NCBI GenBank assembly: GCA_947478395.1
Contig: CANJVR010000001.1
Location: forward strand, 384,001 to 448,000
Direction: 5' to 3'
Origin: Opitutia bacterium
Lineage (GTDB): Bacteria; Verrucomicrobiota; Verrucomicrobiia; Opitutales; Opitutaceae
Length of the DNA: 64,000 nucleotides
This document shows, one piece after another, positions 1 through 64,000 of this stretch (positions are counted from its first letter, which is position 1; each line of letters opens with the position of its first letter). Made by a program: the position numbers and the translations under genes. The notes beneath the pieces are model-generated. The model made no database searches. It saw only the letters and a program-made list of their open reading frames with translations, and was not told the origin of the DNA.

Positions 1-1032
1 GGCCAGACCGGCGAGCTTGGCTTTATCGTTGACGACCGCCTCGACTGGCTGGCCATCGCTATCCTGGCCGTGCATCGGCGGAACGTCGATCGGGCTTGGG
101 AGGTAATTGACGACGCAATCAAGGAGACGCTGGACGCCCTTCTTCTTGAAGGCTGAACCGGGAAACACACCGGTAAATTGAAGCGAAATCGTAGCTTTGC
201 GGACGGCGAGCAGCAACTCGTCGACGCTGATCGCTTCGCCATTCAGGTATTTCTCAGCGAGGACGTCATCGAAATCGGAAACCGCCTCAATGAGCTTCTC
301 GCGGTATTCCTTCGCCTGGGCCTTCATGGCGTCAGGGATTTCGATCGTTGTCGGCTTCATGCCGAGCGGATCAGCTGGGTTTTCGTCGAAAGAATAAGCG
401 ACGTTTTGGACCAAATCGACGAGACCGGTGAAATTTTCCTCGGCGCCTATCGGCAGGTAGAGAGCGTGGGCGTTAGCCTTAAGCTTCGTCCGGATGTCGT
501 CGATACAGCGGAAGAAATTCGCGCCGACACGGTCCATCTTGTTGATGAACGCGATGCGCGGAACCTTATACTTGTTGGCCTGACGCCAAACTGTCTCGGA
601 TTGAGGCTGCACTCCAGCCACCGCATCGAAAACCGCAACTGCACCGTCAAGGACGCGCAGAGAACGCTCGACCTCGGCCGTGAAATCCACGTGTCCGGGA
701 GTGTCGATGATGTTGATACGTTGCTTGATTCCTTTCCAGGGCCCCCAAGAGGCATTCCACGCGCAAGAAATAGCGGCCGCGGTGATCGTGATGCCACGCT
801 CGCGTTCCTGTTCCATCCAGTCGGTCACCGTAGTGCCCTCATGGACCTCGCCCATCTTATGCACGGCACCCGAGTAGAAAAGAATACGCTCGGTCGTCGT
901 CGTCTTGCCCGCATCGATGTGCGCGGCGATGCCGATATTGCGCGTCCACTCAAGCGGGAACGGGCGATCTTTGGAGTTGACCGGCGAAACTTTCGCCTTG
1001 TCGGTAACGATAGTGATGGACGATGTAGCCAC
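1..1032 (-). CDS. fusA: Elongation factor G, N-terminal part (runs off the window edge)
   Basis: Manual minus-strand translation from GTG at 1032 gives ...[18 protein letters not shown]..., the EF-G G1 motif; lies downstream of rpsG. Confidence 0.96.
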
Positions 1033-1066
1033 GGCGGTCAGGTGCAGGGAGAAACCGAAGGAAAAA

Positions 1067-1540
1067 TTACCAGCGAAGATGAGCGAACGCACGATTGGCC
1101 TGCGCCATCTTGTGCGTGTCTTCCTTCTTCTTAACGACTGAGCCGGTGTTATTGTAGGCGTCGATGATTTCGGCGGCCAAGGCATCCTTCATGGGAAGGC
1201 CCTTTCTCGAGCCGGCGGCGTCGACGATCCAACGCAACGCGAGACTCTCCTGACGTTCGAACGAAATTTCGATTGGTACCTGATAGGTCGCACCGCCAAC
1301 GCGGCGGCTCTTGACTTCCAGACGGGGGCGGGCGTTTTCCAACGCACCCAACATCAAATCCACCGGGTCTCCCTTTTCCAATTTTTCGGAGACCTTTTCG
1401 AACGCGCCGTATACGATGCGTTGGGCAATGTTCTTCTTGCCGCTCTTCATGATCACATTGACCAAGTGGGCGACGAGCGGGCTGTTGTAGCGGGCATCCG
1501 GCTCGACGTGACGTTTTGTAGCTCTGTGGCGACGGGACAT
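1067..1540 (-). CDS. rpsG: 30S ribosomal protein S7
   Basis: [19 protein letters not shown] and [12 protein letters not shown] motifs. Confidence 0.99.
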
Positions 1541-1563
1541 GGTACGGGTATTCCTCGGTAAAA

Positions 1564-1947
1564 TTATTTCTTAGCAACCTTCGGACGTTTCACCCCGTAC
1601 TTTGAACGGCTGCGACGACGCTTCTCAACGCCAGTGGCATCGAGGGTGCCGCGCACGATGTGATAGCGAACGCCTGGCAAATCCTTCACGCGGCCACCTC
1701 GGACGAGCACAATTGAGTGCTCTTGGAGATTATGGCCTTCGTCCGGGATGTAGGAGATCACTTCGTTGCCATTGGTGAGCCGAACCTTCGCCACCTTACG
1801 GATGGCGGAATTGGGCTTCTTCGGCGTGCGGGTCATGACCTGCACGCACACGCCACGCCGAAACGGATTACCCATCAAAGCGGGTGACTTTGACTTTGCG
1901 CGCACGGCGCGACGGCCTTTGCGCACGAGTTGGTTGATGGTCGGCAT
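1564..1947 (-). CDS. rpsL: 30S ribosomal protein S12
   Basis: [27 protein letters not shown]. Confidence 0.99.
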
Positions 1948-1983
1948 ACGAAGATTAGAGTGAGAATTTGAGAAAAGAGGTGG

Positions 1984-2011
1984 AAGCTACCATTCACGAA
2001 ATCCGCGGCAA
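1984..2011 (-). promoter_or_regulatory. Putative sigma70 promoter for rpsL-rpsG-fusA
   Basis: Minus strand TTGCCG-16 nt-TAGCTT with TG extended -10, about 36 nt upstream of the rpsL ATG. Confidence 0.5.
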
Positions 2012-2202
2012 GAACTTTCTGGCGAAAAGTAAGAATTGTCGCGAAGTCCGTTTTATCGGTCTGTGCCAGGCGGGAAAAACTCGTTCCAACTTTCATCGCG
2101 ATCTCCTGCGGCTCAGGTATAGGTCACGCTTCAACTCGTGCAAATCCACGACGCTCTCATCGACGGTTGCAGTTCGGCCACGCCCCAGTTGCGTTTAGCT
2201 TA

Positions 2203-3573
2203 ATGGCTGTCAGGTCAACCCGAATGCGGTCTCCTAAGCGCGTCGCTGCTTTTTCGCTCTACGTCTGCGTGAGTTTCGCCGGGTGCACGTCGGACCACGC
2301 GCTACAAAGTTCAGCGATTCATCGGCGCGCTATGCCCACGATTAATCCACCCCCGACCACGTTAGCTCCGGCGGAATCCGAAAGTGAATTACTGGCCCGT
2401 GCCTCACGCCTCGCATTGAGCGGAGATTTTCCGACAGCGTTGAGCGCTCTGAGTGTCCATCGTACAGCCACGGAAAGCGGGCGGTTGGAAATCGGCCTCG
2501 TCACTGGGCTCGCAGCCACAAAGCCAACCGTCGCAGCCAGGGTTGCTGTTGCCCTGCCCTCTGGCCCGACGCAGACCGCCGCATTCGAAATTGTAGCTCG
2601 AGCGCTCGTGACGCAAAATCCTTCGGCGGCGACCGAATGGGCTTTGCAGTATTCCGATTCGGTGCTGGCGCCGGCGATACGCCAAGCAATTGGGTGGGAA
2701 TTGGGGCGCGAAAGCGCCCACGCCAACTTCGCCCGAATCAAGCTCCTCCCCGCTTCACCGGCCCGTAATCATCTGCTCGGGGAAACGGTCGCAGGATGGG
2801 CCAGCTACGAGGAGAATGCCCCTCTTTCGGCGGTCGATGATTTTCCGGATGGCGAGCTCCGTAAGAATCTCACCACTCGCGTCGCTTTTCAAATTGCGCA
2901 GCGCGATCCCTTGCGGGCTCTCACGGTCGCCGCATCGCTGCCGGCTGGGCGCGATCGCTGGATAATTTTTTCGGCCGCGGCCCAGACTTGGATTGCACTT
3001 GATCCTTCGGCTGCGATGGCGTGGGCCCAGGGATTGCCGGCCGGAGCGGCCCGCGATGCTGCGTTCGCTGGCATCGACACCGGATTAGGTGGAGCGGCCC
3101 GGCGCCCGGCTAGCGTCGCCCCTCGCCTCAGCACCGGACGATCGCCAGTCATCGGAGGAAGTACAGCGACTGCCATCATCGCCGAATCCGAAACCAGCAT
3201 ACCCTCCTTCGCCAACTGGCTCGCCACGCAGTCTCGCCCCATGACCCGCGACGAGGCGGTCTTGGAATTCATCCGACAGCGCGGGGCGACCGACGCCGGC
3301 GCAATCGGGAATTGGATCACCACGTTGCCCGGCGGAACCACCCGTCAACAAGCGATCGAGATATATTTCGATCAATTGCTGCGCTCTTCTCCCTCTGCGG
3401 CGGCAGACTGGCTGCGCACGATTCCGGGCGAAGACCGCCATGACGACATGATCGAGCGCACCGTCCGCCAGTGGCTTCAAACTGATCCGCGCTCCGCGGA
3501 AATCTGGCTGCGCGACTCCCCTATTCCCGCCCATCGCAGAGAGGAATTGTTGAGAAACGTTCCTCGGCTATGA
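2203..3573 (+). CDS. Hypothetical lipoprotein with alpha-helical repeats (start uncertain: 2203 or 2224)
   Basis: Lipobox-like SFAGC; recurring (W)xxxDPxAAxxWxxxLPxG motif. Confidence 0.7.
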   Translation: MAVRSTRMRSPKRVAAFSLYVCVSFAGCTSDHALQSSAIHRRAMPTINPPPTTLAPAESESELLARASRLALSGDFPTALSALSVHRTATESGRLEIGLVTGLAATKPTVAARVAVALPSGPTQTAAFEIVARALVTQNPSAATEWALQYSDSVLAPAIRQAIGWELGRESAHANFARIKLLPASPARNHLLGETVAGWASYEENAPLSAVDDFPDGELRKNLTTRVAFQIAQRDPLRALTVAASLPAGRDRWIIFSAAAQTWIALDPSAAMAWAQGLPAGAARDAAFAGIDTGLGGAARRPASVAPRLSTGRSPVIGGSTATAIIAESETSIPSFANWLATQSRPMTRDEAVLEFIRQRGATDAGAIGNWITTLPGGTTRQQAIEIYFDQLLRSSPSAAADWLRTIPGEDRHDDMIERTVRQWLQTDPRSAEIWLRDSPIPAHRREELLRNVPRL

Positions 3574-3943
3574 ATTACACGGCGGCGCAGAACCGACGGT
3601 AAACAAGCTCAACCAACCCCGCCCTGTTCCGCCCTTTTCTTAGAGGAAACCCGGTTCGGTTCCTCTCGAGCGAAGAATGGCGCCGGACTGATTGCCCCCT
3701 GCAGCCGCAACAATGCAGTCGAAATCGCAGCGGAGCTGCTCGCTCCCAAGCGCGAAAGCGTCCGCCAGCGGACCGGCCTTTGAAGTCACCGAAGCAGGAA
3801 GAGCGCTGAGGGCCCTTCCTTTTCGACGGCATCGGTTCGGCTCAAGACGGGTGGCGCACAGCCCGCATGCGGCAAACTCAAGGTCTTGAGCCTGCCGAAA
3901 GGCGTTGGGTTGTGTCCGGCTATTTTGAGAGGCCTATAAATAA

Positions 3944-3971
3944 AAAGCCGCGGACTTTCGTCCGCGGCTTT
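3944..3971 (-). terminator. Intrinsic terminator of rpoC
   Basis: Minus strand AAAGCCGCGGAC-GAAA-GTCCGCGGCTTT followed by T-rich sequence, 24 nt after the rpoC stop. Confidence 0.9.
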
Positions 3972-3995
3972 GAAACTGATTTTCGCCCGAGCTGA

Positions 3996-6900
3996 TTAGC
4001 TCGCGCTGGCTTCGGCCGGCTTTTCTTCCTCGACGGGTAGATCGGCGCCGAAGGGCAAGCTGATCTTGAGCTTCTTGTAGCGCGGCAGGCCTGTGCCCGC
4101 CGGGATCAAGTGACCCATGATCACGTTTTCCTTGAAGCCGCGGAGCATATCCACCTTGCCCAAGGTCGACGCATCCGTGAGGACGCGGGTCGTCTCTTGG
4201 AACGAAGCGGCCGAGATGAAGCTCTCGGTTTCGAGCGAAGCCTTGGTGATGCCAAGGAGAATCGGCTCGGCTTCGGCGGGCTTGCCACCGGCTTCCTCGA
4301 TCCGACGATTGTCGAGAAGGAACGCAGCGCGGTCGACCTGCTCGCCCCAGAAGTATTCGCTGTCGCCCGGATCGGTGATCCGAACTTTGCGCAACATCTG
4401 GCGGATGATGATCTCGATATGCTTGTCGTTAATCGTCACGCCTTGGAGACGATAAACTTCCTGCACCTGCGAAATCAGGAAGTCGTAGAGGGCAGACGGC
4501 CCGAGAATTTCCAAGATCTCGTGCGGGTCGGCGGAGCCTTCCGTGAGATGCTGGCCCTTGTGGACGACGTCGCCGGGTTGCACGATGATGTGCTTGCCGG
4601 TCGGGATGAGATGTTCCTCTTCCTGCGCGGTCTCTTCGTTTTTGACGACGAGCTTGCGCTTGCCACGGACGGTGCCTTCGAAGGCGACGACGCCATCGAT
4701 GCGGGCCATCTCGGCGGCATCCTTCGGACGCCGGGCTTCGAAAAGCTCGGCGACGCGGGGAAGACCACCGGTGATGTCCTTCGTCTTCGACGCCTGACGC
4801 GGAGTCTTGGCGAGGAGGGCGCCGGGGGCGATCGTGTCGCCCTCGTTGACCGAGATCTGCGCGCCGACGGGGATCGAATAGGACGCGAGCGGCTTGTTCT
4901 TGGAGTCGCGCACCTCGACCTGAGGATTGAGATCTTCCTTATGCTCGATAACGACCGTGGCGATGCGGCCCGACGATTCGTCGAGTTCGCGTTTCACGGT
5001 GACGCCGGGGATCATGTCCTTGAAGTGCAGCGTGCCGCCCTTTTCAGAGAGCACGGGAACGTTGTAAGGATCCCACTGCGCGAGGATTTCGCCCTTGGCG
5101 ATCTTTGCGCCATCGCCGACGTGAAGGAATGAACCGACCACGATGTTGTAGTTTTCGACTTCCTTACCCTCTTCGTCGATAACTTGGATTGTGCCGGTCT
5201 TGTTGAGGACGATGTTGCCACCCTCCGCGGTCTGCACGAGACGCAGGCCCTTGTATTTGATAACGCCGGCGCCACGGACGCGGATTTCAGGAGTCTTGAA
5301 TCCGCCAGAGGCGACACCACCGATGTGGAAGGTGCGCATCGTGAGCTGTGTGCCGGGTTCGCCGATCGACTGCGCGGCGATGATGCCGACGGAGTCACCG
5401 ATCTTGGCAACGCGGCTCGTGGCGGGATTGATGCCGTACGATTTCGCGTCGATGCCGGCCGGGCTCGTGCAAGTGAGCGGGGACATGACTTTGACGCGCT
5501 CGATGCCGACGTCGTCGATCTTGGAAGCGGCTTCCTCGGTGATGAGGTCGCCAGAGCCCACGATGAGTTCAGAGGGATTGAGCGGGTTGTACACGTCGTC
5601 GCTGGAGCAACGGCCGATGAGGCGCTCCTTGAGGGCGACGATTTCGTCGTCGCCTTCGAAGATCGCTTTCTTCCAGACACCATCGCGGGCGCCGGAGTCG
5701 TCTTCGCAGATGATGACGTCCATGGCGACGTCACACAATTTGCGCGTGAGGTAGCCAGCGTCCGCGGTCTTGAGCGCGGTGTCGGCGAGTCCCTTGCGGG
5801 CGCCGTGGGTTGAGATGAAGTATTCGAGGACGGTGAGACCCTCGCGGAACGAGGATAGAATCGGACGCTCGATGATTTCGCCCGATGGCTTGGCCATCAA
5901 ACCGCGGGCGCCGCACAGCTGGCGGACCTGCTGTTTGTTACCACGCGCACCAGAATCCATCATGATGTAAACTGGGTTTACCTCGGTCTTGCCTTCGTTG
6001 GTTTCGAGTTTGGCGAAAACCTCCTTGGCAATGCGGTCCGTGGCGTTGGTCCAGATGTCGACGACCTTGTTGTAGCGTTCGCCGTCCGTGATGATACCCT
6101 TGTTGAACTGGGCCTCGACCTCGGTGATTTTCTTCCGTGAATCGATCACGATGTCCTTCTTCGATTCGGGGATGATCATGTCATCGATACCGATCGAGAT
6201 GCCGGCTTGGAATGCGGTTTGGAAACCGAGCTCCTTCAGCTTGTCCAGCATCTCCACCGTCACGAGGTGACCGGCGGATTTGTAGGTATTGAGGATGAGG
6301 TCGCCCAACTTGGCCTTCGGCACCGGGAAGTTGATAAAGCCGAGTTCTACCGGCCAGATCTGGTTGAAGATCACGCGGCCGACGGTGGAACGGAGAATCT
6401 TTTTCTCCTTATTACCGTAGACCGTGTCGCGCCCAAAATCGGGATTCGGGACATCGACCCAATCGTGCATCTTGAACGCGCCATCCGCCTTAGCGTACAG
6501 CACTTCTTGAAGTCCGCTAACGAGGGGAACGCGGGTGCCCTTTTCGGCCTTCTTGCGGGGCTCGATGGTGAGATAGTAAGCGCCGAGGACGATGTCCTGC
6601 GACGGCGTGAGGATAGGCTTGCCCGAGGACGGCGAGAAAATGTTATTCGTCGCCATCATCAGTAGCTTGCACTCAAGGATGGCCTCGAGCGAAAGCGGCA
6701 CGTGCACCGCCATCTGGTCACCGTCGAAGTCCGCATTGTAAGCGGTACAAACGAGCGGGTGAACGCGGATGGCCTCGCCCTCGATCAGAACTGGCTCGAA
6801 CGCCTGGATCGACAAACGGTGAAGCGTCGGCGCGCGATTGAGCAGCACCGGGTGTCCCTTGGTGACTTCCTCGAGGATGTCCCAGACTTCCGGCGACTTC

Positions 6901-8132
6901 TTCTCGATCATCTTGCGCGCACCGCGGACGGTGTGCACGAAGCCGAGTTCCTTGAGGCGGCGAATGATGAACGGCTCGAAGAGCACGAGCGCCATTTTCT
7001 TCGGCAGACCACACTGGTGGAGCTTAAGCTCCGGACCGATGACGATGACCGAACGGCCGGAGTAATCGACGCGCTTGCCGAGCAAGTTCTGGCGGAAACG
7101 ACCCTGTTTACCCTTGAGCATATCGCTCAAAGATTTAAGCGGACGATTGCCGGCGCCTGTTACAGGACGGCCGTGGCGGCCGTTGTCGAAGAGCGCATCG
7201 ACGGCCTCTTGCAGCATGCGCTTTTCGTTATGGATGATAACGTCGGGCGTTTTCAGCTGCATCAGGTTTTTCAACCGGTTGTTGCGGTTGATGACGCGGC
7301 GATAGAGATCGTTGAGATCGGAAGTCGCGAAACGCCCCCCCTCGAGGGGAACGAGCGGACGCAAGTCGGGCGGGATAACCGGCAGCACTTCGAGCACCAT
7401 CCACTCCGGACGGGAGTTCGAGTGAATGAAGCCTTGGATGACCTTCAGACGCTTCGAGAGCTTCTTCTTGATCTGCTTCGATTTTGTCGCGCGCATCTGC
7501 TCGTGCAGCTCGGCGACCGTCGCTTCCATGTCCGTTTTGACGAGAGCGTCACGGACCGCTTCGGCACCCATCTTGGCGACAAAGGAGTCGGCGCCGTATT
7601 CATCGAGCGCCTGGCGGTACTCGGTGTCAGTGAGAAGCTGCTTCAGTTCGAGCGGGGTCTTGCCCGGATCGATCACCATGTAGTTCTCGTAGTAGATCAC
7701 GCGCTCGAGCGAACGCGCGGTCATATCGAGCAGCAGGCCGAGGCGGCTAGGCATCGACTTCAAGAACCAGATGTGGGTGACCGGCACGGCCATTTCGATA
7801 TGGCCCATACGTTCGCGACGGACGCGAGCGATCGTCACTTCGACGCCGCAGCGATCGCACACGACGTCCTTATATTTGATGCGTTTGTATTTTCCGCAGG
7901 CGCACTCGTAATCGCGCACCGGACCAAAAATCTTCTGGCAGAAGAGACCGCCCGGCTCGGGCTTGAAGGTGCGGTAATTGATCGTTTCCGGATTCTTTAC
8001 TTCGCCCTTAGACCATTTGCGGATGGTCTCGGGTGAAGCGACGGAGATGGAGACGCAGTCGAACGGGCTCTCTTCGAGTCCCAGTGCGGCGCGCGCTTCG
8101 GTGGAGGCGGCGGTATCGGCGGGTTGAATCAT
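3996..8132 (-). CDS. rpoC: RNA polymerase beta' subunit
   Basis: NADFDGD catalytic motif, N-terminal Zn finger, 1378 aa. Confidence 0.99.
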
Positions 8133-8184
8133 GGGATGGCTCCTAGTTTCTGTTTAATAAAGTGAACGGGACTCGGACCACGGC

Positions 8185-11964
<3,780 letters not shown>

Positions 11965-12062
11965 GGGAATATCCGGTCAGAGGTGAGGGACGAAATGGAC
12001 AAAAATGCCGCGCAATCAGAGCGCGCAGCGAGAACCTAACGAAAGAACAATGAAAAAACCAA

Positions 12063-12093
12063 AGGACAGGCCGCGCAGCGCACGGCCTGTCCT
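12063..12093 (-). terminator. rplL-rpoB attenuator/terminator hairpin
   Basis: AGGACAGGCCG...CGGCCTGTCCT 11-bp stem followed on the minus strand by TTGGTTTTTT. Confidence 0.75.
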
Positions 12094-12132
12094 GAAGATT
12101 TGCGATGAAGTACGAACCGATCTGCCAAGTGA

Positions 12133-12513
12133 TTACTTGAGCTCGACCTTCGCGCCAGCGGCTTCGAGTTTCTTCTTGATATCCTCGGCTTCGACCTTGT
12201 TGACGCCCTCCTTGACATTCTTCGGAGCGGCCTCGACGAGATCCTTGGCCTCCTTGAGGCCGAGACCCGTGATAGCACGGACTTCTTTAATGACGCCGAT
12301 CTTGTTCGCGCCGGCCTCCTTGAGGACGACGGTGAACTCAGTCTTCTCTTCGACGACGGCGGCAGGGCCAGCAGCGGCAGCAGGGCCAGCAGCGGCAGCA
12401 GCAGCGGCGGAAACGCCCCATTTGCCTTCGAGATCTTTGACGAGGGCGGCGAGATCCAGCACGGTCTGCGCGGACAGCCACTCGATAACTTGGTCTTTGG
12501 TAATATTGCTCAT
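12133..12513 (-). CDS. rplL: 50S ribosomal protein L7/L12
   Basis: [20 protein letters not shown], Ala-rich hinge. Confidence 0.99.
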
Positions 12514-12646
12514 GGTGATTTCTCCTTGGGTGGACTAGCGGTTTCGAAAAGTGAAACGCGTTTAAGGGACGTATCCCCTACTCCGGGTCCGATGGATTAT
12601 TGCTTCCCGACAACGCGTCCGTGAAGACGCGCCGCCAGAAAAATGG

Positions 12647-13135
12647 TTAGGCAGCGGGCTGCTCCTTTTTGACTTTCGCGTCGAGGACGCGAACGAAGGC
12701 CGCCGTGTTGCTCTTCAGCAATCCGAGGAACTGCGAACGCAGCGCTTCGAAAGGCGGCAGGTCGGCGATCTTCGAAAGGTCAGCGGCGGACACGAGTTTC
12801 TTGTCCAGCACGCCGATCTTCACTTCGAGCTTCTGCTTGTCCTCGAAAAATTTTTTCAGGACCTTGGCGACACCCGCGGCATTCTTGCCGCCGACGACGA
12901 CGGCCGTGGGGCCGGTAAGGGCGCTCTCAATCTCAGGCAGGCCTAGGGCCTTGGCCGCGACGCGGAGCGAACTGTTCTTAACAACGTGGAACTCGGCCTT
13001 TTCAGTGGCGAGCTTGGCCCGCAGGTCAGCGACATCAGCGACCGTCACCTTGGTGAAGTTCGCGAGGATGACGTAGTCGGATTTCTTGAGGTGGCTCTCC
13101 ACCTCGGCGATCAGGTAATTTTTTTCAGCTCTCAT
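12647..13135 (-). CDS. rplJ: 50S ribosomal protein L10
   Basis: FHVVKNS, LTGPTAV; position between rplA and rplL. Confidence 0.97.
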   Translation of the reverse strand: MRAEKNYLIAEVESHLKKSDYVILANFTKVTVADVADLRAKLATEKAEFHVVKNSSLRVAAKALGLPEIESALTGPTAVVVGGKNAAGVAKVLKKFFEDKQKLEVKIGVLDKKLVSAADLSKIADLPPFEALRSQFLGLLKSNTAAFVRVLDAKVKKEQPAA

Positions 13136-13149
13136 GGGTCGGATTCCGG

Positions 13150-13851
13150 TTAGTATTTGCTGTACTCGGTGGAGGCGATGCGGACGCCGGGGCTCATGCT
13201 GGCGGAAATGGTGACAGAATTGATGAAGGTACTGCCCTTGAAGGTCGCCGGCTTGGATTTGCCCACCGCATCGAGGACGGATTGGACGTTCTCCAGGATC
13301 TGTGCGGTCGTGAAGGAACGTTTACCCACGCCGACGCCAATGACGGCGGCCTTGTCCATCTTGAATTCCACGCGGCCGGCTTTGACCGCCTTGATTCCCG
13401 CGGCGATATCGTCAGTGACGGTGCCGCTCTTGGGATTCGGCATCAAGCCCTTCGGGCCGAGCACACGGGCCAGTGTGCGCACTTTTTTCATCGCTTCGAC
13501 CGTCGAGATTGCGACGTCGAAATCGAGCCAGCCTTCGTTGTTGATCTTCAGCATCACGTCGTCGAGACCGGCGGTATCCGCTCCCGCGGCGAGCGCATCG
13601 GCGGGATTGTCGGTGAACACGAGGACCCGGACCTTCTTGCCCGAACCATTTGGCAGCGGCGTCGTGCCGCGCACATTTTGGTCACCCGAAGCGGCGTCGA
13701 CGCCGAGGCGGAATGAAAGTTCGACCGTCTCGTCGAATTTGGCTTTCGGGAATTTGTTCAGAATCTCGACCGCATCCGCGAGGGAATAGGCCTTGGTGAG
13801 ATCGGCGGTTTTGACCGCGCTGATGTAGCGCTTGCTGTGTTTTTGTGGCAT
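13150..13851 (-). CDS. rplA: 50S ribosomal protein L1
   Basis: KFDETVEL, LGPKGLMPNPKSGTV; ATG at 13851 preceded by AAGGAG. Confidence 0.98.
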   Translation of the reverse strand: MPQKHSKRYISAVKTADLTKAYSLADAVEILNKFPKAKFDETVELSFRLGVDAASGDQNVRGTTPLPNGSGKKVRVLVFTDNPADALAAGADTAGLDDVMLKINNEGWLDFDVAISTVEAMKKVRTLARVLGPKGLMPNPKSGTVTDDIAAGIKAVKAGRVEFKMDKAAVIGVGVGKRSFTTAQILENVQSVLDAVGKSKPATFKGSTFINSVTISASMSPGVRIASTEYSKY

Positions 13852-13863
13852 GGACGACTCCTT

Positions 13864-13892
13864 GCGGTACGAGCGTTCCGAAGAACTCCCGC
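13864..13892 (-). promoter_or_regulatory. Putative L1 autoregulatory binding site upstream of rplA
   Basis: Minus strand GCGGGAGUUC-UUCG-GAAC-GCUCGUA-CCGC: stem, asymmetric loop with GGGAG and a UUCG-capped hairpin, as in known L1 operators, immediately before the SD. Confidence 0.7.
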
Positions 13893-13921
13893 GTGAGTTG
13901 GTTTTGGTTGTGACGAAAAAA

Positions 13922-14347
13922 TTAACCGACGACTTCGATACCCATGTTGCGGGCGGTACCGGCAATGATCTTGATCCCAGCCTCGTCGTCCTTGGCGTTA
14001 AGATCCTTGGCCTTCAGCTTGTAGATCTCGAGGAGCTGTTTCTTGGTGACCTTGCCCACTTTATCCTGATTAGGCTTGGCCGAGCCGCTCGCGATGTTGG
14101 CGGCTTTTTTCAGCAGCACCGAAGCCGGGGGCGATTTGAGGATGAACGTGAAGCTCTTATCGGAAAAAACCGTGATGACCACGGGCAGGATCATGCCATT
14201 CTGGTCTTTGGTGCGCGCGTTGAAGTCCTTACAAAACGCCATGATGTTGACGCCTTGGGCACCGAGTGCGGGGCCGACCGGAGGCGCGGGGTTGGCGGCG
14301 CCAGCAGGGAGTTGGAGACGAATGTAGCCTTGGATCTTCTTAGCCAT
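13922..14347 (-). CDS. rplK: 50S ribosomal protein L11
   Basis: [22 protein letters not shown]. Confidence 0.99.
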
Positions 14348-14360
14348 GGGAAATTATTTT

Positions 14361-14447
14361 ATGATTTTTGAGTTTCGATTCTCGATTTGAGAGGACTTCG
14401 AGTCGTGTGAGGTAGACGAAAATCCAAAATCGGAATTCTAAAATTTG
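14361..14447. repeat. Inverted degenerate 7-mer arrays (TCGATTT x4 / AAATCGA x4) around a 31-nt core
   Basis: ATGATTT TTGAGTT TCGATTC TCGATTT (14361-14388) and AAATCCA AAATCGG AATTCTA AAATTTG (14420-14447). Confidence 0.75.
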
Positions 14448-14452
14448 TTAGG

Positions 14453-15034
14453 TCACTCGGTATTGCGCTGGACCTGCCAGTATTCGAGTTCGACGGGAGT
14501 GAAACGGCCGAAGATGGAAACTGATACCTTGAGCTTGCCGCGATCTGGATCGATCTCGTCGATACGGCCCGTTAGACTGGCGAAGGCGCCGTCAGTGATC
14601 TTAACTTCCTCGCCCACAGTATACTGGACCTTGGGCACTTCCTTGCCATTTGCCGCTTCGATGCGGGAGCGGATTTCGACGATCTCGGACGGTTGCAGCG
14701 CCGCCGGACGTTCGCCACCGACAAAACCGATCACGCCAGCCACTTCCTTAACAAAGTACCACGGCTTGTTGATAACTTTTTTGTCCTCACCGTAGAGGCA
14801 CATTTGAATGAAAACGTAGCCTGGATAGAGCTTGCGGACTTTGGTGCTCTTCTTGCCGTTCTTTACCTCGGAAACGACTTCGGTCGGCAGCAAGACTTCG
14901 AAAATAGAATCCTCGAGCTCCTCGGCTTTTTTGAATCGCTCGATGTAAGCCTTCACCTTGTTCTCCTGGCCGGAGAGCGTGTGTAAAGCGAACCATTGAG
15001 CGCTGGCGGGCGCGACGACAGTTGGGGTGGACAT
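14453..15034 (-). CDS. nusG: Transcription termination/antitermination factor NusG
   Basis: WFALHTLSGQE, LYPGYVF, KOW region VSIFGRFTPVEL; alternative GTG start at 15043. Confidence 0.98.
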   Translation of the reverse strand: MSTPTVVAPASAQWFALHTLSGQENKVKAYIERFKKAEELEDSIFEVLLPTEVVSEVKNGKKSTKVRKLYPGYVFIQMCLYGEDKKVINKPWYFVKEVAGVIGFVGGERPAALQPSEIVEIRSRIEAANGKEVPKVQYTVGEEVKITDGAFASLTGRIDEIDPDRGKLKVSVSIFGRFTPVELEYWQVQRNTE

Positions 15035-15046
15035 GGCAGGCACGGG

Positions 15047-15250
15047 TTAGCTTACCCAAGCCGTGAAAAGATCCACGACCTGATAGAGCGAATAATCGCT
15101 GATGCTCGTAAAAACGCCAAGGATTACCGCCGCCAGAACGACCACGATGGTCGAATCGCGCAGCTCGGTGCGAGTGGGCCAGGAAGCTTTTTGAAGCTCT
15201 CCGGTCATTTCGCTGAAGAAAATGCGGGTGCTGCGGAACGGATTTTTCAT
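15047..15250 (-). CDS. secE: Preprotein translocase SecE
   Basis: ELQKASWPTRTEL plus one TM helix; position upstream of nusG. Confidence 0.95.
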   Translation of the reverse strand: MKNPFRSTRIFFSEMTGELQKASWPTRTELRDSTIVVVLAAVILGVFTSISDYSLYQVVDLFTAWVS

Positions 15251-15260
15251 GGCTTGAATT

Positions 15261-15336
15261 TGGCAGGCGCGGAGGGAATCGAACCCCCAACCAACGGTTT
15301 TGGAGACCGCTACTCTACCAATTGAGCTACACGCCT
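15261..15336 (-). tRNA. tRNA-Trp(CCA)
   Basis: Reverse complement AGGCGTGTAGCTCAATTGGTAGAG...CTCCAAA...GGTTCGATTCC...GCCTGCCA, 76 nt with encoded CCA. Confidence 0.97.
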
Positions 15337-15361
15337 GTGAGGAGCTTTCTTAGACGACGCA

Positions 15362-15387
15362 GCCGAGGCCCCTGACGAGGCCTCGGC
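15362..15387 (-). other. GC hairpin between tuf and tRNA-Trp (processing/stability element)
   Basis: GCCGAGGCC-8 nt-GGCCTCGGC with no adjacent U-tract. Confidence 0.5.
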
Positions 15388-15417
15388 GAAGTCGAGTTTA
15401 AGGGTTAAAACGGAAAC

Positions 15418-16608
15418 TTATTCGATGATCTCCGAGATACGACCGGCACCGATGGTGCGGCCGCCTTCGCGGATGGCGAACTTCTGGGTCGTCTCCATGG
15501 CGATGGGAACGATAAGGTCGATCTCCACGGCGATGTTGTCACCGGGCATGATCATCTCGACGCCCTTCGGGAGATTGACGATACCCGTTACGTCCGTCGT
15601 GCGGAAGTAGAACTGGGGACGGTAGCCGTTAAAGAACGGCGTGTGGCGGCCACCTTCGTCCTTCGAGAGAACGTAGATCTCAGCCTTGGCCTTCTTGTGC
15701 GGCTTGATGGACTTCGGAGCGGCGATAACCTGACCGCGCTCGATGCCTTCTTTTTCAATACCGCGGAGGAGCATGCCGACGTTGTCGCCCGCTTGACCGG
15801 AGTCGAGGAGCTTGCGGAACATCTCAATGCCGGTGATCACGGTGGTGGTCGTGTCCTTGAGGCCGATGATTTCAACGGTGTCGTTGATCTTGCAGGTGCC
15901 GCGCTCGATACGACCGGTGGCAACCGTGCCGCGGCCGGTGATCGAGAACACGTCTTCAACCGACATCAAGAAAGGCTTGTCGGTTTCGCGGAGAGGTTCC
16001 GGGATGTCTTTGTCGATCGCGTCCATCAGAGCCGTAATCGCGGCGTTGCCCTCAGGTTTGTCGTCGAGAGCAGCCGTGGCAGAACCGCGGACGATGGTGG
16101 CGTTGTCGCCGTCGAACTGGTACTTGGTGAGCAGCTCGCGGATTTCCATTTCAACGAGATCCAGAAGCTCCTTGTCGTCGATCAGGTCGACCTTGTTGAG
16201 CCAGACGACGATCTTCGGCACGCCGACTTGGCGGGCGAGAAGGATGTGCTCGCGGGTCTGCGGCATCGGGCCGTCAGCCGCGGAAACAACGAGGATCGCG
16301 CCGTCCATCTGCGCGGCACCCGTGATCATATTCTTCACGAAGTCGGCGTGGCCGGGGCAATCGACGTGCGCGTAGTGGCGCTTTTCCGTCTGATACTCAA
16401 CGTGGGCGACCGAGATCGTGACAATCTTGGATGCGTCGCGCACGGTGCCGCCCTTGGCGATATCGGCGTAGCTCTTGACCTCGGCTAAGCCTTTGCGCGC
16501 CTGCACCGCAAGAATCGCGGTGGTGGTCGTGGTTTTGCCATGGTCGACGTGGCCGATGGTACCAACGTTGACGTGCGGTTTTGTGCGTTCGAATGCGGCT
16601 TTAGCCAT
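15418..16608 (-). CDS. tuf: Elongation factor Tu
   Basis: [34 protein letters not shown]. Confidence 0.99.
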
Positions 16609-16690
16609 GGGAGACGTGTGTTTGGGTTTGGATTAGAAAAGTGACTTCAGGTTTAGCGTCGAAGAAGCCGGCCGACGTTGTTTTTTGGCA

Positions 16691-16766
16691 TGGAGCCCAG
16701 AACCGGATTTGAACCGGCGACCTCGTCCTTACCAAGGACGTGCTCTGCCAACTGAGCTATCTGGGC
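16691..16766 (-). tRNA. tRNA-Thr(GGT)
   Basis: Reverse complement GCCCAGATAGCTCAGTTGG...CGTCC-TTGGTAA-GGACG...GGTTCAAATCC...GGGCTCCA, 76 nt. Confidence 0.97.
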
Positions 16767-16803
16767 AGACTATGACTGTGCCAAAAAACGAAAATGAGGG
16801 GCA

Positions 16804-16832
16804 AAAGTGCTCCTCGTAATTTGGCCCGTCAA
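16804..16832 (-). promoter_or_regulatory. Putative promoter of the tRNA-Thr-tuf operon
   Basis: Minus strand TTGACG-17 nt-CACTTT, 37 nt upstream of the tRNA. Confidence 0.5.
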
Positions 16833-16859
16833 CAGCAAATTCACGCTTTTTATGGAAAT

Positions 16860-17561
16860 CTACGGCCCGACTGAAATCCGATAAAACCCCGGCGGCAGAC
16901 GGGCGCCTATTCGCGTGGTTTGCTTGAGGTATTTGCCGAAGTACGCGTCGATTTCATCCACGCCGGATCTAGCGGTAGGGATAAGTCCCACCTCACCCGT
17001 CACATCAACGGTGGCCAGGAATTCCAGCGGCTGCCAGACCACTCCAGTTCGAAACGCTCCGGCGGGGACCGTCTCTTCCAGTACACGCTGACCGGTACTC
17101 TCCTTCGCGATCTCCACAAACGCGCTCCGTGTCGGCAAAGCCGTGAAGGCGAGATCGGTTCGCCCGAGTCCTTCAAAAAGCGGTCCCGGAGACGGAATCG
17201 TCAATGCCTCCGCCGCGTTCGCGGGAACCACCACCGGCGAAGGCAAGGTCGCCTTGAGTTCGGCGGGGGCAAAATGCCATTTTGAATCGTAAGCGGCGAG
17301 CGAGCCGCCGGACTCCGGAAGTTCCACTCCCTTTTGCGAGGTATTCCACTCGGTGGGAAGAAAGAGCGGGGTTTTATCGCGCAACGTTGCCTCCCCGGCA
17401 GGGATTCGAGCTAGCAGAACAGGCGCCGGCTTGAGCCGGGCATGACTTGCTTCGTTGGAGGGAGGTCGAATCCATTTAACCACGATCAGCCCTACCACTA
17501 GGGTCACGCACCCAGACAAAAACCAGCGCCGTCGCGCGTCGCTTTTGGAACCCCGCGTCAT
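16860..17561 (-). CDS. Membrane-anchored protein, divergent TonB-like
   Basis: N-terminal TM segment, Pro-rich middle, C-terminal FLATVDVTGEV...SGVDEID pattern; 4-nt overlap with exbD. Confidence 0.6.
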   Translation of the reverse strand: MTRGSKSDARRRWFLSGCVTLVVGLIVVKWIRPPSNEASHARLKPAPVLLARIPAGEATLRDKTPLFLPTEWNTSQKGVELPESGGSLAAYDSKWHFAPAELKATLPSPVVVPANAAEALTIPSPGPLFEGLGRTDLAFTALPTRSAFVEIAKESTGQRVLEETVPAGAFRTGVVWQPLEFLATVDVTGEVGLIPTARSGVDEIDAYFGKYLKQTTRIGARLPPGFYRISVGP

Positions 17562-18010
17562 TTCCCACGCGCCTCTGGCTCAACCGCGCCCCATTGAACC
17601 TCAAAACCGGCCGACCGCGCAATGCGCACGACCTCAGCCAAATCAGCCACCGTCAAACGCGCATCAGCTAAAATGTTTAACGTCGGCGATCGACCCGCCT
17701 GTTCGGGCCGGCGCTGGCCCTCTTTCTTCAACCAGTCCTTTAATTGCGCCAGGTCGATCCGGCCACTCTCCACAAAAAACACGCCCGACTGAGTGATGGT
17801 GACTTGATGCGTCGTAAGAGTAGCACCCGCTGTCGCACCGGCAATCGCCGGAATTCGAAAATCCACCGCCAAGCCCGGCGAAAGTACAAATCGCGAGGCA
17901 AACACCACGAAGAAAAGCGCGAGCAGTCCCGCGTTCACCAGAAACAGGAGGTCGAAATTTCGCGGTTCGGTCCGCAGATGAGACGCGAGATTCAAGGGCC
18001 GCGTGATCAT
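17558..18010 (-). CDS. exbD: Biopolymer transporter ExbD/TolR family
   Basis: N-terminal TM segment, ILADARL...VVRIARSAG C-terminal motif; follows exbB. Confidence 0.8.
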   Translation of the reverse strand: MITRPLNLASHLRTEPRNFDLLFLVNAGLLALFFVVFASRFVLSPGLAVDFRIPAIAGATAGATLTTHQVTITQSGVFFVESGRIDLAQLKDWLKKEGQRRPEQAGRSPTLNILADARLTVADLAEVVRIARSAGFEVQWGAVEPEARGK

Positions 18011-18663
18011 TTTCCCCCCTCGTCAGCCGCCGGTACGGCCAGTGCGACACGATAATCCGTCAGGAGAAATTTCATGATTTCGTTTCCGGACCATTCCACG
18101 TCGCGCACGATGGCACGCACGCGACCCGTCAGAAAGTGGTGCGCGAGATGCGCCGGGATCGCCAGCATCAGCCCCCCTGCCGTACCGAGCAAAGCCTGCC
18201 ACATACCTGTCGCGAGCGCACTGGCGCTCATGTAGTCTTTTTCGAACGCGAGGAAGGTCGTCGCCATACCCAGCACCGTTCCCAGCACGCCCACCAGCGG
18301 TGCCACTTGGGCAATCGCGGCAATCGACCCGAGTCTGCGCTCGAGGGCCGGCAACTCGACGATTGCGGCTTCTTGCACGTAGAAACGCATCGTCTCGGCA
18401 TCGGCGTCGGCATGGAGTAACGCCGCCTTTACCACCGCTGCCACCGGCCCCGGTGTTTCCTCGCACACGGTGAGCGCCTCGACGAGACGCCTTTTCGCCA
18501 AAATATTCTTGATGCCGGCAATAAAAGCCGTCGATCGAATCTGCCCCCGGTGCAGGAACAGCGTCCGTTCCACCGCCAGCATCAGCACAAGTAGGCCAAG
18601 GCCCAACAACACCCCCATCATGGGTCCTCCCTTGGCAAACAAAGCAAAGTCGAAAAAAGACAT
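18007..18663 (-). CDS. exbB: MotA/TolQ/ExbB proton channel family
   Basis: APLVGVLGTVLGM, GMWQALLGTAGGLMLAIP. Confidence 0.9.
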   Translation of the reverse strand: MSFFDFALFAKGGPMMGVLLGLGLLVLMLAVERTLFLHRGQIRSTAFIAGIKNILAKRRLVEALTVCEETPGPVAAVVKAALLHADADAETMRFYVQEAAIVELPALERRLGSIAAIAQVAPLVGVLGTVLGMATTFLAFEKDYMSASALATGMWQALLGTAGGLMLAIPAHLAHHFLTGRVRAIVRDVEWSGNEIMKFLLTDYRVALAVPAADEGGK

Positions 18664-18719
18664 CGGTGGGATGAATTAGATGGAGTCGCGGCGTGAGCGT
18701 AAATTCGAAACCGCGATGA

Positions 18720-21362
18720 TCATGGCTTTGGCTCCGCCACACCGTAGGCCGACAAACGCATCCTAGCTTCGGTCTCGTAACCCTGTCCCAGTTTCGCCTC
18801 CAATATTTTCAGCCAAGCCTCCTTCGCTTGCTCAGGCTTCTTCTGCTGCTCCAAAAGCGAACCAAGCTCGAGCAACGTTCGGGCCATCCAGTATCGGCCT
18901 TTCGACTGCAGCTTCGCCGATGCGCCGGGTTCGACCAGGAAGGCCTGCACCACGTCCGTCCACCAAGCAGCGGCCGCCTTTTCCAATTCATCCCGCTGGA
19001 CGAGCAATCGTCCATAATTATAGCCCGCTTCCACCCTCAAATCCCAAGGCGCATTCACCCGATCGCGCACGCTCTGAAACAAGACCAACGCCCTTTCCGT
19101 GTGAGCGGGGTCCCCGAAAGATTGCCCGCTGTGACACTGAGCCAGCGCCAATTGGGCGAGGACCACGTCCGGCCGCGAACCAAATGAATTAATCAACAAT
19201 TCGTAAGCTTGCTGGGCCTGAGGAGATTGATTCATCAACCGGAGCAGATCGCCCTGCTTCAAGCGGGCCTCAAACTCCAGGTCATTGTGCTGATAGCGTG
19301 CGAACAGGTCCTCGATTCGCTGGTTCGCCTCTTCCAAGTTTCCCCGACGTGCCGCCTGCAAAGCCGCCCGGTACAGTGCGTACGGCGCCAGTACATCCTG
19401 GGGAAAATCGTCGGCGAATTTCGTGAAAAGTTGCTGCGCTTCCACCGTTTTTTCCTGCTCCGCATAGTGATTGGCCTCGGCCATGACGGACGAAGCGACC
19501 GCACTGGTTTTCGGAAAGTCGGTCCGGATTTTTTTGAGCGTCGCGAGCGCCTCAGCCTCCTCGTTACGCGCAAAGTGGGCACTCGCCTTCAAGAGCGCGG
19601 CCTTGCTGGCAATCTCAACTCGGAGCTCGGGCTCCAGGCCAGTCAGGAGCGGCGGCAGCTCAACCGCGATCGCTTCGAGCGCGCGCCGCTCGTCACCCGT
19701 CTCAATCGCCAGCTTCGCCTGCAACCATTTCATGCGCGCCCGCAGCTCCGGCTTAAGCCCCGGCGCCGGACCAGCGAGCAACTGGTTCACTCGCGTGTAA
19801 CCGGCCGTCAGCTGGGCGAGGCTTCCACCGAGTAGCGCTTGCGCCACATTCCACTCCGCTTGCCAGCGGCTCTCCTGATCGAACGCCGGATTGCGCGCCA
19901 AATCATCCAGTACCGTCAGCGCCGCGTCAGGCGCAGGCACCTGAATTTCGGACTGGATGCGTTGAAACATCAACTCGCCGACATTCGCGCCCGCTGGCGG
20001 ATCGCGCAGGACCACTGCATAGGCGTCCGCCGCGTTTCGAAAATCGCGCGCGCGAAACCACGCTTCGGCCACCAGCACCTTCAGTTGTGCGCGGGCATCG
20101 CGACCGCTCGCCGCATCGGCCGACAAGGCCTCGGCTGCGCGGGCCGCGCTGTCGACCACGGTGCGATAGCGCAGCTGTTCCCAGGCCGACCGGGTTAGAA
20201 CTTCCAAAGCCAGCGGCTTTAGCCCGGACCCGGGGAATTTCTCCAACAAGGTCCGCGCATCTTCCTCGGCCGCAGAGAAATTTTTCTCCACCAGTGAAAA
20301 ATTCGCCCGAGCCAGCAGAAGATCGTCTAGAATCAAGTGCGGCACTGGAGCATCGATGAGCCGGCTCAGTTCGAGCCGCAGCTGCGAACGGGCCGGTTCC
20401 CGCGCCGAATTTTCCGCGAGCAAATATAACGCGATCCGCTGCAGCCCGGCATCGCGCCCGTTGGTCAGAAGCTCCAACAAGGCCGCGCGGCCAACTCCCT
20501 CGCCCGCACCCGCGATGAGGCCAAGGTACAGCCGAAAGTCATCCTTCCGTCGGGATTCCTGCGGCGGAAGGGTGAGCAGCTGCTGCTGGATGATTGCCAC
20601 CGCGTCCTTGGGACGGCCCAGCGCATTCAAGCCGACGGCATAAGTCTTAGCCGCGTCGTAGCCCGTACTGCGACCCTGGTCCGTCTCCATTTTCCGGCGC
20701 CATGTCTCCAGATCGCCGGCCGGAACCGCGGAAATTCGCAGCTGCGCTCTCTGGTTCGCGAGTTGAAATCGCGTCCGCGCGACTTCACTCGTCGCAGCGG
20801 AAATCGCCTGTTGGTAAAATACCTTCGCCCGCTGAATCCCCGCCGCGCGGTCATCGGACTGCTCCGCCAGCAAACCCTGCAAAAAATACCACCAGCTGCG
20901 CTCCTCCGGCAGCAATTCGGCTTCTCGCTCCCTCACCGCCGGCAACTCGCCGCGCGCACCGCCGAAATCCTTCAACTGCATCGCCGCCAGTCCCGCCCAC
21001 AAGTGCCACGTCGCACCGGGATCGGTCGCGCCGCGCGTGTCCTTGAAATTTTTCAGCAACGTCCTCGCTTCCGATGCACGGTTATCGGCGATCAGTGCCT
21101 CGGCCAACGCCAACGTCACCGTCCGCAGATCCGTACCGGGTCTCGCGAGCAGCTCTTGATAAATCGGAACGGCCGCCGCCGGTAAGCCCATTTCCAGCGC
21201 TGTGCGGGCCGCCCGCAAGGCCGATGAAGTGTCGCCAGCCGAGAAAGCGCGGGGCGACGCGGCCAGGGGCACCGGTTGGTTCAACGACTCCAGCGCTCCG
21301 TGCGCCGGCCCCGTGGCCAGCGCACAAAAAATAAGGAGGGAAGAAAATAAACGGACGCACAT
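18720..21362 (-). CDS. Large exported tetratricopeptide-repeat protein
   Basis: Signal peptide from ATG 21362; repeated TPR-like units ending in FP (KFPGS, DFPKT, DFPQD). Confidence 0.85.
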   Translation of the reverse strand: MCVRLFSSLLIFCALATGPAHGALESLNQPVPLAASPRAFSAGDTSSALRAARTALEMGLPAAAVPIYQELLARPGTDLRTVTLALAEALIADNRASEARTLLKNFKDTRGATDPGATWHLWAGLAAMQLKDFGGARGELPAVREREAELLPEERSWWYFLQGLLAEQSDDRAAGIQRAKVFYQQAISAATSEVARTRFQLANQRAQLRISAVPAGDLETWRRKMETDQGRSTGYDAAKTYAVGLNALGRPKDAVAIIQQQLLTLPPQESRRKDDFRLYLGLIAGAGEGVGRAALLELLTNGRDAGLQRIALYLLAENSAREPARSQLRLELSRLIDAPVPHLILDDLLLARANFSLVEKNFSAAEEDARTLLEKFPGSGLKPLALEVLTRSAWEQLRYRTVVDSAARAAEALSADAASGRDARAQLKVLVAEAWFRARDFRNAADAYAVVLRDPPAGANVGELMFQRIQSEIQVPAPDAALTVLDDLARNPAFDQESRWQAEWNVAQALLGGSLAQLTAGYTRVNQLLAGPAPGLKPELRARMKWLQAKLAIETGDERRALEAIAVELPPLLTGLEPELRVEIASKAALLKASAHFARNEEAEALATLKKIRTDFPKTSAVASSVMAEANHYAEQEKTVEAQQLFTKFADDFPQDVLAPYALYRAALQAARRGNLEEANQRIEDLFARYQHNDLEFEARLKQGDLLRLMNQSPQAQQAYELLINSFGSRPDVVLAQLALAQCHSGQSFGDPAHTERALVLFQSVRDRVNAPWDLRVEAGYNYGRLLVQRDELEKAAAAWWTDVVQAFLVEPGASAKLQSKGRYWMARTLLELGSLLEQQKKPEQAKEAWLKILEAKLGQGYETEARMRLSAYGVAEPKP

Positions 21363-21506
21363 ATCAGGCCGCCCAACTTGCTTCGACTGCTGGAAACAAT
21401 CAACCGCGTTGTAAACAGTTCCGCCTCGCGCGCACTCTCGCCACTCGCACACTCGCCGCGTTCGTCTCAACCCAAAACGTTTCATTTTCAACGTCCTCTC
21501 CTCACC

Positions 21507-22106
21507 ATGATCCCGCTCATCGTTCTAGGCGCCTTCGCCGCCATCATCGTCATCGCCGCTTTCTGGGTCTCCGGCATCTACAATTCGCTCGTCGCGCTGC
21601 GTAACCGTTTCAAGAACGCCTTCGCCCAAATCGATGTCCAGCTGAAGCGCCGCTACGACCTCATTCCGAACCTCGTCGAAACGGCGAAGGGCTACATGAA
21701 ACACGAGAGCGGCACGCTCGAAGCCGTCATCAAGGCCCGCAACATCGCCCTCGCAGCTTCCCAATCCGCCGCCGCCAATCCCGCCGACGCCAACGCCGTG
21801 CGAGGTCTCCTCTCCGCTGAGTCCGGCCTCACCGGGGCTCTGAGCCGCCTGATGGTGGTGTCCGAGCAGTATCCGGATTTGAAGGCCAATCAGAACATGA
21901 TGCAGCTGACCGAGGAGCTGACTTCGACCGAGAACAAAATCGCGTTCGCCCGACAGGCGTTCAACGACTCTGTGATGGGCTACAACACCTCCCGCGAAAT
22001 TTTCCCCAACGTGATTTTCGCCGGGATGTTCGGCTTTCTCCCCGCCGAACTTTTCAAGATCGACGATCCGACTGAGCGCAATGCGCCCAAGGTTCAGTTC
22101 ACCTGA
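21507..22106 (+). CDS. lemA: LemA family protein
   Basis: YNSLV...IDVQLKRRYDLIPNLVE, YPDLKANQN, ENKIAFARQ. Confidence 0.95.
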   Translation: MIPLIVLGAFAAIIVIAAFWVSGIYNSLVALRNRFKNAFAQIDVQLKRRYDLIPNLVETAKGYMKHESGTLEAVIKARNIALAASQSAAANPADANAVRGLLSAESGLTGALSRLMVVSEQYPDLKANQNMMQLTEELTSTENKIAFARQAFNDSVMGYNTSREIFPNVIFAGMFGFLPAELFKIDDPTERNAPKVQFT

Positions 22107-22138
22107 CCCGCAGTCCGGCTTTTCCTCTCCTCCGCGTC

Positions 22139-22459
22139 ATGTACAACACCACGGGCTTTTCGCTCACCGGGTTTCGAGTGACCAAGGAATTCGGCACGGT
22201 TCGCGGCATCGTTGTTCGCTCCCGCTCGGTCATCGGCAACATCGGCGCCAGCATCCAGACTTTGTTCGGTGGCGACATCACGATCTACACCGAATTATGC
22301 GAACGCGCGCGGCAGGATGCGTTCGAACGGGTGTGCTCGCACGCCGTCGCCTCGGGCGCCAATGCCATCCTCGGACTGCGCTACGATGCGACCGAAATTT
22401 CCCCCGGCGTGACCGAAGTACTTTGCTACGGGACCGCCGTGCTGGTCGTGCCCGAGTAA
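22139..22459 (+). CDS. YbjQ/UPF0145 family protein
   Basis: FGTVRG...FGGDITIYTEL...GANAILGLRYD...YGTAV. Confidence 0.92.
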   Translation: MYNTTGFSLTGFRVTKEFGTVRGIVVRSRSVIGNIGASIQTLFGGDITIYTELCERARQDAFERVCSHAVASGANAILGLRYDATEISPGVTEVLCYGTAVLVVPE

Positions 22460-22489
22460 TCGCTCCGCCAACCGGCGCGTTTCATTTCG

Positions 22490-24496
22490 ATGGATTTCTT
22501 TGAAGCCCAAGCCCGGGCGAAAAAACGCACGTCGCGCCTCGTCGCACTCTTCGCTTTCGCGGTGATCGGAACTATCGCGGCCGGCTACTTCGGTACGATT
22601 TTCCTCACCAAGTCTGTCCCGGGAAAAACCGTTCGTTATCGCGACCGCTACGGCCATATGCGGGTGGAATATCTGCCCGACGCCCAGCGTGATTTTTCGC
22701 TGTGGCAGCCGCGCACGCTCGCGTTCGTGTCGCTCGGCACCCTCGTGGTCGTTGGCCTCGCCTCGCTCTATAAGTGGAACGAATTTTCCGGCGGCGGTGC
22801 CGCCGTGGCCGAGAGTGTAGGCGGAAGAAAGGTCGATCCCCATACGACCGATCTGGCTGAACGCCGCCTCCTAAACGTTGTCGAAGAAATGGCCCTCGCC
22901 TCGGGCGTACCGATGCCCGGCGTGTTCATCCTCGAAAACGAACCCGCCATCAATGCCTTCGCGGCCGGCCTCACCACCAGCGACGCCGTCGTCGCCGTCA
23001 CCCGTGGCACCCTCGACAAACTCACCCGCGACGAGCTTCAAGGCGTAGTGGGTCACGAATTCAGCCATATTCTGAACGGAGACATGCGCCTCAACATGCG
23101 CCTTACCGCGCTGGTGTTTGGCATTCTCGTGCTCGGACTCGCGGGCCGCGGCCTGCTGTGGTCGCTGCGTTACGCCAACATCAGCAGCTCCCGTGACCGC
23201 GACGGCAAGAGCTCTAACAATATCATTTTCGTTCTCGGCGCCATCGGCGTTGGCCTGCTCGTAATCGGCTACGTGGGCTATTTTTTCGGCCGGCTCATTC
23301 AAGCCGCGGTCTCACGTCAGCGCGAATTCCTCGCCGACGCCTCCGCCGTCCAGTTTACGCGCAATCCATCCGGTTTAGGGGGCGCGCTCAAAAAGATCGG
23401 CGGTCTCGCCGTCGGCTCCTCCCTGCAATCGAACAAGAGCGGAGCCATCGGCCATTTCTTCTTCGCGCAAAGTTTCCGCTCCAACTTCGGCGGTCTTTGG
23501 GCCACGCATCCTCCCCTGACGGAACGGCTGCGAGCCATCGAACCCAATTTCGACGGACATTTTATCGAGCCCCCCGAATTGGTCGATGTCGCCCACGAAT
23601 CGTTCGTCACTGCCGGCCTCGTCGCCCCCAGACGCAACCAAGGCCCCCTTCCACCTCAACTCGAAACCCTAAATTCAAAACTCGAAGCCGCCGCGGCGTC
23701 CGCGACCGCATCGGTCGGCACACTGACCCCCGCCCTCCTCGCCGACGCACAGGATCTCATGGCGTCCTTCCCGCGCCGGCTTCTCAGCGCCGCCCATTCT
23801 CCAGACGAAGCCCCGTTTTTAGTCTATGGGTTGCTGCTCGACTCGAACCCTGACGCACAGCGGAAGCAGCTCGCCTTTATCGCCAGCCGCTCGGGCGGTG
23901 AAGCTCGGCGAATCCTGGAAGAATTGCGTTCGCCGCTGCGAAACATTGGCGCCGCGGAAAAACTCCCGCTCCTCCAACTTACCCTGCCCGCGCTGAAATC
24001 GATTCCGCCATCCGCGCTCGGGCCGTTTTTTGAAACGCTCGACGAACTCGTTCACGCGGACGGACGCGTTTCCCCCTTCGAGTTCGCCCTCCAAAAACTT
24101 CTTCTCCGTGAGCTCGCGCGGAGCCGTTCGCCGGCCGCGCCGATCGTTCAGATTTTTTCGTTCCAAGCCGTGGAGGCTGAGATCAGCGTGGTGCTTTCGG
24201 TGTTGGCCCACGCTACGTCCGCCGATCCCGCCGCCGCGTTTGCCGTGGGCGCCGCTCAACTCAAAGCAATCGAGAGCCGCCTAAGCGAACCCACGACCGC
24301 CGCCGATCTCGCCGCGCTCGATGCCGCACTCGATAGGCTCGCGAGCTCGAGTCTGCCCATCAAGCAGCGCCTCCTGCACGCCGCGGTGGCGGTTGTCCTT
24401 GCCGACGGTGAAGTTCACATCGACGAATACGAACTCCTCCGCGCCATCGCTGCTACGCTCGATCTTCCGCTCCCGCCACTCGCAAAGGGCGCCTGA
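22490..24496 (+). CDS. M48 (HtpX-like) membrane metalloprotease with TerB-like C-terminal extension
   Basis: INAFAAG, HEFSH, SRQREFLAD, ATHPP; C-terminal ADGRVSPFE and ADGEVHIDE motifs. Confidence 0.9.
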   Translation: MDFFEAQARAKKRTSRLVALFAFAVIGTIAAGYFGTIFLTKSVPGKTVRYRDRYGHMRVEYLPDAQRDFSLWQPRTLAFVSLGTLVVVGLASLYKWNEFSGGGAAVAESVGGRKVDPHTTDLAERRLLNVVEEMALASGVPMPGVFILENEPAINAFAAGLTTSDAVVAVTRGTLDKLTRDELQGVVGHEFSHILNGDMRLNMRLTALVFGILVLGLAGRGLLWSLRYANISSSRDRDGKSSNNIIFVLGAIGVGLLVIGYVGYFFGRLIQAAVSRQREFLADASAVQFTRNPSGLGGALKKIGGLAVGSSLQSNKSGAIGHFFFAQSFRSNFGGLWATHPPLTERLRAIEPNFDGHFIEPPELVDVAHESFVTAGLVAPRRNQGPLPPQLETLNSKLEAAAASATASVGTLTPALLADAQDLMASFPRRLLSAAHSPDEAPFLVYGLLLDSNPDAQRKQLAFIASRSGGEARRILEELRSPLRNIGAAEKLPLLQLTLPALKSIPPSALGPFFETLDELVHADGRVSPFEFALQKLLLRELARSRSPAAPIVQIFSFQAVEAEISVVLSVLAHATSADPAAAFAVGAAQLKAIESRLSEPTTAADLAALDAALDRLASSSLPIKQRLLHAAVAVVLADGEVHIDEYELLRAIAATLDLPLPPLAKGA

Positions 24497-24750
24497 CTTC
24501 CTTCGCGGCGCGTCGGTCATGGGAATTTTTCCAATCCGGGTATTCGCGCCTTGGACCCATCCCACGGTATTTTGAAAGCGGCCGCGCCCGACGGAATGTC
24601 ACTTAATAAGTGACATTCCGCTGTGTTCGCCGCGACCGTCGATTGAGTCGCAGGCGCGAAGCGCGTGATCAGAAAATCCGTCTTTCGCTTCGGCGCCTCT
24701 TCCCGTACTGCTGATGGAAACCACCGCTGTATGGCGGCGTCTTCTCGCGT

Positions 24751-26247
24751 ATGTTGCACTCTTCCCACGAACCCCACGTGTCCGATCACTCGCATCTCGA
24801 CCAGCGCTGCCACGGCATCTCCACCGATCTCGAGGATTATTTTCTCACCCGTCGTCAATTTCTTTCCCGCGTCGGCATGGGTGTTGGTGCCCTCGGTTTG
24901 GCTTCACTGCTCCCGCAATCCCAACTTTTCGGGGCCGCCGCCTCCACGTCCGCGCTGAATCTCGGCCCTAGTCCCCTGCTTCCCAAGCCGCCCCACTTTC
25001 CCGGCAAAGCGAAGGCCATCATCCACATCTTCGCGCAGGGCGCTCCTTCGCATGTCGACACGTGGGATCCCAAACCAGCCCTGACTCGGATGAACAGCAA
25101 GACGCTGCCGGACGGCGGTATCGCGATGGGCTCGCCGTTCACTTTTTCAAAATACGGCCAGTCGCAGCTCGAAGTGAGCCAGGTGTTCGCTAAAACCGCC
25201 GCGCACGCGGATGACCTCGCCGTGATTCGCTCAATGTGGACCGATATTCCCGCGCACGACGTCGCGACCGTGTTCATGAACACCGGCTCGCTCCGCATCA
25301 TCAAGCCCAGCATGGGTTCGTGGCTCGTCTACGGCCTCGGCACGGAAAATCAAAATCTCCCCGGCTTCATCGCCCTCCGCGGCGGCAAATTGCCCACCGG
25401 CGGGTCGACCAACTATGGCTCGGCTTTTCTGCCTGGCACATTTCAAGGCGCCTCGGTCAACACCACGGCGCAGTCCGTGCAGCAGATGATCCAGAACATC
25501 CGCAATAGTTACGTGCCACCCAAGGAACAGCGGCGCCAGCTGGACTTCGTTCACCAGCTCAACGAGCTCCACGCGGAAAATCTGCAGCGCGAGTCCGCCC
25601 TCGAAACCCGGCTCGAATCGTACGAGATCGCTTTTCGCATGCAGACGGAGGCGACCGACGCGTTCGACATCTCCAAGGAATCCGCCGAAACTCGCGCCGC
25701 CTATGGCGTCGCCGATCGTCCGCGTCCCGGTGGTGGCGATCAAGGCAAGCAACTCTTGATTGCCCGCCGTCTCGTTGAACGCGGGGTTCGCGTGGTGCAG
25801 GTCTGGCACGATGGCTGGGATCATCACCAAGACCTCGAAGACCGCTTGACCGCCAAAGCCGGCGAAATCGACGGGCCGCTCGCCGCTCTCATCGGCGACC
25901 TTAGGCAGCGCGGACTGCTCGACAGCACTCTGGTGGTATGGGGCGGCGAGTTCGGCCGCAAATCCACCAAGGATCGAAACGGTTACGACAACCCCGGGCG
26001 CGATCACAACGCCAAGGCGTTCTCAGTCGTGATGGCCGGCGGAGGCGTCAAGGGCGGCACCGTCTATGGCGCCACCGACGACTTCGGCAGCGCGGCGGTG
26101 ACCAACAAAGTCCACGTGCACGATTTGCACGCGACGATGCTGCACGCCATGGGCCTCGATCACACGAAGCTCACCTATCGTTTCAACGGCCGCGACTTCC
26201 GCCTCACCGACGTCGCCGGCGAAGTGGTGAAACCCATTCTGGCCTAA
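24751..26247 (+). CDS. DUF1501 family protein
   Basis: TRRQFL Tat-like motif, GAPSHVDTWDPKP, ARRLVERGVR, WGGEFGR, GRDHN. Confidence 0.92.
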   Translation: MLHSSHEPHVSDHSHLDQRCHGISTDLEDYFLTRRQFLSRVGMGVGALGLASLLPQSQLFGAAASTSALNLGPSPLLPKPPHFPGKAKAIIHIFAQGAPSHVDTWDPKPALTRMNSKTLPDGGIAMGSPFTFSKYGQSQLEVSQVFAKTAAHADDLAVIRSMWTDIPAHDVATVFMNTGSLRIIKPSMGSWLVYGLGTENQNLPGFIALRGGKLPTGGSTNYGSAFLPGTFQGASVNTTAQSVQQMIQNIRNSYVPPKEQRRQLDFVHQLNELHAENLQRESALETRLESYEIAFRMQTEATDAFDISKESAETRAAYGVADRPRPGGGDQGKQLLIARRLVERGVRVVQVWHDGWDHHQDLEDRLTAKAGEIDGPLAALIGDLRQRGLLDSTLVVWGGEFGRKSTKDRNGYDNPGRDHNAKAFSVVMAGGGVKGGTVYGATDDFGSAAVTNKVHVHDLHATMLHAMGLDHTKLTYRFNGRDFRLTDVAGEVVKPILA

Positions 26248-26294
26248 ACGGTCGCGGTGCATCGCAACTGCGCCCGCAAAAACCCAAACGCGCC

Positions 26295-28892
26295 ATGTCA
26301 TCCCATTTCTCCAAAACGTCGCCTGCTCCCAACCCTCGCCCGCGCCTCGTTTTCCCGCTCCTGCTCGGACTTATTCTCACGACGTCCGCCTCGCTCCGCG
26401 CGGCGAACGCCGCGCCGGCTCCGACGCCCACCCTTTCCCCGGCCGACACCGCTTTTTTCGAAAATAAAATCCGGCCGGTCCTCGCGCAGAACTGCTTCAA
26501 GTGCCACAGCCACGACGCCGACCGGGTGAAGGGCGGTCTGCTGCTCGACTCCGCCCAAGGCCTCCTCGCCGGTGGCGACACCGGTCCGGCGATCATCCCC
26601 GGCCGACCCGATGCGAGTATTCTGATCAAAGCGATCAGCTACAAGGACGAGGAACTGCAGATGCCGCCGAAGGAAAAACTATCCGACGCGCAAATTGCCG
26701 ATCTCACCGAATGGGTCCGCCGGGGCGCCCCCGATCCCCGCAAGATCGCGTCGAAAACCAACGCCCCCGCTTCCGGCGGCGTCGGCAAAAATCACTGGGC
26801 TTTTCAGCCGGTGAAAAAGACCGCCGTGCCCTCCACCGCTACACCGGCCGACGCCGCGTGGTGTCTGACCCCGGTCGACAACTTCATTCTCGCGAAGCTC
26901 GAGGACCACGGCATGACGCCCAACCCTGCCGCCGATAAACGCACGCTCATCCGCCGCGTGACCTTCGATCTCACGGGTCTGCCGCCCACCGATGCGGAGA
27001 TCGCACGGTTTCTTACCGATCCCTCCGCCGATGCGTACCCCAAACTCGTCGACCGCCTGCTCGCCTCCCCCCACTACGGCGAACGCTGGGGTCGTTACTG
27101 GCTCGATGTGGTGCGCTACGCCGACACGAAGGGCGACGCCAAAGGCCGCGAAGATCTCCGATACCCTCACGCGTGGACTTACCGCGACTACGTGATCGAC
27201 GCCTTGAATCAGGACAAGCCGTACAACGAGTTCATCATCGATCAACTGGCCGCCGATCGCGTACTCGACGAGAGCCTAAAAAAAGCCCGCGAGAAAAATC
27301 CGACCGCCGCGCCGGCCGTCGATCAGCGTTCGCGCGCCGCGCTGGGCTTTCTTTCGCTTGGCAACAAATTCGATGGCAATGTGAACGACATCATCAACGA
27401 CCGCATCGACGTCACCTGCAAAGCGTTCCTCGGGCTCACCGTCACCTGCGCCCGCTGTCACGATCACAAATTCGATCCCATTCCGACGAAGGATTACTAT
27501 TCGCTCTACGGTGTCTTCGCCAATGTCGTCGAACCGAAGTTTTCCCGCGAGCAGCCGACGCTGTTCACCCGGGTTCCCAAGACCGCCGACTTGATCGACT
27601 ATCTGGCAAAAGCCGACGCGCTCAAAAAGCGGCAGGACGATCTTCAAGCCGAGATCGCAGCGGCACCTAAAGGCAAGAACGTCGATCGCGCGAAACAGAA
27701 AGAATTCAGGAACACCGAACAGCTCATTCAGCGCGAAACAGCCGATCTCGAAATCACCCACCCCGGCGCCCCCGCCCGCGCCAATGTCGTGGACGATGTC
27801 CCCCGTTCCCGCGACTACCCCGTGCTCCTGCGCGGTGAAGCCCAGAACAAAGGCGACGTCGTTCCGCGGCGTTTCCTCGAGGTACTCTCGCCCGATCCCA
27901 AGAAGCGGCCTGAGTGGCACGACGGCAGCGGACGCCTCCAGCTGGCGATGGCCATTGCCGATCCGAAAAATCCGATGACCGCGCGCGTTCTCGTGAATCG
28001 CGTCTGGCAGCAACACTTCGGCGAAGGCTTCGTCGCCACGCCCGACGACCTCGGCAATATGTCATCCCCGCCCACGCATCCCGAATTGCTGGATTACCTG
28101 GCCACTCGTTTCATCGAGGGCGGCTGGTCCATCAAGAATCTCCACCGACTGATCGTCCTCAGCGCGACGTATCAGGAAAGCACCGTCAACAACCCTAAGT
28201 TCGCGGAACAGGATCCGAACAACCGCTATCACTGGCGCGCCAATCTCCGTCGCCTCGATTTCGAGGAGCTGCATGACTCACTCCTCGCGATCGCCGGCAC
28301 GCTCGACCCCAAAGTGGGCGGCAAATCGATCCCGCTGGGCAGCGAGGAATTCGCCACCCGTCGTGCGATCTACACTTATATGGACCGGCACAATCCGCCG
28401 GAATTGCTCACCCAATTCGATTTTCCCAATCCGGATGTGCCGAGCGGCCGTCGGTACGAAACGATCGTTCCCGCCCAAGCTCTGTTTCTCATGAACAGTC
28501 CGCTGGTCGTCGAAACGGCGCGCAAACTCACTCATCGCCCGGAATTCGCCGACTTAAAAACCGACAGCGAACGCGTCACGTCGCTCTACCTCGCCATCTA
28601 CCAGCGCCCACCCACGCCGAGAGAAATCGAACTCGGAGTCGGCTACGTAAAAGCCAACCCCGCCGGCAAAGCCCTGGATCTGCCCATACCCATCGCGATG
28701 GCGAACGCTCAAGAGGCCCGCCGAAAACAGCGACTCGCGCAACAGGCCGCCGCCGGTGCCGGCAAAGGCCGCGCGCCGGATAACCGCCCGCCCGGCGGTT
28801 TCGCCCTCAACGATTCCCACGCCCCCGAGGACGCGTGGACGAAACTCGCCCACGCTCTCTTCCAAACCAACGAGGCGATGTTTCTGAACTAG
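26295..28892 (+). CDS. PSD1/PSCyt planctomycete-type cytochrome c domain protein (DUF1549/DUF1553)
   Basis: CFKCH and CARCHDHKFDP motifs, YGERWGRYWLD, NPMTARVLVNRVW. Confidence 0.92.
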   Translation: MSSHFSKTSPAPNPRPRLVFPLLLGLILTTSASLRAANAAPAPTPTLSPADTAFFENKIRPVLAQNCFKCHSHDADRVKGGLLLDSAQGLLAGGDTGPAIIPGRPDASILIKAISYKDEELQMPPKEKLSDAQIADLTEWVRRGAPDPRKIASKTNAPASGGVGKNHWAFQPVKKTAVPSTATPADAAWCLTPVDNFILAKLEDHGMTPNPAADKRTLIRRVTFDLTGLPPTDAEIARFLTDPSADAYPKLVDRLLASPHYGERWGRYWLDVVRYADTKGDAKGREDLRYPHAWTYRDYVIDALNQDKPYNEFIIDQLAADRVLDESLKKAREKNPTAAPAVDQRSRAALGFLSLGNKFDGNVNDIINDRIDVTCKAFLGLTVTCARCHDHKFDPIPTKDYYSLYGVFANVVEPKFSREQPTLFTRVPKTADLIDYLAKADALKKRQDDLQAEIAAAPKGKNVDRAKQKEFRNTEQLIQRETADLEITHPGAPARANVVDDVPRSRDYPVLLRGEAQNKGDVVPRRFLEVLSPDPKKRPEWHDGSGRLQLAMAIADPKNPMTARVLVNRVWQQHFGEGFVATPDDLGNMSSPPTHPELLDYLATRFIEGGWSIKNLHRLIVLSATYQESTVNNPKFAEQDPNNRYHWRANLRRLDFEELHDSLLAIAGTLDPKVGGKSIPLGSEEFATRRAIYTYMDRHNPPELLTQFDFPNPDVPSGRRYETIVPAQALFLMNSPLVVETARKLTHRPEFADLKTDSERVTSLYLAIYQRPPTPREIELGVGYVKANPAGKALDLPIPIAMANAQEARRKQRLAQQAAAGAGKGRAPDNRPPGGFALNDSHAPEDAWTKLAHALFQTNEAMFLN

Positions 28893-29108
28893 ATAGCGGC
28901 GCGACCTCGCTCCGGTCGCGTCTCACCACCGTCATCACTCCCGTCTAATCCGCGGACCTTTTGGCCCCAAGAAAGACGCACCCGATGAGCACGCCGGAGC
29001 CAGCGGAGATCTTTGCAACTTTCCGTGACTGAAATTCCGAAGTCGGAAATCTGGCCCGCGCGAAAGCCGCCGACGGTCTCACGGTCTACGGGTTTAAACA
29101 CGCACCCA

Positions 29109-30392
29109 TCAGATTTTCCGCCGCAACACCGCGCCGCCCTTTGTCGCGTCGTATGCTCCATCCCACTTCGCCACCACCAGCGTCGCCACGGCGTTGCCAA
29201 TGAAATTCGTAACCGCCCGCGCTTCCGACATGAAACGGTCCACCCCCAAAATCAGCGCCATGCCCTCGATCGGCACGTGCTTCGTCGCGCCCAACGTCGC
29301 CGCCAGCGTGATGAAGCCGGCGCCGGTCACCCCGGCCGAACCTTTCGACGTAATCAGCAACACACCCAGCAAGCCGAGCTGTTGGGACAACGATAGCGAC
29401 GTGTCCGTGGCCTGTGCCACATACAGTGCGGCGATCGTCAGGTAAATCGACGTGCCGTCTAAATTAAACGAGTAACCCGCCGGCACCACGATCCCCACCA
29501 CGGGACGCGCACAGCCCGCGTGTTCCATTTTTTCCATGAGACCAGGCAAGGCGGACTCTGAAGACGAAGTGCCCACGACGATGAACAGCTCCTCTCGGAT
29601 CAGTTTCACAATTTTCAATAGGCTGAATCCGTTGAGCCGCGCGATCGTTCCCAGCACGATCACGATAAACAGCCCGCAGGTCAGATAAACGCAGGCCAGC
29701 AAACCCGCGAGCGAGCGCAACGAACCAAGGCCATATTTTCCAACGGTGAAAGCCATCGCGCCCAACGCCGCCAGCGGCGCCAGCTTGGTCACGATCGAAA
29801 CGATCCCGAAAATCACCCGCGAAACCTCGTTGATCAGATTCATCACCGGCCGGCCGTGTTCGCCGATTTTCCCCAGGGCGATTCCAAAAAGAATCGCGAG
29901 CAGGAGGACCTGAAGAATTTCCCCCTCGGCAAATGCGCCCACAAACGTGTTCGGAATGATGTGGAGGAAAAACTCCGTCATCGACTGCCCTTCCGCCGCT
30001 TTCGTGAAGCCCGCGACGGACTTCGCGTCGAGCGACGCCACGTTGGCGTGCACGCCGGCGCCGGGCTTAAATACGTTCGCGACAACGAGCCCGATCACGA
30101 GCGCCAGGGTCGAAACGATTTCAAAATAAAGCAGCGCCTTGGCCCCGACGCGTCCGACTTTTTTCAAGTCGCCCATGCCAGCGAGCCCGACGACGACGGT
30201 CGCGAAGATGATCGGCGCGATCAGCATCTTCACGAGCTTGATGAAACCGTCGCCCAGCGGCTTGAGCGACGTCCCGAATTCCGGCCACACGTGGCCCACG
30301 GTCACGCCAATCGCGATCGCGACGAGCACCTGCAAATAAAGGGTACTGCGTTTCGGCGGCGAGGCATCGGCCACGGCGGGAGCGGGGTGCAT
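29109..30392 (-). CDS. dctA: C4-dicarboxylate:H+ symporter
   Basis: [41 protein letters not shown]. Confidence 0.95.
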
Positions 30393-30628
30393 CGCTCAAC
30401 AATGGAGCGGGCGCATGCGGAGACGTCAAAAACTTTACGGATCGGGATCGACACCTAGGGCGGACGGCCCCGGCTCGCCGCGCGCTCGGTTTGTGCTGGT
30501 TCGCCGCGGGCGATCAGGCCGCCTCCCGTTCACGAGATGATCAGGCTGACTGACCCACGAAGATACCTTGGATTCGCATTTAACAATCGGCCCGCTTTCC
30601 GGCTGCATGCGTGGCAACGTTCAACCCC

Positions 30629-31375
30629 ATGAAATTTCCCGCACTGGTCGTTTTTCTCAGCGCATTTGTTTTTCATCTCGCGGCCCAGCCGACACCCGTG
30701 CCGGTCGCCCCACCCGTCGCGTCTTCGGCTGATGCCGGTTTTGTGGCCATCTTCGACGGTCACACGCTCGCAGGTTGGGAGGGCGATCCCAAATACTGGC
30801 ACGTGGAAAACGGCTGCATCGTCGGCGAAGTCACACCTGAAACGATTCTAAAGCAAAATACGTTTATCATCTGGCGCGGCGGCGTCACCCGCGACTTCGA
30901 GCTCAAGGTGCAGTATCGCATCACCTCGCACGGCAACAGCGGCATCAATTACCGCAGTACCGCCGTGCCCGACGTCCCGCTCGCCCTGCGTGGCTACCAA
31001 TTCGATATCGACGGCCTCGAGCGCAACAAGCCGCCACTCCGGCACACCGGCCAGAATTACGAGGAGCGCGGCCGTACTTTTCTCGCCCGGAGAGGAGAAG
31101 CCGTGCACATCGACGACTCGGCCAAGCCCGCGGTGATCGCTTCGCTCGGCGACACCGCCGCGCTCACTAGCTTCATCAACAACGACGGTTGGAACGACGT
31201 TCACATCATCGCGCGCGGCAACGTGCTCACGCACATCTTAAACGGCCACGTGATGAGTATCACCATCGACGACGATGTGAAAAATCGCCGCGCCGACGGT
31301 CTGCTCGGGGTGCAAGTTCACGTCGGACCACCCATGAAGGTAGAGTTCCGGGATTTCCGGCTGAAGGCGTTGTAA
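30629..31375 (+). CDS. DUF1080 (3-keto-disaccharide hydrolase-like) exported protein
   Basis: Signal peptide; FDGHTLAGW, GNSGINYR, GYQFDI, GVQVH...VEFRD. Confidence 0.88.
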   Translation: MKFPALVVFLSAFVFHLAAQPTPVPVAPPVASSADAGFVAIFDGHTLAGWEGDPKYWHVENGCIVGEVTPETILKQNTFIIWRGGVTRDFELKVQYRITSHGNSGINYRSTAVPDVPLALRGYQFDIDGLERNKPPLRHTGQNYEERGRTFLARRGEAVHIDDSAKPAVIASLGDTAALTSFINNDGWNDVHIIARGNVLTHILNGHVMSITIDDDVKNRRADGLLGVQVHVGPPMKVEFRDFRLKAL

Positions 31376-31425
31376 CGCCGAACCGAGCCGCAATAGCGGT
31401 TCAAATTTTTCCGCTACCGTTTTGG

Positions 31426-31495
31426 GTGGCGGCAGGCGTCTCTGCCTGCCGAGTTCGGTGTCCTCGTTGCGACAGGCTGGGCCGCCTGCCACTGC
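31426..31495. repeat. REP-like doublet, family A
   Basis: GTGGCGGCAGGCGTCTCTGCCTGCCG with a degenerate inverted copy at 31470-31495; same family as 56608-56677. Confidence 0.7.
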
Positions 31496-31565
31496 GGCGC
31501 TAGCAGCGGCGCTTTGGTTTAAACCGCTCTCCGCCTCCACGCTCACTCGCTCGCGCCGACACCGG

Positions 31566-32369
31566 TCACGTCTTGTCGGCCACGAACGCTTCCATCTCTG
31601 CCCGAGTCACGCTGTAGCGCGCGGCGCAGCGCGGACACCTGATTTCGATTTTAACCTCCCCGGCGAACAATTCCGCTGCGTCGCTACGCATTGCGGGCGA
31701 GAGGACCTCGAGCATGCGCTCCTGATTACAGCCGCAATGCCAGCGCACGATCCGAGTTTCCAGGGGTGAAAGCGTTTCCGTCTTATCCAAGTCACGGACT
31801 TGCTCTGTCGTCAGACTGCGCAGCCAGCCGAGATCGCTGTCGGGGTGCTCGACGACCAACGCGAATTCCTCCTCTTCCGTTTGAAAATACCGGCCCAGTC
31901 GCTGCTCGCTCTGGGCATAGAATTTTTCCACCGCCAGCAGCGGATCGCCCCCGGTGAAATTCACGGCGCTGCGCCGTTTCGGTTCCCGGCCTCGAACGAC
32001 GTCGGAATAAAAAACGTTTTCCGGTAATTCGCGCACATTTTCAGCAAAGATCCTTCCCGCCACCGCGCTCGTTTCATTATCACCGGTGATAAACAAATTC
32101 AGGCGCGGCTCTTGAAAATTCATGGTCCAGGCCGTCAGCTCGTTCCGCGGTCGGGACGCCGTGTGCAGCACGAAGGCGGCAAGCCCGCGCTTGAACAGCG
32201 CGTCATGCTCGGGCGCAGGCTTTATCCCGTTCGCGGCGAGGTGCAGATAGTAGTCGACAAAAAGTTCGCTGAGGTGAGCGCGGGCCAGGAGTACATTTCG
32301 ACTCCGCACAAAATTCGTGCGGATCTCGAGCCCGGCGTCGGCGGTATTAACCGGAGTAAATTTAGGCAT
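31566..32369 (-). CDS. hslO: Hsp33 family redox-regulated chaperone
   Basis: FYAQSEQ motif and C-terminal CGC...CPRC zinc site; ATG at 32369. Confidence 0.85.
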   Translation of the reverse strand: MPKFTPVNTADAGLEIRTNFVRSRNVLLARAHLSELFVDYYLHLAANGIKPAPEHDALFKRGLAAFVLHTASRPRNELTAWTMNFQEPRLNLFITGDNETSAVAGRIFAENVRELPENVFYSDVVRGREPKRRSAVNFTGGDPLLAVEKFYAQSEQRLGRYFQTEEEEFALVVEHPDSDLGWLRSLTTEQVRDLDKTETLSPLETRIVRWHCGCNQERMLEVLSPAMRSDAAELFAGEVKIEIRCPRCAARYSVTRAEMEAFVADKT

Positions 32370-32574
32370 GACGGGAACGTTAGCTGGAAAAATCCAATGT
32401 CGAACGCGGATGCAAACCTGTCCGGCTTTCGTTGATAAACGGAGCGCGCCAGAGCGCTGACCTGCGGGCGGCCGGCTCTTTGGATTTAGCTGGTTCGACC
32501 GCGCCGCCAAACTTTGCGGTTTCGGTTTACGCGATTGCCACATCCGGGAAAGGTCTAATGAATCCACCGCACAA

Positions 32575-33495
32575 ATGGCAAAAAACCCCGCTCTCGCAGT
32601 AGAGGAAGAATTCTCCCTTCCGCTTTTCTTGTTCACGGTCATCGCTTCGCTCGCCGGTCTCGTCGTCCTATTGTGGCTGATCGCCCCTAGCGCTGTTTGG
32701 TCCGCCCAGATTTCCTCCGGTCCGGGCCGCTTCGTTGCGGTGTTCCTCGGCATCACCATGTTAAACTGCTTCGCCGAATTCGCGTTTCACCGCTACGTGC
32801 TGCACAAGCCGGTGGTGCCTTTCCTCAGCCGCTTCTACCGTCAGCACACGCTGCATCACTCGCTGACACGCATCGGCCGCCGCCGCACTCCGGGTGGCAG
32901 CGACGTCCCCTTTGTCGAAAACATCTATCCGGTGACGCAGCCTGAGCAAGGCGAGGCTTCGTTTTTTCCTTGGTACACGCTCGCGGTATTTGCCGCGGTC
33001 GTGACTCCGCTGCTGGCGCTCGGGCAATGGCTCGCGCCGGCGTTCCCGTGGTTTTTCGGTGGATATGCCGCCCTGTCCGCGTCGCTCGCGCTCTACGAGA
33101 TTTTCCACGCAATCGAACACTGGTCCTTTGAACGTTGGGCGCCGCTCATCGAACACCCGCAGCTCGGCTGGTTCTGGCGCAAAGCTTACAGCTTCCATCT
33201 CCGGCATCACGCTGTGATCGATTGCAACGAAGCCATCTCCGGCTTCTTCACCCTGCCCGTGGCCGACTGGGTCTTCGGCACATTCATCTTGCCGAAATCG
33301 CTCTACGTCAACGGCTCCGACTGGCAGGCGGCGGATTTCATCAGCCCGCGCCCCTACGCTTTCATCCGCTGGTGTGATGCCAGAACCGACGCGATGGTGA
33401 AAAACCGCCGCCAGACGAAAGCGACCGCCGGCGGAAAGCCCGTCGACGACCTGGAGTCAGCCGGGGCGACCACGACCCGCGCGGGCAACAGTTAA
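32575..33495 (+). CDS. Fatty acid hydroxylase/sterol desaturase superfamily membrane protein
   Basis: His boxes HRYVLH, HTLHH, HAIEH, HLRHH and TM segments. Confidence 0.8.
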   Translation: MAKNPALAVEEEFSLPLFLFTVIASLAGLVVLLWLIAPSAVWSAQISSGPGRFVAVFLGITMLNCFAEFAFHRYVLHKPVVPFLSRFYRQHTLHHSLTRIGRRRTPGGSDVPFVENIYPVTQPEQGEASFFPWYTLAVFAAVVTPLLALGQWLAPAFPWFFGGYAALSASLALYEIFHAIEHWSFERWAPLIEHPQLGWFWRKAYSFHLRHHAVIDCNEAISGFFTLPVADWVFGTFILPKSLYVNGSDWQAADFISPRPYAFIRWCDARTDAMVKNRRQTKATAGGKPVDDLESAGATTTRAGNS

Positions 33496-33652
33496 AGTTA
33501 AATGGAGCCTGCGGCCAGGACCTGCACGCGGGACCGGTTGAACAAGTTAGCGTCGCGGAGAACGATTGGGCGAATCACGCGGCGCAACTGAAAGCTCCTG
33601 ACCAGCGTTTCGAAGTTATTGCGCTGGCCGGAAAGCAGCACAGGGTCGCGGG

Positions 33653-33907
33653 ATGGATTGTCGCCACGGTTGCGGCGCGTGCTGCATCGCGCCGAGTATC
33701 AGCTCCCCAATTCCGGGCATGCCTCAGGGCAAACCGGCGGGCGTTCGCTGCGTGCAACTGCTCGCAGATTTTCGCTGCGCGCTCTTCGGCCGGCCGGAAC
33801 GACCCGCCGTTTGTCTAAGCCTACGACCGATGGAAGACATGTGCGGAACAACCCGCGGGGACGCGCTGGCCTTTCTCGTCGCGCTTGAAATTGCAACGGC
33901 ACCTTGA
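33653..33907 (+). CDS. YkgJ family cysteine cluster protein
   Basis: CRHGCGACC...C...C...RPAVC. Confidence 0.9.
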   Translation: MDCRHGCGACCIAPSISSPIPGMPQGKPAGVRCVQLLADFRCALFGRPERPAVCLSLRPMEDMCGTTRGDALAFLVALEIATAP

Positions 33908-34010
33908 CCGCGCCTCCGCGCGAAAAAATATGGCTTCCCACGAGCGCCCACCCTTCCCTCTCTTTCCTCCGGTCTCTTTAGCCGCCGCCGGCCATTCACT
34001 CACTCAGGCC

Positions 34011-34925
34011 ATGAAACGGATAATTTTTCTGCTCGCGAGCTGCCTGCTCGCCCTCGCCCCAGCGATGGGCGCCGACAAACCGGCCGCTGGCTCGAAAGTG
34101 CAGCGCGGCTTGGAGGTGCTAATCGCGGCCGACGCCATCGCGTCCCCCGAAGGCTTCCGGCCGGAACCAGGCCATCCCATTCATTATGTTTTTGGCCAGA
34201 GCCGTCTCACGATCGGCGATCCGGTCGCGGGCGTTAAGCTCCCCGAACCCGCCGCGGTCGAGCAGGCCGTCACGGCTGAACTCGCCAAACAAGGATTCGT
34301 TCGCACTAAAGTCGGCGGTCCGATGCCGGAGCTTTTCATCCTGGCCATTGTCGGCGACGCCAATTTTGAGGAACCGACCTCAGACCCCGCCGAGATGGAG
34401 CCTTACATCGCATTGGTAAACCAGCGGCGCATCGTCCAGGATCATCCCGAAGCTCAAAGCAATCCGGACCTGCTCGAACAATTGATCTACAACGAAGCGA
34501 TTCGCATTCGCTATCAGCAAAGCCTCCGGTTGGCCGACAAACCAAAAATCGAAGCGCTGTTAGGGGCGACCAAGGTAACGCGCGCGGTGAAGAACGGAAC
34601 GATGATGCCGGATGCCGCCGACCGCGTGGCCTGGGCGGCGTACGAGAATCGCTACTATGTTTCGGTCAATGCCTTCGACGCGGCGAAATACGCGAAGAAG
34701 GAAAAGGTGCTGCTGTGGCGCACCAACCTGTTCATCGACTGGCGCAACGATCTGGCTCTGGCCCTGCCGGCGATGCTGGCGCAGGCCGGGCCCCTATTTG
34801 GAACCGACGTGGCCGTGCCAACGTTTGTCGACGACCGCGATCGCAAGAAGGCTGACGTCAAGATCGGCGAAGCCACGGTGGTGCCGGATGCTAAGACCGC
34901 CGTGCCGGTGGAGACCAAAAAGTAG
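34011..34925 (+). CDS. Exported hypothetical protein
   Basis: Signal peptide MKRIIFLLASCLLALAPAMG; coherent 304-aa ORF. Confidence 0.75.
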   Translation: MKRIIFLLASCLLALAPAMGADKPAAGSKVQRGLEVLIAADAIASPEGFRPEPGHPIHYVFGQSRLTIGDPVAGVKLPEPAAVEQAVTAELAKQGFVRTKVGGPMPELFILAIVGDANFEEPTSDPAEMEPYIALVNQRRIVQDHPEAQSNPDLLEQLIYNEAIRIRYQQSLRLADKPKIEALLGATKVTRAVKNGTMMPDAADRVAWAAYENRYYVSVNAFDAAKYAKKEKVLLWRTNLFIDWRNDLALALPAMLAQAGPLFGTDVAVPTFVDDRDRKKADVKIGEATVVPDAKTAVPVETKK

Positions 34926-35087
34926 CGCGCGACCACCGGCGCCGCCGAGCTGACTTCAAGCGGTCCCGCTTGAGACGGGTGCCCAACGGGCGGGATGGGT
35001 GCGCCCCCGGCGCCAACCAAAAACCGCCGTCCCAAACCCCCGGGTTAGTTCGCTTGCCGGATTTACGGCGCGCGCTTGAGTCACCGC

Positions 35088-36776
35088 ATGGCCCGACCCG
35101 AAGAAGCCCCGAAGATCATTTTCTCCATGCTCGGCGTCTCGAAGAAAATCGAGCGCAAGGAAATCCTCCGCGACATCTCGCTGTCATTTTACTACGGCGC
35201 CAAGATCGGCGTCCTCGGGTTCAATGGCTCCGGCAAATCCTCGCTGCTCCGCATCCTCGCCGGCCGAGACACCGAGATCGACGGCCGCCTGCACTTCGAG
35301 CCGGGCTACTCCATCGGCTTCCTCGAACAGGAACCGCACCTCACCGCCGGCGCCACCGTGCGCGCCTGCATCGAGGAAGGCGTGAAACATCTCACCGATC
35401 TCACCGCCGCTTACGACGCCACCTGGGACGAACTCAGCGCGGCCGAAACCGACGCGCAAAAAGACGTCATCGCCACGAAGCAGGGCGAATTGCAGGAAAA
35501 AATCGACGCCCTCGGCGCCTGGGATGTCACCCCGCAAGTCGAGATGGCGATGGACGCGCTGCGTTGTCCACCAGGCGAACAGATCGTCGATAACCTCTCC
35601 GGTGGCGAACGCCGGCGCGTGGCGCTCGCGCGGCTTTTGCTGAAGAAGCCCGCCATTCTGTTACTCGACGAACCCACCAACCATCTCGACGCCGAGAGCG
35701 TACACTGGCTCGAACAGCATCTCGCGCGCTACGAGGGCACCGTCATCGCCGTGACGCACGACCGTTATTTCTTGGATAACGTTGCGCAGTGGATTCTGGA
35801 GTTGAGCCACGGTCACGGGATTCCGTGGAAGGGGAACTACTCCTCGTGGCTCGAGCAGAAACAGGCGCGCTTGGGCGTCGAGCAGCGCACCGAGGACAAG
35901 CGACAAAAAGCGATGGCGCGCGAACTCGCATGGATTCGACAGTCGGCGAAAGCGCGCGTCGCGAAATCGCAGGCTCGCATCAGCGCCTACGAGTCGATGG
36001 TGAAGGAAAACAATCCCGAGAAGGAAAAGGAATTCGAGCTGCTCATCCCGCCCGGGCCTCGGCTCGGCTCGCTCGTCGTCGAGGCAAAAGATCTCGGGAA
36101 AAGTTACGGCGACCGCGTGCTTTTCGAGGGCGTGAATTTCTCGCTGCCCCCGGGCGGTATCGTCGGCGTGATCGGGCCCAACGGCGCGGGCAAGACGACG
36201 ATGTTTCGGTTGATCACGAACGCAGAAAACGCCGATACCGGTGAGCTACGCGTCGGTCCAACGGTAAAAATCGCCCACGTCGACCAGTCGCGCGACTCGC
36301 TGCCGGATGCGCAGACGATTTTCCAAGCGATCAGCGACGGCGAAGAAATCCTCAAGCTGGGTAATCGCGAAATCAACGCCCGCGCCTACTGCGCACAGTT
36401 CGGATTCACCGGCGCGGACCAGCAGAAAAAAGTCGGCGTGCTTTCCGGCGGCGAACGCAACCGCGTGCATCTGGCCCGATTGCTCAAAAGCGGCGCGAAC
36501 CTGATTCTCCTCGACGAACCGACCAACGATCTCGACGTGAACTCAATCCGCTCGCTGGAGGAAGGGCTGGAGAATTTCGCGGGCTGCGCGGTCGTCGTCT
36601 CCCATGATCGCTGGTTTCTCGATCGCGTGGCGACGCACATCCTCGCTTTCGAAGGCGACAGCCAGGTGCACTGGTTCAATGGCAACTACTCGAGCTACCT
36701 CGAAGACTTCCGGCGCCGCAAAGGCAAGGAAGCGGACCAGCCGCATCGAATCAAATACCGGAAACTCACACGATAG
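35088..36776 (+). CDS. ettA: Energy-dependent translational throttle ABC-F ATPase
   Basis: DISLSFYYGAKIGVLG, two Walker A/LSGGE/DEPTN sets, PHRIKYRKL C-terminus. Confidence 0.95.
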   Translation: MARPEEAPKIIFSMLGVSKKIERKEILRDISLSFYYGAKIGVLGFNGSGKSSLLRILAGRDTEIDGRLHFEPGYSIGFLEQEPHLTAGATVRACIEEGVKHLTDLTAAYDATWDELSAAETDAQKDVIATKQGELQEKIDALGAWDVTPQVEMAMDALRCPPGEQIVDNLSGGERRRVALARLLLKKPAILLLDEPTNHLDAESVHWLEQHLARYEGTVIAVTHDRYFLDNVAQWILELSHGHGIPWKGNYSSWLEQKQARLGVEQRTEDKRQKAMARELAWIRQSAKARVAKSQARISAYESMVKENNPEKEKEFELLIPPGPRLGSLVVEAKDLGKSYGDRVLFEGVNFSLPPGGIVGVIGPNGAGKTTMFRLITNAENADTGELRVGPTVKIAHVDQSRDSLPDAQTIFQAISDGEEILKLGNREINARAYCAQFGFTGADQQKKVGVLSGGERNRVHLARLLKSGANLILLDEPTNDLDVNSIRSLEEGLENFAGCAVVVSHDRWFLDRVATHILAFEGDSQVHWFNGNYSSYLEDFRRRKGKEADQPHRIKYRKLTR

Positions 36777-36943
36777 CACGGCGCGCGTCCAAAACCTAAA
36801 ATAGCGCGAGACTTCAGCCCGCGTTCCGGTTTTCTTTTCGCGCGCGAGTACGCCCTAAACACCCCGCCCTGAGAGGTGCGTAGCGTCGCCCAGTGGTATT
36901 TGATTCCCTGGAATACGTTCGTAACTCTTACCTTTCACCACCC

Positions 36944-37540
36944 ATGATCCGTTTCATCCTTCCACTCTGCCTGTTCGCGCTTCTCCCCTCTTCCATGACC
37001 CAAGCCGCTGAAACAAAAACCGAATCCATCGTCCTCGGTGGCGGGTGCTTCTGGTGCACCGAGGCCGCCTATAAACTGCTGCCCGGCGTCAAAGGCGCGA
37101 CCTGCGGTTACGCCGGCGGCGACGAGCCGAATCCGACCTACGAGCAGGTCTGCGCGCACGCAACCGGTCATGCCGAGGTCGTAAAAATCGACTACGATCC
37201 ATCGGTCGTGACGCTGGACCGCTTGCTAGAATATTTCTGGCAGGTCCACAACCCGACGCAGGTCGGCGGCCAAGGCAATGACCACGGCCCGCAGTATCGC
37301 TCGATTATCCTGCCCGCAAACGCCGCGCAAAAAGCCGCCGCCGAGAAATCGAAAGCGGAAGCCGGTAAAATTTTCCGCGACAAGCTCACGACCGAGATCG
37401 TCGCGTTAACAAAATTCTGGCCGGCCGAGAGCTATCACCAGGATTACTTCACGAAAAATCCAAACGCCGGCTACTGTTCCTTCGTGATCGCGCCGAAAAT
37501 CAAGAAGCTTCAGCACGCGCTGGAAGACGCGAAGAAATGA
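36944..37540 (+). CDS. msrA: Peptide-methionine (S)-S-oxide reductase, with signal peptide
   Basis: GGGCFWC, GHAEVV, AESYHQDY. Confidence 0.95.
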   Translation: MIRFILPLCLFALLPSSMTQAAETKTESIVLGGGCFWCTEAAYKLLPGVKGATCGYAGGDEPNPTYEQVCAHATGHAEVVKIDYDPSVVTLDRLLEYFWQVHNPTQVGGQGNDHGPQYRSIILPANAAQKAAAEKSKAEAGKIFRDKLTTEIVALTKFWPAESYHQDYFTKNPNAGYCSFVIAPKIKKLQHALEDAKK

Positions 37541-37920
37541 GCGCCTCAAAAATGTTGGCGCGGCGCCCCTACCCGCAGCGAGCGAATCGTTCTGTTCGTC
37601 GGAAGAGCCCGCGTGTTTTTCATGTCGACGGAAAAACCCCTGCGGCGAAGCGTTAATTCATTTAATTGAAACTGCTTAAGTCAGCCATCCGGAACCTCAA
37701 AAAGAGTGAATTTGGCCGCCAGCTTCTGACCCGCGAAAATCATGGCACCCAACAGGGCATGTCGTGATTTTCGTCGGAAAGCGGCTTGAATGACAAATCC
37801 CAGCGAGAATTCATCGATTCCGGACCAATATTCAGGCGGAATTGGAAAAGGCGAAAATCGGTGCGATTTGGGCTTTACGGGCTTTGACGCGCACCGATTT
37901 CCTACTAAACCTCACTTTCC

Positions 37921-38382
37921 ATGAAGCCCCTCAAGGTTCCATCCCTGGAGCTTTTTCTCCACGAAATGATCCCACTTGCGAAGGCAATGGGCGTCGGCGT
38001 GGAGGTCAGCGACGAGCGGGCTTTGACGCTCACGGCGCCCAAGGAGCAGAATAAAAATTCCCTCAACACCGCATTCGGCGGCAGTCTCGTGTCCCTCGCC
38101 ACGCTCGCTGGGTATGGCGTCGTTTGGGAGCTGATGAAGAACGAAAAGGGGGCCGAAAAACCCGAATGGAGCATCGTTGTTAAAGAAAGCCGCGCCGCGT
38201 ACCGGCGACCGGTGATCGGCGACCTCCGCGCGATTTGCGAACGTCCGGCGCAGGCTGCCATCGCCGAGTTCAAGGAAGCGCTCGGCCGCTACGGCAAGGC
38301 GAAGCTCAAACTTCGTGCCCGCGTGATCGAAAAAGGCGAAACCGCCGTCGATGTGACCGCGGCATTTGTCGTCACCCGGTAG
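37921..38382 (+). CDS. YiiD C-terminal-like thioesterase (hotdog fold)
   Basis: IPLAKAMG...AP...NKNSLNTAFGGSL. Confidence 0.85.
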   Translation: MKPLKVPSLELFLHEMIPLAKAMGVGVEVSDERALTLTAPKEQNKNSLNTAFGGSLVSLATLAGYGVVWELMKNEKGAEKPEWSIVVKESRAAYRRPVIGDLRAICERPAQAAIAEFKEALGRYGKAKLKLRARVIEKGETAVDVTAAFVVTR

Positions 38383-38469
38383 TGTCCTCCGCGTGAAAGC
38401 CGTCGTTTACGGCTTCACGTTCATACTGGTGGCTCTCCTCACCCGAGCTCAGATCGCGGCGGCACTGAG

Positions 38470-38559
38470 GTAGGGCGGGTTATCCTCAAACCGCCGGTGC
38501 GACCCGGCTCACACAAGCGATCGAAATCAAGGGGGCGCGCCCGGGAGAACGCGCCCTAA
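38470..38559. repeat. REP-like doublet, family B
   Basis: GTAGGGCGGGTTATCCTCAAACCGCC ... GGCGCGCCCGGGAGAACGCGCCCTAA; same family as 60432-60520. Confidence 0.65.
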
Positions 38560-38576
38560 CCGACTTGCGGCGTCCC

Positions 38577-38948
38577 TCAGATGTGCTTCGAGTCCGTCTC
38601 GTCTTTTTTCACGTAGCCGCTCTCCTGCCGTTGGTGATTGACCGCGTTTTTCTTGAGGTAGGCTTGGTAAACGTCTTCCGCCGTCATGCCCAGAGTCTGA
38701 GCGAGCGACACGAGAAAATGAAACAGGTCCACGACTTCGACTTTGGCGTTTTGCTCATCGAATTTCTGGTACTTCGCCCACCACTTCCAAGGCACGCTGT
38801 CGATCAGCTCCGCCGTTTCCTGCTGCATCGCCCGGGTATAGTTGAGAATCCACTTGGCCTTTTCTTCGTCGGTGGGCGGCGGCAAGCTGACCCCGATGCG
38901 CTGGTTGAGCGCGTCCTGCATGCGGAAAATCTCCTCGAGTTTGTCCAT
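38577..38948 (-). CDS. Dimeric all-alpha dUTPase / MazG-like NTP pyrophosphatase
   Basis: ETAELIDSVPWKWW, VEVVDLFHF, YLKKNAVNHQRQESGY. Confidence 0.88.
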   Translation of the reverse strand: MDKLEEIFRMQDALNQRIGVSLPPPTDEEKAKWILNYTRAMQQETAELIDSVPWKWWAKYQKFDEQNAKVEVVDLFHFLVSLAQTLGMTAEDVYQAYLKKNAVNHQRQESGYVKKDETDSKHI

Positions 38949-39163
38949 GCTTGCGACCTTGCAAACGCGTTTCGCGAGAGGCAAGCCCGCCTTGCGCAAT
39001 CGAGGAGGATTACGCGGCGCGACTGGAATTAGCAGTTGCTCCAGCGAAAGTTTCGTTTGACTTTGAATCTTTAACGTCCGCGTCGAGCGCTTCCCGCGTT
39101 CCGCAGGCGTCATTCCAACCCGTCGCTCCCGTTTTCGGTGAGCGCGATAACACACACCACACC

Positions 39164-40279
39164 ATGACAGATCCAGATACGTCCGGCGCTCCCGCCGCGA
39201 CTGACGCCGCGCCCAGTGCCGGCAACACCACCCAGCCGTTCGGGTCGTTCGGCTCCACCCGCGGCTCCGGCCTCGCGCGTGGCAAACGCCCCAGCATGCC
39301 CACCGCCACCTCCGCCGCGGCTCCCGTCGCCGGCGACTACAAACCCAGCTCCCTCGAGGTCATCACCTCAAAGAGCGAATACAAGAATCCGTTCGCGCGC
39401 GAAGAACCGGCCAGCGCGGTCGTGACGCCACCAGCAACCGTCGAAGCCAGCGCACCCGCGCCCGCCGCATTCGTTCCGACCCCTCCGGCGCCCGCGCCCG
39501 CGCCGATCAGCGCGAAGCCAGTCCCGGTAACGCCGTCCGTTGCTCCTGCGAGGGAAAAAGCCGAGCTGAACATCCTGCCTCCGGCCGAGCCCAAACGTCC
39601 GGCTACGAGCTGGGAAAACAACTCCGCTGATCAGCGTTCGGCACGCAGCGAAGAACGTCCGACTTTTCGCCCAGCCCCCCGCGAGGCTCGGCCCAGCGAA
39701 CCGTTTCAAGCCCGCGAACCGGCCGCCGACAGCCGTTTCAACGCCCGCGAACCGCGCCGTGATGAAGGTCAACGTTCCGCGCAGCCACGGCGCGACGATC
39801 AATTCCGCCGCGAGCCCCGCGGCGACTCCCCGCGCGAAAATCGCGCGTCCGCACCCGCTCCCGCCCAACCCGCCAAGTCCGGCGGCTTTTTCGGTTGGCT
39901 GAAAGGCCTCTTCGGCGGCAAATCCGCGACTCCCGTCGCGGCCCCGTCAGGCCATTCGTCCCGCGACGGCGATCAGGGCCGCGAGGGTTACGAAGGCGGC
40001 CGGCGCCGCAATCGTCGCGGTGGACGCGGCCGGAATAGCGGCGGCGGCCATCAAGGCGGCGGTGAACGCCAAGGCGGTTACACGCCGCGGCCCGAGGGCG
40101 AAGGCCACGGACATTCCCACGGCGAGCACCGAGGCGAGCAGCGTCATGATGGCCAGGGCGAATCTCGCGGCCGCCGCCAGCGCGGCGGGCGTGGACGCGA
40201 CCGTGGCGGAGATCGCGGTGGCGACCGAGGCGGCTATAATCCCCGTCCCGAAGGCCAGCAAGGCGGCGGCGCGATTTAA
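39164..40279 (+). CDS. Disordered Pro/Ala- and Arg/Gly-rich protein with an amphipathic helix (RNase E C-terminal-like)
   Basis: ATG 39164; GGFFGWLKGLFGG followed by RRRNRRGGRGR and RGG repeats; terminator downstream. Confidence 0.8.
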   Translation: MTDPDTSGAPAATDAAPSAGNTTQPFGSFGSTRGSGLARGKRPSMPTATSAAAPVAGDYKPSSLEVITSKSEYKNPFAREEPASAVVTPPATVEASAPAPAAFVPTPPAPAPAPISAKPVPVTPSVAPAREKAELNILPPAEPKRPATSWENNSADQRSARSEERPTFRPAPREARPSEPFQAREPAADSRFNAREPRRDEGQRSAQPRRDDQFRREPRGDSPRENRASAPAPAQPAKSGGFFGWLKGLFGGKSATPVAAPSGHSSRDGDQGREGYEGGRRRNRRGGRGRNSGGGHQGGGERQGGYTPRPEGEGHGHSHGEHRGEQRHDGQGESRGRRQRGGRGRDRGGDRGGDRGGYNPRPEGQQGGGAI

Positions 40280-40331
40280 TCGCAGCCCCCGTTAAAACTT
40301 GCCAACGCGCACCTCGGTGCGCGCATTCCCT

Positions 40332-40360
40332 AGGCGTCCGTTTCCGCGGACGCCTTTTTT
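40332..40360 (+). terminator. Intrinsic terminator
   Basis: AGGCGTCCG-loop-CGGACGCCT followed by TTTTT. Confidence 0.8.
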
Positions 40361-40437
40361 GCGCCCCGCGCAAATCCTCCGAAGCTCTAGCGAAGGAGGA
40401 ACGCACCCTCACTTTTTCCCAGCCTCCCGATCCGAAT

Positions 40438-41727
40438 ATGGCCGATCTCATCGTCAACGGCGGTCGCCCGCTCAGCGGCACCATCACGCCGTCCGGCAAC
40501 AAAAATTCCGTCCTGCCGATCTTCTGCGCGACGCTCCTCACCGACGAGCCGGTAACGTTGCAAAACGTCCCCGACATCACTGATCTCGACAAGCTCGTCA
40601 CGTTTTTCCGCGCGCAGGGTTCAAAAATCGACTGGGACCGCGCCTCCGGCGTGATGCGCGTGGACCACTCCGGTTTCCGCAGCGGCCTCGACGGTGACGA
40701 GCTGCCGCAGGACATGCGCTCGACCGTGTTACTGTACCCGGCGCTGCTTCACCGCCTCCGCCAGCTGACGATCCGCGCGAACACCAAGGGCTGTTCCCTC
40801 GGCGTTCGTGAGATTGACCCCCATCTCGAAATCCTCCGCGCGCTCGGCACGGTGATCAACGACGGCGAATCGCTCGTCCTCGCGTTGCCCAGCGGTTTCA
40901 CCGGCGCGCGGCACTGGTGCGACTATATGTCGGTGACGGTCACGGAAAACTTCGCCATGGCGGCCGCGATCGCGCAAGGCCGCTCCACGCTCATCAACGC
41001 CGCGAGCGAACCGCACGTGCAGGATCTCTGCGCGGCGCTCATCGCGATGGGCGCAAAAATCGACGGCCTCGGCACCTCGATGTTGCAGATCACCGGCGTC
41101 AAAAAATTACATGGCGCTACGATCAAAATCGGGACCGATTACCACGAGGTCGTCACGTTCCTCGCGCTCGGAGCCATTACCGGCGGCGAGGTGAGCGTCG
41201 TAAATTCGGTGCCGCATCACTTTGACCTCATCGCGCGTGCCTTTGCGAAACTCGGAGTCACGATTGAACATGAAGGCACCACCGCCATCGTGCGGCGCAA
41301 CCAGTCGCTCAAAATCCAACAACCGTTCACAAGCAACCTCCTCCCCAAGATCGAGGCCGCCCCGTGGCCGTATTTTTCCGTGGATCTTTTGCCGCTGTTG
41401 ATCGCGCTCAGCACCCGCGCCGAAGGGACGATTCATTTCTGGAACAAGGTCTACGAAAATGGTTTTTCGTGGATTCCCGAACTCGCAAAATTCGGCGCGC
41501 ACGCACTCGTAAGCGATCCGCATCGTATCGTGGTTTTTGGCAACCGCCCGCTGCGTCCGGCGATCGTCGATTCGCCCTACGTGATTCGCGCCGCCGTGGC
41601 GCTGACCATGGTCGCGGCCTCGATTCCAGGCCATTCGACCGTGCGCAACGCCGAGATTATTAAACGCGCCCATCCCCGCTTCGTCGAAAACCTCCGCTCG
41701 CTTGGTGCGGAGCTCGAATGGAAATGA
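40438..41727 (+). CDS. murA: UDP-N-acetylglucosamine 1-carboxyvinyltransferase
   Basis: SGNKNS, GCSLGVREIDPH, SVTVTEN, NAASEPHV. Confidence 0.93.
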   Translation: MADLIVNGGRPLSGTITPSGNKNSVLPIFCATLLTDEPVTLQNVPDITDLDKLVTFFRAQGSKIDWDRASGVMRVDHSGFRSGLDGDELPQDMRSTVLLYPALLHRLRQLTIRANTKGCSLGVREIDPHLEILRALGTVINDGESLVLALPSGFTGARHWCDYMSVTVTENFAMAAAIAQGRSTLINAASEPHVQDLCAALIAMGAKIDGLGTSMLQITGVKKLHGATIKIGTDYHEVVTFLALGAITGGEVSVVNSVPHHFDLIARAFAKLGVTIEHEGTTAIVRRNQSLKIQQPFTSNLLPKIEAAPWPYFSVDLLPLLIALSTRAEGTIHFWNKVYENGFSWIPELAKFGAHALVSDPHRIVVFGNRPLRPAIVDSPYVIRAAVALTMVAASIPGHSTVRNAEIIKRAHPRFVENLRSLGAELEWK

Positions 41728-41754
41728 ACCTAAAACGATAAGAAGAGCCGGATG

Positions 41755-41867
41755 ACGCGGAAAGATGCGAAGGCGGCAAAGTTCGGGGCGTGGTAATTAA
41801 TTTTTTGAGCGCCCGGCCCGTCAACGATTTCATCTCAACCCTTTCCTTCCCTAGCGTCTTTGCGCTT
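41755..41867. repeat. Inverted degenerate 9-mer arrays
   Basis: ACGCGGAAA GATGCGAAG GCGGCAAAG (41755-41781) vs CTTTCCTTC CCTAGCGTC TTTGCGCTT (41841-41867). Confidence 0.55.
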
Positions 41868-41896
41868 AATCCGCCCTCGCTCGACCTTGATCCTTC

Positions 41897-42943
41897 ATGC
41901 CTGCTCCTGATTCCGCTCCCAAAGGCCTGGGCTTTATCGCCTCGTCGCTCGCTGCGCCGGTCTCGCCCGCCGAGGCCGCGCTGCGGCCACTTTCATTCGC
42001 GGACTTCACCGGCCAGCCTAAAACCATCGAACGCCTGCAAGTGATGGTCGGCGCCGCGAAACGCCGCGGAGATGCGCTGAACCACATTCTTTTTTCCGGC
42101 CCGCCGGGTCTCGGCAAAACCACGTTGGCGTTCATCCTCGGGGCCGAACTCGGCAAAAGCGTGCGCGTCACGTCCGGCCCGGTCATCGAGAAAGCCGGCG
42201 ACCTCGCCGGCTTGCTCACGAGCCTGGAGGAGGGCGATCTGCTGTTCATCGATGAAATCCACCGTATTCCGAAAACGGTCGAAGAATATCTCTACTCCGC
42301 GATGGAGGATTTCCGCCTCGATATCATGATCGACCAAGGGCCCAACGCCCGCAGCGTCCGCCTGTCGATTCCCCGTTTCACGCTGGTCGGCGCGACGACG
42401 CGCGCGGGTTTGCTGACGGCGCCGCTGCGCTCGCGGTTCACGTTGCAAACGCGCCTCGATTACTACGATCACGCGACGCTGGAAGGAATTGTGCGCCGGA
42501 GCTGCGGCCTGCTAAACGTGAGCATTGACGCCGGCGGCGCCGCGGAAATCGCCACCCGCGCCCGCGGCACTCCGCGTGTCGCCAACAACCTCATCAACTT
42601 CTGCCGCGACTACGCGCAGGAACGCGCCCAGGGCAAGATCACGAAACCCGTCGCCGCCGCGGCGCTCGAGTTGTTAGAAATCGACGCCGCCGGCCTCGAC
42701 GAAATGGACAAACGCATGCTCCGCGTGATGGCGGAAAATTATCGTGGCGGACCCGTCGGCATGAGCACCATCGCCGTGGCGGTCGGCGAGGAAGCTGAGA
42801 CGCTGGAGGAGGTGCACGAGCCTTTCCTCATTCAGGAAGGTTATCTCCAGCGCACGCCGCAGGGCCGCACGTTGACCGCCAAAGGCTACGCCGCAGTCGG
42901 ACTAAAGGCGGCGGTCGGGAGCGATCAAGGCTCCCTGCTTTAA
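41897..42943 (+). CDS. ruvB: Holliday junction branch migration helicase RuvB
   Basis: LRP, GPPGLGKTT, FIDEIHR, RGTPR, RTPQGR. Confidence 0.98.
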   Translation: MPAPDSAPKGLGFIASSLAAPVSPAEAALRPLSFADFTGQPKTIERLQVMVGAAKRRGDALNHILFSGPPGLGKTTLAFILGAELGKSVRVTSGPVIEKAGDLAGLLTSLEEGDLLFIDEIHRIPKTVEEYLYSAMEDFRLDIMIDQGPNARSVRLSIPRFTLVGATTRAGLLTAPLRSRFTLQTRLDYYDHATLEGIVRRSCGLLNVSIDAGGAAEIATRARGTPRVANNLINFCRDYAQERAQGKITKPVAAAALELLEIDAAGLDEMDKRMLRVMAENYRGGPVGMSTIAVAVGEEAETLEEVHEPFLIQEGYLQRTPQGRTLTAKGYAAVGLKAAVGSDQGSLL

Positions 42944-42950
42944 AGCCTCA

Positions 42951-43248
42951 CCGCGTGAGCCGAAGGGGTCTTCCCCGGCAGCCGTGCGCTGCCCCAGGGG
43001 AGAGCAGCACTCGGCGTTTCCGCCGTGATGAGTCCGGAGGTTCCCACCGCGATTCGCGTGGTTTTTCCGGAGCGAGACTTCCGCATAGACGATTTGGACG
43101 CGCCGGGTTGAAGCCGTATGGCTCGGAGCAAGCTGGACGCAGACTGAGAAGGCCAAGCCCCCGTCTAGCTTCAACTTGCAGCCCGCCGCCTGAGCCCCGT
43201 TGCGTTGCGGCGCAGTAGATTCAGCAGGGGGCACCCAGTGCCACGCGG
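42951..43248 (-). ncRNA. Candidate structured non-coding RNA (~298 nt), family unassigned
   Basis: Terminal helix CCGCGUG/CACGCGG enclosing at least six hairpins; mismatches mostly resolve as G-U on the minus strand; GAAA tetraloop. Confidence 0.55.
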
Positions 43249-43326
43249 ACTGATCGCTCGACGCAAAATTTCTTTTGTCGAATGTGATCGGTAAACTGAA
43301 TAAGCCTCGATCGACTAAAATCTTCC

Positions 43327-44544
43327 ATGCCCACCGCCAGCGCCAATCCGTCCGTCCCCGTCACTACGACGCCCCGCGTCGGCGATCTCGAAATCAAGGA
43401 CGCCCAATTGATTTTCGGCTCGGTGTGGGCCGATTTGGAAGCCGACTTCGGCCGCAAAAATCTGCGCTTCCCGAAGGAAATCATCCTCCTCGGCGGCGCA
43501 CCCGGCGCCGGCAAAGGCACCAATACTGACTTCATCGCGAAAGCACGCGGTCTCACTTGCGGGCCGATCGTGATCAGCGCCTTGCTCGATACGCCCGAAG
43601 CCAAGCGACTGAAGGATGGCGGCAACATGGTCGGCGATCGCGAGGTCATCGGCCTGCTGCTGCGCCGGCTATTGAGCCCGGAATATCGCGACGGCGTCAT
43701 CCTCGATGGCTTTCCCCGCACGAAGGTGCAGGTCGAATGTCTCAAGCTGCTCGTGGATCGGATGCATCAGCTGCGACGGGAATTCTACAGTACGCCGCTC
43801 GGCATTCACTTTCGCCAGCCCACCATCCACATCATGGTGCTCTTCGTGGACGAGAAGACGTCCGTCGGCCGCCAGCTCAAACGCGGTCACGAGATCAAGG
43901 CGCACAATGACGAAGTCCGCCGCACTGGCATCGGCGAATTGCAGGAAGAGCGCGCCACGGACTTCGACCAAGCTCTCGCGCAACGGCGCTACCGGGTGTT
44001 CAAGGAGCAGACTTGGGATGCGCTGCAGGAGCTGAAGGAAATCTTCCATTATCACTTCATCAACGCCCAGGGCGCGTTCGATGAAGTGGAGCAAAACATC
44101 CGCCACGAGCTCGACTACCAGAGCACGCTCGAACTAGACCCGAGGACGGTGGACCGCCTGCGTTCGATCCCCGTTGCGAGCGAAATCATCGTGCACGCGC
44201 GGCAGGAGATGGTGAAGCGGCTGGACGCCTATGAACTAGAACACCCAACGCTTTTTGGGGAGGTGGCGACCTTCATCGCCCAGAAAGTAATGCCCATCGT
44301 GCTGCGCCATGCGATTTCCGGCGTCGCGTTGGTCAATACCGAGGAAACGGTGCTCGAAGACCCGTTGGCTCTGGCGATGCTGATCGATATTTTTTCCGAA
44401 CGAGGCTACCACGCCGTCGTTGATATTCATCGCATCGAGGTGCCACGGAAATTCGACCTCCAGACCGGCGCGATCACTTGCCGCACAAAAAAAGTCTATC
44501 GCGTCCAGATCCGCTTTCACGGCTCGGAAATCCGGCGCGGCTAG
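43327..44544 (+). CDS. Adenylate/NMP kinase family protein with C-terminal extension
   Basis: GGAPGAGKGT P-loop, ILDGFPRT; 405 aa. Confidence 0.85.
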   Translation: MPTASANPSVPVTTTPRVGDLEIKDAQLIFGSVWADLEADFGRKNLRFPKEIILLGGAPGAGKGTNTDFIAKARGLTCGPIVISALLDTPEAKRLKDGGNMVGDREVIGLLLRRLLSPEYRDGVILDGFPRTKVQVECLKLLVDRMHQLRREFYSTPLGIHFRQPTIHIMVLFVDEKTSVGRQLKRGHEIKAHNDEVRRTGIGELQEERATDFDQALAQRRYRVFKEQTWDALQELKEIFHYHFINAQGAFDEVEQNIRHELDYQSTLELDPRTVDRLRSIPVASEIIVHARQEMVKRLDAYELEHPTLFGEVATFIAQKVMPIVLRHAISGVALVNTEETVLEDPLALAMLIDIFSERGYHAVVDIHRIEVPRKFDLQTGAITCRTKKVYRVQIRFHGSEIRRG

Positions 44545-44608
44545 GCCCGCCACGGCCGCCCGGTTTTTGTTTTCGGGTTAAGGGCCGAATCGGATTATTC
44601 GTAATTCG

Positions 44609-45838
44609 TCACTCGTACCGCAACGCCTCGATCGGATCGAGCGACGCGGCCTTCCAGGCGGGATAAAGCCCGAAAATAATTCCGATCCCGCCGCAAACGG
44701 CCATGCCGATGCCGGCCCACATCCAAGGGAACGTAATCTCGGTGTGCATCACCACGGCGACCGCATTGCCGCCACCGACGCCGACGGCGACTCCGGCAAA
44801 GCCCCCGATTAAAGAAAGCGCGACAGCCTCGGCTAGAAATTGCAGGAGAACGCTCCGCTTCTTCGCGCCGATGCTTTTGCGAATCCCGATCTCCTTGGTG
44901 CGCTCAGTCACGCTCACCAGCATGATGTTCATCACGCCCACGCCCGACGCGAGCAACGCGATTGAGCTGATGATCAGCGAGCCAACTGCAACGACGTCCG
45001 CGATCTTGTTGAAGGCCTCGATCAGCGACTCGTTCGAGAAAATCTCAAAGTCGTTCAAATCCTCGGGGTGCAGGCCGCGGATCAGGCGCATCGCGCCGAT
45101 CGCTTTTTCTTGGGCCGCAGGCAGCGCTTCCTGACTTAGCGCCTGTACGTTAATGCTGATCGAGCGAAACTGCCGGCCGTAAATTGTCAGCCAGCGCGTG
45201 ATCGGGACCATCAAGAAATTGTCCGAACTGCCGCCGAACGACGTGCCCTTCGCGGCCAATACGCCAATCACCGTGTAGTTCTGCCCGTCGATGCGCACCA
45301 TTTGACCCAGCGGGTCCTCGCCGGCGAAAATCTTGTCCACAATGTCGTTTCCCAGCAGGCAAACCGGACGGGCATATTCGACATCGTCGGGGCTGAGATT
45401 GCGTCCGGCCGCGACCTCAAAATTAAACGCCGTGATGAAATTCTCATCGGTGCCGCGCAGGACGACATTGGGATTGGTCCGGCGATCCTTGTACACCACG
45501 ACCTTGCCCCAGCGACTCAGTTGCAGATTCACCCGGGCGTCTTCGCCCAGGATGTCCTTGAAGCGCGAACCGACCGCGTAGGTCAGATCGCGCCGGTTGC
45601 GATAGCGGGACGAATCCGCCGGCGAAAAACTGAACGCCGGCGTTTTGCTGACCTGAAAGCTATTTGCCCCGAGAACATTCAGCCCGGTTTCGACCGAGGC
45701 CCTCATGCCGTTGATGAAGGTCATCACCCCGATCACGGAAAACACCCCAACTCCGATCCCGAGGATCGTAAGGAACGAACGGAGTTTATTCGCCATGAGC
45801 GAGGCGAAGGCCAGGCGGAAGATTTCGGCGAGGAGCAT
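44609..45838 (-). CDS. MacB/FtsX-type ABC transporter permease
   Basis: NKLRSFLTILGI, GVMNIMLVSVTERTKEIGIRK, LDPIEALRYE; ATG at 45838. Confidence 0.95.
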   Translation of the reverse strand: MLLAEIFRLAFASLMANKLRSFLTILGIGVGVFSVIGVMTFINGMRASVETGLNVLGANSFQVSKTPAFSFSPADSSRYRNRRDLTYAVGSRFKDILGEDARVNLQLSRWGKVVVYKDRRTNPNVVLRGTDENFITAFNFEVAAGRNLSPDDVEYARPVCLLGNDIVDKIFAGEDPLGQMVRIDGQNYTVIGVLAAKGTSFGGSSDNFLMVPITRWLTIYGRQFRSISINVQALSQEALPAAQEKAIGAMRLIRGLHPEDLNDFEIFSNESLIEAFNKIADVVAVGSLIISSIALLASGVGVMNIMLVSVTERTKEIGIRKSIGAKKRSVLLQFLAEAVALSLIGGFAGVAVGVGGGNAVAVVMHTEITFPWMWAGIGMAVCGGIGIIFGLYPAWKAASLDPIEALRYE

Positions 45839-45843
45839 GGGGT

Positions 45844-47094
45844 TTATTCGTAACGCAGCGCGACGACCGGATCCAACTTGCTCGCTGACCAAGCCGGCGC
45901 GAACCCACTGAAGATTCCGGTAAACACGGAAACCACCAACCCCATCAAAACGAGACCGAGCGAAAATACCAAGGGGAACGCGGGCATCAGCACGCCGACA
46001 ACCGCCGCCATCGTCCAAGCCGTCGCGAGGCCGCCGATGCCACCGAGCAGGCAAATGGACACAGCCTCGATCAGGAACTGCAACAGGATCGTCCGCCGGC
46101 GAGCCCCCAAGGCCTTGCGCGTGCCGATCTCTTTCGTGCGCTCCTTCACGCTCACGTACGTAATGTTCATAATGCCGATCGCGCCAACGAACAGAGCGAG
46201 GCTCGTGATCACGAGCCCGGCCGTGGCGATGCCTTTTTTAATCGGATCCAATTGTTCGCGGATGATCTGCTGGCTGTTGATATCGAAATTATCCTTTTTT
46301 TCCGGGCTCAGCCGGCGAGCCCGGCGCATGATGCCCCGGAGCTCATCCTCCGCTTCCTGCTGCCGTGAGGTATCCATCTGCACCCGAATTTCGGGATTAG
46401 CGAAACGGATGGGGTAAAGGCGCGCGAACGAGTCGAGCGGCAAAAATACTTGGGAGTCCCAGCTGAAAAGTCCCAGGAAACTGCCCTGCCGTGCGGCGAC
46501 GCCCACCACGTTGAACTGCTGGTTGCGAATGCGCACCGTTTGTCCGATCGGAGATTCGTTCGGAAAAAGCGCGTCGGCCACGTCGAAACCGATCACGATC
46601 ACGTTACTCGCGTTCCGGGACTCGATTTCCGAGAAGAAGCGCCCCTCCTTCATGTCGGACTTCACAATGCGTCCAAGATCGGCACTCGTCCCGTAACTAG
46701 TGATATTGTTTACGCGATAGGCGCCTCGGATAATCGTCATGTTCGTCCCGGCGGCCGGCACCGCCAGCTTCAGGGGACCGCCGGGATGCGCGGCGATCCA
46801 ATCGTTGATCATCTGCGCTTGGTTCGGATTGATCTCAGGCCGGTTCCTCAGATTCCACCAATCCGAAACGTCGCGCCACGGCTGCCGCGAGACGTAAAGC
46901 ACGTCATCGCCAAACCCCGAAAGACTCGACTCCACCCCCGAATCGATGCCGAGAATCGCCGTGCCCATCAATGTGACCGCGACGATACCGATGATCACGC
47001 CCAGCGCGGTCAGCATCGAACGCAGCTTGTTTGCGTAAATCTGGGAGAACGCCATCCGCAGTGACTCGGAAATCTCGTAGAAGGTGCGAGTCAT
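45844..47094 (-). CDS. MacB/FtsX-type ABC transporter permease
   Basis: NKLRSMLTALG, GIMNITYVSVKERTKEIG, LDPVVALRYE. Confidence 0.95.
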   Translation of the reverse strand: MTRTFYEISESLRMAFSQIYANKLRSMLTALGVIIGIVAVTLMGTAILGIDSGVESSLSGFGDDVLYVSRQPWRDVSDWWNLRNRPEINPNQAQMINDWIAAHPGGPLKLAVPAAGTNMTIIRGAYRVNNITSYGTSADLGRIVKSDMKEGRFFSEIESRNASNVIVIGFDVADALFPNESPIGQTVRIRNQQFNVVGVAARQGSFLGLFSWDSQVFLPLDSFARLYPIRFANPEIRVQMDTSRQQEAEDELRGIMRRARRLSPEKKDNFDINSQQIIREQLDPIKKGIATAGLVITSLALFVGAIGIMNITYVSVKERTKEIGTRKALGARRRTILLQFLIEAVSICLLGGIGGLATAWTMAAVVGVLMPAFPLVFSLGLVLMGLVVSVFTGIFSGFAPAWSASKLDPVVALRYE

Positions 47095-47486
47095 CCGATT
47101 TTCAATTTTGAATTCTCGAGTTTCGATTTCTGCAGACCCGCCTGTAGCGTGCGGCGCGATGCGACCATGATCGCGGTCCGCTCATCAGCCTCGCGCAGGA
47201 ACGGTGTGACTTTTCCCCCAGGCATCAGTCCATGTTCAGCGACTAGTTCCAGCCCAAACCCGGATTCGTCCGCCTCTTCCTCGACCACGGCGAACTTCGA
47301 AATCATTTCCGCCGACGAACGTGAACGACCGGCCGCGCGGTAGTTTGAGCCCACCGCTGTTCCCGAACGGCCGAGTTGATTGGTCAGCACCCGCCCGGAA
47401 GAGGTTTCCGGCCGTGAATCGATCAAGGTCAAAACTCGCAGCGCGGAGGCCTTGGTGCGCGGCTTCATCTGGTGCTCAGTGGTCAC
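47091..47486 (-). CDS. Four helix bundle protein (23S rRNA-IVP/Avd-like family), possibly decaying
   Basis: QLGRSGTAVGSNYRAA, SKFAVVEEEADES; GTG start. Confidence 0.85.
   Translation of the reverse strand: MTTEHQMKPRTKASALRVLTLIDSRPETSSGRVLTNQLGRSGTAVGSNYRAAGRSRSSAEMISKFAVVEEEADESGFGLELVAEHGLMPGGKVTPFLREADERTAIMVASRRTLQAGLQKSKLENSKLKIG
47095..47129. repeat. 7-mer array (TCGATTT x5) at the 3' end of the four-helix-bundle gene
   Basis: CCGATTT TCAATTT TGAATTC TCGAGTT TCGATTT. Confidence 0.8.
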
Positions 47487-47488
47487 AA

Positions 47489-47502
47489 AAATCGAAAATC
47501 AC
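47489..47502. repeat. Inverted 7-mer array (AAATCGA x2) at the 5' end of the four-helix-bundle gene
   Basis: AAATCGA AAATCAC, overlapping the ATPase stop codon. Confidence 0.7.
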
Positions 47503-48233
47503 TCCACCGGATTGTCGCTCTCGATCAGGCCGTCGCGGAGACGGACGATGCGGCGGGCGTGGCGGGCGATGTCTTCCTCGTGGGTGACCACGATGATGGT
47601 GTTGCCCTGCTCGTAGAGCTGCTCGAACAACTCCATGATTTCCTCGCCGGTCTTGGAGTCCAAATTGCCGGTCGGTTCATCCGCGAGAATGATCGACGGA
47701 CTGTTGACCAAGGCGCGCGCGATCGCGACGCGCTGGCGCTGACCGCCGGAAAGTTCGTTGGGGCGGTGAAACATGCGGTCGCCCAAGCCCACGTTCTCCA
47801 GCGCGTGGCGAGCTTTCTCCAGGCGCTCGGCGCGGCCCAGCCCGGCGTAGATCAGAGGCAGCTCGACGTTGTGGAGCGCATTCGAGCGCGGCAGCAGGTT
47901 GAAAGTCTGGAAAACGAAACCGATCTCGCGATTGCGAATCTCCGCCAGTTCGTCGTCGACCATCGTCGCGACGTTTTTTTGGCTGAACTCGTAGCGGCCC
48001 GCCGTCGGCGTATCGAGACAGCCGAGCATGTTCATCAGCGTGGATTTCCCGCTGCCCGACGGGCCCATGATCGCGAGATATTCGTTGCGGTGAATCTTAA
48101 CGCTCACCCCGCGAAGCGCGTGGATGATTTCCGCACCCATCTTGTAGAGTTTCGTCACGCCCTCGATTTCGATCACGAGGGGCCCGGACGGACGCAGCGT
48201 GCGTGCACGCGGCGCAGGGGAAGAGGCGTTCAT
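47499..48233 (-). CDS. ABC transporter ATP-binding protein (MacB/LolD type)
   Basis: [28 protein letters not shown]. Confidence 0.96.
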
Positions 48234-48297
48234 AGGCGGTGGAATGCGATAAAAGAATTCGTGGCTCCCAGCCGTCGAGGGCCGGATCGCGCCGGGA

Positions 48298-49668
48298 TCA
48301 TGGCTTGATGGGCTTCGGCTTCTCGAGCGTGACCTTCATGTCGTCTTTCAACGTGCGAGTGATGACCCCGAAACTGCCGCTCACCACATCGTCGCCTGCT
48401 TTTAGACCCGATTTCACCTCGATGTGCGTCGTGTCCTGCAAGCCGGTCTCAACTTTCACCATTTTCACGACATCCCCTGACCGCACGAAAACGACCCGCT
48501 GCAGATTATCGCGGTCCGATTTCTCGGCCTGTTTTTGTTGAGCGACGTTGACGGCGGTCACCGCTCCATCGCCTTTGGTCTGGGCCGCGTTCTTGTCCCG
48601 ATCGGCCGCGACTTGCTCGACGGTCTTGTTGCCCTCGCGGGCGCGGACGGTCACGCTTTGAATCGGCACGGCGACGACGTCCTGCACCGATTTCGTCTCA
48701 ACATCCGCGTTAGCACTCATGCCGGGACGGAGCGGCGCGTCTTTGTCGAGGATCCGGATTTTGACCAGAAAATTGGTGACTTCGTCCTGCGTGTTCTGGC
48801 CGGTCACTTTTGCCGCAGAACCGATTTCTTTCACTACGGCGTCAAACTTCCGGTTCGGAAACGCATCGATGGTCACCTTTGCCTTGTCGCCGACCTTCAC
48901 GTTAACGATGTCGTTTTCGTTGATGTTCACTCGCACCTCCATGTTGGAAAGGTCCGCTACGCGCATGACCTCGGCGCCGCCGTAATTGCCCGTTCCGGCC
49001 ACGCGCTCGCCCACCTCGTTGCTGAGCGAACTCACCTTTCCGTTGATGGGCGAATAGATGACGGTCTTGGTCAGCTGGTCGCGCGCCTGGCTAAGGGAGC
49101 CTTCCGTGCGACGAATTTGGGCCTGGGCACTGTCGAGATTACCCTTGGCCACTTCGAGGGCGGTGCGCGCGGCGGCGATATCGGCGTCGGAGATCAGCTG
49201 CTTGGCAAAAAGGTCTTCGTTGCGCTTGAGGTCGTCCTGCGACTTGAGCAGTTGAGCCTTCGACTGGAGCGCGCTGGCCTTGGCTGAAACCAGCCCGGCC
49301 TCCTGCTGCTCAACCTGTGCCTGGTAGGCATCGGGTTTGATGCTGAGCAATAGGTCGCCTTTTTTGACGACAGCGCCTTCGCGGAATCCAAGTTGAATGA
49401 TCTCACCCGTCACCTCGGGCTGAATCTTTACTTCAACCTCAGGCTGAATTTTTCCAGTGGCGGAAACGATTTGAGTGATCGTTTTGATGACCGCTTTCTC
49501 GGCGGTGATCACGACGGCCGGAGTGGCGTTTTTCTTCTTAAAATAGGCGGCCGTACCGAGCCCGACGAGCAGGACGATGCCGCCCAGCACGAACCATTTT
49601 TTCGTGGATTTTTTGCGGGGAGCCGAAGCCGGGGACGCACTTTTGGATGCAGCAGGATCAAGGTTCAT
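48298..49668 (-). CDS. Efflux membrane fusion protein (MacA-like)
   Basis: N-terminal TM segment, ATGKIQP, coiled hairpin, [16 protein letters not shown]. Confidence 0.93.
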
Positions 49669-49905
49669 AGAGATTCAGGCACAACGTTAAGCAGCACCGA
49701 AGGAAGTGCTCTGGACGATATAGGCAAGCCGCTCATTCGCCTGCGCCCCTTGAAACAAACGCGTTTGAGACGCGGATTCCAAATCCAGAAACGTGAAAAC
49801 CCAGCGGCGACCGGCCCAACGCGGGCGTCTATCCCACCACCTATAAGGATCATCGGTGTCGCCCAGCGCGTGACCTGCGGACGGCGCGTGATTCGGATCG
49901 GCCGA

Positions 49906-51681
49906 TCATTCCAACGCGATCCGTGCGCGATAAAAGGCGTCGCACTTCGCGTAAATTTCCTTCGCCGAACCCAGCATCAGCGCCTCAGCCGCGAGGTCGC
50001 GAGCGTCCGTCATCTTCATCGCGCGGATTAAATATTTCACGGCCGGCAGCACCGGTGGCATCATGCTGAGACTGTCGACCCCCAGCCCGAGGAGCAGCGG
50101 CACAAAAATCGGATCGCCGGCCATTTCGCCACAAACGCCGACCGGCCGCCGGGCCCGGTGCGCCTCGTCGATGATGTGCTTCAAGGTCCGCAACACCGCG
50201 GGATGCGTCGGCTCGTAGAGATGGGCGATGCGATCATTGCCGCGATCAATCGCGAGCAAGTACTGGATGAGATCGTTGGTCCCGATGCTGAAAAAATCGC
50301 ATTCGGGCGCGAGCAGATCAGTCGTCGCAGCGGCGCTGGGGATTTCGATCATCGCGCCGATGGCGAGCTTGGGGTCGAACGGCTGGCCCCGCGCTTTCAG
50401 CTCGGCCTTGCACTCGGCGAGAATGGCGTTGGCCCGCTGCAACTCCTCCACGCCACAAATCATCGGGTACATCAGGCGCACGTTGCCGAACGTGCTCGCG
50501 AGCAAGATCGCCCGGAGCTGATCCTTGAAAATATCGGGGTGCTCCAGGCAGAACCGGATCGCGCGGAACCCCATGAACGGATTCGCCTCTTTCGGAAACA
50601 GGTGGGGATTGCTCGCCATCGGTTTGTCTCCCCCGAGATCGAGCGTGCGGATCACGACGGGATTTGGCGCGAGCCCCTCAGCCACGGTCTTATACGCGAC
50701 AAACTGCTCCTGTTCCGTCGGCATCCGCGCCGAATTCAGGTAGAGATACTCCGAACGGAAAAGGCCGACCCCCTCGGCGAAATATTCCTTCACCAGCGCC
50801 ACCTCATCCACTTTTTCGATGTTGGCCTGCAGCATCACCGTGACGCCGTCGAGCGTCACCGCCGGCTTCCGATTCGCGTCGAACAGCCGCTGCTCAAACG
50901 ATTTTTTCTGCGACTGGATTTTACCGTAGCGGAAAAGCGTCGCCTCGGACGGATTCAGGATGACGACGCCATCGTAGCCATCGACGATCGCCCAATCGCC
51001 GGTGTTCACTTTTTTCGTGAGATCACGGACCCCCACGACCGCCGGAACTTTCATCGAGCGGGCGACGATCACCGCGTGACTCGTCTTGCTGCCGGAGTCG
51101 GTCACGATGCCAAGGGCCGCGCTGCGATCGATGCTCGCCGAATCCGAAGGCGAGAGATCGTTTGCGATCACGATTCGCTTCTCGGCGAGCCGGCTCAGAC
51201 TGTTCTCGGCCTGGCCGAGCAGATTTTGCAACACGCGCTGCGCCACGTCGCGGATGTCGGAGGCGCGTTCCCGCAAGTACTCGTCGTCGATTTCCGCAAA
51301 CGCCTGGATGTAACGCTGCGAGACCTTGTCGAAGCACGTTTCGATATTACGGCCCGTCGTTTCGAATTCGCGGATCGTCTCGCCGATGAGTGCCTGGTCC
51401 TCGAGGACGAGCAGATGAGCATCGAAAATCAGGGCTTCCTGCGCGCCCAGATTTTTTTCCACCTCACTCTGAATTTTTGCAATCTGGCGGCGGGTTTCCA
51501 GCAGCGCCTTGTCGAATCGCGCAATTTCTTCGATGCGTTTCTCGTGGTCGACTTGATAGCTCGGGACCTCGACGTCGCTTTGCAGATAAACGAAAATTTG
51601 CCCGTACGCGATCCCCTGCGAGGCGGAGATGCCTTGCACGATGATTTCCTGTTTACTGCGTGAATCCGAGGGCATGGCCAT
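49906..51681 (-). CDS. ptsI: PEP-protein phosphotransferase (PTS enzyme I)
   Basis: SKTSHAVI phospho-His, GLFRSE, RTLDLGGDK, SIGTNDL, CGEMAG. Confidence 0.95.
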   Translation of the reverse strand: MAMPSDSRSKQEIIVQGISASQGIAYGQIFVYLQSDVEVPSYQVDHEKRIEEIARFDKALLETRRQIAKIQSEVEKNLGAQEALIFDAHLLVLEDQALIGETIREFETTGRNIETCFDKVSQRYIQAFAEIDDEYLRERASDIRDVAQRVLQNLLGQAENSLSRLAEKRIVIANDLSPSDSASIDRSAALGIVTDSGSKTSHAVIVARSMKVPAVVGVRDLTKKVNTGDWAIVDGYDGVVILNPSEATLFRYGKIQSQKKSFEQRLFDANRKPAVTLDGVTVMLQANIEKVDEVALVKEYFAEGVGLFRSEYLYLNSARMPTEQEQFVAYKTVAEGLAPNPVVIRTLDLGGDKPMASNPHLFPKEANPFMGFRAIRFCLEHPDIFKDQLRAILLASTFGNVRLMYPMICGVEELQRANAILAECKAELKARGQPFDPKLAIGAMIEIPSAAATTDLLAPECDFFSIGTNDLIQYLLAIDRGNDRIAHLYEPTHPAVLRTLKHIIDEAHRARRPVGVCGEMAGDPIFVPLLLGLGVDSLSMMPPVLPAVKYLIRAMKMTDARDLAAEALMLGSAKEIYAKCDAFYRARIALE

Positions 51682-51753
51682 GCGCCGTCTGCTGGGGAAG
51701 CGCGGGCGGCGCCGGACGATAACGGTGGTCCCTTCCGTCGGGTCAATGCTGAT

Positions 51754-52659
51754 TCACAGAATCCGCGTCTCGATCACGAAACAATCGCGACCCCAGGCCT
51801 CTTTGATCGTCGCGACGATCGCCGGCGTCGGCGCTCCATCCGGCAAAAAAGCAAAACACGCGCTGCCGCTGCCGCTCATCCGCGGCGCCAAACCGAACTC
51901 ACCGCGCAACCGCTCGAGCAAAGTCGGGAGGGCGAGATATTTCGCGAATGCGACCGGCTCCATGTTATTAAACAGCAGGGTTTCGGCCGGCAGTTCGGCG
52001 TCGGCCAGCCAAGCCGAGAGCCGCGCCTCGGCTTCGGCCGCCGGCAGATAACTCGCGGGCGCCCGTTTGGCGAGTTGCGCGTAAGCCCACGGCGTCGCGA
52101 TGCCGAAATTCGGTTTGAATACCACCACCCGCCGCCCGCGCAGCCGTTTCGCCGCGGGCTCAGGCAACGGCTCAATTCGCTCGCCCCGCCCGCGCATCAA
52201 CGCAGGGCCATTTTGCAAAAATAAGGGACAATCCGATCCTAGGCCCGCGGCCATGGCCGCCATCGTCTCGGCCCGAACTGGTTCCACCCGCAACGCCGCC
52301 AGTGCCCGCAACGCCGCCACCGCGTCGCTGCTGCCGCCGCCCAGTCCCGCGCCCATCGGCACGCGTTTCTCGAGAAAAAATTTCGCGCCGGTCCGCGGTG
52401 AGTCTGTCCGCGAATCCGCTGTCGCCGCCACAAACGCGGCCGCCGCTTTCAAGACGAGATTGCCCGCATCCACCGGCACTGCCGGATCATCACATGAGAG
52501 TGTGAACTGACCTGCCGCCGCCGTCTCAACCTGGAGCATGTCGCCAAAGGCCAGCGGCGCCGCCACCGACACAAGATCGTGAAATCCATCTCCGCGTCGG
52601 CCGGTGATCGCGAGAAACAGGTTTAGTTTAGCGGGGGCAAAAATCGAAAACGCACTCAC
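51754..52659 (-). CDS. ispE: 4-diphosphocytidyl-2-C-methyl-D-erythritol kinase
   Basis: APAKLNLFL, PMGAGLGGGSSDA, GSDCP, MSGSGS. Confidence 0.96.
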   Translation of the reverse strand: MSAFSIFAPAKLNLFLAITGRRGDGFHDLVSVAAPLAFGDMLQVETAAAGQFTLSCDDPAVPVDAGNLVLKAAAAFVAATADSRTDSPRTGAKFFLEKRVPMGAGLGGGSSDAVAALRALAALRVEPVRAETMAAMAAGLGSDCPLFLQNGPALMRGRGERIEPLPEPAAKRLRGRRVVVFKPNFGIATPWAYAQLAKRAPASYLPAAEAEARLSAWLADAELPAETLLFNNMEPVAFAKYLALPTLLERLRGEFGLAPRMSGSGSACFAFLPDGAPTPAIVATIKEAWGRDCFVIETRIL

Positions 52660-52765
52660 TGGCAGAGTGATCGCCGATTAACGGCGCCGCCTCCAGCCGG
52701 ATTTTGCTTTTTGAAGCGGGGGCTTGAAAACACTTCCCGGTGTCCACTGCCTCTGTGGTTTCACC

Positions 52766-53455
52766 ATGCCCTGCGATCTCATCCTCGTTCTCGACGCCCA
52801 ATCGCCCCGCGAAGTCACCCCTGCCCTGCGCCAGCTCCAAGGCACCGTGCGGTGGGTAAAAGTCGGGCTCGAGATGTTCACCGCCTGCGGACCCGACTGC
52901 GTGCGCGAAATCGCCGGGCTGGGTTTCAACGTGTTTCTCGACCTCAAGCTGCACGACATACCCAATACCGTCGCCAAGGCCGTCGAATCCGTGGCGAAAC
53001 TCCCCATCGGCATGCTCACCCTGCATACCTCCGGCGGACGTGAAATGATGCAATGGGCCGTAAAAGCCCAGCAACAGCACGCACCGCAGTTGCTACTGCT
53101 GGGCGTGACGGTGCTCACGTCGACGAGCGCCGCGGGCCTCGCTGAAACCGGCGTACCCGATTCGCCCGAGCAACAAGTCGTGCGCCTCGGCCGGCTCGCC
53201 ATCGACGCCGGACTGCGCGGACTGGTTTGCTCGCCCCTTGAAATCAAACCGCTCCGCCACGTTTTGCCCGCCGACGTTGCTCTCGTCACGCCTGGGATTC
53301 GTCCGCGCGACGCCAAGGCCGACGATCAAACGCGCGTGATGACTCCCGCCGACGCCGCGCAAGCCGGTGCCAGTTACCTCGTAGTCGGTCGCCCGATTTT
53401 TAAAGCGCCAGATCCGGTCGCGGCGGCCCGCGCGATCCTAGCCGAGATAGCGTAG
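52766..53455 (+). CDS. pyrF: Orotidine-5'-phosphate decarboxylase
   Basis: FLDLKLHDIPNTV, VTVLTS, TPGIRP, VVGRPI. Confidence 0.97.
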   Translation: MPCDLILVLDAQSPREVTPALRQLQGTVRWVKVGLEMFTACGPDCVREIAGLGFNVFLDLKLHDIPNTVAKAVESVAKLPIGMLTLHTSGGREMMQWAVKAQQQHAPQLLLLGVTVLTSTSAAGLAETGVPDSPEQQVVRLGRLAIDAGLRGLVCSPLEIKPLRHVLPADVALVTPGIRPRDAKADDQTRVMTPADAAQAGASYLVVGRPIFKAPDPVAAARAILAEIA

Positions 53456-53588
53456 ACGGCAGATATTCGATTTCAGAGGCCTGATGCCAGCCTGGGAACC
53501 TCCTGTTCCCTCCGCGGTAAATTCCATCGTCAACCTGTTCTTCCCTAACTTCCGAATTCTGACATCTGTCCTCTGGCCTCTGGCTTCT
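53454..53588. repeat. Inverted degenerate 7-mer arrays (AGAnnnC / GnnnTCT)
   Basis: AGACGGC AGATATT CGATTTC AGAGGCC TGATGCC ... GAATTCT GACATCT GTCCTCT GGCCTCT GGCTTCT. Confidence 0.7.
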
Positions 53589-53615
53589 AATCTTTTGCCC
53601 TGATCTTTTTAAAAA

Positions 53616-54356
53616 ATGTCCCGTACCGCCGCCATTCTCCTCGCTGCCGGCAGCGGCACCCGCATGGGCGGGGCCGTCACCGACAAAGTGCTTGCTCTCC
53701 TCGCCGGCCGGCCCGTCTTCGCGCACTCCGCAGCCGCGTTCGCCGCAAGCGGCATCGCGGATCTCTATGTCATCGTCTACCGCGACCAGCGCCAAATGCT
53801 CACGCTCGCGGCGCTCGCCCCCACGCCGAGTTTGCTGATCGCCGGAGGTGCCGAGCGCCAGGACTCGGTCGCCGCGGCGCTCGCGGCGCTGCCGCCCGAC
53901 ATCGCCCACGTCTTCATTCACGATTGCGCCCGACCGCTGGTCCGAGCCGAACAACTCGTAGCCTTGCACAAAATCGTCCGCCGCGAACACGCCGTCGTCC
54001 TTGCCCATCGCGTGACTGATACGATAAAAAAGCACCGTAGCGGCGGTCGTTTGCGCACGCTCGATCGCGACCGGCTTTGGGCGATGGAGACGCCCCAGGT
54101 TTTTGCCCGTGAGCTCATTTGCGCAGCTTATGCGCGTGTCGCGAAAAAAAAGCTCCGCATCACCGACGACGCGCAGGCCGTCGAGGCCCTCGATCATCCG
54201 ATCGCGCTCCTCGAAAATCCCTATCCCAACCCCAAACTGACCACCTCGGGCGATCTCAAGTACCTGGAGTTTCTGCTTTCGCACGAAGGAGAGGAAAATT
54301 CCAAACGCCAAAATTCAGGCGCCAAAGAAACGCCCACCAGCCAATCCGAAAGATGA
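53616..54356 (+). CDS. ispD: 2-C-methyl-D-erythritol 4-phosphate cytidylyltransferase
   Basis: LAAGSGTRMG, GGAERQDSV, IHDCARP, ETPQVF, TDDA. Confidence 0.96.
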   Translation: MSRTAAILLAAGSGTRMGGAVTDKVLALLAGRPVFAHSAAAFAASGIADLYVIVYRDQRQMLTLAALAPTPSLLIAGGAERQDSVAAALAALPPDIAHVFIHDCARPLVRAEQLVALHKIVRREHAVVLAHRVTDTIKKHRSGGRLRTLDRDRLWAMETPQVFARELICAAYARVAKKKLRITDDAQAVEALDHPIALLENPYPNPKLTTSGDLKYLEFLLSHEGEENSKRQNSGAKETPTSQSER

Positions 54357-54404
54357 TTTTGCCCGTGGATTTTTTTGGCGTTTAGCCGGTTGGCGTTTGA
54401 ACCT
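54297..54404. repeat. Inverted degenerate 7-mer arrays (AACGCCA / TGGCGTT)
   Basis: AATTCCA AACGCCA AAATTCA GGCGCCA ... TGGATTT, TGGCGTT, TAGCCGG, TGGCGTT, TGAACCT. Confidence 0.65.
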
Positions 54405-54410
54405 TTTCCC

Positions 54411-54899
54411 ATGAACCTCCGCATCGGCCACGGCTACGACATCCACCGCGTCGTAGCCGGCCGTCCACTCATCCTCGGCGGCGTGCGTTTTGACACCGAC
54501 TACGGCCTCGACGGACACAGCGATGCCGACTGCCTCACCCACGCGATTTGCGACGCGCTCCTCGGTGCGGCGGGGCTGCCGGACATCGGCCATTTTTTTC
54601 CCAACACCGATCCGGCTTATAAAAACATCGACTCCCAGCGCCTGCTTGAACGCGTCTGCCACGAACTCTCCACGCGCGGCTTCGCCATCGCCAACCTCGA
54701 CGCCACGGTGGTCGCCGAGAAGCCGAAAATTTTTCCCCGCCTCGCCGAGATGAAAGCCGCGCTCGCCAAATCCACGCATCTGCCGGTCGCGAACATCGGA
54801 CTCAAAGCCACGACCAACGAGGGCATCGACGACATCGGCCGCGGCCTCGCCATCGCCGCCCACGCCGTCGCCCTGATCGCGAAAAATGAGGCCCGCTAA
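54411..54899 (+). CDS. ispF: 2-C-methyl-D-erythritol 2,4-cyclodiphosphate synthase
   Basis: RIGHGYDIH, GHSDAD, DIGHFFP, KATTNE. Confidence 0.97.
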   Translation: MNLRIGHGYDIHRVVAGRPLILGGVRFDTDYGLDGHSDADCLTHAICDALLGAAGLPDIGHFFPNTDPAYKNIDSQRLLERVCHELSTRGFAIANLDATVVAEKPKIFPRLAEMKAALAKSTHLPVANIGLKATTNEGIDDIGRGLAIAAHAVALIAKNEAR

Positions 54900-54981
54900 A
54901 TCCGCGAAAGTTCGCGCAAGAAAATCCGCGCCTCTCATGTCAGTTTTTCTTTCGCGCCCTTTCGCCCTTTTAGCGGGCCTC
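54888..54981. repeat. Inverted repeat with 9-mer substructure spanning the ispF stop and oppA start
   Basis: Perfect 13-bp GAGGCCCGCTAAA (54888-54900) / TTTAGCGGGCCTC (54969-54981) plus inner GCGAAAG/CTTTCGC. Confidence 0.75.
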
Positions 54982-56574
54982 TCCCTTCTTTTTCTCATCA
55001 GCGGCTGCGCCCGGCGCGAAACGGCCGTCGAGTCCGGCGGGCGCACCCAAACGCTCCATCGCGGCATCGGCGCGGAAATCGGCGACCTCGATCCTCACCT
55101 CGTCACCAACATCGCCGAGATGGATATCGTCTCCGCGCTCTTCGAGGGTCTCGTCACCGAAGACCCCGTCGACCTGCATCCTGTCGCCGGAGTGGCCGAG
55201 CGCTGGGAAATTTCCTCCGATCAGCTGACCTATACGTTTCACCTCCGCGCCAACGCCCGCTGGTCAGACGGCACGCCGGTGACGTCCAACGATTTCGCCG
55301 CCGCGTGGCGCCGTATGCTCACGCCGTCGCTCGCCGCGGAAAACGCCAGCCTGCTCCACGTGATCCAAGGCGCCGAAGCCTATCATCGCGGCGTCACGTT
55401 GGACTTCACTCAAGTCGGCGTCGCGGCGATCGACCCTCGGACGCTGCGCGTCACGCTCGAGCACGCCACCCCCTATTTTCTCTCGCTGCTCACCCACCCG
55501 GCCTGGCTGCCGCTAAATATGCGGAGCATCACGGCCCATGGTTCGCCGACGGCACGGGGCAACGCGTGGGCCCGGCCCGGTCGCTTGATTGGCAATGGCG
55601 CATTCGTCCTGAAATCGTGGGAGCCGAACCAAGTCCTCGTGGTGGAGAAATCGCCGACGTATTGGGACGCCGCGACCGTGCGGCTGCAGGCGATTCATTT
55701 TTACCCGATCGACAGCATCGACGCCGAGGAACGGACCTTTCGAGCCGGCCAGCTGCACCTCACCTACGTCCTGCCGCACTCGAAAATCGAACGCTACCGC
55801 CGCGACGCTCCGCAATTTCTGCGGACGGACCCTTACCTCCACACGTATTTTTTGCGGCTAAACGTCCTGCGTCCGCCGCTCGCCGACCAACGCGTTCGTC
55901 GCGCCCTTGCACTCACCGTGGACCGGGCCGCCATCGTCGGAAAGATTCTCCACGGCGGTCAGCTCGCCGCGACGCGGATCACGCCGCCGAATCTTCCGGG
56001 TTACACGCCGACAGCCGGTACAAGCCCGTCGTTCGAAGCGGCGGCAGACGAAGGCCGTGCGCTGCTCGCCGCCGCCGGCTATCCTGGTGGCAAAGGGCTG
56101 CCTGCGCTCGAGCTGCTCCACAACACGTCCGAAAATCACCGCTTACTGGCCGAGGCGCTGCAGGAAATGTGGCGGCGCGAACTCGGCCTTGACGTAAAGC
56201 TAGTGAATCAGGAATTCAAAGTGACGCTCGCAGAACGCAGCGCCGGCCGTTATCAAATTCTGCTTTCCGATTGGGTCGGCGATTATCTCGACGCGACGAC
56301 GTTTCTGGATCTCTGGAGCAGCGGCAGCGGCAACAATCACACGGGCTGGAGCAGCGCCGACTACGATGCCCGGCTTTTCGCCGCCGCGCGCCAGCCCGAT
56401 GCGACCGCGCGGGCCGCTCAACTCCAGCAAGCTGAGACCCTGATGCTCACGGCCGCGCCAATCGCACCGCTCTACTACAACACGCACGTGTTCCTCCTGC
56501 ACCCGAGCGTGCACGGGTGGAATCCGACGCTGCTCGACCACCATCCCTACAAGCACGTCTGGCTGGAAAACTAG
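54937..56574 (+). CDS. Peptide ABC transporter substrate-binding lipoprotein (OppA family), copy 1
   Basis: Lipobox ISGC, DLDPH, LFEGLV, TYTFHLR..ARWSDG, DWVGDY. Confidence 0.93.
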   Translation: MSVFLSRPFALLAGLSLLFLISGCARRETAVESGGRTQTLHRGIGAEIGDLDPHLVTNIAEMDIVSALFEGLVTEDPVDLHPVAGVAERWEISSDQLTYTFHLRANARWSDGTPVTSNDFAAAWRRMLTPSLAAENASLLHVIQGAEAYHRGVTLDFTQVGVAAIDPRTLRVTLEHATPYFLSLLTHPAWLPLNMRSITAHGSPTARGNAWARPGRLIGNGAFVLKSWEPNQVLVVEKSPTYWDAATVRLQAIHFYPIDSIDAEERTFRAGQLHLTYVLPHSKIERYRRDAPQFLRTDPYLHTYFLRLNVLRPPLADQRVRRALALTVDRAAIVGKILHGGQLAATRITPPNLPGYTPTAGTSPSFEAAADEGRALLAAAGYPGGKGLPALELLHNTSENHRLLAEALQEMWRRELGLDVKLVNQEFKVTLAERSAGRYQILLSDWVGDYLDATTFLDLWSSGSGNNHTGWSSADYDARLFAAARQPDATARAAQLQQAETLMLTAAPIAPLYYNTHVFLLHPSVHGWNPTLLDHHPYKHVWLEN

Positions 56575-56607
56575 CGCGATTTAACCAAAAGCGTGCCCGC
56601 TAACGAC

Positions 56608-56677
56608 GTAGCAGCAGGCGTCGCTGCCGGCCGAAACGAGAGCGCCGAACCCGGCAGCCAGGGACGCCTGCCGCTAC
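56608..56677. repeat. REP-like doublet, family A
   Basis: GTAGCAGCAGGCGTCGCTGCCGGCCG ... CGGCAGCCAGGGACGCCTGCCGCTAC (GTAG...CTAC ends). Confidence 0.8.
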
Positions 56678-56854
56678 AAGGACGTGCTTTCAGTTTAACG
56701 GCAGCCGTGAGGCTTTCACCGGTCTCTTCCAAAGCGCTCACGCGTTCCGCTACTCGGAAAGGAGGATTCGCGGCTTTTTAGACGCCCGCTCAAACGCCTT
56801 GCCGAAAGAAGGCCGCTGCCGAATTGACGGCATCCCGCGTGAGAGCAATCTGCC

Positions 56855-57118
56855 GTGATAACACGCATTAAAATGCAACTGCCCGACGACGTTTACGCCC
56901 GCGCCCGCAAGGGGTGGGAGCGCCTTGAAAAATCCTTCGCCGAACTCTGCCGCCGCGGTCTCGAATACATCCTCAATGTTTACGCGCTGGAAACGGACCC
57001 GACCAGCCATTGGCAGCCCCGCCAGCCCGGTCGTCTCGGTTGGAAAAACCCAAACAAGGTAGAAATTAAAAAAACCTGGACCGCTCGCCTCACATCAAGG
57101 ACCTCGAGCCCGAGTTAA
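56855..57118 (+). pseudogene. Orphan, probably degenerate ribbon-helix-helix antitoxin
   Basis: RIKMQLPDDVYARAR...SFAELCRRGLE RHH pattern; no toxin gene downstream. Confidence 0.55.
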
Positions 57119-57157
57119 AGAAGCCCCACCCTGAGGGCGCCAAATCCCATCCCTAGC

Positions 57158-58762
57158 ATGAACGCGCGCACGCTCCGTTTTCTTTGCACCTGCTCGTGCC
57201 TCTTCGCGGCCCTGTTCGCGGGCTGCACCCGCGCCGCGTCCCTCTCCGCGCCAGTCCAGGTGCTCCGCGTCAGCCAGCGCAACGAGCCCGCCGATCTGGA
57301 TCCCGCCACCGCGACGCTCCCCGACGAGTTCTTCATTATCCGCGCGCTGAGCGAGGGTCTAGTCGTGCCCGAATCCACCGCACCCGGCGGCGTGCGAGCC
57401 GCCACCGCCAGCCGTTGGGAAATTTCCGCCGACGGCCTGAGCGTCACGTTTCACCTCCGCGCCAATGCGCGCTGGTCCAATCGCGAACCGGTCACGTCCG
57501 CTGACTTCATCGCTTCCTATCGGCGTCTGCTCACCCCGGCGACCGCCGCGCCGAAAGCCGAACTTTTCTTTGCGGTAAAAAACGCCCGGGCTTTCGTCGC
57601 CGGTAAGCTCACGGATTTTTCCACCGTGGGCTTTGCGGCGCCCGATCCGCTCACGCTCGTCGTCACCTTGGAGAGGCCCACGCCCGACCTACTGCTGTTC
57701 GTCGCCAGCGGTCCATGGATTCCCGTTCACCCCGCGACCGTGGCTGCGCATGGTCGCGACTGGACCAAGCCCGGACACTTTGTGGGCAACGGGCCGTTCA
57801 CACTCGGCGAATGGCGTTCGCAACAGCGTATCGTCGTTAAAAAAAATCCCGCGTATCACTCCGCCGCGGCCACGCGAATCGACGAAATCCAATTCCTCCG
57901 CTACGACAGCGCCGATACGGAGGAGCGGGCCTACCGCGCCGGGCAGTTGGATGTGACGATGGATGTGCCGAAGACCAAAATCGAAACGTACGCCGTGGAA
58001 CGTCCCGCGGAGTTGCACCGCGCAGCACTCGCGGAAACGCGTTTCCTATCCTTCAACCTCCAGCGCCCGCCGCTCACCGACGAGCGGGTCCGCCGCGCCC
58101 TCGCCCTCGCCATTGATCGTGACAAAATCGTCGACCGCGTTTTGCGCGGCGGACAGGAGCCTGCGATCCGTTTTGTCCCGACGGTCCTGCGGCCCGAATC
58201 CAAGAACACGGCCATCGACGGCGAATTTCGCCACGATCCCGCCGAGGCGCGCCGCCTGCTTGCCGCGGCCGGCTTTCCCGAGGGCCGAAATTTTCCGCGC
58301 CTCGAACTGGCGGGCTGGTCCAACAATCCGGTGCTGGAAGCCATCCAAGCCATGTGGCGACAGGAGCTCGGCATCGAGGTCGCGCTCACGGTCCGCGAAG
58401 CGAAGGTCCATCTCGCGGCGTTACACGCCGGCACCTACGATATCGCCTTCGCGACCACGCTGCTCGATCTCGCCGAACGCGCGCACGCGCTCGAAGAATT
58501 CTCCACCGGCGCCGTGAACAATTTTCCCCATTGGTCGTCGCCGGAATTCGACGCCGCGCTGCAAGTCGCCAACGCCGAACGCGACGCCGGCCGTCGTGCG
58601 CTAAGCCTCGACCACGCCGAAACGCTTTTGCTCCGCGCCGCACCGCTCGCTCCGGTTTATTTCAACACCCGGAACTGGCTCATGGCCCCACGCGTCCGTG
58701 GCTGGCACGAAGATGCGCTGTGGACCCGCTCTTATCAGGCCATCTATCTCGATGAAAAATAA
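57158..58762 (+). CDS. OppA family substrate-binding lipoprotein, copy 2
   Basis: Lipobox FAGC, EPADLDP, TFHLR..ARWSN, GNGPF. Confidence 0.92.
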   Translation: MNARTLRFLCTCSCLFAALFAGCTRAASLSAPVQVLRVSQRNEPADLDPATATLPDEFFIIRALSEGLVVPESTAPGGVRAATASRWEISADGLSVTFHLRANARWSNREPVTSADFIASYRRLLTPATAAPKAELFFAVKNARAFVAGKLTDFSTVGFAAPDPLTLVVTLERPTPDLLLFVASGPWIPVHPATVAAHGRDWTKPGHFVGNGPFTLGEWRSQQRIVVKKNPAYHSAAATRIDEIQFLRYDSADTEERAYRAGQLDVTMDVPKTKIETYAVERPAELHRAALAETRFLSFNLQRPPLTDERVRRALALAIDRDKIVDRVLRGGQEPAIRFVPTVLRPESKNTAIDGEFRHDPAEARRLLAAAGFPEGRNFPRLELAGWSNNPVLEAIQAMWRQELGIEVALTVREAKVHLAALHAGTYDIAFATTLLDLAERAHALEEFSTGAVNNFPHWSSPEFDAALQVANAERDAGRRALSLDHAETLLLRAAPLAPVYFNTRNWLMAPRVRGWHEDALWTRSYQAIYLDEK

Positions 58763-60410
58763 ACTACGGCTGTCTTGGCTCACTCTGGTCGGAACCGCGG
58801 CGCTCTTCGGCGCCGAAACGCGGCCGGCGATTTCCGCGGCCAGCATTCTCGCGCGCACGCGCATTCTAGCGTCCGACGAATTCGAGGGCCGCGCGCCTGG
58901 CTCGCCCGGCGAGGAAAAGACGGTCACCTATCTGACCGACGAATTCAAAAAAATGGGCCTTCAGCCCGGCAATCCCAACGGCGCGTTTGTGCAAAAGGTC
59001 GCGCTCGTCGGCATTACGTCGAAGCCCACGCTGTCGTTCGCGGCGGGTGGCCAAACGCTCGCCCTGGAATTCATCAACGATTTTGTGGGCTCGACCAGCC
59101 GCGTGCAGGCCCACGTCGAGGCGAAAGGCAGCGACGTCGTTTTTGTTGGATACGGCATCGTTGCGCCGGAATTCGGTTGGGACGATTTCAAAGACGTCGA
59201 CGTGCGCGGCAAGACCGTGGTCATGTTGATCAACGATCCGCCCGTGACCGATCCGAAAACCGGTGCCCTCGACCCGAAAATTTTCGGCGGCCTGGCCATG
59301 ACCTACTACGGCCGCTGGACCTACAAATACGAGATCGCCGCGGAAAAAGGCGCCGCCGCCTGCCTCATTGTCCACGAGACCGGGCCAGCCGCGTATCCGT
59401 TCGGCGTCGTCGTCACGAGCCGCAGCCGTGAAAATTTCGAAATCCGCTCGCCCGATGGCAACGCGGGGCACGTCGCCATGGAAGGCTGGCTCACGCTCGA
59501 TGCAGCGAAAAAATTGTTTGCCGCCTCGGGCCACGATTTCGACGCGTTGAAGCAGAGCGCCGTCTCCCGTGAATTTCGCCCCGTGGCGCTGGGCGCGCAG
59601 GCGGCGTTCACCGTCGACAGCACGCTGCGCAACGTCGATTCGCAGAACGTCGCCGCCTTGCTCCCAGGCTCCGATCCGAAGCGACGCCAGGAGTACGTGG
59701 TGTATAACGCCCACTGGGATCACCTCGGCCGCGATGACCGGTTGAAGGGCGACCAGATTTACAACGGTGCCGCCGACAACGCCGCCGGCACCGCGGTGCT
59801 GCTCGAGCTCGCGCAGGCGTTCAAAGCCCTGCCCGCCGGGCAGCAACCGGCGCGCAGCATTTTATTTCTTTCCGTCACGGCCGAGGAAAAAGGGCTCCTC
59901 GGCTCGCGCTATTACGCGCAGAATCCGCTCTACCCGCTCACGCAGACGCTCGCGGTCATCAACATGGATGGCGCGAATCAATTCGGCCCGACTAGCGACC
60001 TGACGACCGTGGGCTACGGCGCCTCGACCATCGACGATATCGGCACCGCCATCGCGAGATCGCAGGGGCGCGAAATGAAACCCGATCCTCATCCCGAGCG
60101 CGGCTCCTACTACCGGAGCGATCATTTCGAATTCGCGAAGGTCGGCGTGCCCGGCTACTACTCGAAATCAGGCAACGTTTTCATCGGCCAGTCGGCCGCG
60201 TACGGCGAGAACCTCGTCAACGACTACATCGCGCACGATTATCACCAAGTGAGCGACGAAGTGAAATCCGGCTGGACCTTTGAGGGCGCCGCGCAGGACA
60301 CGAAATTCCTGATGCTCGTGGGTCTGCACGTCGCCAACGACGACGCCTGGCCTGAGTGGAAACCCGGCAACGAGTTCAAGGCCCGCCGCGATGCGATGCT
60401 GAAACGGTGA
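58752..60410 (+). CDS. M28 family aminopeptidase with PA domain
   Basis: DEFEGRAPG, AHWDHLG, NGAADNAAG, TAEEKGLLGS, RSDH, YHQVSD. Confidence 0.93.
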   Translation: MKNKLRLSWLTLVGTAALFGAETRPAISAASILARTRILASDEFEGRAPGSPGEEKTVTYLTDEFKKMGLQPGNPNGAFVQKVALVGITSKPTLSFAAGGQTLALEFINDFVGSTSRVQAHVEAKGSDVVFVGYGIVAPEFGWDDFKDVDVRGKTVVMLINDPPVTDPKTGALDPKIFGGLAMTYYGRWTYKYEIAAEKGAAACLIVHETGPAAYPFGVVVTSRSRENFEIRSPDGNAGHVAMEGWLTLDAAKKLFAASGHDFDALKQSAVSREFRPVALGAQAAFTVDSTLRNVDSQNVAALLPGSDPKRRQEYVVYNAHWDHLGRDDRLKGDQIYNGAADNAAGTAVLLELAQAFKALPAGQQPARSILFLSVTAEEKGLLGSRYYAQNPLYPLTQTLAVINMDGANQFGPTSDLTTVGYGASTIDDIGTAIARSQGREMKPDPHPERGSYYRSDHFEFAKVGVPGYYSKSGNVFIGQSAAYGENLVNDYIAHDYHQVSDEVKSGWTFEGAAQDTKFLMLVGLHVANDDAWPEWKPGNEFKARRDAMLKR

Positions 60411-60431
60411 TGCGGCGCCTTTAACACGAAG

Positions 60432-60520
60432 GCCGGGCCGGTTATCCCGAACCCCACGGCGCGACTCGGCTCACCAACTGAGCAATGCCGAACCGGCGGG
60501 TTGGGTATAACGCGCCCCAC
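60432..60520. repeat. REP-like doublet, family B
   Basis: Right arm reverse complement GTGGGGCGCGTTATACCCAACCCGCC matches the 38470 arm. Confidence 0.65.
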
Positions 60521-60605
60521 CCTCGCATCGCCCGTTAAAGCCCAGCGCTCCGCCCGTCGTGCCGTACCGCTTGCACCGGGCCCGGCAGTTGCTTTGCTTT
60601 CGCGC

Positions 60606-62246
60606 ATGCTTCGACGTTCCCCCCTCGTTCTCGCCACCCTGGTTGCGGCCCTCGTTTTCGTCTCAGGCTGCGGCAAAAAAGATTCCATCACCGCGGGCGC
60701 CACCGGCGCAAAGAAGTCCAACGATCAGATCCTACGCCTCGGCAACGGCGCCGAGCCGCAGGATCTCGACCCGCAAACGATCACCGGCGTCCCCGAGCAC
60801 AAAGTCATCATGGGACTCTTCGAGGGGCTCGTAACCGAAGATCCCAAGGATCTGCACCCCGTGGCAGGCCTCGCCGATCGCTGGGAGATTTCCCCCGACG
60901 GTCTGGTCTACACGTTTCACCTGCGAGCCGACGCCAAATGGTCCGACGGCACGCCGATCACCGCGGAGCAATACGTCGAATCCTATCAACGCATGCTCAC
61001 GCCAGCGCTGGCCGCCGAGTATTCGTATCTTCTCTGGTTCGCCGTCGGGGCGGAAGATTACACCAAGGGAAAACTTACTGATTTTTCGAAGACCGGTTTC
61101 AAGGCCCTCGATTCCCGCACGCTTCAGATCACGCTCAACTCGGCCACGCCCTACCTGCTGAAAATCATCGCGAGCCACTACGCATGGAGCGTGGTGCCGG
61201 TGCACGTGATCAAAAAATTCGGCAAGCTCGAGGAGAAGCACACGGCCTGGACCCGCGCCGGGAATCTCGTCAGCAACGCCGCGTTCATGCTGAAGGAATG
61301 GCTGCCCAACCAACGCATCACGCTCGTGCCGAATCCCCATTACTGGGACGCCGCCACCGTGAAACTGAAAGCCATCGAGTTCTATCCCACCGAGGACATC
61401 GCGAGCGAAGAACGCATGTTTCGCACGGGTCAACTCGACAAGACGAACGAATTGCCCAACGCCAAAATCGACTCCTATCGCAAGGAGCACCCCGAACTCC
61501 TGCACATCGAGCCCTATCTCGGTCTCTATTTTTACCGCTGCAACGTCACGCGCGCACCCCTCACGGACAAACGCGTGCGTCAGGCCCTTGCGCTCGCGAT
61601 TGATCGCGAGAGCTTGATCAAGAACGTGACCCGCGGCGGTCAGTCTCCGGCCTACGCCGTGAGTTATCCGGGCACGTCCGGCTACATGCCTCGGGCCAAA
61701 CTCGAAGGTCGCATCGCCGAAGCGAAGAAGCTGCTCGCTGAGGCGGGTTATCCTGACGGGAAGGGCTGCCCGCCGATCGAGCTTCTCTACAACACGTCCG
61801 AAAATCACCGCGCCATCGCGGAAGCCATCCAGCAGATGTGGCGCAAAAATCTCGGCGTAGAAATCACGCTCCGCAACGAAGAGTGGAAAGTTTACCTCAC
61901 CACTCAGCACATCACCCACGACTTCACGCTCGAACGCGGCGGCTGGATCGCCGACTACGTCGACCCGCACTCCTTTCTCGAAATGTGGGTCACCAACGGC
62001 GGCAACAACGACACGCTCTGGTCCAACGCCGAATACGACCGACTCTTCCAAGCCGCCCTCTCCGCAAAAAACGATTCCGATCGTTACGAGATCTACCAGA
62101 AGATGGACGCCATCCTCGTCGACGAATGCCCGGTGTTGCCGATCTACTACTACACCCGCGTCTACGCGATGAACCCGCGCGTCAAAGGTTACTATCCCAC
62201 GCTCCTCGACAACCATCCTTACAAGTACATCTGGCTCGAGGATTGA
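60606..62246 (+). CDS. OppA family substrate-binding lipoprotein, copy 3
   Basis: Lipobox VSGC, GNGAEPQDLDP, GWIADY. Confidence 0.95.
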   Translation: MLRRSPLVLATLVAALVFVSGCGKKDSITAGATGAKKSNDQILRLGNGAEPQDLDPQTITGVPEHKVIMGLFEGLVTEDPKDLHPVAGLADRWEISPDGLVYTFHLRADAKWSDGTPITAEQYVESYQRMLTPALAAEYSYLLWFAVGAEDYTKGKLTDFSKTGFKALDSRTLQITLNSATPYLLKIIASHYAWSVVPVHVIKKFGKLEEKHTAWTRAGNLVSNAAFMLKEWLPNQRITLVPNPHYWDAATVKLKAIEFYPTEDIASEERMFRTGQLDKTNELPNAKIDSYRKEHPELLHIEPYLGLYFYRCNVTRAPLTDKRVRQALALAIDRESLIKNVTRGGQSPAYAVSYPGTSGYMPRAKLEGRIAEAKKLLAEAGYPDGKGCPPIELLYNTSENHRAIAEAIQQMWRKNLGVEITLRNEEWKVYLTTQHITHDFTLERGGWIADYVDPHSFLEMWVTNGGNNDTLWSNAEYDRLFQAALSAKNDSDRYEIYQKMDAILVDECPVLPIYYYTRVYAMNPRVKGYYPTLLDNHPYKYIWLED

Positions 62247-62281
62247 GGCGGAATCGGTCCCCAAAACCACCGCGTATAAAT

Positions 62282-62362
62282 GTGGGTGGGGTGCCCTAAC
62301 CCCGCGTTTGGCCTTCCCTTTGGATCATGTCGCTCACGGGGTGAGGGCCACCCCGGCCTCCA
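62282..62362. repeat. REP-like doublet, family C
   Basis: GGGGTGCCCTAACCCCG ... CGGGGTGAGGGCCACCCC, mutually inverted hairpins. Confidence 0.6.
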
Positions 62363-62481
62363 AAAACGAAAGCCGACCGAGCCGCAGCATCAAAGGCACG
62401 GTCGAGCTCGGTCAGTCAGTCGCGATTCTAGGCAACGCCTGAGCTCGACTCTGGCGTCCAACGTGCTGGGGTCGGAGTCGC

Positions 62482-64000
62482 GTGTTTGCTTCCTTTGCCC
62501 CCAAAACGACTGCGCTGTTCGCTCTCGTCGTCGCCCTCGCGTTCTCCGCGTGCAGCAAGCGCGAGACGGCTGTCGAAGCCGCGGTCCGCACGCAAACGCT
62601 GCACGTCGGCAACGCGGCCGAACCACCCGACCTCGATCCCCACACCAACAACAGCGCGAACGTCGCGATCATCGACAGCAGCTTGTTCGAGGGGCTCGTC
62701 AGTCTCGCCAACGACGGCACCACCATTCTGCCGGGCGTCGCCGAGCGCTGGGAAATTTCTCCCGACGGCCTCGTCTATACCTTTCATCTGCGCGCCGACG
62801 CCGTCTGGTCAAACGGTGACCCGCTCACATCGGCCGATTTTCTCGCCGGATTTCACCGGTTTCTTGAGCCCGCACTGGGCTGCGAAGGAGTTAACATTAT
62901 TTTTCCCGTCGTCGGCGCGCGCGATTTTGTCGAGGGCCGCAGCAAGGATTTCTCCACGGTTGGGATCCGCACACCCGACCCGCTTACCGTGGAGCTGAGA
63001 CTACGTTTTCGCGCCCCCTATTTTCTGAGCATCGTGGCCGACCCCCATTTCGTGCCGCTCCACCAACCGAGCCTGGACAAATTCAACGGTCGCACGCAGC
63101 GGGGCGGAAAATGGACGCAGCCGGGCAATCTCGTCAGCAACGGTCCGTTCACCCTCAAATCCTGGCGACCCAACGAAGTCCTCGTGGTCGTGAAAAATCC
63201 GCGCTACTGGGATGCGGCCCATGTCCGTTTAAACGAAGTTCGTTTTTATCCGATCGAGGATTCCGCCGCCGAAGAACGGTCTTTCCGGACCGGACAACTC
63301 CACGTCACGAACGGACTGCCCTACGGCAAACTCGATTCCTATCGGCAACGCCGCGCGCCCGAGCTGCATCTGACGCCGGTCCTGGGAACCAACTACGTGA
63401 CCTTCAGCACCGGACGGCCGCCCTTCGCCGACGTCCGGGTCCGTCGCGCATTTTCCCTCGCGATCGATCGCGACCAACTCGCCGCTACGATCCTCAAAGA
63501 CCGAGCCAACGCCGCGCACGCGTTCGTGCGCCCCGGCGTCGGTGGCTACCAACTCGGCGAGTTCTCCCATCACGATGCAGCGGAGGCCAAAAAACTTCTC
63601 CGTGAGGCCGGCTTTCCCGACGGCGCCGGTTTTCCCGCGGTGGAATTCATGCTCTCCAGTCGCGATGAAAACGTAATCACGCTCGGTCAGGCTCTGCAGC
63701 AAATGTGGTCGCAGACGCTGGGCGTCAAAGTGGAGCTCCGTCCCACGGAGACAAAAGTCTGGCTCGACGCCCTGCGCACCAAGTCGTTCGCATTCACGAC
63801 CGACAACTGGAACATGGGGTTCAACGACCCTTCGGACATGCTCGCCCTCGCGGTCACCGCCGATCCCAACAACGACGCCGGCTGGAGCAACGCGCGCTAC
63901 GACGTGGCGTTCGCAAAAGTGAACACCGCTGCCACGGAAGCAGAGCGTCGCGCGGCGATGGTCGAGTGCGAGCAGCTCATCGCCGCAGAAGTCCCCTACG
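62482..64000 (+). CDS. OppA family substrate-binding lipoprotein, copy 4 (3' truncated by the window)
   Basis: Manual translation from GTG 62482: ...AFSACSKRETAVE...GNAAEPPDLDP...SLFEGLV; I saw no stop in this frame before the window end. Confidence 0.9.
   Translation, partial: MFASFAPKTTALFALVVALAFSACSKRETAVEAAVRTQTLHVGNAAEPPDLDPHTNNSANVAIIDSSLFEGLVSLANDGTTILPGVAERWEISPDGLVYTFHLRADAVWSNGDPLTSADFLAGFHRFLEPALGCEGVNIIFPVVGARDFVEGRSKDFSTVGIRTPDPLTVELRLRFRAPYFLSIVADPHFVPLHQPSLDKFNGRTQRGGKWTQPGNLVSNGPFTLKSWRPNEVLVVVKNPRYWDAAHVRLNEVRFYPIEDSAAEERSFRTGQLHVTNGLPYGKLDSYRQRRAPELHLTPVLGTNYVTFSTGRPPFADVRVRRAFSLAIDRDQLAATILKDRANAAHAFVRPGVGGYQLGEFSHHDAAEAKKLLREAGFPDGAGFPAVEFMLSSRDENVITLGQALQQMWSQTLGVKVELRPTETKVWLDALRTKSFAFTTDNWNMGFNDPSDMLALAVTADPNNDAGWSNARYDVAFAKVNTAATEAERRAAMVECEQLIAAEVPY

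Follow-up and report, generated by a model that had tools for sequence, protein, structure and literature searches.

A decayed operon front end next to ruvB in an Opitutaceae genome, and a family-wide motif that is likely a stress-related small RNA

The spacer between ruvB (41897–42943, plus strand) and an adenylate-kinase-like gene (43327–44544, plus strand) in an Opitutaceae genome is almost certainly a relic, namely what is left of the front end of an operon that has been deleted. Quite probably, it consists of a mutated promoter, a broken copy of a ~90-nt RNA motif (43149–43208) that is likely a stress small RNA, and about 49 codons of a lost regulator. To judge from its sequence across relatives, the ~90-nt motif itself is likely an undescribed family of stress-induced small regulatory RNAs. 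Throughout this text, the window is the whole stretch of 64,000 nucleotides that was analysed, and its host genome is 98.8% complete in 9 contigs.

On one side of the spacer, ruvB scores above the NCBIfam RuvB cut-off, and its stop codon abuts the truncated regulator stub at a rearrangement junction. On the other side, the adenylate-kinase-like gene (hereafter adk), which encodes 405 aa and serves as the synteny anchor, has a Pfam ADK domain as well as NCBIfam adk matches below cut-off, and is present in 18/18 genus genomes. The ADK domain is limited to residues ~52–260, with no Pfam match in the C-terminal ~140 aa, and the protein is strongly conserved in Opitutaceae (73–90%). A box of the type TTTCTT(T/A/G)(T/A/G)GTCG upstream of adk (43269–43280, plus strand) is kept in 16/16 aligned rows, and we infer that it is likely part of the adk promoter. 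By BLAST, the spacer is single copy in its genome, and seven of the ten non-self loci lie in same-genus genomes upstream of the same adk-like gene; pairwise and multiple alignments show the whole spacer to be collinear, end to end, with that region in the same-genus genomes. The order in same-genus relatives with the flank read (3/17 in full) places adk divergent from a series comprising the promoter, the RNA motif, a response regulator, a histidine kinase, an RpoE-like sigma factor and a downstream gene. In the window's genome, the regulator and the kinase are absent, a separate contig carries the sigma gene, and the stub directly adjoins ruvB. This proximity of ruvB to adk was found in none of 17 same-genus loci (1.5-kb flanks read) and none of 160 further loci (up to 3-kb flanks), that is, 0/177 in all, and since one contig from another study (run X15) covers 42500–43900 across the ruvB join, the join is not a misassembly. 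An earlier note on this DNA had stated that the spacer is not a leader for either present neighbour, and rightly so: its former content was a promoter, an RNA, a leader and the opening codons of an operon since deleted.

The segment at 42948–43105 (minus strand) is, by its homology to an intact coding sequence and its inactivating lesions, a pseudogene stub covering codons 1 to ~49 of a sigma54-dependent response regulator from the NtrC family. With a DNA profile built from the first 210 nt of the gene in relatives, the best match in the whole genome falls at 43103–43002 (E 1e-7), and pairwise and multiple alignments extend this match, collinearly, to ~42948. The lesions comprise a change of the start codon from ATG to CGG, a +1 frameshift near 43066–43068, small insertions and truncation at the ruvB stop; second-codon-position differences number 7–11/33 between stub and relatives, as against 3–7/33 between intact genes. 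In relatives, the intact gene encodes the Pfam domains Response_reg, Sigma54_activat and HTH_8, is divergent from adk in 14/17 genus genomes, and is followed by a histidine kinase and then by an ECF sigma factor that is closest to RpoE, yet below the RpoE cut-off. The window's genome was found to hold neither an intact regulator orthologue (the best paralogue reaches 43% vs 79–100% among relatives' orthologues) nor a kinase orthologue. Independent decay, truncation or frameshift of the regulator was seen in three other genomes (G009, G017 and G004). The stub is like an ordinary bacterial pseudogene in its lost start, frameshift, truncation and lack of an intact copy, but differs in being accompanied by the remains of an RNA gene with promoter. 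Between the stub and that relic lies a former untranslated gap, from the RNA terminator to the regulator start (43106–43148, minus strand), which is poorly conserved (7–13/36 positions identical per relative) and holds a GCUUCAAC arm found in this lineage only.

The decayed RNA copy itself (43149–43208, minus strand) was placed by alignment position and collinearity. It comprises a hairpin 1 relic whose pairing is lost (43208–43178), the core AAGUUGAAGCUAGAC (43177–43163), which is 13/14 identical to the loci L016, L017 and L031, a remnant of hairpin 2, most of which (~22 nt) is deleted between core and tail, and the tail UUGGCCUU (43156–43149), the last two being recognised by alignment to relatives. 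Upstream, at 43218–43242 on the same strand, the alignment reveals a decayed sigmaE-type promoter, with the −35 box changed from GGAAC to GGCAC (43242–43238) and the −10 box from GTC to ATC (43220–43218). With the covariance model, the window copy reaches 13.7–14.2 bits vs 59.6–92.6 for intact copies, the copy of a near-identical strain is equally weak (17 bits), and folding gives z +0.9 vs −4.0 to −5.7 for intact copies. Chance coding matches of the core score 15–20 bits, and as the relic, at 14 bits, does no better, its identification rests on position and collinearity. At 43166, 43181, 43221 and 43151, some strains have the ancestral base of RNA or promoter, and hence the decay is still segregating within the species. 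A second intact copy was sought in the window's genome and not found. It is very probable that the window copy is either not made or non-functional. The earlier proposal of an undescribed noncoding RNA thus holds in one respect, as a covarying ~90-nt motif maps to 43208–43149 on the minus strand, but fails in another, as the copy in this genome is broken.

The intact motif was traced through 178 adk loci; a 13-letter core pattern picked 116 full-length copies, 108 of them unique. Its order on the minus strand is GGAAC-N17-GTC, a variable hairpin, the near-invariant core AGUUGAAGCUGGACCUGG, a GC hairpin with a GNRA cap, CUUG and a U-rich tail. Core positions 0–12 are fixed by the selection pattern, and the unselected positions 13–21 are 92–100% conserved, so that conservation spans ~23 nt of the core region; single-sequence folds give the core a mean unpaired probability of 0.13–0.65, and so do not clearly leave it single-stranded. 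When MAFFT is used to align 54 of the 108 unique copies, 96.9% of cells are paired and 14/17 pairs show two-sided changes, a level that 0/500 shuffles reach and that compares with 33–49% in slid controls, kinship inflating these counts and the margin being wide. Hairpin 2 is an 11-bp GC stem, 99.7% paired, whose loop is GCAA, GCGA, GAAA or GUAA in 80/108 unique copies, and these GNRA variants fix the strand of the motif. In 88/108 copies, the 8 nt that follow the stem include at least four U residues, and hairpin 2 with its U-tail is a predicted intrinsic terminator of the intact copies. Taken together, these features make it very likely that the family motif is a transcribed RNA. The core as a peptide-coding sequence was considered and rejected, since its frame agrees with that of the regulator in some loci only. 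Comparison of intact copies from five loci with Rfam 15 gave no match at E<=1, and in small windows the best match was NrsZ, with 22 bits against a cut-off of 77 and confined to the terminator and what lies downstream of it. Literature searches found no description of the motif, and the main texts of PMC11109978, PMC8632094 and PMC5737381 contain no Opitut- or Verruco- mention, a listing in their supplements being possible; no described regulatory sRNA in Verrucomicrobiota was found in the literature searched either.

The core is present in 18/26 family genomes and 0/274 others, and occurs once per genome in 17 of the 18. Outside the family, the covariance model gave nothing convincing: a single order-level match lacks hairpin 2, the 17-mer core has 13 matches on viral contigs, which are without the hairpins and score 15–20 bits, and GenBank phages contain no core match. 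Extra, diverged copies were seen in genome G019 (L326:5816-5916, L327:5671-5767 and L328:5082-5175) and genome G020 (L334:7094-7192); they score 32–57 bits, and keep the core and second hairpin without a nearby GGAAC/GTC promoter. A serine recombinase and two ParB/RepB genes follow the L327 copy at a distance of ~580 nt, the L334 copy has prophage-like surroundings that include a phage HNH gene, and the L328 copy is near a GIY-YIG nuclease. The idea that the motif marks an integration site was dropped, as of two matches 6 kb apart in G032, one proved to be a copy of the RNA and the other a chance match in coding sequence. Within the genus of the window, the RNA has also been lost independently at L023, L025, L028, L029, L030, L032, L026 and L027, with the promoter mostly kept.

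Intact copies carry, by sequence match, a sigmaE-type promoter. The distance between its GGAAC and GTC boxes is 17 in 97/99 cases, where 15–18 was allowed; the promoter lies within 85 nt upstream in 87/108 copies, and in 16/16 checked loci lacking such a nearby site it was found 96–186 nt upstream. In one subgroup (L067, L078, L081, L109, L147, L149, L156, L159, L171, L188, L210 and L212), the promoter precedes the core by 160–186 nt and falls within a short reading frame that is hydrophobic and, by eye, resembles DUF1328, and the RNA would accordingly be ~100 nt longer or processed there. At L026 and L027, where the RNA, regulator and kinase are all lost, the promoter stands directly before the ECF sigma gene, which suggests autoregulation. 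In the window's genome, the sigma gene is on contig C3, and the promoter motif is absent from the upstream region scanned. The strict promoter pattern is rare genome-wide (1 site each in 2/4 relatives, 0 in the window's genome), and, given this rarity, the linked sigma factor, itself below the RpoE cut-off, is a candidate partner and a regulon hypothetical.

MicA, RybB, MicL and MicV, the sigmaE sRNAs of proteobacteria, are Hfq-associated. The Opitutaceae motif has in common with them (PMC4102768; PMC6694218) the small size and, according to PMC1312014, the sigmaE boxes of Escherichia coli, GGAACTT and GGTCAAAA, with the same spacing. It has no Rfam match to them, and differs in heading an operon that holds the sigma gene. 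A parallel in layout is offered by FoxI and FoxJ of Fusobacterium nucleatum, which PMC11005410 describes as sigmaE-dependent pairing sRNAs of a host that lacks Hfq and ProQ, each having its own sigmaE-type promoter, a putative Rho-independent terminator and a short conserved core. By the same account, FoxJ was initially taken for a 5′ UTR, as the Opitutaceae motif could be. The two systems belong to different phyla, and no likeness in sequence was seen between them; the Fox seeds are C-stretches, in contrast to AGUUGAAGCUGGAC in the Opitutaceae motif, and their induction and targets have been demonstrated (PMC11005410), whereas for the Opitutaceae motif both are hypothetical.

In the mechanism proposed for intact copies, an RpoE-like ECF sigma factor would initiate the RNA ~7 nt past the GTC box, the transcript would end at ~90 nt by means of hairpin 2 and the U-tail, and read-through past this terminator could supply stress genes downstream. 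Target mRNAs would be bound by the near-invariant core that separates the two hairpins, with no need of Hfq, as in FoxI and FoxJ; this pairing mechanism could, in our estimate, equally well hold or fail. Seed duplexes computed at 2649 called gene starts of the window's genome, which has the decayed copy and was the one scanned whole, gave a top value of −23.3 kcal/mol vs −22.3 to −25.3 for eight shuffled seeds, and searches for the core complement in 40 family genomes found no shared target gene. Among the top seed matches, none of them significant, several fall at the starts of signal-peptide or secreted-looking proteins (G000 C8:64647, C2:658731-661547, C3:508555 and C2:211822) and may serve as leads. 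Pairing of the RNA in cis with the regulator start is weak, averaging −10.4 kcal/mol over 74 loci.

Instead of pairing, the motif might bind a protein, as a decoy or scaffold, in which case the core and the hairpin 2 stem would be the predicted binding site rather than a seed. This is a possibility that we regard as rather doubtful. The ~23-nt conservation, including the 92–100% at positions 13–21, exceeds what a plain terminator needs, the extra copies retain core and stem with the 5′ part altered, no mRNA target was found, and Hfq was detected in none of the six host genomes searched, four of which are 100% complete, all of which would fit such a role. However, no partner gene co-travels with the motif in the loci read, and the combination of stress promoter, hairpin, short core and terminator is the layout of pairing sRNAs. 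Csr/Rsm sponges carry GGA motifs in loops, and the motif, with a single GGA located outside any loop, is unlike them.

A third role, that of a cis-acting leader (attenuator or riboswitch) governing read-through into the regulator–kinase–sigma operon, of which the window would hold a relic, appears unlikely. Among the 150 loci evaluable by profile once 26 short ones had been dropped, in which some same-genome duplicates remain, 81 have both RNA and regulator, 26 the RNA alone, 11 the regulator alone and 32 neither. Thus, the motif lies on the same strand upstream of the regulator in 81/107 motif loci, with a terminator-like hairpin between promoter and gene, as a leader should. An attenuator or riboswitch would always be 5′ of a coherent same-strand gene, however, and in the 26 loci without regulator, the next gene encodes a TonB receptor, DUF883, DUF3185 or others; read-through into these is conceivable, and the DUF883, DUF1328 and DUF3185 genes are ones we take to be general-stress genes. 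In five of the 26, the motif directly faces a convergent gene that ends 45–147 nt past the core, at the terminator. The loss of the motif from the 11 regulator-keeping loci, a motif-to-gene distance that ranges from ~70 to more than 1000 nt, the extra copies in unrelated contexts and a consensus fold without conserved anti-terminator pairing also speak against a leader. On this sequence evidence, the motif is independent of the downstream regulator. The pairing, protein-binding and attenuator roles are not mutually exclusive, and a small regulatory RNA is the reading that we retain for the family.

The earlier note had interpreted the 298-nt segment at 42951–43248 as one independent, multi-branched noncoding RNA of ~300 nt. 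Much of what it described can be reproduced: in the minus-strand minimum-free-energy (MFE) structure the ends do pair, CCGCGUG (43248–43242) with CACGCGG (42957–42951), and the stems UCCGGA/UCCGGA (43071–43033), CGGCG-GAAA-CGCCG (43025–43012), 43010–42986 and 42983–42958 are all found. The arms of its 8-bp inverted repeat GUUGAAGC/GCUUCAAC exist as well, but the MFE structure pairs 43179–43172 with 43135–43128 instead. The proposed minus-strand polarity is borne out by z −2.86 on the minus strand vs −0.93 on the plus strand. The segment has no Rfam match at gathering or E-value thresholds, in keeping with the note's suggestion of an undescribed RNA; RNase P, tmRNA, SRP and 6S RNA, which it had set aside, resemble the spacer only in the proposed size range, and have their own copies elsewhere in the genome. 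The interpretation as a single RNA could nevertheless not be sustained, given that half of the segment once coded for protein and that relatives do not keep the fold.

Even so, a new RNA of ~300 nt might have been built in this lineage from the sRNA and the pseudogene debris, transcribed through the lost terminator. We consider this very improbable. In its favour are the minus-strand z score, a 7-bp end helix of probability 0.99, a stub half that folds at z −2.18, beyond the −1.3 to +1.0 of the same region in seven intact genes, and the core as the best-kept segment (13/14). The minus-strand folding signal is, however, barely above chance, as 6/137 stretches of 298 nt, drawn at random from the genome with matched GC, also have z <= −2.86 (noisy values, from 12 shuffles each), and it depends on boundaries: moving the frame by ~25 nt gives z −1.7 and −1.9, and a 51-nt move to the left gives −2.7. 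When the fold is mapped onto 15 relatives, 52% of cells are paired vs 36–46% in slid controls, and of five measures two place it above the shuffled controls (0 and 2 of 500), which is expected because the structure was taken from one row of a set of related sequences. No sister species with 90%–99% adk identity was found in 160 loci, and so conservation of the fold within the lineage was assessed on strains only. Of 11 distinct substitutions from three strains, five are unpaired, four keep their pair as G-U, two break a pair and none is compensatory. Counting for a new RNA, all four strain transitions at paired sites keep the pair as G-U and the window always bears the Watson-Crick allele, a count that is biased since the MFE was fitted to the window allele. 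In addition, strains diverge faster in the spacer than in its flanks (7/298 sites in one strain contig vs at most 5 in ~1100 flanking nt). The old promoter, mutated, lies inside the proposed RNA, and a scan for sigma70 promoters and terminators found none of either. A metagenome scan with the window/L016 consensus pattern gave 0 matches; RNA run X20 contains near-identical contigs over parts of adk and none over the spacer, at low depth in one study and with DNA runs breaking there too. A minus-strand open reading frame at 42902–43234 was rejected as a gene, having no NCBIfam match and merely traversing the stub. The 298-nt fold is likely the incidental folding of GC-rich debris, the minus-strand bias of which would fit the old sense strand. 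That the spacer is instead a MITE or REP cluster can be practically dismissed on copy number, for despite its many short hairpins and an 80-copy REP-like palindrome elsewhere in the genome, the dispersed copies by which the earlier note would have recognised a MITE are missing, no spacer 14-mer occurs more than twice in the genome on both strands, and orthologous sequence accounts for every segment. The palindrome, GGCAGGCAGGGACGCCTGCC, is the commonest 20-mer of genome G000, and is absent from the spacer.

For the interpretation of genomes, these results carry a caution, as a GC-rich pseudogene stub may look like a structured RNA. For the family, they bring to light a motif that is family-wide, covarying, promoter-linked and outside Rfam and the literature searched. 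Tentatively, and as a possibility that we do not favour over its negation, the motif might be the first stress-sigma sRNA of Verrucomicrobiota: one that heads the operon of its own sigma factor, needs no Hfq, relies on a 23-nt core nearly unchanged throughout the family, has been duplicated into mobile DNA (a serine recombinase–ParB/RepB module and a prophage-like region) where it could retune the host's stress response, and whose copy in the window is being lost along with the two-component system in a freshwater lineage with a small genome. If the motif is the RNA arm of a sigmaE-type response, this design would extend to another phylum and would offer a clean system for studying Hfq-free sRNA action, for which the repeated loss of the motif in freshwater members provides natural knock-outs for comparison.

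What the first reader, a model, noticed from the sequence alone, without database searches (positions are those of the whole stretch)
47091..47502. Four-helix-bundle gene inserted in an operon and bracketed by inverted 7-mer arrays that could loop it out of the mRNA
Seen: the gene sits between the ATPase and the first permease of a MacAB-type operon. One end has five TCGATTT-type units (47095-47129, translated as its KSKLENSKLKIG tail); the other has inverted AAATCGA units (47489-47502). On the transcribed strand, GAUUUUCGAUUUU pairs with AAAAUUGAAAAUC over 13 bp, and the only non-Watson-Crick pair is G-U in that orientation. The stem base puts the ATPase UGA (47501-47499) a few nt from the permease AUG (47094). 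Established: this protein family was first found in 23S rRNA intervening sequences and is structurally related to the DGR protein Avd; its function is unknown. Inference: a small mobile or IVS-like cassette that inserts at stop/start junctions and uses the repeat stem to preserve translational coupling or to be excised from RNA.
Basis: partly seen in the sequence, partly recalled or inferred. Interest (0 to 1): 0.82.

Follow-up and report, generated by a model that had tools for sequence, protein, structure and literature searches.

The report
Decaying five-repeat-armed four-helix-bundle cassette
A small gene bracketed by mirror-image 7-base repeats sits between two efflux-pump genes; it is a worn-out copy of a cassette that comes and goes at operon junctions, and its five-unit arms are likely binding sites for the five-part ring its protein is predicted to form, which would give a large unexplained protein family and bacterial 7-base repeats a testable link.

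Summary
The gene is TIGR02436, between the ATPase and permease 1, with a 13-bp inverted stem.

At this junction, 15 of 117 family genomes carry the gene, 57 have a spacer of 40 nt or less, and others keep internally deleted cassettes. One genome has about 94%-identical copies at two non-homologous junctions with sharp ends, so the unit moves. Arms are typically five triplets at 7-nt spacing; this genome has 30 five-copy arrays but only 3 longer ones. The nearest solved relative has five chains.

This copy is decaying: its left arm is down to two units and 12 conserved residues are lost.

G-U versus A-C is 70:78 across 95 stems, and no RNA joint was seen (weak test). Coupling appears kept by the gene's own stop overlapping the permease start (18 of 28).

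The scan has noted this class before on other DNA (333 findings). I found no paper on it outside 23S rRNA.

The parts
47499..48233 (-). ABC ATPase of the MacAB-type operon; its TGA (47501-47499) overlaps the first unit of the left arm
   Evidence: PF00005
47488..47500 (-). Left arm, eroded to two GATTTTC-type units; close filled relatives carry about five
47091..47486 (-). Four-helix-bundle ORF (TIGR02436), frame intact but degenerate; its stop overlaps the permease ATG (ATGA)
47098..47128 (-). Right arm: five AAT-type triplets at 7-nt spacing (31 nt), translated as the basic tail, ending 3 nt before the permease ATG
45844..47094 (-). Permease 1 (MacB_PCD + FtsX)
44609..45838 (-). Permease 2; its junction with permease 1 is empty here (5 nt) but holds a four-helix-bundle cassette in 17 of 118 junctions scored
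48298..49668 (-). HlyD-type membrane fusion protein, first gene of the operon

Best explanation
This is a decaying copy of a small cassette (a four-helix-bundle gene between two inverted arms of about five 7-base units) that is gained, copied and lost at stop/start junctions of operons, and whose protein likely forms a five-part ring that likely binds the five-unit arms. Shown: the unit has sharp ends, occurs at non-homologous junctions, leaves gene-less armed relics, and its protein is under purifying selection in relatives but not on this branch. Inferred: the host operon likely tolerates it because ribosomes read through its ORF and right arm and stop on the next start codon. Inferred: ring-arm binding likely marks the ends for a host-supplied copying or recombination step, since the cassette encodes no known nuclease or polymerase; the many gene-less five-unit hairpins would be its non-autonomous relics. 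The moving step itself is not identified.
For: Patchy on the operon tree: 18 filled of 118 tips, 15 parsimony changes, versus 38 losses if gained once (midpoint root). Nine -4 overlaps at junction 1 and 11 at junction 2 would have to be re-created by loss. Junction 2 is filled in 17 of 118, mostly in other genomes (2 filled at both). L172 carries about 94%-identical copies at both junctions, with identity starting at TGA+arm and ending at arm+TGA, 16 synonymous versus 3 non-synonymous changes. Several protein clades with different heptamers occupy the same junctions. The window's gene groups with L227 (95/86) whose operon is only 65% identical. Internal deletions keep the gene's first codons and both arms (L192 junction 1, L135 and L178 junction 2). 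Five-unit cap: period-7 loci in G000 number 77/30/2/1 for 4/5/6/7 copies, versus 41-50/1-3/0-1/0 at periods 5, 8, 10, 11; a geometric decline predicts about 25 six-copy loci. Five is the modal arm length in all three outside sets. 22 of 23 intergenic five-unit arrays lie between co-directional genes versus 65% background. Arm type tracks protein clade. Nearest solved relative 2RLD has five chains (E 2.8e-18); all five Avd protomers contact an RNA stem-loop (bioRxiv 10.1101/2023.10.23.563531, passages). Decay: 12 conserved columns violated versus mean 2.6, maximum 9, in 119 homologs; 21 non-synonymous and 17 synonymous unique changes versus 3 and 24 for L227 (p=0.0003).
Against: No binding was tested and the fold job never finished. 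The AU test does not reject a gene tree congruent with the deep operon split (p=0.10), and several tip groups are congruent, so much inheritance is vertical. Arm-clade tracking is also expected from simple co-inheritance. Arrays persist without the gene: ATT five-unit arrays occur in 17 of 33 genomes lacking a close homolog (versus 26 of 27 with one), including G119 (41 matches) and complete G020 (10 single arrays plus 8 long pure runs), where no family member was found. With tolerant counting, four-unit arms are nearly as common and 6 of 29 left arms reach six. No co-conversion tract or target-site duplication could be resolved. Coupling in relics is thin: 6 of 14 armed gene-less junctions, and ATGA is present in 38 of 58 short alleles anyway; in other subfamilies the stop precedes the right arm. 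No relative was found in viral contigs with this subfamily's patterns.
Confidence: 0.5

Rival explanations
1. An mRNA intervening sequence: the arms pair in the transcript and RNase III (recalled to need a long double-stranded stem) cuts the cassette out without religation, splitting or tuning the operon message, as in 23S rRNA. This can coexist with mobility.
For: The Coxiella 23S IVS has a 28-bp stem with tandem heptamers upstream of the ORF and is cut by RNase III (PMC4990558, passages). Intact alleles here have stems of about 31 bp with arm-zone duplex energies of -30 to -49 kcal/mol.
Against: No sense-strand wobble bias (70:78). This copy's stem is 13 bp and AU-rich (-17.6 kcal/mol for the wider arm zones). 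No joint in two RNA runs, although contigs cannot show ends. Solo arms exist (L026; G020).
Confidence: 0.2
2. A host regulatory system rather than a selfish element: the ring is a post-transcriptional regulator of many operons through five-unit arrays near start codons, and the arms round its own gene are autoregulatory sites.
For: Strong purifying selection in relatives (dN/dS 0.06-0.10). Arrays outnumber genes and favour co-directional junctions. G020 has solo arrays 7-16 nt before starts at successive junctions, as described for TAACTGA repeats (PMC4679880, abstract and sections 15-16).
Against: Copy number runs from 0 to 19 per genome within one family; copies decay often; array-rich genomes lack the gene; different clades replace each other at one site.
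Confidence: 0.18
3. No active movement or binding: the gene was ancestral at these junctions and repeatedly lost, and the arms arise and stay mirrored through slippage and template switching.
For: Clear deletion relics; congruent tip groups and a non-significant AU test; long pure heptamer runs in G020 show slippage.
Against: Needs 36-38 losses at one junction and as many at the next; does not explain the sharp-ended L172 duplicate or the cap at five units.
Confidence: 0.12

Closest known systems
ORF-bearing 23S rRNA intervening sequences (Coxiella helix 45, PMC4990558; passages read)
   Same: Same protein family in the loop of a terminal stem of about 30 bp; tandem heptamers upstream of the ORF; ORF prone to decay.
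   Different: Here it lies in a protein-coding operon, the ORF ends on the next start codon, and RNase III excision is untested.
Avd of diversity-generating retroelements (bioRxiv 10.1101/2023.10.23.563531, passages; PMC10053308, passages)
   Same: Related pentameric four-helix-bundle barrel; all five protomers contact an RNA stem-loop.
   Different: No reverse transcriptase or template/variable repeat was seen among the neighbouring ORFs; the Avd site is a short stem-loop, not a five-unit array.
Intergenic heptamer repeats: GGGAATC inverted pairs of Xanthomonas (PMC4692102, passages and section 14); TAACTGA of Beggiatoaceae (PMC4679880)
   Same: Degenerate heptamer arrays of mostly four whole units, often in inverted pairs or just upstream of start codons.
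   Different: The text I saw links them to no four-helix-bundle gene (0 hits for the term in PMC4679880); the Xanthomonas repeats were positionally stable between two species.
REP/REPIN-RAYT and MITE systems (recalled, no call)
   Same: A few gene-bearing copies flanked by inverted repeats and many gene-less intergenic hairpins.
   Different: The cargo protein is not a known transposase; no target-site duplication was resolved.

Membership tests
TIGR02436 / PF05635 four-helix-bundle proteins | Score above the curated cut-off | tested here: met
   TIGR02436 48.5 versus 24; PF05635 25.6 versus 33.8 not reached, but the 119 homologs carry PF05635
TIGR02436 / PF05635 four-helix-bundle proteins | Homopentameric ring | tested here: inconclusive
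   Profile matches 2RLD, five chains, E 2.8e-18; own fold job did not finish
23S rRNA intervening sequence | Located inside a 23S rRNA gene | tested here: not met
   Between ATPase and permease; no Rfam match
23S rRNA intervening sequence | Terminal complementary arms enclosing the ORF | tested here: met
   13 bp here, about 31 bp in intact relatives
23S rRNA intervening sequence | RNase III excision without religation | not testable with these tools
   Only contigs of RNA runs were available; no joint seen
DGR (Avd) | Adjacent reverse transcriptase with template and variable repeats | tested here: not met
   Immediate neighbours are efflux genes; the rest of the genome was not searched for a reverse transcriptase
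Insertion sequence / MITE | Terminal inverted repeats and presence/absence at a site | tested here: met
Insertion sequence / MITE | Encoded or cognate transposase | tested here: not met
   Only the four-helix-bundle family matches the ORF; a trans-acting enzyme was not sought
Insertion sequence / MITE | Target-site duplication | tested here: inconclusive
   TGA stands at both ends but is explained by the stop and the ATGA overlap; filled/empty pairs are too diverged

The most novel reading that the evidence does not exclude
A widespread class of minimal mobile element in which an Avd-like pentamer counts five heptamer units at each end of its own cassette, directs copying into operon stop/start junctions with host enzymes, and seeds the gene-less heptamer hairpins and long 7-base repeats seen across bacterial genomes; the 23S rRNA IVS would be one landing site of it.
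Probability: 0.3. Interest if true: 0.88.

Novelty: new variant of a known kind. Interest (0 to 1): 0.58.

Why it matters
The protein family has no known function outside DGRs, and the excess of 7-base repeats in bacteria is unexplained. A five-unit arm matched to a five-part ring gives a direct binding test that could tie the two together. Arm type changes with protein clade, so a readable protein-nucleic acid code is possible. This particular copy is a poor test subject because it is decaying; intact alleles at the same junction (L227, L171, L172) are the ones to use.

Tried and rejected
G-U strand bias as evidence of selection on RNA: none. Whole-region folding: no better than shuffles. RNA evidence: two runs at small share (0.11, 0.07). 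X1 holds pieces about 99% identical in the ATPase and fusion-protein genes and one 257-nt piece inside the cassette gene (97%, depth 2.1), no piece over either arm and no joint; contigs cannot show ends, so nothing follows. Co-conversion tracts beside filled alleles: not resolved; one short run at the ATPase end of L171 only. Mantel test of gene versus operon identity: p=0.13. Metagenome pattern scan: 5 loci, none filled. Viral contigs: no relative (one subfamily alignment only). Rfam: none. Other cargo between arms in G000: none recognised in six regions inspected by eye, with no family scan. Structure prediction never returned, so no fold search was run; no complex was predicted. Literature: nine full-text searches found no description of heptamer-armed four-helix-bundle cassettes in operons; 'TIGR02436' gave 0 papers and 'PF05635' gave 1. 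Most subscription papers are outside the library and no supplements were read; the repeat-neighbour tables of PMC4692102, PMC4679880 and PMC2700814 could bear on this.

Full report
Observation. On the transcribed (-) strand the ATPase TGA (47501-47499) runs straight into GATTTTCGATTTT, a 131-aa ORF follows (47486-47091), and its last codons are five triplets at 7-nt spacing ending 3 nt before the permease ATG, whose ATGA overlaps the ORF's stop. The 13-nt inverted repeat has one mismatch, G-U on the transcript. The ORF passes TIGR02436 and falls short of the PF05635 cut-off. The operon is MacAB-type. Named homologs point to Opitutaceae. The stem alone is marginal: it ties the best of 20 shuffles in wide windows but beats 216 of 216 control genes in anchored windows.

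Genome context. G000 has four TIGR02436 genes, each between co-directional genes and each flanked by an inverted heptamer pair of its own type; two of the four stems beat all shuffles. Period-7 arrays number 40 against 3-12 for four other periods, and many form gene-less hairpins. Counting exact triplets at period 7 gives 77, 30, 2 and 1 loci with four, five, six and seven copies; other periods give 41-50, 1-3, 0-1 and 0. Of 23 intergenic arrays with five or more units, 22 lie between co-directional genes, against 65% background; 10 more fell inside calls of my rough gene finder and were left out.

The junction in relatives. One search found the ATPase in 206 of 261 family genomes and listed 149 besides G000. 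I fetched 118 of those, plus G023 and G018, already known to be filled. One lacked the permease start. Of 120 scored junctions including the window, 18 are filled, 14 are gene-less with GATTTTC-type arm remnants, 57 are 40 nt or shorter and 31 are other, about ten of them permease N-terminal extensions. Without the window and the two added genomes, 15 of 117 are filled. The next junction is filled in 17 of 118, only 2 together with the first. On the 118-tip operon tree the filled state needs 15 changes, or 38 losses from one gain. Losses are real: L192, L135 and L178 keep the gene's first codons and both arms, and L026 looks like a left arm fused to the ATG. Gains are also indicated. L172 holds about 94%-identical copies at both junctions with sharp ends. 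Different protein clades with different heptamers occupy the same junctions. The window's gene groups with one from an operon only 65% identical, though the AU test on the deep split is not significant (p=0.10). The subfamily sits at unrelated junctions in other phyla with similar arms.

The arms. In 103 cassettes (many of them kin), 95 have stems better than all 20 shuffles, 87 with period 7 and 5 with period 8, with modal length 31-32. Five units is the mode in all three outside sets, with four close behind. G-U and A-C mismatches are 70 and 78, so there is no sign of selection on the sense-strand RNA duplex. Arm type follows protein clade, which fits binding or co-inheritance equally. ATT five-unit arrays occur in 26 of 27 genomes with a close homolog and 17 of 33 without; these 60 genomes were picked by gene count and are kin. 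G119 and complete G020 have arrays and no detected family member; G020's 81 matches are 10 single arrays and 8 long pure runs.

Coupling. Among 28 full ORFs parsed, 18 end in a -4 overlap with the next start and 26 end within -7..+4. Folding predicts the start is buried in 4 of 7 intact filled alleles. I infer that read-through, not looping out, keeps the permease translated in this subfamily. Six of 14 armed relics keep a coupled mini-ORF, too few to rely on.

This copy. The left arm has lost about three units and the start codon differs from the relatives' ATG. The protein breaks 12 columns conserved in at least 85% of 119 homologs (others: mean 2.6, maximum 9). Its branch has 21 non-synonymous and 17 synonymous unique changes against 3 and 24 for L227, while pairs of relatives show dN/dS 0.06-0.10. 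Eight cluster members differ only slightly, several at further conserved positions and three keeping a cysteine lost here. The six listed differences in a low-depth RNA contig are all non-synonymous. The frame stays open, as expected if only read-through is still needed (inference).

Mechanism and literature. The subfamily profile matches 2RLD, five chains. Avd protomers all contact an RNA stem-loop (passages). The Coxiella 23S IVS has heptamers, a 28-bp stem and RNase III cleavage (passages). Gene-less heptamer arrays are described in Xanthomonas and Beggiatoaceae, with no link to this family in what I read; Geobacter multicopy heptamer elements are also in print (passages). The idea that the ring reads the arms appeared in an earlier scan note marked as partly fallen; my five-unit count preceded the note that mentions five units. 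I commit to a mobile cassette whose pentamer likely binds its five-unit arms (0.5). Binding and the moving step are untested.

Verdict. The feature is real: a new variant of the ORF-bearing intervening sequence, placed in mRNA operons. The scan has noted the class many times and I did not find it in print in nine searches. This copy is a relic. Interest 0.58, for the class-level binding hypothesis.

Noticed in passing
window 14357-14444: Gene-less hairpin of the same GATTTTC/GAAAATC type with a short loop.
   Followed up: partly
window 53474-53588: Gene-less CAGAGGC/TCTGGC-type hairpin between two co-directional genes; the same heptamer type flanks the four-helix-bundle gene at C2:840628.
   Followed up: partly
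window 54295-54400: The 3' end of the 53616-54356 ORF has AAAATTC-like units and a possible inverted partner just downstream.
   Followed up: no
G000 C1:234734-234902: Nested hairpins of two heptamer types, one inside the other.
   Followed up: no
L248-L251 (G020 C1:1133823-1142867): Solo five-unit arrays of two types at successive junctions of one operon, several 7-16 nt before start codons, in a genome with no detected four-helix-bundle gene.
   Followed up: partly
G020 C1:716876 and seven other loci: Pure ATTGGTC runs of up to about 21 units; possibly arms released from the five-unit limit, but G119 keeps five-unit arrays without the gene.
   Followed up: partly
L099, L100, L102, L105, L087: Some clades have 8-base instead of 7-base arm units.
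   Followed up: no
L109, L110, L113, L122, L137, L168, L211, L221: Permease 1 carries a hydrophobic N-terminal extension of about 50-70 aa in several relatives.
   Followed up: no
L146, L182, L071: Armed gene-less junctions share a 25-codon mini-ORF unrelated to the four-helix-bundle start.
   Followed up: no
window 44609-49668 versus genus relatives: The window's operon falls in a different deep clade from most same-genus operons, suggesting operon replacement.
   Followed up: partly
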